Source: a virus
Lineage: Duplodnaviria > Caudoviricetes
DNA length: 42,520 nt
Direction: 5' to 3' (one strand)
Virus record (IMG/VR): IMGVR_UViG_3300033076_000628
Span: 1 to 42,520 of that record
This document shows, one piece after another, positions 1-42,520 of the stretch. The position numbers were made by a program, and so were the translations under genes. Every line of letters begins with the position of its first letter. Within the stretch, counting starts at the first letter, position 1. The notes under the pieces were generated by a model that made no database searches, had not been told where the DNA came from, and saw only the letters and a program-made list of their open reading frames with translations.

Positions 1-15
1 CCTTACGACTTTTAC

Positions 16-1668
16 ATGACGCGCATGATCCGCGATATGGAGAACACGCAGGCAGAATTCAGGGTGGTTAAAGGAAATTCCATATTCACTTTTGCTATAC
101 CTACAGCAGACACCATCGAACCTAGAGCGTGCCTAAAAGTACTAGCGAAGAACAACGTAATAGCCGCGCACTCGTCGTTGGACCTGCACCTATACCAATA
201 TGCGCGCCAGAGCGTACTAGCAGCGAGCGCTGCGGGTGAAGAGACTGTTGTGCCGCCACGCTTCGGATGGCAACCTGACGGTAGTTTCGCAGTGCATGAT
301 ACGGTGTATAGTGCGGAGTCTACTGACAAAAACTACAAGTTCGCTTCCGAGAGGCTCGGTAATGTTGTTAGCGCAACGATACCGTCAGGAAACTTAAACG
401 ACTGGCGCGATGTGTTTGAGATGATGCGCAGGAAAGCTGCAGCAGATTCTGTTATCTGGGGGCATCTAGCTGCCGCAGGCGTTGGGTTTGGATCGATACT
501 CATGCAGTTCACGCCACACGGCAGCCGCGCTGCCGTGCTACACGCTTGTAGCCGAGATTCTGGTGCTGGTAAAACACTTGCGCAAGCCATGGCTATATCG
601 ATATGGGGAGACACAAACCGTTATCTGGTGGCCCCATCTACGGCAGAACGCACAATGATGCAGCGCGCAGGGTTGTTGGGCAGTCTTCCTCTGGCTGTTG
701 ATGAGATCACAAGCAAGAACCGCGCGCTGGTTATGGAGTGGCTACCTAGCTTTATTTTCGATTACGCCGCAGGCATGCACAAGATCAAAGGCAGCGCCTC
801 TGCAAATGCGGAAGTAGCCCACGAAATGATCTGGGCAGCTATTGCTTTCATCACGTCTAATACGCCGGGGCTGGAGGCTATGATGGGCGCAAGAAAGCAC
901 ACATCTGAAGGTGAAGCAAGAAGGCATCTTGAGTGGTGCCTGCCTCCGGGATACTCAATGAAGTGGACCGAGGAAGAGAACGCAATACGCGCAAAGCTAG
1001 CGCACAATACAGGTGTTGCAGGCCCCGTGTTCGCAGCGTGGTGCGCGCGCAATATATCGACAGTGCAGTTCGTCATGCAGCAAGTTACGGAACACTGGAA
1101 GAAAGTCTCCGGGGCTACAGATGATGAGCGTTTCTGGACTGCTATGGTAGTGTCTGTTGTGTCCGGGTACATACTAGCGGGTGACAAATACGCCGGTATC
1201 GTCAATATCCCCACACCGCCAATAATGGACTTCTTCCTACGGCTTGTTGTGCGCCAAAGACGCATAATTGCAGGCAACCAAAAATCTGCTATGGACGTAC
1301 TGAATGCATACACCGCAGAACACATGGGTTGTTTCATAAAGACAGAGGGAAGCCAAGTTATGCAGCACCTTGTCGGCGGCGCAGCTATTCAGCCGAGCAG
1401 CGCTAAAAACACAGTTCGTGGGCGCATAGAGTACAACGTATCTCCTGGATATGTGGACTACTACATCGAGGTGCGGCTGCTTAAACTACATTGCGCAGAC
1501 AACGGTATGGGCTACGAATCTTTTGTGTCGGAGCTGTCCAATTTTGTTACGTTGTCGCCTTGTAAAAAGAACTTACTGGCGGGTACAAAAGGACCAGAGA
1601 TGCGTGTGCCTTGCCTCCGCATAAACAGGCCAATTGAAGATGTTGAAGCGGAAGAAAAAAATGCGTAG
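16..1668 (+). CDS. DUF927-type primase/helicase, P-loop NTPase C-terminal part (probably 5'-truncated by the window)
   Basis: Walker A SRDSGAGKT, Walker B-like LAVDE, FGWQ motif typical of phage DUF927 replication proteins; 550-aa ORF starting at the window edge. Confidence 0.75.
   Translation: MTRMIRDMENTQAEFRVVKGNSIFTFAIPTADTIEPRACLKVLAKNNVIAAHSSLDLHLYQYARQSVLAASAAGEETVVPPRFGWQPDGSFAVHDTVYSAESTDKNYKFASERLGNVVSATIPSGNLNDWRDVFEMMRRKAAADSVIWGHLAAAGVGFGSILMQFTPHGSRAAVLHACSRDSGAGKTLAQAMAISIWGDTNRYLVAPSTAERTMMQRAGLLGSLPLAVDEITSKNRALVMEWLPSFIFDYAAGMHKIKGSASANAEVAHEMIWAAIAFITSNTPGLEAMMGARKHTSEGEARRHLEWCLPPGYSMKWTEEENAIRAKLAHNTGVAGPVFAAWCARNISTVQFVMQQVTEHWKKVSGATDDERFWTAMVVSVVSGYILAGDKYAGIVNIPTPPIMDFFLRLVVRQRRIIAGNQKSAMDVLNAYTAEHMGCFIKTEGSQVMQHLVGGAAIQPSSAKNTVRGRIEYNVSPGYVDYYIEVRLLKLHCADNGMGYESFVSELSNFVTLSPCKKNLLAGTKGPEMRVPCLRINRPIEDVEAEEKNA
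1639..1662 (+). repeat. 24-bp direct repeat, left copy, flanking the methyltransferase
   Basis: GATGTTGAAGCGGAAGAAAAAAAT; 23/24 identical to 2372-2395. Confidence 0.9.
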
Positions 1669-2401
1669 CAATTTGTATTTTGGAGATTGCATACAGATAA
1701 TGCAAACACTGCCGTCCGCCTCTATCGATATGATACTCTGCGATTTACCGTACGGAACTACGCAGTGTCGGTGGGATACCCCAATAGACCTAAGCCTGCT
1801 TTGGAAAGAATACAAGAGAGTAGCCAAAACAAATGCCGCAGTTGTTCTTTTTGCACAAACACCGTTCGATAAAGTTCTTGGCGCTAGTAATTTAGAGTAT
1901 CTGAGATATGAATGGGTATGGGAGAAAACACGCCCCACAGGGCATCTCAATGCTAGGAAAATGCCGATGAAAGCACACGAGAACGTGCTTGTTTTTTATA
2001 AGAAACCGCCTACATACAACCCACAAAAAACACACGGTCACACACGTAAGACCGCCACAAAAACAAAAGATTGTTCACATGTATACGGCACGCAAGTTTT
2101 CGACACACTGCACTATGATTCAACAACTAGGTATCCAAGAAGCGTGTTGTGTTTTGCCAGTGATACACAAAAAACAGCGCTGCACCCAACGCAGAAACCC
2201 GTAGCGCTGTGTAAGTATTTTATTGAGACATACAGTAATGTAGAAAGTGTGGTGCTAGATAACTGTATGGGCAGTGGTACGTCTGGTGTTGCTTGTGTAC
2301 AAACAAACAGGCGATTTATTGGTATAGAGAAAGACGAAACGTATTTCAATATAGCTAAAAAAAGAATAGCCGATGCTGAAGCGGAAGAAAAAAATAGTTA
2401 A
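1661..2401 (+). CDS. DNA N6-adenine/N4-cytosine methyltransferase, beta-class motif order (alternative start ATG 1640)
   Basis: Catalytic CDLPY precedes HPTQKP and SAM-binding LDNCMGSGTSG; GIEKDETYF. Confidence 0.93.
   Translation: MRSNLYFGDCIQIMQTLPSASIDMILCDLPYGTTQCRWDTPIDLSLLWKEYKRVAKTNAAVVLFAQTPFDKVLGASNLEYLRYEWVWEKTRPTGHLNARKMPMKAHENVLVFYKKPPTYNPQKTHGHTRKTATKTKDCSHVYGTQVFDTLHYDSTTRYPRSVLCFASDTQKTALHPTQKPVALCKYFIETYSNVESVVLDNCMGSGTSGVACVQTNRRFIGIEKDETYFNIAKKRIADAEAEEKNS
2372..2395 (+). repeat. 24-bp direct repeat, right copy
   Basis: GATGCTGAAGCGGAAGAAAAAAAT. Confidence 0.9.
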
Positions 2402-2600
2402 GGAGTTCCCCTGGTGGCGGTGCAAGCCAGGGGAATCGTTCTTCGTGCCTACGCTAGACCCGCACACCGTTGCGCTTGATGGGGTTAAGGCTGCGGTAGA
2501 CCAACTAGGGTCTTACACCCCACACAGATACAAAATAGGAATCTATGCAGGGTACCTAGGAGTTCTATTCACCGTGCCAGCGAAGCGACGGCCTGATTAA
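2373..2600 (+). CDS. small phage protein, possibly DNA-binding
   Basis: FPWxxxxPGESFFVP motif recalled from small phage proteins; last + strand gene, converges on the late operon. Confidence 0.65.
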   Translation: MLKRKKKIVKEFPWWRCKPGESFFVPTLDPHTVALDGVKAAVDQLGSYTPHRYKIGIYAGYLGVLFTVPAKRRPD

Positions 2601-5600
2601 ACATCTTGGCAAAGTCATTGCGTTGTTGCTCTAGGGTGTCCAGTCGCGCGCGCAGCGCCTCCGGATCTTTTACCGTTCTGCGCAGAGCTTCTTCGGCCTT
2701 GCTAAACGCGGACATTTGCGTAGTAAATCTCTTGGCAAGCTCAGGAGACGCAATAACAACCGTTGCATTTTCTTTGAACTCTGCTGCCGCCGCAACCCGC
2801 CCTTCTTTGAGCATTTTCTGATAGGTGTTAGCGGCTTCTTCAAGTGCCTGTGCTTGCGCGTACGCTAGATCTGCAGGGCCACCGCCGTATTTACGCTGGA
2901 AGAGTGAACCAAACACAGGAGTATCACTGCCCCGCGCCGCAGGCTCCGTCTTCTGGGCGTCCGCATCGGCAAAGACACTGTTAACCATACGCGCAACAAT
3001 AACAGGAAGCTGCCCTAGGTAGCCGTTGGCTAGGTGCTCTATCTGCAGCGGAGACAGTTTCACCGCTTCTAGCGGCTGCTGCGCCAGCGCACTGGACAGG
3101 CTCTTAGCTAGTTCCGATGTAGTCTTACCGAAACGCTCTTGCGGCGCTAGTTTCTGCTGTTGTGGAGACTCGATAGTGCGACCTGTATACCAGTTGCTGT
3201 TGGACATTACTTCGAGCGCAGGGCGCGCAAGCTGGGGCACCCCGTACGACCCACTACCGGGTATTTGCTGAACTAGCATCTGCTTAGTGGCGTCCCACTC
3301 CTGCTTACCGAAGTTTCCTTTGATGGCGTCCAACAACGCTTCCGGGATGGCTTTGAACAACACGCCGACCTCAAAAGGTATCGGCAGTTTTATGTGCTCC
3401 CCGCCTGTTGGGTTAGGTAAGATGAAGTTCCCGTAGCGATCCCGCGCCCGTGCGTTGCGGTATGTTTCGTCGTCATCCATAGCTGCGGAGTACATCAATG
3501 TCATTGCGGCCAGCACCAGCGCACGATTCATGAACTTTTGCTTGATCTTCAGCTTTTCTTCCAACGGCATCTGCCCCTTGTACGCTTTGTACAGGACATT
3601 CAGACCTTGTATCTGCGCATTGAAGAAAGGGATCATGCGCGAAGCGTACTGAACAGTGGGGCTTATCCCGCGCTTATTGAAGTTCATCATCTCCATGGTA
3701 GCAAGCTCGGCCTCCATTTCTGGCATGCCCTTCTTTATGGCGTCTGCATAGAGCTGCGCACGGGTTGCCCCATCCGCTTTCATAGCCGCAGCGTCCCATC
3801 CAGCAATGAATTTCTGGTACGCAGACTGATCCCCGGTCGCTAGCTGCAGCCCGAACTTAGCCATGTCGTCCGGATCACCAGTGAATATGTTGCTATGTAC
3901 AACGCCCTTCTTTAATAGGGCCTTGGCAGGCTCACTCGTACCGGCCATTTGCTTACCGAATTCGGACACACTTTTGAACACGGCAGTAACAGGACCGGCG
4001 TCTAAACCACCAGTAAACGACGCTGCCATAGGATCACGCACCAACTGCCGTGCAATATACATCGGGTTCCGAGTAACGCCAGAGCGCAGCACATCACCAA
4101 ACCATCCGGCCACACGCAAGAATGCAGGCATCACTGCAAACGATCCTTCCAAACTCTGCGCTAGCATGTCAGAAGGAATCCCCTCCACCGCGGTGCCCGT
4201 AGTGTCTATAACAACATGGCGCGCGCCATCATCTCCAGGCACTTTCGGATCGGGCTCCTGATTGAAGCGAACTACGTGCGGGCTGTTACCGCCGTCGCCG
4301 CGACGAATTTGCATGACCTTGGCATCTTTGCCGATAGACTGCAACGCATAAGCCACGTCCTTGGTAGCCATGTTACGCATCGCCATATCGGTGAGGAGCA
4401 TCGTGTTCCTGATAAGCGCATCATTGAGCGGTAGTAGTTTCTGGTCTCCACCTTTGAGCTCTTGCAAATACGGTTGCGTACGAATATTCCCTACGGGCAG
4501 CGTCTTGCCCTCGCCAAGAACAAGTTCCGCAGACCCACTACCCTGCACACGGTAGAACGGCACATAATCACCATGCTCACTCAGCTTCGCCGCTTCTGCT
4601 TTGGATATCTTGCCACTCTGTGCCAAGAAGTTTATCAACCCCTTGTTGTACTCGTTATATAGCTTGCTGACTTCCTCTAGCGCGCTCTTCATAACCGGGT
4701 CTGCGTTCACCTCGCGCATCATGTCCTTACCCTGCTGCTCAAGCGCAGCGACATTACTGGGATCAAACCCAAGCTTATCCCAACCAACACGTTCAGCGCG
4801 TTTAGCGGTAAGATACACCTGTGCAGCGGCCATTTTCGCAGGACCATCTTTGCCCGGTAATTTCCCTACGGCTTCAAATATCTCTTTTGCACTCGGCCCG
4901 TTACCTGCCTCAATGATGGTGTTGCCTGCCGCGTCTTTCTTTGCCTGCAAAGGTCCTTCGGCAAGCGCTGCGTAGGTATGCCCCATGCGGTTGTCCGCTT
5001 TACGGATAAGGTACGCGGCCTGTGCCGCCTTCTTGGCTCCTGCAGCTCCCAGCGCCTTCATTATTGGCGCACGCATATCCACCGCAGCCATCTCAAAAGA
5101 CAGCCCTAGATTACTGTCCATACGTTCTTTAAACGTCTTCGGTTTCGATATCAGCTTTTCAGCAAGTGCTTGTGTAGCTGATCGCCCTATACTAGCTGCA
5201 GTAGAATTACGGAGTGTTGTTAGCGGACGTGACGGCTGCATCAGCCGCTCTACCAAAGCACGTGCTTTATCTGTTTGGGTAGGTCCGCTCGTGAAGCCTA
5301 GCAGTTTGAGTACACTTTCCTTGAATCTCTGCCACAACGTCTTTGGTTTACCCAATGCATCTAGTTTGGCTTGCAGATTCGGGTTAGACAGCACTTCCGC
5401 TGCAAACTCACGCACATTATGGATAGGCTCCCCCCTGAATTCTGGGCGAGACGCGACTGCCTGCCGCAACCCTTCCAACTCTCTCTTTGCGGCGCGTTGC
5501 TCTATCGAAAGACGCTCTTCCGGAAGTAATAGTGCCGCGTCTGTGGCAGCATGCACCAGCTCGTGTAGTGTGTCTTCTTCAGTAAGACCTTCCGAATGCA

Positions 5601-7953
5601 GCGTTACCGTATTCGTGCGTGGCTCGTACAAACCAGACACAGACTCGCCTTTGTATTGCACTTTGTCGTCCACATACATACGCACGTTGGCCGCATACGA
5701 AAGCAATTTGGACGCTACGGAACGCACAGTAGGCGTGGAGCCGCGTGCAGCGATATCCTGTAAAACAGACCGCGCATCGCCTTTCTTTGCCGCAGCCTTA
5801 ACTGTCTCTGGTAGTGGCGTAGATACCCGTTCAGCTATTTCACGTTTGATCGACGGTGCCTTTTCTTGCACCTGCGCCTTCTTAAGCCGCATTGTCTGCT
5901 TCTTTGCTGCAACCTGCGGCATCGGCGTATTTTGTACCGTGGTGGGCAAAACGGGCTTTTGGGCCATTTCTGCAGTAGGCGCTACTGTTTTTGTAGCTAC
6001 CGGGCCTTGTTCTATAGGGGCCGGCAACGGTGGCACTGCATCCTGCACGGCGGTGGACTTTGCCATATTTTCGGCAGTAAACAGCCCTGGATTCTGCGTT
6101 TTAAGCGCATCTAGTTTCTTGGACAACCGCTCGATAGCGTCCACATCTCCGGACTCCCCTGCCTGCTGCAGCTTCTTCTGTGTCTGCGCATACTGTTTGT
6201 TAAGTGCGTCATCCACGGGAGCGGCTTGTGCTGTACGTGGAAGTTGTGCGATCTCTTTTTGCGCTTGCTTGAGCGCGGTGTCTATCTTGCGGAACTGCTG
6301 CGCCTCTTGTTGGGCAGTGGCTGTGTCGCCAGCGCGGGCCGCAGTGGCTACCTTGTCTCTTTGTTGCTCAAGCGCATCGGTCAGCCCAGATATTGCACGA
6401 GTTAGCGCATCTCTGCGGGCTGCGATGTCCACAGGCTGAACGGGAGCGGTGGGTGCTTGTACAGGAGCTCCGAGCAAATTCTTATCAGGTTCTGTAGGTA
6501 CAGGCGCATTCGGAAATAGCCCGGTTTCCGGCGTTGGTTGTGCTTCTGCTGCGCGCGCAGTTGTTTCTGCTTGTGCCTTGGCAGCTTCGGCTTGCTGTGC
6601 ATCCAACACGGGTTTAACCTGCAGGTACTCCTCTGCGGCAGGGCGTAATGTTTCCTGCTCGTACGTTTTAAGGGCTTCCTGTGCCTGCTCCGCCTGTAGT
6701 TTCTCCGCCATAGTGGCATCTTTGCTCACCTTGGCGGCTTCTTTCATTTGAGCGTACTGTGCTTCTGCAGCTTGATACGCTTGTGCTACTTCTGCGGCGT
6801 ATGCAGGATCTTGTAGCTTGGTCTGTCTCGCGGCCTCTTCTTGTGCTTGTTGTACTTGCGCGGCTTGTGCCTGCGCTGCGCGTTGTTGCTCTTCCTCTTG
6901 TGCTCGTGCGCGTTCGCCGACACCCGCGCTATGGTACCCCGCAGCACCCCCCATTATTCCGCCAAGAAGGCCTGCCTGCCCGACTGCCGTACCGACACCC
7001 TGCATTATGTTTTGGTTCGGGTCCACCACCCCCATAGCCGCATTCTGCGCCAGCTGCCCGCCACCTTCCTCAACAGCTTCACTTATGCCCTCGCCAAGAA
7101 CACCCTTGCCGATACCCGCCAAACGTCCTGCAGTGCCAGGAGTGCCAGCAAATGCCTTTTCCAAAGAACGCGCGCCGGGTAAGCGTTGTGACAGATAGGA
7201 TATGACCGCGCCAGATGCGCCCGCGCTGCGTGCCAGAGTCAGTGCTTGACTAGCTGCTTCTTCAGGAGACTTACCCTCAGAGATGAGTTTTTTGTACACA
7301 TCTTCGTAGGTTTGCCCGCCCACCTGTGCGCCTTGCTGCGTCACTCCCATACCTACTGCGGCGGCTTCCGCACGCTTCCGCAGTGTCTCTTGCGCGGCTT
7401 TCAGCGCTGCTGCACGCGCTTCGCCCTCCAATCCTTCCTTGGCTACTTCTTGAGCTACCTTGCGCATCCCAAGCGCGACAGTACCTCTGGCGATACCGAA
7501 TCCGGGTAGTAAATTGACTACGTTTTCCGCCAGAAAATTTCCCAAAAGCGCGGGGTCTTTGAAAGTAGTGGATACGGCAGTGCCTACTTCCGGAAGAAAG
7601 CCTTCCTTGGCGGACTGTTGAATAGCCTCGCTTTGTGCCTGCTGCCTTGCTTTTAGCCCCGCAGATTGCTTTGACTTAGCGTATTCGGATATTGCCTGCC
7701 CCATTTTATTGAGGCTAGTATCCATATCTCCGGTAGCCAGTCCGTACAACTGTGCGGGAAACTGAACCAAAGAACCAACACCAGAAAGCGCGCTATAACC
7801 TAAATCTGCGGTTGATGTCTGCGGTTTTCCGGGGGTGCCCGCTTCCGGATTCTGTGCAAGTACCGCCTGTATAACCTGCTCTTGAGATGCCCCAGCAGGC
7901 CCCTCTATCTCGTACGTACGTCCGTTAGGGGCTTGAATGCTGTATGTAGGCAT
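2569..7953 (-). CDS. large internal virion/ejection (polyvalent) protein with a zincin-like HExxH domain and an LPD38-like C-terminus
   Basis: 1794 aa; Ala/Gln-rich coiled N-half; GLYEP...EDTLHELVHAAT...EFAAE; C-terminal PFFNAQIQG...KLPIPFEVG...SPLQIEHL; last gene of the structural operon. Confidence 0.8.
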   Translation of the reverse strand: MPTYSIQAPNGRTYEIEGPAGASQEQVIQAVLAQNPEAGTPGKPQTSTADLGYSALSGVGSLVQFPAQLYGLATGDMDTSLNKMGQAISEYAKSKQSAGLKARQQAQSEAIQQSAKEGFLPEVGTAVSTTFKDPALLGNFLAENVVNLLPGFGIARGTVALGMRKVAQEVAKEGLEGEARAAALKAAQETLRKRAEAAAVGMGVTQQGAQVGGQTYEDVYKKLISEGKSPEEAASQALTLARSAGASGAVISYLSQRLPGARSLEKAFAGTPGTAGRLAGIGKGVLGEGISEAVEEGGGQLAQNAAMGVVDPNQNIMQGVGTAVGQAGLLGGIMGGAAGYHSAGVGERARAQEEEQQRAAQAQAAQVQQAQEEAARQTKLQDPAYAAEVAQAYQAAEAQYAQMKEAAKVSKDATMAEKLQAEQAQEALKTYEQETLRPAAEEYLQVKPVLDAQQAEAAKAQAETTARAAEAQPTPETGLFPNAPVPTEPDKNLLGAPVQAPTAPVQPVDIAARRDALTRAISGLTDALEQQRDKVATAARAGDTATAQQEAQQFRKIDTALKQAQKEIAQLPRTAQAAPVDDALNKQYAQTQKKLQQAGESGDVDAIERLSKKLDALKTQNPGLFTAENMAKSTAVQDAVPPLPAPIEQGPVATKTVAPTAEMAQKPVLPTTVQNTPMPQVAAKKQTMRLKKAQVQEKAPSIKREIAERVSTPLPETVKAAAKKGDARSVLQDIAARGSTPTVRSVASKLLSYAANVRMYVDDKVQYKGESVSGLYEPRTNTVTLHSEGLTEEDTLHELVHAATDAALLLPEERLSIEQRAAKRELEGLRQAVASRPEFRGEPIHNVREFAAEVLSNPNLQAKLDALGKPKTLWQRFKESVLKLLGFTSGPTQTDKARALVERLMQPSRPLTTLRNSTAASIGRSATQALAEKLISKPKTFKERMDSNLGLSFEMAAVDMRAPIMKALGAAGAKKAAQAAYLIRKADNRMGHTYAALAEGPLQAKKDAAGNTIIEAGNGPSAKEIFEAVGKLPGKDGPAKMAAAQVYLTAKRAERVGWDKLGFDPSNVAALEQQGKDMMREVNADPVMKSALEEVSKLYNEYNKGLINFLAQSGKISKAEAAKLSEHGDYVPFYRVQGSGSAELVLGEGKTLPVGNIRTQPYLQELKGGDQKLLPLNDALIRNTMLLTDMAMRNMATKDVAYALQSIGKDAKVMQIRRGDGGNSPHVVRFNQEPDPKVPGDDGARHVVIDTTGTAVEGIPSDMLAQSLEGSFAVMPAFLRVAGWFGDVLRSGVTRNPMYIARQLVRDPMAASFTGGLDAGPVTAVFKSVSEFGKQMAGTSEPAKALLKKGVVHSNIFTGDPDDMAKFGLQLATGDQSAYQKFIAGWDAAAMKADGATRAQLYADAIKKGMPEMEAELATMEMMNFNKRGISPTVQYASRMIPFFNAQIQGLNVLYKAYKGQMPLEEKLKIKQKFMNRALVLAAMTLMYSAAMDDDETYRNARARDRYGNFILPNPTGGEHIKLPIPFEVGVLFKAIPEALLDAIKGNFGKQEWDATKQMLVQQIPGSGSYGVPQLARPALEVMSNSNWYTGRTIESPQQQKLAPQERFGKTTSELAKSLSSALAQQPLEAVKLSPLQIEHLANGYLGQLPVIVARMVNSVFADADAQKTEPAARGSDTPVFGSLFQRKYGGGPADLAYAQAQALEEAANTYQKMLKEGRVAAAAEFKENATVVIASPELAKRFTTQMSAFSKAEEALRRTVKDPEALRARLDTLEQQRNDFAKMFNQAVASLAR

Positions 7954-7958
7954 GATCT

Positions 7959-10139
7959 CTAATTTTTAACTACTGGTTTCCCCCATCCGGCTGTGCTGGG
8001 GGCTGCGGTAGCAGACATTGTAACGCCACCGGGCTGATTTGCCATAGCATCATTTATCTCTTGCAGCGAATTAACAAGGGATGCATAAGCAGCAGGATCG
8101 GTATACTGCAGCATCGGGTTGGCCTTCATTTGCGCAACAATATTCGCTTGCTGCGCTTTAAGCGTTGCCAGATCTTTGTTGGTCCCCGTAGTACCGACAC
8201 GCCCACGCTGATATTCGCCTTGTTGATTGGCTTGTTGCTGTAGGATATCCAAGTGGCGTTGCTGATAGTCGCGTGTATTTTTTAACTCTTGAGATTTTTG
8301 GGTCAGTTGTGCTTCGGTAGCTTTCTCTGCACGGGCTTGTGCGTAGAGTTGTGTGGCGCGGTTTAAATCGCCAGAACGCTCCGCGCGTTGCGCTTGCATT
8401 AGCAGCATCTGTGAGTGCGTATTTGCCTTGAGTGCTTCTGCGTCTGCTTTCTGTGCGGCCTGATACGCGTCAAAACCTTGTGTAGCACCTTCCCCAATGC
8501 CCTGTATACCGTACGGAGACCTACTAGCGATCATGCCCAGCCCTGCACGAATCAACGCATTCTTAACATTTTCGTCTTTTTTGGCTGATAAGGCCGCGCG
8601 CTCATCAGAAAGCAGTTGTTTAAACGGTGCGTAGTCTGCATCCATACTGGACTTGTACTTGTCCGCGCCCTGCGACACAGCGCTAGCCATATCCTCGTAC
8701 GGCGTAGCTTTGAACGCAGGTTCTTCTATTTTCATGTCGGAACGACCTTGCGTGCCCGAAGTCTTTGTCTTACTTGACTTTCCGGAAGCGATTGACGCAA
8801 TACCCCCGCTCGGCACTTGAGGTGCTTGCGTAGTTGTACCTGTCGCACTGGTCGGTGTGGGTGCCCCCGCCGCTGAAGGCGCGGCTGCAGGAGCTGCAGT
8901 CTGTACATCCGGCTGTGCTTCTGTGTTGGCGCGTAGAAGGTCCGCCCTAGATCCTCTCGAAGTCTCGTCAGCGTATTTCTTAGGTTTGTCTACGCGCAAA
9001 AAATCAGCTACAGCTTGCACGCCCTTACCAACTCCACTCCCTATCTTGTCCCAATTTCTGCGTGCGTGCTCCATGATACTTTCACCGGGGAGGTACCCAT
9101 ACTCATCTTCTGTCTGCCCGCCATCCGCAAATGCAACAATACCCCCATCAGCGTACCCGGTTTCTGCTTGCGGAACACTAGCCAATCCACTAGACCGCAT
9201 TAGCGCACGACGCTGCATTTCCTGCTGTATGGCCTGCGGGTCATATTTGCCTAGTTTAGCTACTTGCTGCAACTGCGCGTCAGATAGTTGCGAAAGCATG
9301 GATCGTAGCTGCTGGTCATCTGGTACGCCACTGACAGCCCCGCCATCCGCATACCCCTCAGTTTCCCGAATAATCCCGCCTTCTGCCTTTAACAGACCTG
9401 CGGCAAGCGTGCCGAGCCCTGCAACTTGTGATAGCCCGCTAGGTGGTGCTTGATAGATAGATGAAGCCGAGCTTGTCCCGGGGATCCCGCGCAAAATATC
9501 AGACATGAATCCAATTTGCTTATACGGATTATTTTGTTGGTTAAGAAAATCCTGATACTGCTGTGCGAGTCTGTTTTGTTCGCTTTGTTGTTGCTGTGTG
9601 CCCAAAGCATTTTGTAACTTACCGACGTCCATTTGCTGTCCAATACCCTGACGGAATTGGTTACTAGCTTGATCGAATGCCGCCTGAGACCCTTTGGCTT
9701 GGATGTCGTTCATCTGCTGGCCTAGATTGCGTTCGCGCTCGGAACGCTCAATAGCGTCACGATAGCCACCAAACGCACCTGCTTGCGTAGCTTTTGCTTG
9801 CTGTCCAAGACCTTGAATATCTGACTGCCGCTGCGCTTCGCGCTTCTGTATGTCCACCACATTTTGCATGTATGGAGACATATACTGCTGTACGCCCGCA
9901 GAAAATCCGCCAGGACCTGCATCCAGACCCCCAACGCCTGTAGCAGCTTGTTTTTGTAGAGCTGTTTCGCCTGCCTGCCGCGCACCGCCATACGTTTGAT
10001 ATGGCGTGTTAGTAAGTGCCTGCGCTTTGCCGAGCAACGTCTCCATGTACGGCTGTGCGTACTCTGGAATGTTCGTGTTTGTTACTGTTTGCGAAGTTGG
10101 CGCAGCTCCGCCACCGCCACCGCCACCACCTAAGTCCAT
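7959..10139 (-). CDS. internal virion/ejection protein
   Basis: Gly-run N-terminus, YMSPYMQNVVD and AGAFGG motifs, Gln-rich helices, repeated xADGG motifs; lies before the largest ejection protein. Confidence 0.75.
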   Translation of the reverse strand: MDLGGGGGGGGAAPTSQTVTNTNIPEYAQPYMETLLGKAQALTNTPYQTYGGARQAGETALQKQAATGVGGLDAGPGGFSAGVQQYMSPYMQNVVDIQKREAQRQSDIQGLGQQAKATQAGAFGGYRDAIERSERERNLGQQMNDIQAKGSQAAFDQASNQFRQGIGQQMDVGKLQNALGTQQQQSEQNRLAQQYQDFLNQQNNPYKQIGFMSDILRGIPGTSSASSIYQAPPSGLSQVAGLGTLAAGLLKAEGGIIRETEGYADGGAVSGVPDDQQLRSMLSQLSDAQLQQVAKLGKYDPQAIQQEMQRRALMRSSGLASVPQAETGYADGGIVAFADGGQTEDEYGYLPGESIMEHARRNWDKIGSGVGKGVQAVADFLRVDKPKKYADETSRGSRADLLRANTEAQPDVQTAAPAAAPSAAGAPTPTSATGTTTQAPQVPSGGIASIASGKSSKTKTSGTQGRSDMKIEEPAFKATPYEDMASAVSQGADKYKSSMDADYAPFKQLLSDERAALSAKKDENVKNALIRAGLGMIASRSPYGIQGIGEGATQGFDAYQAAQKADAEALKANTHSQMLLMQAQRAERSGDLNRATQLYAQARAEKATEAQLTQKSQELKNTRDYQQRHLDILQQQANQQGEYQRGRVGTTGTNKDLATLKAQQANIVAQMKANPMLQYTDPAAYASLVNSLQEINDAMANQPGGVTMSATAAPSTAGWGKPVVKN

Positions 10140-10579
10140 ACATGCTCCTTGCGGTAGTCTTCAAACCGCTCCGCCACAATATGTTTCCAAACCTCCGGCA
10201 TCAGTTCCGCAGCTTTTTCTGGACCTACGCAAACATGCACCATATAGGACACAATGTTACCCGCCGCATACCGGAGCCCATGCGCTATCTCCAGACTGTG
10301 CTCCTCACCCGTTTTCTCTAACGAATTAGCTGCCTGATATGCGGATACTACAGACACCCACATAGGGAGTATATCTCGCTGTATCCGTTGATAAAAGGGG
10401 TTTACTGGTAAATAGACTAAACAGATAAGAAAGGCATTGTTTATTTCGGCCTCGCTTGCCCCATTATCCTTATCTACCAGATCGTCCCACAGATGCGCCA
10501 AATCCACCATCATGCGGTACATATTCAGCGCATCTTCGTTGCCGCCAAACCATTCCAGTTTTCCAGCTTTGTTGTTCAT
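10130..10579 (-). CDS. all-helical protein with a DDxxD motif (isoprenoid synthase/prenyltransferase-like)
   Basis: HLWDDLVDKD; overlaps both neighbouring genes. Confidence 0.6.
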   Translation of the reverse strand: MNNKAGKLEWFGGNEDALNMYRMMVDLAHLWDDLVDKDNGASEAEINNAFLICLVYLPVNPFYQRIQRDILPMWVSVVSAYQAANSLEKTGEEHSLEIAHGLRYAAGNIVSYMVHVCVGPEKAAELMPEVWKHIVAERFEDYRKEHVWT

Positions 10580-11682
10580 GCCGGTAGATGCTTCGCTGCT
10601 TTCGCATCGACAGCCACTTTGTTCTTACCCACTGTCTTCTTACGCGCATTCTGCACACGCTCCATCATCGCATATAGTTGCCTTGAACCGGCCTCTGTAG
10701 AACCGTTACCTAGCTCGGAAACGACACGCGCAGGGACCACAAACTCGCCGTCCGCCAGACGCGCTGGGCGCTTGCCGCCAATATTCGCAGGGATGCTGTC
10801 GGACACGCCATCACCTGGGCCTCGCAACAACTGCCCGCCATCAGAGTAGTCGCCTAAACTTGCAATGCCTCCATGTGCGTATGCCTGTCCGCCGTGTGCT
10901 AAGTTTTCGTTTTGTTCTTGTGCGCTAGACATATACGGATCGATGCTGGAAGGTGTGAGTGCGGGGACTCCGCCTCCTGCTAGCTGCATAATGCCGCCTT
11001 CTGCGTATTTGGGTACCCAAGTGTCGTCAAAGTACCGTCTTTCTGCAGAACTTCCTGTGTCCACCTGCCCTGACTGGTTGTTTCGTTGCAGTTCATAAGG
11101 GCGTATTTGCCCTTGTCTAGTCGTGCCTGCAGCAAAATTTCCAGAATCTCCGCTTTCTAGTAGTGCTGGTGCTATCCCCATTAGCCCGCTCTTGGCAAGC
11201 GACTTCCAATCCCCGCCAGAGCCTAGGTTAGATAGTACGCCAAGTGGGCCTGCAGGCGCTCCGCCATTAGCCGCAAAATCAGCGTACTGATCTGCAGACA
11301 TCTTCGCGACATCCGTAGCCCCGAGTCCGCCCGCACCCAGCAACCCACTAGCCAAGTTACCTCCACCGTACGCACCTAGCCCCGCAGCCAAGCCTTTTCC
11401 CAAATCGCCAGACTGGAGCGCCGTTAACCCACCTAGCGCGCCTGCGGTAACCATGGGCGGGATACCGAATGCCATGCCCGCAGCACCGGCTAGCATAGGG
11501 AGCATGCTCTTCAGCGAAAATGCTTCTACAAGACCCGTATCTGGATTAGTGGTTAGTTCTGTACCACCCGCCTTTGCCAAGGCTGCAAGCCCTCGGACTT
11601 CCTCGGGGGCCATATGCACTAGCGTAGTGTCCCCATTACGCCCTCTGGCGGCTAGCTTTTTGGCGGTTGTGTGTAACTTCAT
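10576..11682 (-). CDS. internal virion/ejection protein with Gly-rich hydrophobic segments and a C-terminal GPGDG-SDSIPA-GEFV domain
   Basis: N-terminal GRNGDTTLVH...TNPDTGLVEAF; Gly/Ala-rich middle; C-terminal domain of the kind found at tape-measure C-termini; RBS AAGGA. Confidence 0.75.
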   Translation of the reverse strand: MKLHTTAKKLAARGRNGDTTLVHMAPEEVRGLAALAKAGGTELTTNPDTGLVEAFSLKSMLPMLAGAAGMAFGIPPMVTAGALGGLTALQSGDLGKGLAAGLGAYGGGNLASGLLGAGGLGATDVAKMSADQYADFAANGGAPAGPLGVLSNLGSGGDWKSLAKSGLMGIAPALLESGDSGNFAAGTTRQGQIRPYELQRNNQSGQVDTGSSAERRYFDDTWVPKYAEGGIMQLAGGGVPALTPSSIDPYMSSAQEQNENLAHGGQAYAHGGIASLGDYSDGGQLLRGPGDGVSDSIPANIGGKRPARLADGEFVVPARVVSELGNGSTEAGSRQLYAMMERVQNARKKTVGKNKVAVDAKAAKHLPA

Positions 11683-11704
11683 GGCGGACGTCCTTGTTTA
11701 TCTA

Positions 11705-11713
11705 ATGTTACCA
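11705..11713 (-). promoter_or_regulatory. putative extended -10 promoter upstream of the ejection genes
   Basis: TGGTAACAT in an intergenic gap; the same TGG+hexamer pattern occurs in three other gaps. Confidence 0.4.
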
Positions 11714-11730
11714 GTTTCGCTTGTTTTTGC

Positions 11731-12336
11731 CTAGGCGGCACTATTAGGGAATAGATAATTAGCGGTGAGATACACGGAGGGCACTTCCGGTACGGGCGCT
11801 GTTGCAGCTTCATGTAATAAAAAAACAGCAGTATTTTCCACAGACCAAAATAACTCGAAATAATCTCCTGCTTGCATAGTCAGTAAGTAGTTTCTGGAAA
11901 CAGTACGTTCATCTGTAGGACCGTTGACCACAGTTTTACTAGCGGAGGCCGCCACGTCAACCCCGTTAACACGAAACCATAAGTGTGCGTGGTGTATGCC
12001 TCCCCCGCTATTATCGAACTGCGCAACAAACTGCACGTTATACACACCCGCTCTAGATACCTGAAAACGAGAAGTTGTTATCGGCGATATACCGTAGTTC
12101 TCCGCAGTAGTGTTAAACGTAACGGGGTAAGCCGTATTTGCTGCTACAGCTGTTTGGTTAGTCGTATCGTAGAACGTACCGTAGTTATTGAACCCGAGCA
12201 ACAGTTGTTGAAGTGCGTTTGTTATTTGGTTAAAAAACAAACGCAGGTCATTATTTTGACGGCTGTGGTACCCCGAATCGTATGCCGCTGGTGGACTGGG
12301 TAGGTTCGGCGCAACAGGGTTGCGTATTTGACTCAT
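11731..12336 (-). CDS. tail-associated protein with a beta-sandwich (C1q/BclA-like) C-terminus
   Basis: N-terminal helix LRLFFNQI, then YGTFYDTT...AGVYNVQF beta-rich region; follows the nozzle gene. Confidence 0.55.
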   Translation of the reverse strand: MSQIRNPVAPNLPSPPAAYDSGYHSRQNNDLRLFFNQITNALQQLLLGFNNYGTFYDTTNQTAVAANTAYPVTFNTTAENYGISPITTSRFQVSRAGVYNVQFVAQFDNSGGGIHHAHLWFRVNGVDVAASASKTVVNGPTDERTVSRNYLLTMQAGDYFELFWSVENTAVFLLHEAATAPVPEVPSVYLTANYLFPNSAA

Positions 12337-14675
12337 TACGTTTTTCTGCCGTCAAGCCGCACGTCAATTCGAGTCGCGCCTACTTGCCATGTGGTGTCAA
12401 GCTGGTTACTGCGCACTTCCATAGACATCTGCCTACCACGCACACGTGTATTTATCTGCCCCGTGTACTGCTCCACTGGGTACGATACCGACTGCACTAC
12501 AGTGCCGCTTGCGCTACCCCCGATAGACGCCGGTGTGTTATATCCAGAACCAGAGTTCTTCAACGTATTGAGCGTTATCACCAGTGATGGATTTGCTGCG
12601 GTGGAGCCACGAAATGTCACGTCCGGAAGGATACGCCACACAAACCCAAACACCTGCCCGTCGCCAATATCAAACTCCGTAGATAAAATGTAAGACTCAA
12701 ATGGAACAGGTGTGCCAGATGTATTGTCATTAAGCCCGTATTCATGGAATACCAGCGTATCGTCGTATGTAGCTGCCAAAGGATACATATTCAATCCAGA
12801 ATCGATCCACGCTGTGCGCGCCATCTGGCCGTTATACCAGCAGTCCTCTAGGTAGTTATATACAACGTACCTGTTGATCGTATTGCTTTCTGCTGTGCAG
12901 TAGAAAAACCATACTTCGTTAAAACCCTCATTGGTCCCCGCAAAGAATTGGTCTTGTTGCTCTCTATTGATGTCCTCAAAAATGTACTGTTTCAAATCAC
13001 AGCGCAGTGTCTGCAAACGCCCGTCGTACTTGTAGAACTTATCAACACCCATCCAATAGACAACGCCCGAAGCGACTGCTGCAGTATTCGGTCCCGCAAT
13101 AGAAATATTGTCGCCCAGCAACTGTGACCCCCACACGTACGGAGGCCCTAAATACTGTAAAGAATACAACGCGGCATCGGTCCAAACAACTATTTCTTGC
13201 CGAGTTTGAAGTGCAGTAACTATCCTAGACCCTCTAGACAATCGTGTTCCGCCTGCTTGGTTCGTAGCTGCGGGCGTCCAGTTTACGGCGGATTCCTGAT
13301 CGGACCACCGAATAAACATAGGATCTATGGTTGTTTCCCCGATGGGGTTTACTCCGAGCGCTAACACAAATCTACTGGCGTCGGACACCAGTAGATTATT
13401 CTGCAACGTAGGTACATCGGAAGCGCCTGCCAACGATGTCAGCGGTGTCCCCCTAGCGCTCAAATACTGCGTTCCAGACTGACTGCCCGAAGTGTTAATG
13501 GCCGCGCCCCCCGCAGTAGCAGACACGTTACTTGTAACTCCGGACGGGCTTTTCACGTAATATACAGTTCCTGCAACCAAACCAGTAGGAAGTGCGCCAG
13601 AAGTCTCAAAAACAACCGCCGTATTAGCCGGTATCGTAGTAGGCCACGTAACCACCGCAGGAGATGCTATCGTGATAGTTACAGGCTGCCTTACAAAATT
13701 CTGCAAATAATTCCAATAGTACAGCCCAGCTCCACGATACCCAAAAATAAGATCCTGCCCAAAATTAGCAAAATTCCAGATACGCAGCGAGTTTGTTGAA
13801 GTTCCGCCTACACCATAAGTGCCGGAGCCCCAAGTACCAGCCCCCCATCCAGAAAGTCCTGCGGATACCGCGCTGCCCGCAGGTATATCGTATATAGCGT
13901 TTACTGTTGTACCGCCCGTGGCGGTATCGTACGCATTAGCTGCAACCCCTGTGTCTATAGTGAAAGAACCGCCGCTCACAACAGTAATCTCAAAATCGGA
14001 GTTTAGTACGTCCGCAGTCATTCCTCCGACTACACTTAATGTATGCGTACCGGACTGTGCGCCCGTTGTGTTTATAGCAGCACCGTCCGGTACGTTCGCC
14101 AAATTACAAGTCGAACCTGATTCATTAACAACGTAGTACGTCGGTCCGGACAACAAACCGGTAGGTAGCGCTCCGGTTGTCAAAAGGGATACGGGCGTGT
14201 TGTGCGCCAAAGGTACCGTGAGCGTTACTACTGCAGGGGATGCTATTGTTACCGTAAATGCCTGTGTACTTAGCGCAAGTGCTCCAGAGAAAGAAACATA
14301 ATCTCCGGTAGCGGCTCCGTGGGCTGCTGCAGTAACAGTAATTGTGCTCGATCCGTTAACTGCTGCAAAAGGGCCGCTGTACGTAGCATACTTACGCGCG
14401 GGTGTAATATCGTTGTATCCGCCCCCGGAGAGTATATACGTCTTGATGTTAGTTCCTACAGCGTTGATTATGTTGCCAGCAACACTCGCCCAAGACCACA
14501 GCGACCTACAAATTCCTAAGAAAGAAAACGCAGACACCCGCGCCCACCCCCCGATACACTCGGGAGTCCCCTGACGGAAACGTACTTTGTCCGTGTCCCA
14601 CCAACCACCTTCGTTGAATAAACGTGTGTTCTCTTTATTTACGCCCGCTTTTGGTGTGAACTTTTGTAACGGCAC
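12336..14675 (-). CDS. tail nozzle / DNA stabilization protein (P22 gp10-like) with two inserted ~75-aa beta domains
   Basis: 779 aa beta-rich; IRWSDQE, VYWMG, YVVYNY..W motifs; conserved position in podovirus tail modules. Confidence 0.75.
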   Translation of the reverse strand: MPLQKFTPKAGVNKENTRLFNEGGWWDTDKVRFRQGTPECIGGWARVSAFSFLGICRSLWSWASVAGNIINAVGTNIKTYILSGGGYNDITPARKYATYSGPFAAVNGSSTITVTAAAHGAATGDYVSFSGALALSTQAFTVTIASPAVVTLTVPLAHNTPVSLLTTGALPTGLLSGPTYYVVNESGSTCNLANVPDGAAINTTGAQSGTHTLSVVGGMTADVLNSDFEITVVSGGSFTIDTGVAANAYDTATGGTTVNAIYDIPAGSAVSAGLSGWGAGTWGSGTYGVGGTSTNSLRIWNFANFGQDLIFGYRGAGLYYWNYLQNFVRQPVTITIASPAVVTWPTTIPANTAVVFETSGALPTGLVAGTVYYVKSPSGVTSNVSATAGGAAINTSGSQSGTQYLSARGTPLTSLAGASDVPTLQNNLLVSDASRFVLALGVNPIGETTIDPMFIRWSDQESAVNWTPAATNQAGGTRLSRGSRIVTALQTRQEIVVWTDAALYSLQYLGPPYVWGSQLLGDNISIAGPNTAAVASGVVYWMGVDKFYKYDGRLQTLRCDLKQYIFEDINREQQDQFFAGTNEGFNEVWFFYCTAESNTINRYVVYNYLEDCWYNGQMARTAWIDSGLNMYPLAATYDDTLVFHEYGLNDNTSGTPVPFESYILSTEFDIGDGQVFGFVWRILPDVTFRGSTAANPSLVITLNTLKNSGSGYNTPASIGGSASGTVVQSVSYPVEQYTGQINTRVRGRQMSMEVRSNQLDTTWQVGATRIDVRLDGRKT

Positions 14676-14684
14676 TTTACGTCT

Positions 14685-15191
14685 CTATTTGACAGGTTGA
14701 GAATTAGCTAGCATTACATTTTTACTCTGTGAACCGTGCGTAGTACCAAACCAAAAAGCGCATGCGCCCGTCCATGCGGTACCGAGACTACCTAACATTA
14801 TCATAAGCGGTGCCGATTCTTTCACTTCAGGATACGCAAACATAGCCCCCAGCACGCCGAAAAAACCTAATGTAAGTAGGTATGTCAGTACCGCAGGCAC
14901 ACTAGAAAGAGTCGCCTTCTGCATATCTCTCGCACTATTACGGTCTGCTGCGGCTATCTGTTCCAGACGAATATCGTTATCTTTTAGAAACTTCTGAAAA
15001 TCGATTTCAGCTAACTTAATGGCCGCCAACTGATCTGGAGACATCTTCCCGCTATTAAGTACGTCAGTAACAGCTTCAATTGTTTTAGATTCGATCCCTA
15101 GCTTATCTGCTAAAAAAGAAGCCGCCGCCCCGCCAAGAGGTCCTCCCAAGGCGGTGCCGATCATCGGGGCGAGCGTTTTAAGCCAATCCAT
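14685..15191 (-). CDS. holin-like membrane protein
   Basis: N-terminal APMIGTALGGPLGG, two C-terminal TM helices ending FWFGTT; adjacent to the endolysin. Confidence 0.65.
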   Translation of the reverse strand: MDWLKTLAPMIGTALGGPLGGAAASFLADKLGIESKTIEAVTDVLNSGKMSPDQLAAIKLAEIDFQKFLKDNDIRLEQIAAADRNSARDMQKATLSSVPAVLTYLLTLGFFGVLGAMFAYPEVKESAPLMIMLGSLGTAWTGACAFWFGTTHGSQSKNVMLANSQPVK

Positions 15192-15202
15192 AGAAGCTCC
15201 TA

Positions 15203-15628
15203 TTATTGCCAGACACCTGTCCGCATCTGTACTGCTAGTCGTTCAGCGCGCTCTGGTGTCTGTGCGGCCCACTTACTTTGCAACATCTGTGTCGATGCTT
15301 CCGCATACCTACCCACAGCAACCAGTCCAAGCGTTGTCTTAAACCCTAGTAGCCCGTCGGTACCCATCTGAAATGCCATGTTGAGAAGTGCGCCCTTGCG
15401 TGCATCATCGAGATCTTGGAACCACGGAAGCGCACGGGTAAGCGCGTCTATGCGGTTATTGATGTCGTTGCGTAGCATGTAGTCCATCTCGTCATCACGT
15501 AGACCGCCACCTTTACGTTCATCAACTAGTCGCCCAACACCGATAGTGTAGTATCCGAGATGGTCCTTATAGACACATTTGCGGCGGCCTTCATCCCGGT
15601 TCAGTTGCGCAGTAAGTTCAGAAATCAT
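15203..15628 (-). CDS. endolysin, GH24 (T4-like) lysozyme
   Basis: Catalytic E-x8-D-x5-T in DEGRRKCVYKDHLGYYTIGVG; NMAFQMG; SKWAAQTPERA. Confidence 0.92.
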   Translation of the reverse strand: MISELTAQLNRDEGRRKCVYKDHLGYYTIGVGRLVDERKGGGLRDDEMDYMLRNDINNRIDALTRALPWFQDLDDARKGALLNMAFQMGTDGLLGFKTTLGLVAVGRYAEASTQMLQSKWAAQTPERAERLAVQMRTGVWQ

Positions 15629-15963
15629 TTGTCAGCTTTCTTTGCCAAACCTTCATGAATAGCAGTCAACAGCTCTCTGTGTAGGTCTTCTCTGCGCTGC
15701 GCGTGCTCATCCAGCTTGTCTACAAGTTTCTCGATTTGTCTTCGCGATACAGAAGCCGCCGCATCCGTATCATCTATACGTCTATAAAACTCGGTTTTAA
15801 CTGCATCTATCTTGGCATTAAGATACTTATGATTGTCTTCTATCTTGGCATTAACCATGCGCCAAATAATAGCGCTCAAACTGCCTACGAGCGTGCATGC
15901 GCCTACCGCAAAGGCCCAAAAATAATCTGCCAAAACTCCAATAACACTCGGGTCTACTCTCAT
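15625..15963 (-). CDS. single-TM coiled-coil protein in the lysis cassette
   Basis: Hydrophobic N-terminal segment followed by a charged helix; ATGA overlaps with neighbours. Confidence 0.6.
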   Translation of the reverse strand: MRVDPSVIGVLADYFWAFAVGACTLVGSLSAIIWRMVNAKIEDNHKYLNAKIDAVKTEFYRRIDDTDAAASVSRRQIEKLVDKLDEHAQRREDLHRELLTAIHEGLAKKADK

Positions 15964-16250
15964 ACTGCCGCCTTGATGTGTTTACCTGTAGGGGAAGCTC
16001 TATTTATTCTCCGCGCAAGAGAAAAGAACAGTGCCCAGTCAGGATTATCGATGTCTGTACAAAGTCGCTCCAACATATCTGAAATAGTCCATTCGCCTTT
16101 ACGCGGCATACCCGCAAGTTCTGCAAAAGTAGTGTGTGCAACAAACACGTCTAGTACGTACGCTACTGCTGCGTGCAGCACATATTTTTTATCGCCAAGC
16201 TCCGCATAACGAAATGCGTACGGCATAAGTTTTAATAGTACCAAGATCAT
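15960..16250 (-). CDS. hypothetical protein
   Basis: 96-aa ORF in operon; WTISDML motif. Confidence 0.55.
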   Translation of the reverse strand: MILVLLKLMPYAFRYAELGDKKYVLHAAVAYVLDVFVAHTTFAELAGMPRKGEWTISDMLERLCTDIDNPDWALFFSLARRINRASPTGKHIKAAV

Positions 16251-16259
16251 ACAAATATC

Positions 16260-16646
16260 TTACTCACCTAAAATCGCCAACTGAGATCGTAGTTCGGCTA
16301 TAGCTGAATCGAATTCCTTCACCGCCACATACCCGGGGTTATTGCCCAGCACGTCAGCAGCAGAAACAGGACTATCTTCCGTATTCAACTGCAGTGCAAT
16401 TTGCACTGCTTTCTCTTCGGCAATAGCCAATAGACTTTCACGTACAGGTCTTGCTAAAAGAGTTTCACTTTCCATATTTTTTATTGTTTCTTTTAGGCGC
16501 GCTATTTCTTTATTTTTACTGTATTCCGCATACTGCGTTTCTGCATCTGCTAGTAGCCCTGTATCGAGTTCAACAAAAACACCCGAGGCAACCTCGTACG
16601 TTACCCCGCGCAAAGATACATTAGTATCATGTATTGCGATAATCAT
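16260..16646 (-). CDS. hypothetical protein, possible tail fibre chaperone
   Basis: Follows the fibre-like genes; helical; ATGA overlap with upstream gene; RBS GAGG. Confidence 0.55.
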   Translation of the reverse strand: MIIAIHDTNVSLRGVTYEVASGVFVELDTGLLADAETQYAEYSKNKEIARLKETIKNMESETLLARPVRESLLAIAEEKAVQIALQLNTEDSPVSAADVLGNNPGYVAVKEFDSAIAELRSQLAILGE

Positions 16647-17194
16647 GCGGCTACCTCAATAACAAAAAGATATGCTGCCGACACTCCACCAAACTTGCGC
16701 CCGCTAGATGTTCCGTTAACGTACGCAGTCCCCGTATCCACTCCGTAATTTAGTGTGAAGGTCGTGCTCGCGGTGCTCCCCGCAGCAACAATAAAACTAC
16801 CGCTTAGATTAGACATTTGGACGTTATCTCCGCCCCCAGAAACAGTGCCCTTAGCCGTGCCATCCCTGAATACTGCTACTGATATATGTCCTGCAGAAGT
16901 GCTTGCGGCCCCGGTAAAAAACCAAATACACATAAGACTACTAGCACTGCTTTGTGGCGTTATTGTTGCCGTAAGTATCTGTAGTCCTTCGGAACTTAGT
17001 GGGGCCGTATCGTCGAAAGGTAATGTTGCCGCGGTGTTGGTGTATGTTGTATACGGTGTTGCCGCCGCCACTTGCAATACGCGTTTGCTCCCTAAACCCG
17101 TCAAAATACCAGTAGCATCAAATGTTACTGCATCTGTGCCGTTTATCTGAAGTGCTCCTGTAGTTGAGGTCGGGGCAGATATTCCTGTTGTCAT
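16643..17194 (-). CDS. tail fibre/receptor-binding-like protein
   Basis: Thr/Ser/Gly-rich beta protein, RVLQV...ITPQSSASS...FVIEVAA; ATG 17194 just after the upstream stop. Confidence 0.6.
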   Translation of the reverse strand: MTTGISAPTSTTGALQINGTDAVTFDATGILTGLGSKRVLQVAAATPYTTYTNTAATLPFDDTAPLSSEGLQILTATITPQSSASSLMCIWFFTGAASTSAGHISVAVFRDGTAKGTVSGGGDNVQMSNLSGSFIVAAGSTASTTFTLNYGVDTGTAYVNGTSSGRKFGGVSAAYLFVIEVAA

Positions 17195-17196
17195 AA

Positions 17197-17859
17197 TCAA
17201 CCTTCATACATAATATTTACAGAACCTGCATCAAAAATGTCTGTACCGTTAACAGTAGTCAGCCGAATGCGGTCTAAGGTTGCTGCGGTAGTCTTAGTCC
17301 CATACAGCCACGCCGAATAGGACGCGTTGGACTGCCCTATACCACCGGTCGCAACCCATAAGTTAGCCCCAAATAGAGTAAACGTCAAAGCTCCATGTCG
17401 AATAGCGTTCGCTGTCTGCTCGTCCGTTAGTTCAAATCCTGCCGTAAAATTCGCACTCCCTGCGCTGGCTGATGCTACGTAGCTTCCTGAACCGGCATAC
17501 CCCGAAGTTTCAACACTGCCCCCGCCTAACTGAATGCGCAGCTTGCTTATGCCGTTGGTGCTTACACCATTCAGCATCATAGTGATGCGTTTTACCCAGC
17601 TCGGAATTGAAGTGAAGTCCACAGCAGTTACAGAAACCGTGTTTTGCGCAGTGGCAAGAGTTAAAAACCCTCCCGCAGATCCTTGACCCAGTGCGACTTT
17701 GCCACTGGAATCCACTGTAAGTACATCTTGTGTAGTAGCCCCGTTATTGCCTCTAGCCAACTTCATTGTTCCGTCCGCTGCCTGTGCGGTTAGCATGAAG
17801 TTATTGGTTGCGGTGGTGGAGTCGCCTAACTGCACATTGGTTTTTGTTACGCCTGCCAT
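17197..17859 (-). CDS. tail fibre-like protein
   Basis: DFTSIPSWVKRIT...LDRIRLTTVNGTDIFDAGSVNIMYE domain. Confidence 0.65.
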   Translation of the reverse strand: MAGVTKTNVQLGDSTTATNNFMLTAQAADGTMKLARGNNGATTQDVLTVDSSGKVALGQGSAGGFLTLATAQNTVSVTAVDFTSIPSWVKRITMMLNGVSTNGISKLRIQLGGGSVETSGYAGSGSYVASASAGSANFTAGFELTDEQTANAIRHGALTFTLFGANLWVATGGIGQSNASYSAWLYGTKTTAATLDRIRLTTVNGTDIFDAGSVNIMYEG

Positions 17860-17868
17860 CAGAGTTCC

Positions 17869-18435
17869 TTAAGAATACCAAACAACATACGAACCTGTTG
17901 TGTCCATTGTGTCCGCAGCGCCAGTTGTCGTTATCTGTAATTGCGTCAACGCCCCCGCTAATGGTTTTGTTGTGGAAATTGCGCCTGACCCACTGGAATC
18001 GCTCCTAGAAAAGCAGCCCATGGCGACCCACGTGTTTGTTGCAAGATCGAACAACCTAATAATTACCGTCGCTTGCAAGACCGCTGAAGAACTAAAACCG
18101 TCGCTCAAAATAATCCCCGTAGAGCCTGTAGTACCTCCTGTAGCACCAAGGTATCCAGATGCCTCTGGTCCTGAAACAGTGCCTAACCTAAGTACAGGTT
18201 GCGAAGATCCGCTAGTACCAAAACTGTAAAGCATGACCGTTACTTCTGTTGCCCAAGAAGGTATTGTATTTATAAGTGTAGTTGCCGTAACTGCAGTAAA
18301 CGCTGTTTTTGCCCCCCGTGTGAGTGGATACGCCAACTTAGCGTTTGTCACACTACTGTCTACAATTTTATCAGTCGTAACAGTTAAATCCTGTACAAGA
18401 CTAACGCCTGTCGTACCACTGATATTAACCGTCAT
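17869..18435 (-). CDS. tail fibre-like protein, paralog of 17197-17859
   Basis: IPSWATEVTV...LTQLQITTTGAADTMDTTGS aligns by eye with the neighbour; ATGA overlap start at 18435. Confidence 0.65.
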   Translation of the reverse strand: MTVNISGTTGVSLVQDLTVTTDKIVDSSVTNAKLAYPLTRGAKTAFTAVTATTLINTIPSWATEVTVMLYSFGTSGSSQPVLRLGTVSGPEASGYLGATGGTTGSTGIILSDGFSSSAVLQATVIIRLFDLATNTWVAMGCFSRSDSSGSGAISTTKPLAGALTQLQITTTGAADTMDTTGSYVVWYS

Positions 18436-19280
18436 ACAATACTCCAAACAGACCCTGTAGGTACCGTAACAATAACTCCAGTATTAAGCGCTATAGGCCC
18501 TGCCGACTCTGCATTTTTTACTTTGCCGCAAGACTGCACTCCGGAACCAGAAGAGCCGGCCGTAATAGCTGAACCCCCAACGGTAGTAGAAACTTGAAAA
18601 GTAGTAGAAGTAAGGCCCGTAGCTATTACATAGTACACGGTACCGGTAGAAAAATTAGTAGGTAGCGCGCCCGTAGTGTCGAAATATACGGGCTGTCCCG
18701 CAACGAAACTGTTAGGAAATGACACTACCGCAGACCCATTTGAAAACACAGCGCCCGCAACCTGCGCGTTCTCTCCTATTGTGTAGTCCGTGGTTATAAA
18801 AACATCGTTTTCCACAAAAACGGCATCTTCGCCTCCGCCAGTGGCCCCACCTCCGCCACCACCTGTTCCACTAACTGCGACAAAATCACTGGATTCTGTA
18901 TCCCACGCAACAACCGCCGAAGTGCCAAAAGGAACACTTACCCCCGTAGTCGGGGAAGAAGGCCCTCCACGCACTGTAATTGCTGCATTCGTGTTATTTA
19001 CAACGACATACACCTTGCTTTGCTTTGGTACAAATATGTTACGGGTTGTGCCGGGAGTTCCGGTAGCTATCAAAATAGCCATTCTGGCTTGATTTGCTGC
19101 ACCTCCACCTGTAGTAGTCGGTGTCCAATCACCAGCTGTTACATCTGCCGTTGCGTACCCTGCTACAGAGTCTTCTACTAATTGCGTTTGCTGCGAATTA
19201 AGTACGCTGCCCCAAGTGCCGTTAAGCTCCCCAGTTGTAGGTAGCACCAGACCTAGTAGGTTGGTATACGATGAAGGCAT
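18432..19280 (-). CDS. tail/fibre connector protein with an inserted ~75-aa beta domain
   Basis: N-terminal LGLVLPTTGELNGTWG, GGATGGG linker, C-terminal SAGPI...VTVPTGSVWSIV. Confidence 0.65.
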   Translation of the reverse strand: MPSSYTNLLGLVLPTTGELNGTWGSVLNSQQTQLVEDSVAGYATADVTAGDWTPTTTGGGAANQARMAILIATGTPGTTRNIFVPKQSKVYVVVNNTNAAITVRGGPSSPTTGVSVPFGTSAVVAWDTESSDFVAVSGTGGGGGGATGGGEDAVFVENDVFITTDYTIGENAQVAGAVFSNGSAVVSFPNSFVAGQPVYFDTTGALPTNFSTGTVYYVIATGLTSTTFQVSTTVGGSAITAGSSGSGVQSCGKVKNAESAGPIALNTGVIVTVPTGSVWSIV

Positions 19281-19313
19281 GCGTTAGTCCTCTAGCATAA
19301 ATGCGGTTTGCGT

Positions 19314-19322
19314 ATTTTGCCA
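19314..19322 (-). promoter_or_regulatory. putative extended -10 promoter
   Basis: TGGCAAAAT in the intergenic gap before the fibre genes. Confidence 0.35.
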
Positions 19323-19341
19323 CGCCACCACATTGTTGTCA

Positions 19342-19761
19342 CTACTCTAAACGAAGGATCGCGGTGGATGCCGTAGCTGCGGGAAACTGCACTGTAAAAG
19401 AACTGAGTGAAGTCTTGTCTGCGCCAAAATCTAATACGCAGACCGCTGTGTTACTTCCGCCGTATTTGTATATAAGTGCGCCTCGTGCAGTAAAAGCGGC
19501 GTTTATCGTGACATTAGCAAAAGACATGTACACCGTGGTTCCGGAAGCCGTGGGCTGCGTTATTACCGTAAGCGGAACGCCTCCAGCAGTATACCCAGAA
19601 GCCGCTATTTCACCCGTAGCTGTGTACGCCGTAGTCGCTTCCCCTAAAGTAGCATCGTTTGTGTACAGCGCCATGTAATACGTATCAGACGAGAAATTTA
19701 TAGCGCCATTCCACTGAGCTAGTTTAAAAACGTTACACACCGCATTGCCAGAGAATGCCAT
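19342..19761 (-). CDS. virion structural protein
   Basis: DTYYMALYT, GYTAGG, ARGALIY, VLDFGADK motifs recalled from such phage structural genes. Confidence 0.65.
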   Translation of the reverse strand: MAFSGNAVCNVFKLAQWNGAINFSSDTYYMALYTNDATLGEATTAYTATGEIAASGYTAGGVPLTVITQPTASGTTVYMSFANVTINAAFTARGALIYKYGGSNTAVCVLDFGADKTSLSSFTVQFPAATASTAILRLE

Positions 19762-20423
19762 TATGTTACCCTCTGCCGATACTGCCCACTACGGTACGCG
19801 TCGCTACGTTCCAAACCACCGCCGAGTTTAATAGCCAGTGTCAGCGCGTCTTTGTACATCTGATCGTACTTCGCCATCATGTCGGCTTCACCTTTCATGA
19901 ACGTGTATGCTTCTACCAGCGTACCATAAAGCAAAACTGGGTCGAAATTATCCCCGAGCCATGTAGAGCCTGCAGTAACAATCGATTCCGGATAGAAAAA
20001 ATATTGGAGCTCAGTAGCGTAAGAACTTGCTGGTGTCGGTCCTACAATGAACCGGAGCTCTGTCTGCAGCGCGCCGGAGCCATTTACGCTGGGTCCAAAC
20101 AATGCGTAATGCTTAGGAACACCCGTGGTGGCCGGGTTAGGGTATGCTTCCCGTATGAAATTAGCGTCTTTGTCCAATAAGAACGTGTAGGCTCCGTCTG
20201 AGTCGATCACTGCATAAGAGAATGTCGCCAAAAAATCGGACGGTGTATCGACATATGGACTAGCAGAAACAACTGTGCTATTAAGCGTTTTGCGCAGGGA
20301 AGGAAATAACACGGTGTTGTACACGCGAGTCTCACATTGCTGGATAAAGCGATCCATGTCCGCTGTCTCGAACGTGTTTTCCAACGTAGACTCTACCGCC
20401 TCTACCAACTCTGTGTAATTCAC
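19761..20423 (-). CDS. head-tail adaptor / tail tubular-like protein
   Basis: MNYTEL...FIQQCE; PKHYA; TWLGDNF..LLYGTLVEAY. Confidence 0.7.
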   Translation of the reverse strand: MNYTELVEAVESTLENTFETADMDRFIQQCETRVYNTVLFPSLRKTLNSTVVSASPYVDTPSDFLATFSYAVIDSDGAYTFLLDKDANFIREAYPNPATTGVPKHYALFGPSVNGSGALQTELRFIVGPTPASSYATELQYFFYPESIVTAGSTWLGDNFDPVLLYGTLVEAYTFMKGEADMMAKYDQMYKDALTLAIKLGGGLERSDAYRSGQYRQRVT

Positions 20424-20435
20424 TTCGTACTGCCT

Positions 20436-20588
20436 TTAGGCCATCGGCCCTCTTGCAATGACGCCTTTAGTAGCCGCTCCATTGCCGCGCGTCTTGATAC
20501 CCGAAGTCTTCACGTCCTTCTGGGGGTACCCGTTTTTGCCCGTTGGTTGCGTGTTGGGCTTGGGTTGTTTGTATTGTGTGGTCGCCAT
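20436..20588 (-). CDS. 50-aa basic protein (not in the ORF track)
   Basis: MATTQYKQPKPNTQPTGKNGYPQKDVKTSGIKTRGNGAATKGVIARGPMA; tightly packed in the operon. Confidence 0.7.
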   Translation of the reverse strand: MATTQYKQPKPNTQPTGKNGYPQKDVKTSGIKTRGNGAATKGVIARGPMA

Positions 20589-20589
20589 A

Positions 20590-20727
20590 CTAGACCTTCT
20601 TGCCTTGGGCGTTGTACCGTGCTGTAGTACGGCCTACGCGCTTCATCTGCTCGTTGGTCTTTCCGCCATAGTTATTCGACTTTGCGCCCCCGTCAGTAGG
20701 GACTTTCTTTGGTGTGCTTGTTGCCAT
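20590..20727 (-). CDS. 45-aa basic protein (not in the ORF track)
   Basis: MATSTPKKVPTDGGAKSNNYGGKTNEQMKRVGRTTARYNAQGKKV; RBS AAGGAG. Confidence 0.7.
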   Translation of the reverse strand: MATSTPKKVPTDGGAKSNNYGGKTNEQMKRVGRTTARYNAQGKKV

Positions 20728-20737
20728 TTTTGGCTCC

Positions 20738-21121
20738 TTACGTTACTACTACCGATACTGTACCCACTTGCACCTGAATTGCCAAGGGGTTTGGCGTGTC
20801 ACTTTCCGCAGCGCCACCACCAACTGGTGCCCATCCCCATGCATAGATACGACTACCACTTCCCAGAGTTCCGTCAACAGTTACCCCAGATACTGTGTAT
20901 AACTTATCCGGACGCGGGTTGCGTACGGCCTGTGGATCTTGCACTGGAAAAGTGCCCAACAACAGTTGGGGGTGATCGGGACTCCAACATTCGTCACAAA
21001 CCAGCATATTGACCTTTTTTGTCTTTATGACTAGTTCTTTTAGTGTTGTCAGTTTGTAGCGAAAACCGCATATATCGCATGCGGCGATACTGTTTTTTCC
21101 GGACGAGAACTGATTAGCCAT
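20738..21121 (-). CDS. CxxC...CxxC zinc-ribbon phage protein
   Basis: ACDICGFRY...VCDECWSPDHPQ; TAATG overlap gives start MANQF at 21121. Confidence 0.75.
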   Translation of the reverse strand: MANQFSSGKNSIAACDICGFRYKLTTLKELVIKTKKVNMLVCDECWSPDHPQLLLGTFPVQDPQAVRNPRPDKLYTVSGVTVDGTLGSGSRIYAWGWAPVGGGAAESDTPNPLAIQVQVGTVSVVVT

Positions 21122-21819
21122 TACACACTCCCGCCGATATATTGCCTGCGTGGGACAAACCGTACAGAGGCTTTCTCGCGATCTTCGCCCGCAGCAAGTT
21201 CCCAACTCTCGTCGTACTGCTGCTTCAACACCGGCATTCGTTCAAGGGCTCCCGGTATCTTCATAGATAGGTAGTACGCCAATCCGGCGATCATGGCAGG
21301 AAGCAAGCGGAACGGCATGTCCACCGTAGTCACACCGCTACCAGCATCTTGAATGCGGCGAAGCCGCCAGTACACAAATACGTACGTCTGCGAGTCATCT
21401 GGCACCGGCCACACCGTGATCTGCGGGGTGTTTAGTCGCTGTACCCACACTTGTATGGGCCTAGACTGCTGCAGTTTGTTCGGGATACTGGAGTATGTGG
21501 GCTCGCTGATACGTGTGATTGTCAAGTCCGCCTGCGTAAATTCGCTACCAGCTCCGGTACGAATAACGTGATCCAGCAAGTCCACTGTGTCCGCTGGGAG
21601 CGCATACGTTGCTGTCCCGGTTGTTAACGTGATACTACTACTGTCTAGCGTCCACAAATTCACGCCGCGATTACTCCAGTCAGCAAACAGTAAGTTTAAC
21701 GATCTTCGCGCAGTGCGCAGATCATATCCGGAACGCATTTCCGCGCCGCAACGCTCGAACGCCTCCTCGACAATCTCTGTCATGTCCGGATTCCAACTAG
21801 CTGTTCCTGAAGTAGTCAT
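21121..21819 (-). CDS. head-tail connector / tail tubular-like protein
   Basis: EEAFERCG, ARRSLNL..WSNRG.NLW, WPVPD, GLAYYLS motifs. Confidence 0.7.
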   Translation of the reverse strand: MTTSGTASWNPDMTEIVEEAFERCGAEMRSGYDLRTARRSLNLLFADWSNRGVNLWTLDSSSITLTTGTATYALPADTVDLLDHVIRTGAGSEFTQADLTITRISEPTYSSIPNKLQQSRPIQVWVQRLNTPQITVWPVPDDSQTYVFVYWRLRRIQDAGSGVTTVDMPFRLLPAMIAGLAYYLSMKIPGALERMPVLKQQYDESWELAAGEDREKASVRFVPRRQYIGGSV

Positions 21820-22062
21820 CTAGCACTTCCACTTATCAAGAGCGAGTTTTTTACGTGTTGGCTCCCCGTTGGGTTTGTTCAACGGCCCCGGCATTCCGCT
21901 CATACGCGCACAAAAAGAATCTTTGCGTTTGCCGCCCTCGGGCTGTGGCGGCTTTAAATTCATGCCTTGTTTTTTCGCAGACGCGCGGCCTTTAGCGTTA
22001 AGTCCGCCTGTCGGGCTCTTGCCCTCCGCTCTCTGCCAAGCAGGAGTTTTATGCTTTTTCAT
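21820..22062 (-). CDS. small basic protein (DUF6321-like)
   Basis: GGLNAKGR...SFCARM...ALDKWKC. Confidence 0.7.
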   Translation of the reverse strand: MKKHKTPAWQRAEGKSPTGGLNAKGRASAKKQGMNLKPPQPEGGKRKDSFCARMSGMPGPLNKPNGEPTRKKLALDKWKC

Positions 22063-22328
22063 TTCTTAAAGCCTTTTAGCGTTTGCGCAAGTCGTGCTCG
22101 CTGCCCCAACTTACCGCCTTTTTCTGCCGCTGCGGCCAGTTTCTTAGCAGGGATTTTCTGTCCTTTAGGAACTCCAAGCTGCTCATGCAGCGCCCCTGGC
22201 TTCTTTATGGCTCCTGCGATCCAACCACCTTTCGCGTACAGATCAACCGGCTCTTTGCCGTCCTTCTTAATCACACTCTTCGGCTGCTTATTGGGCGCAA
22301 TTGCGCCCATACCGCGTGATGCTCTCAT
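22059..22328 (-). CDS. small basic phage protein
   Basis: YAKGG then WIAGAIKKPGALH..LGVP.G.KIP...RARLAQTL. Confidence 0.75.
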   Translation of the reverse strand: MRASRGMGAIAPNKQPKSVIKKDGKEPVDLYAKGGWIAGAIKKPGALHEQLGVPKGQKIPAKKLAAAAEKGGKLGQRARLAQTLKGFKK

Positions 22329-22606
22329 CGCACGGTTCCTTTCGTACGCCCACGCTGGACTATCCCATCGCCCCTACGTCCCACAGAACCGCCTTTTTTA
22401 AAAGTTATTTCCTTGACTGGTGAATCGCCCGTAGTTTCTTTCTTTGTACTCTTGCGCCGATCCATTTCCTGCTGCGCCGCATTCGCTTGTTTGCGGGTGG
22501 TTGGATCAAAAAAATCAGCTACTTTACCTGCAAAGCCGGTACGCCCTTTAACGGCGTTTTTACGTATTTCAAGCTCTTCATCTGTGGCATTTGTCATGTC
22601 CGCCAT
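22325..22606 (-). CDS. small basic protein
   Basis: C-terminal FKKGGSV.RRGDGI..RGRTKG; RBS GGAGG. Confidence 0.7.
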   Translation of the reverse strand: MADMTNATDEELEIRKNAVKGRTGFAGKVADFFDPTTRKQANAAQQEMDRRKSTKKETTGDSPVKEITFKKGGSVGRRGDGIVQRGRTKGTVR

Positions 22607-22728
22607 AATCTCTTCCTCCGTAACAAAAGCCCAGCAATTAGCGCTATGAGAAGCACTCCGCCCATGCTAGTAAATAAAAAGTAATCGTAGCCAACGAGCA
22701 AGGTGCCTGCAAACACCTTTGGGTGCAT
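22594..22728 (-). CDS. 44-aa membrane mini-protein (not in the ORF track)
   Basis: MHPKVFAGTLLVGYDYFLFTSMGGVLLIALIAGLLLRRKRLWRT; fills the gap exactly; TM segment followed by RRKR. Confidence 0.5.
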   Translation of the reverse strand: MHPKVFAGTLLVGYDYFLFTSMGGVLLIALIAGLLLRRKRLWRT

Positions 22729-22729
22729 G

Positions 22730-23056
22730 TCAGCAACGCCCACCGCGTTTCATCGTAACCGTTTTTCCTTTAGTCTTGCCACGAGCCTCAATTCCGCCAC
22801 CCTTGGCGTACTTCGCCATGCCGCCTTTTTTCATGGCGGCTGCTTCGGACATTTCCTCTTTAACAATCTTCTTTGGCACACCAGCCTTTTTCATTGCCAC
22901 TACGTGGCGCAATTCCATAGACTTAGATTCTTTCATTTCGCCACCTTTTGAATAAAATTCCAAACTACCATTATCGGTTTTGCGTTTTCCAATGGCGCTG
23001 CGCCCGTGATCAGTTTCCTTCTGGGACAATGCCTGCTTTGGTATTGAACTAGGCAT
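22730..23056 (-). CDS. small Lys-rich protein with four xxxGG motifs
   Basis: YSKGG, MKKGG, YAKGG, MKRGG. Confidence 0.7.
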   Translation of the reverse strand: MPSSIPKQALSQKETDHGRSAIGKRKTDNGSLEFYSKGGEMKESKSMELRHVVAMKKAGVPKKIVKEEMSEAAAMKKGGMAKYAKGGGIEARGKTKGKTVTMKRGGRC

Positions 23057-23354
23057 AAAAAACCATTGCCGAACCCAAGTTTGTTACGGTGCCATATACA
23101 GATGTCCTAAACAACAGTCCTTCTCCTGGAAGCAGTACATACGTAGGCTGCGTTGCGGAAGCAACAGTATTGATCGTGGCAATAATAGTTCCGCTAGCCC
23201 CACCATCACGCAGCACTAGACTTCCCGCTGTCGCACTCGGTACGATATATACAGACTTAACCCGCACTCGTGTTAAGTTATTAGTTGCCGAAGGGTCCTG
23301 AAACTGCCCGGAGGCAGTAATAGGAGCCGAGGCTAGGATGTCAGTTTGACTCAT
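23049..23354 (-). CDS. small beta-rich virion protein
   Basis: RVKSVYI...LRDGGASG...PGEGLLF; RBS GGAGG. Confidence 0.65.
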   Translation of the reverse strand: MSQTDILASAPITASGQFQDPSATNNLTRVRVKSVYIVPSATAGSLVLRDGGASGTIIATINTVASATQPTYVLLPGEGLLFRTSVYGTVTNLGSAMVFYA

Positions 23355-23365
23355 AGCCTCCCCCT

Positions 23366-23860
23366 TTATGCGCTAGCAGGAGAATCAGATCCGTCTGCCG
23401 CACGCTGAATATATCGCACAGTCACAACAATAGACCCGGCAGTAGGGTTGCCTGTAGCCGCAGTAAAAGTACCTGTAACCGTAACATCGGAGGTGCCGAT
23501 ATTGTTTGTTTGCGCAACCACTGTTGCAGCATCCACAGTCGCCTGCGGTACTCGCACAGAAGATGTCGTAGTATTGAAGGTAGTTACAAAGAAATTGGCA
23601 GTTCCCGACTTCCCAATAACAACGCCGCAGTTAGAAACAGACCCGCCAGAAAGCGCTGTTACTACCTCTACTTGAAATCCAAGAATCTTAGAACCCGCAG
23701 GAAGTGTGAAGAGATTTACTGCGGAAGGCGCTGTTGTGATGTCCGCAAAACCGACAGTTTTTGTCTGAATTAGCTCGACAAGCCCTACATTCTTTTCAGT
23801 AACTGCGCCATAGCGCACTGTGCCAGTACGGAGCGGTCCAGATAAGGTTGAGAAACCCAT
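23366..23860 (-). CDS. putative capsid decoration/minor structural protein
   Basis: STLSGPLRTG start, LPAGSKI, beta-rich; RBS AAGGA. Confidence 0.6.
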   Translation of the reverse strand: MGFSTLSGPLRTGTVRYGAVTEKNVGLVELIQTKTVGFADITTAPSAVNLFTLPAGSKILGFQVEVVTALSGGSVSNCGVVIGKSGTANFFVTTFNTTTSSVRVPQATVDAATVVAQTNNIGTSDVTVTGTFTAATGNPTAGSIVVTVRYIQRAADGSDSPASA

Positions 23861-23941
23861 TTTAATTCCTTACATACAAGTTACGCGTAGTAATCGGTAT
23901 GTCGTCTGCCGGGACAGTTTACTACGCCGGTTTTTCCCGGT
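23861..23941 (-). ncRNA. structured 5' leader (candidate cis-regulatory RNA)
   Basis: Perfect 9-bp stem GCGUAGUAA/UUACUACGC plus two further 6-bp complementarities; see findings. Confidence 0.55.
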
Positions 23942-23947
23942 ACTTTC

Positions 23948-23976
23948 AATATACCACTTGCGATAACTTAAGGCAA
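23948..23976 (-). promoter_or_regulatory. sigma70-like promoter
   Basis: TTGCCT-N17-TATATT with TG extension. Confidence 0.6.
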
Positions 23977-25140
23977 TGTATTTACTACAAAATCCGCCGT
24001 TAAATCTCCTGCAGCAATCGTGACCGTCACGTTTGTTCGTGCTGTATAGTTTACCCCGGCAATCGCAGTATCGTCCTCCGTGCTAGCCAGAACCGTTGTA
24101 TCTAGCGCACTTAACGCGCTTTGTGTAATAGTGAAAGTCACTGGGGAGCCGGGGGCCACCGCTGCAGGGTCATTGATAGACAGGGAAGGTGCCGCTGTGG
24201 TATTGACAATCGTACCAGTACCTGCTGTTCCGCCTACCGTAAGCGTGTATGTCAAGTCGTGGTTATACAACCCGTCATCAATCGTATCAATTGTGACTGT
24301 GAACGAGCTAACTGCAGTAGGAACAACCAAATTGCCTGCCGAAAATGTAACTCCGTTAGAGTACGTAGCATCTGCCAAATCCGTACTGAAGTTCACGCCG
24401 TTCACTGCAGGATATGTACCCGAGCCCGCCAATGTAGAGGCGTAGTTCGTTGTTCCCGAAGTAGCTCCGGAAAGCGTCACTGTGTGTACTATTGCGCTGC
24501 CTTCGTCTGCACTATCATCGCTGACATCTGTAACGGTCGGGCCGCTTGCAGGTTCTGCCAAAAACGCAGCGATAAACGCAAAAGTATCATTCCATGTAGC
24601 GGTCTCGGTAGTTGCTGCGCCGCCTATTTTGTACGCCGATGCAAAGTCGAGGTTTGCGCCGTTTACCTGCCCGCCATTTGTAAAACCGCTAGGTGTCGTG
24701 TACGTCGTCCCGCCGTTATTTTTAGCAGACATTGTGACAACAAAGTCACCTGCCGCTGTGGTAGTAACAGACACAACAGGATCACCTGCTACTGAGTTTC
24801 CATCCGCTGGGGATGTTGCTTTTACGCCAGATAGCAAATACAACTGCAACGCTGTGCCGCGCTCCCCGCCTGAACTATTGGTAACGGTAAACGTACCTGA
24901 AGACGTAGCTACTTTACTATAAAAAATTGCAGTGCCGGTGTCCGCAGTTCGACCAGATATTTTCGTATAGCTGTTACCTTGATTGTCAGTAACGGTGTTA
25001 CCTCCAGCCCCATTAAAACTCGCTGCCAGTGCAATTACGTAATCACCTACATCTGGTTGTGTAGTGAAACTGTCGCTAATAGTTCCTGCGTAGGCCCCGT
25101 TATAAACGGGAGATCGTACTTGTCTTACTGTGATACTCAT
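23968..25140 (-). CDS. beta-rich accessory virion protein with Calx-beta-like domains
   Basis: DDSADEGSAIVHTVTLS...TIDTIDD and PSLSIND...TAIAGVNY..TVTIAAG; second domain ends prematurely. Confidence 0.7.
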   Translation of the reverse strand: MSITVRQVRSPVYNGAYAGTISDSFTTQPDVGDYVIALAASFNGAGGNTVTDNQGNSYTKISGRTADTGTAIFYSKVATSSGTFTVTNSSGGERGTALQLYLLSGVKATSPADGNSVAGDPVVSVTTTAAGDFVVTMSAKNNGGTTYTTPSGFTNGGQVNGANLDFASAYKIGGAATTETATWNDTFAFIAAFLAEPASGPTVTDVSDDSADEGSAIVHTVTLSGATSGTTNYASTLAGSGTYPAVNGVNFSTDLADATYSNGVTFSAGNLVVPTAVSSFTVTIDTIDDGLYNHDLTYTLTVGGTAGTGTIVNTTAAPSLSINDPAAVAPGSPVTFTITQSALSALDTTVLASTEDDTAIAGVNYTARTNVTVTIAAGDLTADFVVNTLP

Positions 25141-27227
25141 GATGCGATTACCCCGCCTATATCGTATGTTGGTGCTCTAGCTTCGCCGAAGAAATCCTCA
25201 AACACAGCTACATACGTGCCCCCATCTACAGCGTAGCCGGATGTTGGTGTCCATGTGCTAAGGGTTGCCGTTGGGGGTATCGTAAAGCCCGGTACTGTGC
25301 CCGTAAGCTGTGCGTTGCTTGTGTTGTTGGAAGCCGTGTAAACAGGCGTTGTTGGTCCTGCGGCCGCAATCGTCTTGGCCGGAGAATTACTAAACGCGTC
25401 TTGCGTAGCGCTTGGCGCATATCCCAAGTTGTTGACGATTGTCGTTCCAGTCATGTTTGTACTGCCTGTGGCTGTATAGATCACGAACATGCTTTCAATC
25501 GAGCTAGTCGTGGAGTACAGCGAGTTATACAAACCGTAGTTATCGTCTGGTATAGGGCTAGTAGTAAGGCTCTGGAACTGAACTGTAAACAGCCCCTCCA
25601 TAGAACCATTAGCCAGATTGTTGCGCGCAGTACACCGAATTGCTTCACTCGTAATGCAGTTGGCAATGTCTCCAGTAAACAAATTACGCTCAACAATAAC
25701 GTCCCTGATGCGCTCATCATGCGAAGAAGACTGCGGCGCAACTTGCACTGCCAGCCCTGTGCCCAACGGCCCGCCATCAATTTCGTTGTCCGAAATAATA
25801 CAAAACTCAGTCCACACACCTGTCCAAGTAGTAAAGCCCGATACGGTAGAGCCTCGCAAAGCAATAATCTGCTTGTCTTTAGGAAAGCTATGGTCTGGAC
25901 GCAACATGCCGGGTTGCGATAAGTAGTTGTTCTCGTAAACAGAATATGGCTCCCCCTGCGTACGAACATTGTGCTCGATCTGCTCGCAACCAGCCACACG
26001 ACTGCCCAACAAAGCAAAATGAGAGCCCAACTGCGACCAGATGCCTACATTTCCGCTATACCCAGTAAAATCGTGGAAGTTGCAGTTGACCACAGCCTTG
26101 TATCGAATTGCGCTCGATGAGAACGCCTCCGTCATCAAATCTGTCTCCACATTCAACATAAGCACATGGCCGTCTATCAACGTGGGATACGCCGAGTTAA
26201 TGATAGTCAGTGCAATCTTCGTGTCGTTCACGCCATCTGCGCGCTGCACCAACCCATCCCACTTGCAATTCATCATCGTGTAGTTGATGTCGTCAGTAGA
26301 GAACGTGCCCGTAATGCCGTAACTTGGAGTTCCTGCAGCGTGGGTAACAGTGAACAAAGGCACGTCACCAGATGCACCAAACATGTCCTGCTGGATACCT
26401 TTGTATGCCAGTGTAATGTCGCCATTCGCTGTCCACGTCTCCCCGCGCCGAAACAGGATTCGTTGATTGTCTGCTGTAATGTGTGCGTACGCTGCGGCAA
26501 CTGTAGTTTCAGTAAAAGTCTGAGCCCCTACCGGGGCACCAGTGAAATTGCCAGATGTACTTATGCAGATTGTGTTTGTGCCTGAGTAAGTAGTGTCCGC
26601 TGCTGTTACTGTTGTAACAAGCTCTTCTGTCGTACCGTAACTTAACGTTCCGCCACTATCTACATAAACAGGCGTTACTTTTGCCGTATACGTGCCTGCT
26701 GTCTCATAGACGTGCGCCGCTACTGCCCCACGGGCCAGATTCCTATCGTTAACACTTGTGCTTGCTTGTGTGCCGTACGTCCATGTGCTTGTACCATCTC
26801 CGAAATTCCACAAATAAAGCACGTCACGGAACGCATTAACGCCCAAGCTAGTCGTTGTGTTAGTGGCATCAAAGTGTACATAACACGGGGCCGTACCGCT
26901 AGTCCTTGACGCAGTAGCAGTTGTATTTATGTCACCCGTACCAGTCAGGGACTCCCCCAATATAGCTGCGGCCATGACCGCGCCAAGCGTAGATGGAAGT
27001 GCGGGATCGATAAGCCCAATACCCAGACTGTCCAAAATAGTTGCGTTTGTGGGGCTCGTTAGGTTTACGTTAAATTGCAGCGTTTCTACAGGCAGATCGG
27101 TGTCGATTATGCCCGTGCCCTGCGCATCGCCAATTGTCGCATTCGTCGGGCTTGTTAAATTAACAAAAAAACGAAGCTGGTTAGTTGGAATACCCGCATT
27201 AGCGAGTAATAGGAATAGCAGCTTCAT
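25137..27227 (-). CDS. PKD-domain plus parallel beta-helix protein (adhesin/depolymerase-like)
   Basis: YLWNFGDG...AHVYETAGTYT (PKD); ILFRRGETW and Asn-ladder repeats (pectin-lyase-like); ends DIGG. Confidence 0.75.
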   Translation of the reverse strand: MKLLFLLLANAGIPTNQLRFFVNLTSPTNATIGDAQGTGIIDTDLPVETLQFNVNLTSPTNATILDSLGIGLIDPALPSTLGAVMAAAILGESLTGTGDINTTATASRTSGTAPCYVHFDATNTTTSLGVNAFRDVLYLWNFGDGTSTWTYGTQASTSVNDRNLARGAVAAHVYETAGTYTAKVTPVYVDSGGTLSYGTTEELVTTVTAADTTYSGTNTICISTSGNFTGAPVGAQTFTETTVAAAYAHITADNQRILFRRGETWTANGDITLAYKGIQQDMFGASGDVPLFTVTHAAGTPSYGITGTFSTDDINYTMMNCKWDGLVQRADGVNDTKIALTIINSAYPTLIDGHVLMLNVETDLMTEAFSSSAIRYKAVVNCNFHDFTGYSGNVGIWSQLGSHFALLGSRVAGCEQIEHNVRTQGEPYSVYENNYLSQPGMLRPDHSFPKDKQIIALRGSTVSGFTTWTGVWTEFCIISDNEIDGGPLGTGLAVQVAPQSSSHDERIRDVIVERNLFTGDIANCITSEAIRCTARNNLANGSMEGLFTVQFQSLTTSPIPDDNYGLYNSLYSTTSSIESMFVIYTATGSTNMTGTTIVNNLGYAPSATQDAFSNSPAKTIAAAGPTTPVYTASNNTSNAQLTGTVPGFTIPPTATLSTWTPTSGYAVDGGTYVAVFEDFFGEARAPTYDIGGVIAS

Positions 27228-27520
27228 GCCGGTTTAATGTACGCCCAAGTATTGGGACCTACATGCATGATACCGACTGTGCCGTACTGCGCTTGTGTCG
27301 GGGCTGTATTTGTGAATGTAACACCCGGACCGGCAATGAAAGATACGGCACTGGCAGATTGTTGATACAATGCCACCGCGGTTGAGTTGTTTGCATTCAA
27401 ACCCATCAAACGATCTTCATTAACCGTAATGTCTACGCCCGAAGTACAGACAAGCACCTTGTCGAAATCGTACGAATTCATCGGTCTAGATACGTCTGCC
27501 GTGATGTAAAGCTGCGCCAT
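27224..27520 (-). CDS. small beta-rich protein, first gene of the accessory cassette
   Basis: VSFIAGPGVT...QYGTVGIMHVGPNTW; RBS GGAG. Confidence 0.65.
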   Translation of the reverse strand: MAQLYITADVSRPMNSYDFDKVLVCTSGVDITVNEDRLMGLNANNSTAVALYQQSASAVSFIAGPGVTFTNTAPTQAQYGTVGIMHVGPNTWAYIKPA

Positions 27521-27541
27521 ATAGGTTCTCCAATACTCGGA

Positions 27542-27570
27542 ATTACACCATTTTTATTTGGATTGTGCAA
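27542..27570 (-). promoter_or_regulatory. sigma70-like promoter for the accessory cassette
   Basis: TTGCAC-N17-TGTAAT with TG extension, downstream of the capsid terminator. Confidence 0.55.
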
Positions 27571-27735
27571 CCCTGTTTTTAGCGCCCCTAGCGGCCAGCA
27601 TTTTTGCTTTGAACTCGGGGTCCGCCCGTGGTGTACGGAGATTTGCAAATTTATGTATTTCTACATAAATAGAACTACGTCCGGTATAAAACGCCAATGT
27701 ATAGCTTTTACGAGCTTTATGTTGTTTTTCCCATG

Positions 27736-27759
27736 AAAAAAGGCCCCGAAGGGCCTTTT
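27736..27759 (-). terminator. intrinsic terminator after the major capsid gene
   Basis: AAAAGGCCC-TTCG-GGGCCTTTTTT (cUUCGg loop). Confidence 0.9.
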
Positions 27760-27778
27760 AAGTTGCTTTTTAGGCTGT

Positions 27779-28711
27779 TTAGGAAGAACCCGCACTGCCC
27801 CAAGCTCCGAGAGGATCACTCCAGCCAAAGCTGTACCGCTCACGACTTTTATATCTTACATTCCCTGTATCAAAATCACCATCCATGGAGTTCGCCAGAG
27901 GCGTACGCACGAAGTGCTTCAGACCGTTGGGAACGTCGGTCAACAGGAACCAAGCATTGCTGTCGGTCAAGAAGTGGTTAACCACGTAGCCTTCAGGAAC
28001 AACGCCCATGTTCACGATTGCGGAGATGTCGTTGTCTGTAGTGCCGGTACGCAACTGGGTCTTCATCAGACGTTCAGCCACGAACTGCAGTGCAGGAGGA
28101 ACGATCATCTTGCGAGGTTTAGCCGCGATCAGCAGACCGCGCTCATCAGTCCATGCGGCAATCTGAATCACTGCGTTTTCCAACGAAGTTTCGTTCAGAT
28201 CCACACCAGTGGTAGGACTGTTGTAGTTCACACCGCCGCTAACCAGCGGGTGTCCGACGCGAGAACCACCAGAATTGACTCCAAACAAAGAAACACCGTC
28301 GCCGCCCAGATAAGAGCCGCTAAAGCCGTTGTTGATGACGCCAGCACCTTTAACCTGTTTGGTGTACGCCATTGCGCGGGCCAGAGCCTTTGTATAGCGT
28401 GCAGACAGACTATCGTACAGGTTGTCTTCAATTGCTTCCTCAGTGATCGCAAAACCTTGTGCAATTGTTTCATGGGTGTAGCGAGCGGTGAATGCTTCTT
28501 GTGCATTATCGTACGCAATACCTGCGCCTTCATTCTTGACAGGCGCTGCTTGAAAACCAGACAGTTTGGTTTCTTCTTCAAAGGAACGTTCAGATTTTTC
28601 AATCTCGTACAACTCTTTATGCTCTTCGCCGTAGCGAGCATATTCCATGCCAAACAAGGCGTTAAGTCCGGGGAGCAGCTCTTTGAGTAGCTGCGAACGT
28701 GAAATTGCCAT
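27779..28711 (-). CDS. major capsid protein (HK97 fold)
   Basis: 310 aa; MAISRSQLLKEL.PGLN, KNEG, LIAAKPRKMIVPP, RERYSFGWSD; strong RBS; followed by a terminator. Confidence 0.92.
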   Translation of the reverse strand: MAISRSQLLKELLPGLNALFGMEYARYGEEHKELYEIEKSERSFEEETKLSGFQAAPVKNEGAGIAYDNAQEAFTARYTHETIAQGFAITEEAIEDNLYDSLSARYTKALARAMAYTKQVKGAGVINNGFSGSYLGGDGVSLFGVNSGGSRVGHPLVSGGVNYNSPTTGVDLNETSLENAVIQIAAWTDERGLLIAAKPRKMIVPPALQFVAERLMKTQLRTGTTDNDISAIVNMGVVPEGYVVNHFLTDSNAWFLLTDVPNGLKHFVRTPLANSMDGDFDTGNVRYKSRERYSFGWSDPLGAWGSAGSS

Positions 28712-28737
28712 TTTGTGTTACTCCTTGTAAAACGGAC

Positions 28738-29397
28738 TTAGACGCCCAGTGGGTTTGTGTAGGAATGTACGCCTACGTTAAACTTCACCAGGAATTCGGG
28801 GTATGTGTCACCTTCGGTGCCGCGCACAACATCGACAATTCGCATTGCCAAAGTAGTAGTAGCTGCCAGAGATGCACCGTTGCTGCCCACAACCAGATTC
28901 ATGGTAGACAAACCAGTTGTTGCAGAACCGCCGAAATTACCCAAAGCCGCATTCTTGCCAACTGCACCAGGCCAGCCAGAGCCGCCAGTACCGCTGTTGA
29001 ATGTGCCAAGAGCCGCAGAACCTTGGATCTGGAACAGACCATCGTAGTCTTCGTAGACCTGCACCCAGATGTCGGTGTAACCGGCAGTGGTTGCATTGAT
29101 TGGCAGTGTTTGCGCCCACAAGGACTGCTTAGTAGCAGGGCTCACGAAACGCACGCCAGCACAAACGCCCACGATTCCGGGAGTTGCGTCCGCGGAAGTT
29201 GCAGGAATTTTGATAGCTACAGGGGACGATGCCACAGTAGCAGGCAGACCAGCGGAAGACAAAACGATAAGACCGCCTGTATAGAACGCTGTAGTATCAG
29301 CAGCAACCTTGAACTCTCGGATTGCGCTGTTGTTGTTGGACTGTGAACCAATCAAATTGACGGGTTTCAGGCCATAGGGGGAAGCTACACTAGCCAT
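28738..29397 (-). CDS. capsid-associated (cement/decoration) protein
   Basis: SPYGLKPV start, Gly/Thr-rich; directly upstream of the major capsid gene. Confidence 0.65.
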   Translation of the reverse strand: MASVASPYGLKPVNLIGSQSNNNSAIREFKVAADTTAFYTGGLIVLSSAGLPATVASSPVAIKIPATSADATPGIVGVCAGVRFVSPATKQSLWAQTLPINATTAGYTDIWVQVYEDYDGLFQIQGSAALGTFNSGTGGSGWPGAVGKNAALGNFGGSATTGLSTMNLVVGSNGASLAATTTLAMRIVDVVRGTEGDTYPEFLVKFNVGVHSYTNPLGV

Positions 29398-29410
29398 TTA
29401 TTACTCCTTG

Positions 29411-29863
29411 TTACTTTGAACCAGAACCAAAATTCGCGCCGCGACTGGTCGATGACTTGCGATCACTGAACAACGGCATACGCGGATCATTTTGCTTCAT
29501 GAAGCTATTGTCAACTGAGTCCATCTGGTTCTGCGCTTGTTTGTTGTAGTACGCATCGCGTGCTTTTGCCATTTCGGTGGGCATTTTGCATAGCATCAGG
29601 CCACCTATTTCAACATTACCGGATTCTGGACTACCAAACATTTGCAGCTCTGGGTGATCCTCAATCTTCACCGGCACCCAACCTTCGCGCATCTTGCGAG
29701 ACACATTGGTTGGATCTGCTTGCCCCAATACGTGTGTTGCAATCCAACGGAACACGTACCCTTTAATGGGAGTTGGGTCAGGCAGATTTGTCGGTGGGAC
29801 ATACACTGCACGAGCTTGTTTTTCGCGCGAAGTTAATTCACGAGGGGTGCGATCTTCAGTCAT
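29411..29863 (-). CDS. conserved head-module protein
   Basis: GYVFRWI...REGWVPV...IGGLMLCKMP. Confidence 0.7.
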   Translation of the reverse strand: MTEDRTPRELTSREKQARAVYVPPTNLPDPTPIKGYVFRWIATHVLGQADPTNVSRKMREGWVPVKIEDHPELQMFGSPESGNVEIGGLMLCKMPTEMAKARDAYYNKQAQNQMDSVDNSFMKQNDPRMPLFSDRKSSTSRGANFGSGSK

Positions 29864-30812
29864 TTGAGTTCTCCAATTTTGCTACTTGTGCAGCGTATTG
29901 CTGCGGGGTCAATCCAAATCGTTGCGCCAGTGCTACTTGCGTGGCGGTGAGTTGAATCTTTTTTACTCCTGTCGAACGGGTCGCAGGAGCTACTACGGAA
30001 GTGGGTTTTTTGGAGGACTCTTTTGTCTGCTGTCGCTCCACTGTCCCGAATACTTCCGGGAAAGTGGCTTTCATGCGAGCATCAATCTGCTCGAAGTACT
30101 CGTCGGACCCCGGCTCAACGCCGGAACGAGCCAACTTGTTGTGCAGCCCCCTAGCGAAGCTGGTGTATTCTTCAAACCCATCCGCCTCAAACCACTGGTT
30201 TCGTGCTTGCCAGCGCAGTGTCTTTTCGTCCGGTTTTATCGCAGCGGGTTTACTTAGCTCCGGTTTTACCTCATCCTGTTGCGTTTGTAAAGAGGTTGGA
30301 CGAAATTTCTTTGCTTCACTGGCTTCGATCTTGGCATCGAACAACGCATCTTGCGCTGCAACAATTGCTTCCGTATCAAACGAATCCTGTGCTTCCTTCA
30401 GCGCGCGCTTGGCTTTCTCTACCTTTGTTTCGGCCAGTGTCTGTGCCTGCTCCACAAACTGCTTGCTGCCAGTGTCCACATACCCGCGCAGCTGTTGGTT
30501 TTCCTTGAGCAGTTGCTGCGCCATACGCTCAAGCTCGGCCTTTTCCCGCTCCACCTTTTCCTTCTGGCGGCGCTCATCGTGCTTTGCGTGGGTGATGTCT
30601 TTGATCCGCTTCTGTACTTTCTCAGAATACGTCTCCAGCTCCGCATCGTCAGGGTCTGCAACTTCCCGATCCAGTGGTTTACGCCCTTGGTCTTCTACAG
30701 GCGTGTCGTCCAGGACTTCGATTTCAAACTCTTCGTCCTTTTTGTCTTGCCCAGAAGCAGCCTTTTTTGCTTCTACTTCGTCTGGAAATTCAAATTCGTC
30801 TTTTGTTTGCAT
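29856..30812 (-). CDS. capsid scaffolding protein
   Basis: Acidic N-terminus, long coiled coil, W..RN.WF, C-terminal LT..QVALA..FGL...YA. Confidence 0.75.
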   Translation of the reverse strand: MQTKDEFEFPDEVEAKKAASGQDKKDEEFEIEVLDDTPVEDQGRKPLDREVADPDDAELETYSEKVQKRIKDITHAKHDERRQKEKVEREKAELERMAQQLLKENQQLRGYVDTGSKQFVEQAQTLAETKVEKAKRALKEAQDSFDTEAIVAAQDALFDAKIEASEAKKFRPTSLQTQQDEVKPELSKPAAIKPDEKTLRWQARNQWFEADGFEEYTSFARGLHNKLARSGVEPGSDEYFEQIDARMKATFPEVFGTVERQQTKESSKKPTSVVAPATRSTGVKKIQLTATQVALAQRFGLTPQQYAAQVAKLENSND

Positions 30813-30813
30813 A

Positions 30814-31251
30814 TCAAGCTCCTACTCGTGTAATACCGCGGGGGTCGTCTACGACGGCTTCCACCATATCGTCGTTGATCAGCCGCATCTCCTTGCCAAA
30901 AATGCTGAATCGTGTGCCGGAGTATGTGCGTACCAAGATAAAGTCCCCGACTTTGCACCAAGGACTACTGAATTTCTTCTCATCCTTGTATGCTTCTGGC
31001 CCCATTGCGAGGACAAACAGCACTGCGGTGGCGTGCTCCTCCTGTCGGATGTAAGAATCTGGTCGCACAATGCCTGAATCCCCAAACGTCTCTGCCACTT
31101 CCGGTAGTGCGCAAAGCAATTTGTAGCCTTGCGGTCGTGGCAAATACTTGCCTTTTTCCACATCGGTAACGCCTTCTTCCGGCGCATCTTGCGGTTGGAT
31201 TGTCTCTGGCAAAGCCAGCCCCGGAGGGAGGATGATATTACTCGTCGTCAT
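30814..31251 (-). CDS. GroES/Cpn10-like co-chaperonin
   Basis: PQGYKLL, SGIV loop, VLAMGP, CKVGDFIL..YSGT, RLINDD.V.AVV. Confidence 0.85.
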   Translation of the reverse strand: MTTSNIILPPGLALPETIQPQDAPEEGVTDVEKGKYLPRPQGYKLLCALPEVAETFGDSGIVRPDSYIRQEEHATAVLFVLAMGPEAYKDEKKFSSPWCKVGDFILVRTYSGTRFSIFGKEMRLINDDMVEAVVDDPRGITRVGA

Positions 31252-31435
31252 CAGTAGTAGCTTTCTGTAGTAGCGCGGCCAAGTGTTTCTCTGCAAGCGC
31301 TAGGCCGTGAATCACGCCGCAAAGTTTTTGATACTCGTCAAACGAACGGCAGTTTCCGTTCGCCATATCATCTGCATAGTTGTTCATATCCGTGCGGATA
31401 TCTTTTTTTAGTGCTGTAGCAAATTCTTTAATCAT
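31238..31435 (-). CDS. small conserved protein after the portal
   Basis: SFDEYQKLCGVIHGL; ATGA overlap with the portal stop. Confidence 0.75.
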   Translation of the reverse strand: MIKEFATALKKDIRTDMNNYADDMANGNCRSFDEYQKLCGVIHGLALAEKHLAALLQKATTDDDE

Positions 31436-33861
31436 GTCTTCTCCTTACCTTGTGTTTTAGCCTGTCGTTGTACCGAAAGCTGATTTTGATGTTTGGCCGC
31501 ATCAACGCCGATCTGCACACCCGCGCGCATCTGTTCTGCGGCCAACCGCTTCTCGTCCAATTCTTTCTTGTTTGCCAGTGCTTGTTGCTCCAACTCAATT
31601 TGATCCGCCTTAGCAGCCAAGTCACCAATAACCTTCTTCTCTTTGATTGCCAACTCCTTGTCCCGCTGCTCTGCTTCCTTCTGCTGCAACTGCAGCACAG
31701 GATCTTGGGCTTGTTGTGCGGCTTGCTGTTGTGCAACCTTTTGCTGGCTCTGCTGCAGCACTTGCTGTCCGGCTTGCGCCATCATCTGGGACAGACGGAA
31801 CTCGATCTCCGGAGACATCGGGGTGTCATCGGACGCTTCTGGCAAAGCCATGCCTAGCTGCTGCTCAATCTTCTGACGGTACGCAAACCCTACGTGCTCC
31901 CCAATATGCGCCATCATGGCGGCTTGAATAGCGGGTGCGCGAGGGTTCTGACCCACCAACTGCATGATGATGGGGTCTTGCATAGCGGCCATATGTACCT
32001 GAATATGGGCTTCGTGGTTCTGGTACTGGAACGCCTTCAACGGCTCTCCTTTAAGGGCAGCCATGTTCTCCGACACGGGATCTTTAGGTTTCATGTCGTC
32101 CGGCAAAGGCAGAATTTTGTCCGCATTCTTAACGCCGAGAACGCCCAACATCTGTCTGTGCAACTGCGGCAAGTCGTAGATATCCGGAGCCATCTGCGCC
32201 ATCTGAATAACGGCCTGATATTGCACAACCCGTTGGCTCATTGTTGCCGCATTAGGGTCACTTACGGGTATGATGTCTACATGTTCGTAGTCTGTCTTCT
32301 TGGCATGACGGTTAACCTTCCCCTCTGGGTCATACTCATAGTCATCCTCCGTATAGTCGCGGATGATGTCAGCGAGTAGTCGCAGCTCTTGCTTCATGCT
32401 GTAGTGCATGCGGGCTTGTATTGCCGACATAACTTTGAGCTGGCGCTCCAACAACGCCAGTGTGGTACCTACAGGAGCCTGCGCGCTCATATCCGATACC
32501 TTCATATCCGCCGTAGCCGCGAAGCGACGGCCTTCCTCTACGATGGTACCCAGCAACTGAAACAATACATTGGACGGTTCTTTGTAAGGGAGCGGTAAGA
32601 TATTGTCGCGTAAAGCGCCTGAACCGATATCCACATCACGGAATTCGCCCGGAGCAATCGGTGTGTCGTCACCTTTGATCCGTAGCCCCCGCGACTTCAA
32701 TCCGCCGGGAAGATTAGACAGCGTGCCTGCATCGACCAATTGCCGCATGATAGACGTTGCACTTGTCGCGAAGCCGCCGATCAAATGGAATAAGCCAAAA
32801 CCGTATGCGCCGAATCCGGGTATGTACTGGTAGTGTACAAAATGTTGGCGTTTCAAACGTAGCGCATCGTCCGGATTCCAGTTACGTCTAATAGCCAGCA
32901 CCTCATTAGTGCCTCGCACAATAGTTACTACATACGGCAGCGCAATACCTTCTCCTTCACCCTCCACTTTAAAGGCATCGATGCCTTTAATGTCTAAGTC
33001 AACGTGGATCTCCAGCAAGATGTTGCGATCATCATTGATATCGCTAAAACCTGTTTCTTTGTCCTTTGCGTCTTGAATGTCGTCTTTTGTTTGCGTCGGG
33101 GCATCATCAATTAACACATCCCTGTAAAAGTCTGCGGCCTGTAGCTTGCGAATCTCATTGGCGGTCTTACGCATAACATGCGTTACGCGATAGCACGTAT
33201 CCATGTCTGTCGTGCCATAGGGCAAAATGATGTCTTCTGCAGGTACGAAAACGGAGGTTTGCCGCCCTAAACTGGGGTCAAAATACACTTTCTTGAACGC
33301 CGACCCTGTAGCTGGCAGACTCCAAAGCATGCGCTCATGCTCCGGGCGGTACTCACGCATCACATCTGTCAACTCGTAGTTCATGTCGTGCTCAACACGC
33401 GCAGCGGCCTCTACCTTGTCCGGCGTTTCTTTGCCGATGATTTTGGTACGTACTGGACCTGCGGCGGGGAACGACTCCGTGATGGACTCTGATTGGAACC
33501 TTACAACCGCTTCCGTTATCATCGGGTGAAACACGCCGCAAGCACCATCCCAAGGCTCCGTTCGCCGGTCGTACTTAAGTCCCAGTAGTTTAAGCCCGTC
33601 TACGTACGCGCGTTCCCAATCCTTGCGTGTTTCTTTGTCATCGTCTACGCATCCAACAAGCTCGCTTGCCAAAGACTGTAGATCGGACCCGGACATTTTC
33701 TCTGCAAGATTGGCACTGAACTCCCGCTCTTCCTGCGCCTCTTCCTCCGAAAACTCCCCCGCTTCCTCGTCAGGGATGATCTCTACCTCAATGGCTTCCG
33801 CAGGTATTTCTTCAAGGCCCACAGGGGCGCGATTCAGTGTTTTATCTATATTGGTTGCCAT
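31432..33861 (-). CDS. portal protein
   Basis: 809 aa after the terminase; EPWDGAC, GSAFKKVYFD, YGFGL, Gln-rich C-terminal helical extension. Confidence 0.9.
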   Translation of the reverse strand: MATNIDKTLNRAPVGLEEIPAEAIEVEIIPDEEAGEFSEEEAQEEREFSANLAEKMSGSDLQSLASELVGCVDDDKETRKDWERAYVDGLKLLGLKYDRRTEPWDGACGVFHPMITEAVVRFQSESITESFPAAGPVRTKIIGKETPDKVEAAARVEHDMNYELTDVMREYRPEHERMLWSLPATGSAFKKVYFDPSLGRQTSVFVPAEDIILPYGTTDMDTCYRVTHVMRKTANEIRKLQAADFYRDVLIDDAPTQTKDDIQDAKDKETGFSDINDDRNILLEIHVDLDIKGIDAFKVEGEGEGIALPYVVTIVRGTNEVLAIRRNWNPDDALRLKRQHFVHYQYIPGFGAYGFGLFHLIGGFATSATSIMRQLVDAGTLSNLPGGLKSRGLRIKGDDTPIAPGEFRDVDIGSGALRDNILPLPYKEPSNVLFQLLGTIVEEGRRFAATADMKVSDMSAQAPVGTTLALLERQLKVMSAIQARMHYSMKQELRLLADIIRDYTEDDYEYDPEGKVNRHAKKTDYEHVDIIPVSDPNAATMSQRVVQYQAVIQMAQMAPDIYDLPQLHRQMLGVLGVKNADKILPLPDDMKPKDPVSENMAALKGEPLKAFQYQNHEAHIQVHMAAMQDPIIMQLVGQNPRAPAIQAAMMAHIGEHVGFAYRQKIEQQLGMALPEASDDTPMSPEIEFRLSQMMAQAGQQVLQQSQQKVAQQQAAQQAQDPVLQLQQKEAEQRDKELAIKEKKVIGDLAAKADQIELEQQALANKKELDEKRLAAEQMRAGVQIGVDAAKHQNQLSVQRQAKTQGKEKT

Positions 33862-33875
33862 GACCTATGTCCTAT

Positions 33876-36299
33876 TCAGTAATACGTTGTACGGTGCCGT
33901 CTAAATAACTGCGGCTCATCTGGTTCATCAGAACTGAGGCGTATTAGACCACCTTGCCGAAAGCGCATCAATGCTTGGCTGCAGCAGTCCACATGCTCAT
34001 CGTGCTCCGAATTGGGAAACTCCGCTATCTGGTCAATCACTTCTTGTGCCCAGCGTGTCTCTGGAGCCCACACCATGCCGGATGAGAATATGTCCGCCAC
34101 TGAATTTATACGCACGCGCTTGTCCGCTCCGCGGCTAGGCGTGTACTCGTGGACTGGGAGTCCTGTTGCCCGCATCTCTTGTATCAGTGGGGCTCCTGCG
34201 GCCTTCTTTTCCACGATAACCATGTCAGGCTCCCACTCGCGGTAGTACTCAAAGGCGAACTTCTTGAGCTCCGGGAACTCCTTACGCCCTGTCCACGCAT
34301 CCAGCAAGATGAGCTGGTCCTGATTCTCTTCTTCATTGAACCAAATACCCCATGTGTGTACTGCACTTGGGTCCGCACTGTCATTCTTGCCGTGGGCGGT
34401 GTCCCAGGAGTGCAAAATAATGTCGCACTTTGGGGGTTTGGGTTTGTCCCACCTACGCCACCATTCGCGCTTTATAAGTGCGCCTTCCTCAGAGGTCGGC
34501 TCTTGCATATACTGCGCCGCCCAATACTGGGGTGCCATGCCTGCCTTCTTGGCTAACAGCTGCTCAATCGGCCACTGCTCCGGCCACAGACTTTTACCTG
34601 ACGGCATGATCGCCGGGAATCTAACCTCGTGCCAAGGAATACTGTCGGGGTTGTTCTCTGCCCAAGCCAGCGCGCGGCCAATGGGGTCTTTCTTCCCCCA
34701 GCGTGTGTTATGGCTGACTACACCGTTGGCAATGAAATTCTCTGTCCGCGCTACCTCAATGTCGAAAACAGCCTCGCAGCCGTCCTCTACTATCTCAACA
34801 ATCGCACTTGGCGTGGTAGCGTACGTACTCAGCAGCTGCACGCAGTCGCTGCTCCGTTTTTGCATACCCGATTGCCAAATTGCAGTGGTTGCAAAGCAGT
34901 CCTCGGATACGGTCAGTGTCGTGGCAGTGGTCAACGTACAGTTTTGGTTCCCGCCCGGCCCTTGTGTTTTCTCGCGTTGGGGGCTGCTTACAGATCGCGC
35001 ACCGCCCGTTTTGTTCGGCCAGCATACGTTGGTAGTCTTCTTCACCAATCCCATACCTGTGACGCAGATGCATATTGCGTTTTTGAGCTTCTGTAGGGCG
35101 GCGTTTACCTTCTTGCCAATACGCTTTGCCATAGCAGCTGTGGCAAAGTCCTGCGCACTTGACTGGCTGTTCGCAGCCTTCCGTAGCGCACGTGACTCCG
35201 CGCCACTTCCCCCAATGTCCGTTCCCGCGTTGGGTGCCTGTCCTGCCTGTTGCGTGCAGATGTCGCTTGTAGCAAACGGCACACAGTCCTTTTGCCTTGT
35301 ACGGTCGAACACACCCTTCGGTTGAACAACCTCTACCAAGCAGTCCCCCACTTTCAAGTCCCGCACTCTTACCCATGTCCGCACTCCTTCACGATCCACA
35401 AGAAACGGATGTCTCTTGTTTGCACGGACTATTTTACCGGAACTTGTTCTTATTTTGTAAACAAAATCAGCACGATGCTTAATCCAGTTTGTGACATGCG
35501 ACGTAGCGATAGCGCCGTTGTCGTAGGTGGCAATCTCGTCACCCGCAACGATATACTGCAACTCTTTCTCCGTGCCATCCGCCATCAGAACGCGTGTCTC
35601 GGCAGTCATACAACCGATCATAATAATACGACCACCGGGCATAAGCCGCTGCAAAGGACCTACCTGTAAGTAGTCAAAAGCGTTGGCAAAGGCTTTGTCT
35701 GGGTCTCCGGCCAAGACCGCCTGCTCAGATACTAAGTCATCCCCGATAAGCAAGTCCGCGCCACGGCCCGCTACAGAGCCGCCAATACCCACGGCAAGAT
35801 ACATGCCCCCCTTAGTCGTTGTCCAGTCCCCAGAAGCGCTTTTGTCTCGGGACACTACGGTGTCTGGAAAAATGTCACGGTATACCTGACTGTCTATCAA
35901 ATTGCGCACTTTGCGCCCGAAAGTGGCTGACAAGTCCGCCGTGTGCGTCACCATCATGATCTGGTGGTTCGGGTGCTTGCCCAAATACCAAGCCACATAC
36001 AGGTACGCCGTAAACTCGCTCTTGCCAAAACGTGGGGCCATCGAAACGGTAAGGCGGAGTTCTTCCCCTGCGCACACCTTGTGTAGTAATGGGCGCATAT
36101 GCCTGTGGTGCGGCCCCACTTTGAACTCCGGGTATACCCTGACACAGAATGCCAGAAAGTCCTCCCGGGCATTCGCAATACTTCGTTTTTCCTCAAGCTG
36201 CTCCAGATCGGCCAACAGCTTCTCCTTTTCCGCCACAGGCATGGCAGGAAGCGTTGCCAGCAACTGCGCTATTGTTTCCGGGGATAGGGAGTCAAGCAT
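33876..36299 (-). CDS. terL: terminase large subunit, intein-containing
   Basis: Walker A MAPRFGKS, Walker B LLIGDD, nuclease motifs SWDTA, VEKKAAG, HDEHVD. Confidence 0.95.
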   Translation of the reverse strand: MLDSLSPETIAQLLATLPAMPVAEKEKLLADLEQLEEKRSIANAREDFLAFCVRVYPEFKVGPHHRHMRPLLHKVCAGEELRLTVSMAPRFGKSEFTAYLYVAWYLGKHPNHQIMMVTHTADLSATFGRKVRNLIDSQVYRDIFPDTVVSRDKSASGDWTTTKGGMYLAVGIGGSVAGRGADLLIGDDLVSEQAVLAGDPDKAFANAFDYLQVGPLQRLMPGGRIIMIGCMTAETRVLMADGTEKELQYIVAGDEIATYDNGAIATSHVTNWIKHRADFVYKIRTSSGKIVRANKRHPFLVDREGVRTWVRVRDLKVGDCLVEVVQPKGVFDRTRQKDCVPFATSDICTQQAGQAPNAGTDIGGSGAESRALRKAANSQSSAQDFATAAMAKRIGKKVNAALQKLKNAICICVTGMGLVKKTTNVCWPNKTGGARSVSSPQREKTQGPGGNQNCTLTTATTLTVSEDCFATTAIWQSGMQKRSSDCVQLLSTYATTPSAIVEIVEDGCEAVFDIEVARTENFIANGVVSHNTRWGKKDPIGRALAWAENNPDSIPWHEVRFPAIMPSGKSLWPEQWPIEQLLAKKAGMAPQYWAAQYMQEPTSEEGALIKREWWRRWDKPKPPKCDIILHSWDTAHGKNDSADPSAVHTWGIWFNEEENQDQLILLDAWTGRKEFPELKKFAFEYYREWEPDMVIVEKKAAGAPLIQEMRATGLPVHEYTPSRGADKRVRINSVADIFSSGMVWAPETRWAQEVIDQIAEFPNSEHDEHVDCCSQALMRFRQGGLIRLSSDEPDEPQLFRRHRTTYY
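34707..35612 (-). mobile_element. intein (302 aa) in TerL
   Basis: Begins CMTAETRVLMADG, block B ANKRHPF, ends VFDIEV...NFIANGVVSHN then Thr; exteins rejoin as IIMIG|TRW. Confidence 0.95.
34795..35376 (-). CDS. endonuclease VII-type homing endonuclease in an alternative frame inside the intein
   Basis: RYGI...QNGRCAIC...VDHCH...IRGLLCNHCN; two N-terminal C-x4-C...GLC..C repeats; AAGGAG ends 8 nt before the ATG. Confidence 0.9.
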   Translation of the reverse strand: MGKSAGLESGGLLGRGCSTEGCVRPYKAKGLCAVCYKRHLHATGRTGTQRGNGHWGKWRGVTCATEGCEQPVKCAGLCHSCYGKAYWQEGKRRPTEAQKRNMHLRHRYGIGEEDYQRMLAEQNGRCAICKQPPTRENTRAGREPKLYVDHCHDTDRIRGLLCNHCNLAIGYAKTEQRLRAAAEYVRYHAKCDC

Positions 36300-36687
36300 A
36301 GTCGCAGCCCATCCTACGGGCAAATTCCGCCATCAGTTCTTGTGCAATCGACTGAATTGCGTATGCTTCTTGTTCCGTTCCGGGTGTGTGTTCACCTATA
36401 CGTTCTGCGTACGCTTGCCATATATGCACCGCCTCATGTACTAGTAATCCAGCTACTTCTATGGGGTTGCGTTTCTCGTAATCTGATAAAGCGACAATGC
36501 AGCAGTGTGCGCCTTTATTACTGTCCAGCATATGCACCGTAGCTTGACTATGTGCGTTTTTTACGTAAGCTTGACCTACAGCTACTCCCAGCTTTTTTAA
36601 CTCACGATCAAACTCTTCCTGACTTAATACCAAAGTCAAATAAGGTCCCGGAGCGGCAACACGACGGTCTCTCCACTTTGGTTTCAT
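36292..36687 (-). CDS. HExxH zincin-like small protein
   Basis: LLVHEAVHIWQ...EQEAY; lies between the two terminase genes. Confidence 0.65.
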   Translation of the reverse strand: MKPKWRDRRVAAPGPYLTLVLSQEEFDRELKKLGVAVGQAYVKNAHSQATVHMLDSNKGAHCCIVALSDYEKRNPIEVAGLLVHEAVHIWQAYAERIGEHTPGTEQEAYAIQSIAQELMAEFARRMGCDYA

Positions 36688-37238
36688 TCCTTACTCTCCA
36701 CATCCTGCACCACTTGAACAGGGGGAAGTAGGCTTGCCAGCTTTGCCTTGATGCGCTGCTCCAGCTCGTCCGCGGACTCGTTTTTATGTACCACTTCGGA
36801 ACGTTCTGTAAAACTTGCAACTTCGGTTAGCTTGCCTGTCAGCTCAAGTGCGCGCAGGCGTATGCGGGCGTCAGGGTGTTTGGTTTCTTCGAGTAGCTTG
36901 GCGACGACGTACCCGCGGATCTCTTTGGCTTGTTCGACAAACTCCCAGTCGTATTGGGACAGCATGCCCGCCAGATGGCGTACGGCTTCGGGAACCTTGA
37001 GCGCAAGGATTGCGCGGTTGCGTTCTACGTCTGTCTGTTCTGGGTTTGTTACCGCGGCGAATGCACGGCGTGCGGCGTATGCCTGATCTTCTTCAAGGAT
37101 GTGGTTAGGACTTCCTAGTGATTCTAGAAATTCTGCCGTCGATGCTTGACCGGCCAACAACTGTGCGGTGTCGGCACTTTTCAACTCAATAAAATCCTCC
37201 GCTTTCAGCGCGGTGATGTGTTCAAAGACGTTTCCCAT
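36684..37238 (-). CDS. terminase small subunit (putative)
   Basis: First late gene; helical; RLRALELTGK..VASF motif; RBS AAGGA. Confidence 0.65.
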   Translation of the reverse strand: MGNVFEHITALKAEDFIELKSADTAQLLAGQASTAEFLESLGSPNHILEEDQAYAARRAFAAVTNPEQTDVERNRAILALKVPEAVRHLAGMLSQYDWEFVEQAKEIRGYVVAKLLEETKHPDARIRLRALELTGKLTEVASFTERSEVVHKNESADELEQRIKAKLASLLPPVQVVQDVESKE

Positions 37239-37269
37239 TTTCCTTGCGCCGTAGGGTTGGCGTTGTTCT

Positions 37270-37298
37270 AGTGTACACTACGTTTGTCCTATCAGCAA
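37270..37298 (-). promoter_or_regulatory. late-operon sigma70-like promoter
   Basis: TTGCTG-N17-TACACT; the -10 lies in the perfect palindrome TAGTGTACACTA (37269-37280). Confidence 0.65.
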
Positions 37299-37379
37299 TA
37301 GGACTGTCATTCTCCCTGAAAGTCGGCGGTTGCGCCCCGACCTTGATCCCCAGCGTTGTAAGACTCTGGGGATTTTTTT
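37285..37379 (+). ncRNA. candidate trans-acting anti-RBS sRNA
   Basis: Hairpin, unpaired UGUCAUUCUCCCU, hairpin, intrinsic terminator; no + strand gene upstream to explain the terminator. Confidence 0.65.
37346..37379 (+). terminator. intrinsic terminator of the candidate sRNA
   Basis: ATCCCCAG...CTGGGGAT 8-bp stem, inner GTT-GTAA-GAC (GNRA loop), T7 tail. Confidence 0.8.
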
Positions 37380-37730
37380 GTCCAAAATTTTTTGTGCTAT
37401 AAAATTTACTTGACTGTTTTAGTCGGATATAACGGCTTGTGTTTTTGTGCTATGAATTCGATAGCAGAGGTGGGGCTTTTTTATAACTTAAAAAGTTAGT
37501 AAACACTAACAAATGTATAGGCTTTGTTTGGAACACTGTTTATGTTCCGCAGCATACACGCACGTCCAAAAGGGGTGGTGCCCCCACCGTACCTCGCCCA
37601 TATAGCCAAATCGTTATATAGCGCCGCAGCGCGCCACGTTGCACAGTCTGTAGCTTGCGGGTGGACGCCGCATGATGTGGGCAAGACAGCAGCACTACTA
37701 CGTCCATAGTGTTGGCAGCGCCGCGAGACA

Positions 37731-37759
37731 GGATGGCCTCCAGATTCTGGAGGCCATCC
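37731..37759. repeat. 29-bp palindrome
   Basis: GGATGGCCTCCAGA-T-TCTGGAGGCCATCC, perfect 14-bp arms. Confidence 0.9.
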
Positions 37760-38124
37760 GCAAAGTCTATATACCCAATCGCTATATAGAACGGCTTTGT
37801 TATGTAGAGGGGTTAAGTTTGTGGGCTGTAGCTGTGGCTTTGCTGCGTTGGTGGCGCGGCTTGTTGGCTGTTTTTGTGCGTGTTCGGTGGACTTCTATGG
37901 ATACTTGCTGGGGTTACGCCTATTACAACCAGTGCATAGCACACAGTAGTCATCCAGAAGCCCCCGCATCACATAGACGGCACACAATAGCTATTAACTA
38001 TCTATGGCAACAAACCAATTGAATAACGACGAGTGACCTTAATGCACTGCAATGTCTGTTGTTTTTTTACAACACTTTTTCGCTAAGGCAGAATTAAGTG
38101 CATATTCTGACCTATCTAGTTGCG

Positions 38125-38137
38125 TAAGTTGTTGATT
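38125..38137 (-). promoter_or_regulatory. IHF binding site
   Basis: AATCAACAACTTA matches WATCAANNNNTTR; next to an AT-rich tract. Confidence 0.6.
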
Positions 38138-38453
38138 TAAAAGACTTAGCGGGGCTTCCTTTTGTTCTCTCTTATATATTTAATATATTTATATACGTGT
38201 GTATAGATATGTATGTACGTGTATATACACGTAAAAAGGGGGTGAATGACATTGCCCTACCATAGACACTTTTTACAAAACGGGCATGCTTTATTTTTTT
38301 CCGGACGTGCTACTAAAAAGATAGCGATAGGTTTTATGCGGGTTACAGAAGCACATGGCTGTTTTCTCCCGAATCGTGCTGGATAGGCAGGGTATCGTAA
38401 ACGCAGTGTACAATTCTGCCATAGACAACTTTTAAATAACATTGCCATACACT

Positions 38454-39347
38454 ATGAGAACCACATCACTAAACAAACTGGCCCGCTTGCTTAACCGCCC
38501 TGAGATTCCCGCGCATGTACAGATTGAAATAGTCAATGCAATGCGCAACACATCCAAGTCAGAACGCACATCTATTGCATGGAAACGTATATTTTCCATT
38601 CTTGCAGCAGACAAACGTAGCATTGTGAACAATCAAGGCAAGCGCCCGGAGTACCTCAAACAAGTCTATGCGGAATATTTAGCACTAATTGAAAAGGTAC
38701 ATACACGCATGAAGATCGCACAATTGCATGGAAGCCCGGAGGACGCAGAACGGGCGGCAGCAAAGCTAAACGCAGACCGGGCGCATGCTGGAGAGCCCCC
38801 GCTTGGTGCGTGCTCCACACACTGGGCCACGTGGATACCGCCAAAAGTGCGGGAAGACTTTTGCCATAAGGTGACTGTAGCGTATGAGCACGCAGGGCGC
38901 AGGGTAACTAATAAATTCATCCCGTTTTGCCCACCTAATCAACGGCGCGTGATCCACACAATGATTGTCAATCTTAAAAAAGCAATTAAGCGCGTACGCT
39001 CAAGGCACGAGAGCTACCCAGGTGCTAACCACGGTTACACGCCATACCGGGCACTATATCTAGCAGCTGCACGCATGGCCGAGCGCGGACTGGACAAGAT
39101 AACCAAAGGCTATGAGCTGGGCGCACTCAACCCGATAGACAACCCACCACCCGTTAACTGGCTAGCTCTGGTCGAGCCTGCCATGCGTGCCCGACTGCGT
39201 GCAGCACAAGAGAACCCGCACGACGTAGACCTACAAGGCCTCGAGACGTTCTACGCACCACTACCGGACAACACCCCCACCGACGAGCTGGACGCTACGG
39301 ACCAAGCGCATGCCAGCACTCATCCGCTAGAGGACATGGAGGACTAA
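38454..39347 (+). CDS. hypothetical basic helical protein
   Basis: ~298-aa ORF, first + strand gene after the control region; no recognised motif; start uncertain. Confidence 0.65.
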   Translation: MRTTSLNKLARLLNRPEIPAHVQIEIVNAMRNTSKSERTSIAWKRIFSILAADKRSIVNNQGKRPEYLKQVYAEYLALIEKVHTRMKIAQLHGSPEDAERAAAKLNADRAHAGEPPLGACSTHWATWIPPKVREDFCHKVTVAYEHAGRRVTNKFIPFCPPNQRRVIHTMIVNLKKAIKRVRSRHESYPGANHGYTPYRALYLAAARMAERGLDKITKGYELGALNPIDNPPPVNWLALVEPAMRARLRAAQENPHDVDLQGLETFYAPLPDNTPTDELDATDQAHASTHPLEDMED

Positions 39348-39395
39348 GGGATAACCCTTAAGGGTAAGCACCTAGAAAATAATTGTTGGCAGGCC

Positions 39396-39423
39396 TTGCA
39401 TTGGCTAATTATTGCGCTACACT
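39396..39423 (+). promoter_or_regulatory. early sigma70-like promoter
   Basis: TTGCAT-N16-TACACT upstream of the RBS at 39444; preceded by palindrome TAAGGG-ATAA-CCCTTA (39345-39360). Confidence 0.5.
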
Positions 39424-39456
39424 TTAGACATCAACAATGCAACGGAGAATGACAAA

Positions 39457-39741
39457 ATGGCAAGAATTGCATTTGAATGCGCAAAAGCGCGATACGTACA
39501 TCGATTCACCATGGACCACACCCCCGAATGGGCCAAAAAGCCCATGCCTAACGGTTTCTATTACGCACCGCAGTTCGCCAGTGACTGGGAATGGTATTCA
39601 AAAACAAAATTTCCCGGTGAACCCGGTCTGCACGGCAATTGCAAACACTGCGAGACGGGCGCGCCAACATGGCCGATAGGCCAAACTCTGTCTAAACAGT
39701 ACGCTAAAAGCACAGTTACACAATGCAGACTAAACAAATAG
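39457..39741 (+). CDS. early phage protein
   Basis: YVHRFTMDH.PEWA...YYAPQFASD.EW; RBS GGAG. Confidence 0.7.
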   Translation: MARIAFECAKARYVHRFTMDHTPEWAKKPMPNGFYYAPQFASDWEWYSKTKFPGEPGLHGNCKHCETGAPTWPIGQTLSKQYAKSTVTQCRLNK

Positions 39742-39880
39742 GCAGACCACCACGGGCAACGCCGGCACCAAAGCCGGTGAGCTGGAGACCCAAGACGCAG
39801 GCAATACGCGACTACTACCTGCAGCTAGGTGGTGCTAGATGGCTAAACAGACTTTTAACTAACCTAAAGGAGAATGCGAA

Positions 39881-40030
39881 ATGAAACGCTATGTAATACG
39901 TCATGACGACGATCTTGAGTTTCCCTACGAAGTGTGGGATACCACGACAGACAAACTCATTGACGCATTTAAAGCACGCTGGCAGGCCGAAGAGTTCGCC
40001 GCAGAATGCGAAGGGGATAGCAATGACTGA
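39881..40030 (+). CDS. 49-aa early protein (not in the ORF track)
   Basis: MKRYVIRHDDDLEFPYEVWDTTTDKLIDAFKARWQAEEFAAECEGDSND; RBS AAGGAG. Confidence 0.7.
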   Translation: MKRYVIRHDDDLEFPYEVWDTTTDKLIDAFKARWQAEEFAAECEGDSND

Positions 40031-40232
40031 CCGCAAAAACAAAGCCCGGATCATCCGCAGCCTAGACGGACGACGCATCCGATTCACCCATAGGTTTAAC
40101 ACATGGCAGGTACTCAAGCCAAACGGGGACTGGAGAAATATCCGCCCCGAGCTGGCCCGGTGCTACGCAGCTGCGGGTTTCCCTATCGGTGTGCAGGGTT
40201 TACCTGCGCCTGTGCAGTATGAGTTGTTTTAG
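40023..40232 (+). CDS. early hypothetical protein
   Basis: MTDRKNKARII...; start overlaps the upstream stop. Confidence 0.6.
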   Translation: MTDRKNKARIIRSLDGRRIRFTHRFNTWQVLKPNGDWRNIRPELARCYAAAGFPIGVQGLPAPVQYELF

Positions 40233-40236
40233 GAGA
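40192..40236 (+). repeat. repeat A copy 1 (45 bp)
   Basis: Identical to 40638-40682. Confidence 0.95.
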
Positions 40237-40241
40237 ATGAA

Positions 40242-40598
40242 TTGAAAACACCGTATAGTTTTTTCTTGTCGCATGCGGGCTATAGTTATAACCCCGAGAC
40301 CCAGACCCCCGCGCAAGGTAGGGCACAGTGCGCTAAGGCACTAGCACAAGCAGAAGCCAAGGCCACGGAAGCGGGTCTTCGTACGATATGGGCTATTGAC
40401 GAAGACACAAACAGTTTAGATTTTACAGACGAAAGCTACCCCCTTTATAGGTGCTGTTTAGTGCGCGGGGAGAATGAGATTGTGCAAAGCCTGCATGGCG
40501 TAGATTTCGGTCCCGACGTACAACCTTGGGGTACGCCATACGCAAGAGTATTAGCGGCGGAGCTAGCTCTAGAGCATTTCAGAGGACTAACAAAATGA
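40242..40598 (+). CDS. early hypothetical protein (TTG start)
   Basis: FFLSHAGYSYNP...SLHGVDF...YARV; RBS AGGAG. Confidence 0.7.
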   Translation: MKTPYSFFLSHAGYSYNPETQTPAQGRAQCAKALAQAEAKATEAGLRTIWAIDEDTNSLDFTDESYPLYRCCLVRGENEIVQSLHGVDFGPDVQPWGTPYARVLAAELALEHFRGLTK

Positions 40599-40626
40599 AA
40601 ATCAAAACAGCAGAACTCACAGGCGC
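40583..40626 (+). repeat. repeat B copy 1 (44 bp), containing a truncated NinX start MKIKTAELTGA*
   Basis: Identical to 40854-40897. Confidence 0.95.
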
Positions 40627-40637
40627 GTAATGCACGA

Positions 40638-40682
40638 TGCAGGGTTTACCTGCGCCTGTGCAGTATGAGTTGTTTTAGGAGA
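40638..40682 (+). repeat. repeat A copy 2
   Basis: TGCAGGGTTTACCTGCGCCTGTGCAGTATGAGTTGTTTTAGGAGA. Confidence 0.95.
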
Positions 40683-40687
40683 GCACC

Positions 40688-40861
40688 ATGGGAACGGATT
40701 TTAAAGTATATAAACGCAAGATTCACGTCTATTTAAAAAAACCAAAAGGACTCTATTACGTATGGTCTACCAATGCCTATAGAACGTGCCGCGATGCCGT
40801 GAAGGCCGCTAAAGAAAAGTACCCGCAACGGGACTTTAAAGCCTGCTTCGCAAAGGACTAA
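40688..40861 (+). CDS. 57-aa basic early protein (not in the ORF track)
   Basis: MGTDFKVYKRKIHVYLKKPKGLYYVWSTNAYRTCRDAVKAAKEKYPQRDFKACFAKD; RBS AGGAG. Confidence 0.7.
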   Translation: MGTDFKVYKRKIHVYLKKPKGLYYVWSTNAYRTCRDAVKAAKEKYPQRDFKACFAKD

Positions 40862-40897
40862 CAAAATGAAAATCAAAACAGCAGAACTCACAGGCGC
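40854..40897 (+). repeat. repeat B copy 2
   Basis: AGGACTAACAAAATGAAAATCAAAACAGCAGAACTCACAGGCGC. Confidence 0.95.
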
Positions 40898-41201
40898 AGC
40901 CCTTGCTTGGGCAGTGGCGAAGTGTGAGGGGTTTGCTCCCTTCACGGATGGAATTTCGTGGATTATTGACAAGGCAGGAACCTGGGTGCAGCTACCCAAA
41001 TACTCAACCGACTGGGCACAAGGCGGACCGATCATTGAGCGGGAGAAAATTGCCGTTCAGTTTGGCCCACAATGGACAGCAGTACATCACAAACATCTTG
41101 GGCGATTTCATTACGGACCCACCCCACTAGTCGCAGCAATGCGAACTTATGTGGCTTCCAAACTCGGCGACGAAGTGGAGGTGCCCAATGCACTATCTTA
41201 A
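40866..41201 (+). CDS. NinX-like (DUF2591) protein
   Basis: ELTGAALAWAVA...YSTDWAQGGPII...GPTPLVAAMR..VASKLG. Confidence 0.8.
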   Translation: MKIKTAELTGAALAWAVAKCEGFAPFTDGISWIIDKAGTWVQLPKYSTDWAQGGPIIEREKIAVQFGPQWTAVHHKHLGRFHYGPTPLVAAMRTYVASKLGDEVEVPNALS

Positions 41202-41415
41202 AGCGGCGGTACCGTACATGCTGCTGTACGTAATGGACTACTTTGCACTGGACTTAAGGATGCGGGGGTACGTGTTGCTGTGCGGTCTGCTGCTGTTCAC
41301 GCAAGTGTCTAGTTACTTCAGTGGGCTCAAACGAGGCATAACCATTGGGTGTATCGCCGGGGAGATTGCCCTACGCAAGACACTCGCGGATATTAAACAA
41401 ACTTTAGGAGAATGA
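41188..41415 (+). CDS. small membrane protein
   Basis: Two hydrophobic segments; GGAGG upstream of ATG 41188. Confidence 0.55.
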   Translation: MHYLKAAVPYMLLYVMDYFALDLRMRGYVLLCGLLLFTQVSSYFSGLKRGITIGCIAGEIALRKTLADIKQTLGE

Positions 41416-41418
41416 CAA

Positions 41419-41562
41419 ATGACGCTAGACGAAGCCATAAGACTTGCTATTGAGACGCTTGAAAATGTGCGGGGCAACATAAACCCCGAGAGGGGGTTTT
41501 GTGACGAACTTGAAGCAGACGTGCAGAAAGCCCTGGATGCGCTTACATCCGCAAGACAATAA
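41419..41562 (+). CDS. 47-aa early protein (not in the ORF track)
   Basis: MTLDEAIRLAIETLENVRGNINPERGFCDELEADVQKALDALTSARQ; RBS AGGAG. Confidence 0.65.
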   Translation: MTLDEAIRLAIETLENVRGNINPERGFCDELEADVQKALDALTSARQ

Positions 41563-41620
41563 CCAATAATTTACACCCGGCGAAAACGCCGAAAGAACCG
41601 TAACTTTAGGAGAATGACAA

Positions 41621-42079
41621 ATGACTACGTACTACATGCAAGACTATGCCGGGATGGTTTTTACAACCACTAACCCTGAGTACCACAAAGACTGCGCGAA
41701 ACTGACCGCCAAGAAGGGTAAAGCCGCGCTCATGACGCAAGCTAGGACAAGATTATTAGCGATACTGTCCCCCGGCGATACGGTGTATACAGTGCTGCGG
41801 CACGCCTCCTCCTCTGGGATGTCCCGGCGCATATCTCTGATCATCGCACACGCTGACCAGCTGCGCAATATCGACAGCCTAGCAGCGCAGGCCATGGACT
41901 GTAAACAATCGGACAAAGGCGGTATTGTTGTCGGTGGCTGCGGTATGGATATGGGCTTTGAACTCGTCTATAACTTGGGGCATGCGCTCTGGCCTAACGG
42001 CACACCAACACCACACGGTACCCGCAACGGCACACCAGATAAAGACGGTGGGTATGCACTGAAACATGAGTGGATTTAA
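41621..42079 (+). CDS. conserved early phage protein
   Basis: GDTVYTVLRH.S.SGMSR.I...VGGCGMDMGF.LVY.L. Confidence 0.75.
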   Translation: MTTYYMQDYAGMVFTTTNPEYHKDCAKLTAKKGKAALMTQARTRLLAILSPGDTVYTVLRHASSSGMSRRISLIIAHADQLRNIDSLAAQAMDCKQSDKGGIVVGGCGMDMGFELVYNLGHALWPNGTPTPHGTRNGTPDKDGGYALKHEWI

Positions 42080-42088
42080 GGGGCGCAT

Positions 42089-42331
42089 ATGCTAGAAGTT
42101 AAACAAATAACTTTCGCTGGGCGAAGCAGTGCAGTTATGTCTGTGCCTGCGGCAGTGGAGTTTGTTGTCGCAAGGAATGCGTGTGCTGCAGAACATTTAG
42201 AACGAATACAGGAAGAAATTGACACACTTAAACAGTTCGTAGGTGCCATTTTGGAACGCATGCCTGAACGCAACATACTTAACGTACTAAATGAAGTTTC
42301 ATACGGCTGGGAGAAAGACACAGCATGCTAA
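42089..42331 (+). CDS. early hypothetical protein
   Basis: 80-aa ORF with AAGGGG RBS. Confidence 0.6.
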   Translation: MLEVKQITFAGRSSAVMSVPAAVEFVVARNACAAEHLERIQEEIDTLKQFVGAILERMPERNILNVLNEVSYGWEKDTAC

Positions 42332-42520
42332 CCGCCATCCCATTCTCTGGCTTTTATGAGTCCGTACACAACAGTATGCTAGACGAAACGGAAGCAGCGA
42401 TATTTGGTGACCGCGATACTGGTATGGAAGTAAACGAAGCGCTACTTATGCGTATGTTTAAGGTTTGCGACTATCGTGCAGTACATATCAAGTACGCTAA
42501 AACTTACGCGGAAGCGTTCG
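42325..42520 (+). CDS. early phage protein, 3'-truncated by the window
   Basis: MLTAIPFSGFYESVH..., open to the end of the window. Confidence 0.6.
   Translation, partial: MLTAIPFSGFYESVHNSMLDETEAAIFGDRDTGMEVNEALLMRMFKVCDYRAVHIKYAKTYAEAF

Follow-up and report, generated by a model that had tools for sequence, protein, structure and literature searches.

The c4 RNA of phages P1 and P7 pairs at or close to the site where translation begins and so represses a gene of its own phage. It controls one antirepressor operon, keeping lysogeny. The sar RNA of P22 also represses a gene of its own phage by pairing, and its gene lies opposite that of its target. PreS of lambda and VpdS of VP882 are trans-acting phage sRNAs that work on host mRNA or by competing for Hfq. 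In the available part of the review that describes them (PMC12197685), phage sRNAs have either a single phage gene or the host as their target. SviR, from the Vibrio cholerae satellite PLE, is a trans-acting RNA with two seeds that also hits the helper phage ICP1 (bioRxiv 10.1101/2022.04.08.487710, available part).

The DNA analysed here (the window) is 42,520 nt long and is a whole virus record. Upstream of its packaging operon lies an element that is real as a sequence element and is a family-wide, uncatalogued candidate sRNA. SviR appears to be the closest analogue in the part of that source available: its seed pairs near the ribosome-binding sites (RBSs) of several genes of its own element, lowering translation, and the same is proposed here. 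SviR is a satellite RNA with two seeds, whereas the candidate has one seed and belongs to a probably lytic phage. Unlike SviR as described there, it has a predicted two-way packaging promoter and family-wide covariation of seed and RBS, and the two are likened by mechanism, not by sequence. The antisense RNAs c4 and sar control one antirepressor operon for lysogeny, whereas the candidate has many scattered predicted targets. PreS and VpdS are also phage-encoded but, as described in the same part of PMC12197685, do not address a class of the phage's own RBSs.

Anti-hemB, other anti-Shine-Dalgarno (anti-SD) sRNAs and the candidate are alike in being short, with a C/U-rich anti-SD, a hairpin and a CCCC/GGGG terminator with a U tail (PMC1950547, available part). 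The anti-SD of anti-hemB lies in a loop according to that text; that of the candidate lies in a linker and varies with the phage RBSs. Anti-hemB, suhB/MmgR and the Betaproteobacteria toxic sRNA are chromosomal, whereas the candidate is phage-encoded. By analogy, the candidate is proposed to work like SviR and the multi-target bacterial anti-RBS sRNAs.

No Rfam family passes its threshold for the window RNA. C4 (RF01695) has no match at E <=5 in the window and none at E <=0.5 in 20 related loci. The likeness to the C4 RNA of P1/P7 drawn in the initial annotation holds as a loose analogy, and SviR is the closer comparison. Anti-hemB (RF02837) scores 23.9 bits in the window and 25.5 and 23.8 bits in two of the 20 related loci (threshold 49.5). 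The scores are 15.1 bits in the window and at best 32.1 in related loci for suhB/MmgR (RF00519, threshold 41), and 11.9 and at best 28.3 for the toxic sRNA (RF02278, threshold 50). Membership in the C4, anti-hemB, suhB/MmgR or toxic sRNA families was rejected on these scores. No description of the element was found in the literature searched. Six seed strings were absent from the searched files of the Fremin 2023 catalogue (PMC10690425), of which other parts may hold an unannotated entry.

The phage and its predicted two-way promoter

The long minus-strand operon opens with a 184-aa ORF, followed by terL, portal, GroES, capsid and virion protein genes. This ORF is called terS-like by position only; it had no match in the PHROG search, has 1073 homologues, and terS patterns matched about 1300 stored viral stretches. 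The small plus-strand genes begin about 1 kb from the packaging operon, and a primase/helicase and a methyltransferase (16-2401) lie on the same strand as these. The classes 'early', 'middle' and 'late' used below are assigned on the basis of gene content and strand. Carrying genes for terL, portal, capsid and primase, the window encodes a self-replicating phage. The record is probably incomplete, as near-complete relatives span 59-81 kb. The terL gene (33876-36323) encodes 815 aa, about 320 aa more than in the nearest cultured relatives, and matched as two pieces; the insert is probably intein-like. The last late gene (2569-7953, 1794 aa) matches virion RNA polymerase families of PHROG over part of its length (E 2e-22).

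Neither the RNA region nor the terS-like protein has a match among cultured phages. The nearest by terL are HTVC027P, HTVC023P, DSL-LC04 and MinM2 (40-46% identity). No such element was seen by eye upstream of their packaging genes, and the RNA model R1 had no match on the fetched stretches of these four. The host search returned two MAG contigs only (genome contigs), and GroES had one weak match against plasmids. A tyrosine integrase (PF00589) was found in 0/14 near-complete uncultured relatives and in 0/18 records, in a search that covered PF00589 only. DNA polymerase A is present in all 14 near-complete relatives. Together these point to a lytic life, and the phage is probably lytic. The dormancy role suggested earlier is left without support by the same two counts.

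The features of the locus are as follows.

36684..37238, minus strand: terS-like gene, 184 aa, opening the packaging operon; named by position only
37251..37256, plus strand: -35 position of the RNA-directed promoter, reading GTAGGG, a poor match (sequence, family counts)
37270..37279, both strands: two-way -10 AGTGTACACT, reading TACACT on each strand with the central TA in common (sequence, family counts)
37293..37298, minus strand: terS-directed -35 TTGCTG, spaced 17 nt from its -10, also the P1 loop (sequence, family counts)
37286..37379, plus strand: predicted sRNA of about 94 nt, running between a predicted start 7 nt past the -10 and the U tail (fold z -3.42, conservation)
37286..37304, plus strand: 5' hairpin P1; 4/4 tested pairs changed on both sides, present in 71/102 lineages
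37305..37317, plus strand: seed TGTCATTCTCCCT, single-stranded, complementing SD and spacer (fold, matching, covariation)
37322..37341, plus strand: middle hairpin P2; 4/5 tested pairs changed on both sides, present in 83/102 lineages
37345..37379, plus strand only: intrinsic terminator with T7 tail and GUAA loop (fold; terminator in 238/250 distinct regions)

The coordinates given in the initial annotation for P1, the linker, P2, the terminator with T7 to 37379 and the palindrome (37269-37280) all check out. The terminator does have a GNRA-type loop (GUAA) in the window, but the loop is not constant among relatives. The RNA region folds at -36.5 kcal/mol (z -3.42), which none of 200 shuffles equals, and the seed linker is largely single-stranded (unpaired probability of each base 0.60-1.00). 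The predicted RNA ends in a U tail. R1 finds one copy in the window, which is one of its training sequences.

The palindrome at the -10 reads both ways, as first noted, in the window and in the family. Of 199 regions, 170 have an AnnnTAnnnT motif no more than 60 nt from the terS start; a control window gives 21 and shuffling 28.1. The letters of the two-way -10 vary (AGTGTACACT, AGTGTATACT, ATGGTACCAT and others), keeping one -10 on each strand. Compared with four control spacings, TTG is found at the RNA-side -35 position in 65/102 lineages (3-9 at control spacings) and at the terS-side -35, with 16-18 nt spacing, in 78/102 (0-8 at control spacings). The predicted starts are 37286 (plus strand, the first base of P1) and 37263 (minus strand), 23 bp apart. 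A predicted two-way, sigma-70-type shared promoter is thus supported by the motif counts. The idea of one bidirectional promoter for the late operon and an sRNA stands for the family, which shares the -10 and has a TTG on both sides, but the RNA-side -35 is poor in the window. The RNA promoter of this phage may therefore be weak or need an activator.

The available part of a study of bidirectional sigma-70 promoters (PMC12825309) gives 23 bp among the common start-site distances, and describes overlapping -10 elements like those of the phage promoter. Unlike the promoters described there, the phage promoter has both -35 elements conserved, and one of its products is a predicted regulatory RNA. 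The same text reports that polymerases compete between directions only at high activity, so the promoter architecture alone makes no switch.

Several other features lie past the RNA terminator. An operator-like TGCTAT..ATAGCA palindrome is found just past it in the window (37448-37466, 37394-37403) and in clade-1 relatives; the strict form occurs in 4/63 lineages and looser forms are common. A GG[AG]A[CT]A[CG]TGTT-type motif (37530-37540 in the window) is found past the terminator in 32/63 lineages, in 29 of these at 71-186 nt, and is a candidate terminase or origin signal. A perfect 14-bp inverted repeat with arms 1 nt apart lies at 37731-37759, and contigs break near it. The contig ends upstream of terS do not mark a clear genome terminus.

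Conservation of the element

Relatives were collected through the terS-like protein (best 80 per scan) and through the DNA pattern. This gave 350 loci with at least 200 nt upstream of terS, 250 of them distinct. The syntenic element looked for upstream of terS is found family-wide: among the 250 distinct regions, 238 have the divergent terminator, 222 the CTCC anti-SD core and 215 the AnnnTAnnnT motif, the missing features being in part detection failures and in part real losses. In a scan with the DNA pattern only, 79 of 118 new loci lay within 250 nt upstream of terS and pointed away from it. Two others have terS elsewhere, and 37 lack terS; by eye, these 37 are chance matches except L281. 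R1 gives one match each in 13/16 long records, five of which are training sequences or near them, and none in L006, L054, L073 or L307. The L006 locus has an anti-SD and terminator element (about 900-990) some 700 nt farther from terS than usual and without an R1 score, perhaps a displaced copy. Six tRNA genes are clustered directly past the RNA terminator in L194 (2431-3039).

The predicted RNA is 68-105 nt long (median 88, 102 lineages), with a fold z below -2 in 57/63 lineages and CTCC unpaired in the minimum free energy fold of 78/102. The compensatory test, on 20 clade-1 sequences, counted 47 cells with two-sided changes in nine pairs of P1 and P2. None of 500 shuffles reaches this number, which is also above all slid controls; the helices counted were those of the window's own fold, a choice in their favour. 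RNAalifold on the gappy 20-sequence alignment gave no consensus structure. The conserved GCAA of the P1 loop is the terS -35 on the other strand, so its conservation is no evidence of RNA function.

An SD-led ORF of at least 10 codons on the RNA strand is found in only 7/102 lineages, and a small protein from this strand was rejected on that count. The element has the features of an sRNA, with promoter motifs of its own, an intrinsic terminator and no coding frame, though the window's own -35 is poor.

It is scarcely credible that the other strand of the seed is a true RBS and start codon from which a leader peptide or an extended terS is translated. An ATG does lie 4-10 nt past the GGAG on the terS strand in 115 of 218 distinct elements, but only 24 of these 115 are in frame and open to terS. 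The ORF lengths run from about 5 to more than 200 codons, the frames differ among close relatives, and the site is upstream of the predicted terS transcription start, with the window ATG 1 nt from the GGAG. The leader peptide was rejected on the small in-frame fraction and the unstable lengths and frames.

Seed matches and ribosome-binding sites

The linker complement was said to precede early start codons, and these matches exceed chance. The motif GGAGAATGACA occurs seven times genome-wide at up to one mismatch, against 0.42 expected, and none of 100 shuffles reaches seven. One occurrence is the seed itself; the other six are all on the plus strand (38241-42320), and the 35-kb late strand has none apart from the seed. 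Five of the six precede a start codon (TTG 38252, 39457, 41419, 41621 and 42325), and the sixth (40469) falls within ORF 40242-40598. The predicted targets, all on the plus strand, are listed with their duplex energies.

38241..38251: possible target, 10/11, before a 44-aa ORF (TTG 38252) whose reality is uncertain; -18.3 kcal/mol
39444..39454: predicted target, 11/11, RBS of gene 39457-39741 (94 aa); -18.3 kcal/mol
39869..39876: predicted weak target, 8 nt, gene 39881-40030; -12.5 kcal/mol, inside the late-site range
40232..40240: predicted weaker target, 9 nt, gene 40242-40598; -15.0 kcal/mol
41407..41417: predicted target, 11/11, RBS of gene 41419-41562; -19.2 kcal/mol
41609..41619: predicted target, 11/11, RBS of gene 41621-42079 (phrog_12365); -19.2 kcal/mol
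42310..42320: predicted target, 10/11, RBS of a gene that begins at 42325 and is truncated by the contig end; -17.0 kcal/mol

The early target list first proposed was right in its three 11/11 sites (39444, 41407 and 41609), but the gene behind the first starts at 39457 and is not the 39437 frame. It was also incomplete, as the sites at 38241-38251 and 42310-42320 had been missed. Gene 39457-39741 is the first behind a promoter-like site, TTGCAT-16-TACACT (39396-39423). Most predicted target genes have no function assigned by family search.

Pairing energies of -15.0 kcal/mol or lower are reached at six of 13 early start regions, and the strongest of 36 late starts gives -13.1; these starts were set by hand, one early and one late wrongly. 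Late-gene RBSs do lack a seed-matching spacer, as first noted. An automatic pairing test of all genes (15 early, 39 late), in which several starts were mis-called, was null (p 0.47). Since 6/13 early starts pair strongly, the seed addresses only a subset of the early genes.

The early region holds duplicated 45-47-nt gene-start cassettes, 98-100% identical (40580-40626/40851-40897 and 40192-40236/40638-40682). Its first ORF (38454-39347, 297 aa) lacks an SD and has no PHROG match and no usable Atlas match. An AT-rich TATA/TACG hairpin at 38167-38243 draws spurious miRNA matches and is a possible origin element.

The motif could work as DNA, either as a protein site upstream of the packaging promoter and at early genes or as a by-product of cassette duplication, with the hairpins as operators and the terminator as an insulator. 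The duplicated gene starts, the operator-like palindromes nearby and the GCAA explained as the terS -35 would suit this. But anywhere from 5 to 84 nt separates the -10 from the seed, which runs inverted to its targets and stays single-stranded between stems that carry compensatory changes, and the middle hairpin and one-way terminator are retained. Cassette duplication accounts for the likeness among early RBSs, not for a mirrored copy inside a promoter-terminator unit. A DNA role is very unlikely on these grounds.

For the covariation test, every seed was scored against the start regions of every phage, row and column means were removed, and the result was permuted. It used 63 lineages, one per 80% terS cluster, each with at least four GGAG-type early starts. 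Pairing of the own seed with its own early sites is 0.99 kcal/mol stronger (double-centred -0.99, z -6.6, n=63), with the advantage in 47/63 lineages. It is present within clade 1 (13/14, p 0.00015) and within clade 2 (31/45, p 0.0003), four lineages outside both clades being excluded. Clustering at 80, 70 or 65% gave z -5.0 to -6.25 (before eight seeds were re-picked), and spacer-only counts gave z -6.5. The own seed beats its own shuffles in 54/63 early sets, against 21/34 late sets. For branch-disjoint pairs whose seeds differ at 2, 3 and 4 of six positions, the median one-sided p over 200 pairings is 0.015, 0.004 and 0.065.

Across the tree, AATGAC seeds go with early AATGAC (window and L094), CACGAC with CATGAC (L121), CATTCC with TATTCC (L002) and AATCAAG with AATCAACC (L190). 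In clade 2, AAGCAA goes with early AAAGCAA.

Late starts show no own-seed advantage, and internal GGAG..ATG control sites are null. Avoidance of late sites is slight: z was 2.8 in 12 lineages and is +0.9 to +1.9 overall in 25-53 lineages, with p about 0.007 and 0.02 within clades. About a quarter of the lineages (16/63) have no own-seed advantage. Between nearest sister pairs, whose seeds mostly differ little, the own seed is better in 17/35 (p 0.66). The expected covariation of seed and early RBS spacers is thus borne out across the family, in both clades and not at late sites, but not between nearest sisters.

Across 16 long records the early strand holds 105 of the 128 best sites, where 79 are expected. 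It is favoured in 11/16 records (p 0.025), and the count goes the wrong way in five; two of these five counts took the reverse strand of the seed itself for a late site. The best sites reach 10-20 kb out, around the DNA polymerase gene. With several distant early start regions matched in the window and in these records, the seed is multi-target, as first suggested.

Seeds that also complement the AUG occur in 44/102 lineages, against 8.0 by shuffling. The G.U-compatible C>T change is found in 49/123 own pairs, against 1317/5670 foreign pairs. The other wobble class, A>G, gives no support (38/166 own, 2291/9150 foreign), and the non-pairing G>A change is higher in own pairs, so that the wobble evidence is mixed overall.

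Some lineages lack both seed and terminator (L049, L054, L070, L072, L073, L087, L299-L301, L307 and L346), and most of them keep a -10-like motif. L073, L054 and L307 are otherwise normal-looking. L073 keeps the AAAGCAA/AAGCAACC RBS style of its clade, and in L059, the RNA-bearing lineage closest to it, the seed is a poor match to the lineage's own sites. The RNA is thus dispensable, and it is not the only thing that maintains the RBS style. It appears more likely that the seed tracks an RBS style than that it creates one. Clade-2 loci (such as L033, L059, L065 and L169) also have a TGTC-N8-GACA inverted repeat 14-27 nt past the terminator T run, at a nearly fixed distance and kept in RNA-less L054 and L073; it is possibly a repressor or packaging site.

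The RNA may be real and mainly target host mRNAs during take-over, the early genes merely copying the host RBS style and the late genes avoiding the seed. The survival of the RBS style after RNA loss is in keeping with this, as are the weak, sub-threshold likeness to beta- and alphaproteobacterial anti-SD sRNAs (anti-hemB 23.9, suhB up to 32.1 and toxic sRNA up to 28.3 bits) and the clade-2 lineage L040, whose clade-1-like seed mismatches its own early sites. However, the matched spacers are repeated and specific to each genome (several copies of AAAGCAA in L189, ATTGAC/AGATGAC in L023, ATCG.. in L310), the late genes share the ribosomes yet lack such spacers, and covariation is present within both clades. 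Host mRNAs are thus unlikely to be the main targets.

Proposed role of the RNA

Covariation alone would fit self-repression, exclusion of kin or a shared cause such as host RBS style. The element is probably a multi-target translational repressor RNA of early and middle genes that spares the late genes, a reading based on sequence comparison and held with some confidence. The host sigma-70 RNA polymerase would transcribe the RNA of about 90 nt from the promoter it has in common with the packaging operon. Flanked by two hairpins, the seed would pair over the SD, the spacer and often the AUG. Early and middle mRNAs would then lose ribosome access as a group by occlusion, and late mRNAs would escape through their different spacers. 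Hfq helps sRNAs of this kind at the U tail, and may do so here. Coupled to the packaging promoter, the RNA level would climb with late transcription and template number, possibly giving a sharp switch. Its purpose may be a delayed brake on early and middle expression, tied to use of the packaging promoter. From the overall interpretation first offered, the conserved predicted RNA gene, the two-way promoter and the co-varying, multi-target seed stand, but dormancy and close kinship with C4 do not.

Superinfection exclusion could instead be the main role, the RNA silencing early genes in a related phage that arrives second and has the same RBS style, with seed/RBS pairs as RNA immunity groups. 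Within its clade the seed matches the early sites, pairing across sister lineages is as good as self-pairing, and with its sigma-70 motifs the promoter could act throughout infection. An RNA-based precedent, STnc6030, is described in the available part of PMC12197685. But with no integrase, a benefit would need a long infection or a carrier state, and exclusion and self-regulation look alike by sequence. As the main role, exclusion seems quite improbable.

A more speculative reading, tentative and rather doubtful, joins exclusion to the favoured reading of self-repression. The lineage-specific spacers of early and middle genes would be a barcode read by the packaging-promoter sRNA, which would end the pre-late programme without a protein repressor and also silence superinfecting kin with the same barcode. 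Seed and spacer would drift together into RNA immunity groups.

If the RNA acts as proposed, it would bring early expression to a close without a protein, addressing a temporal class of the phage's own genes through the RBS spacer. It would also explain the stereotyped RBS spacers common to the early genes of this phage family. The family is large, and supplies dozens of natural seed/target pairs.
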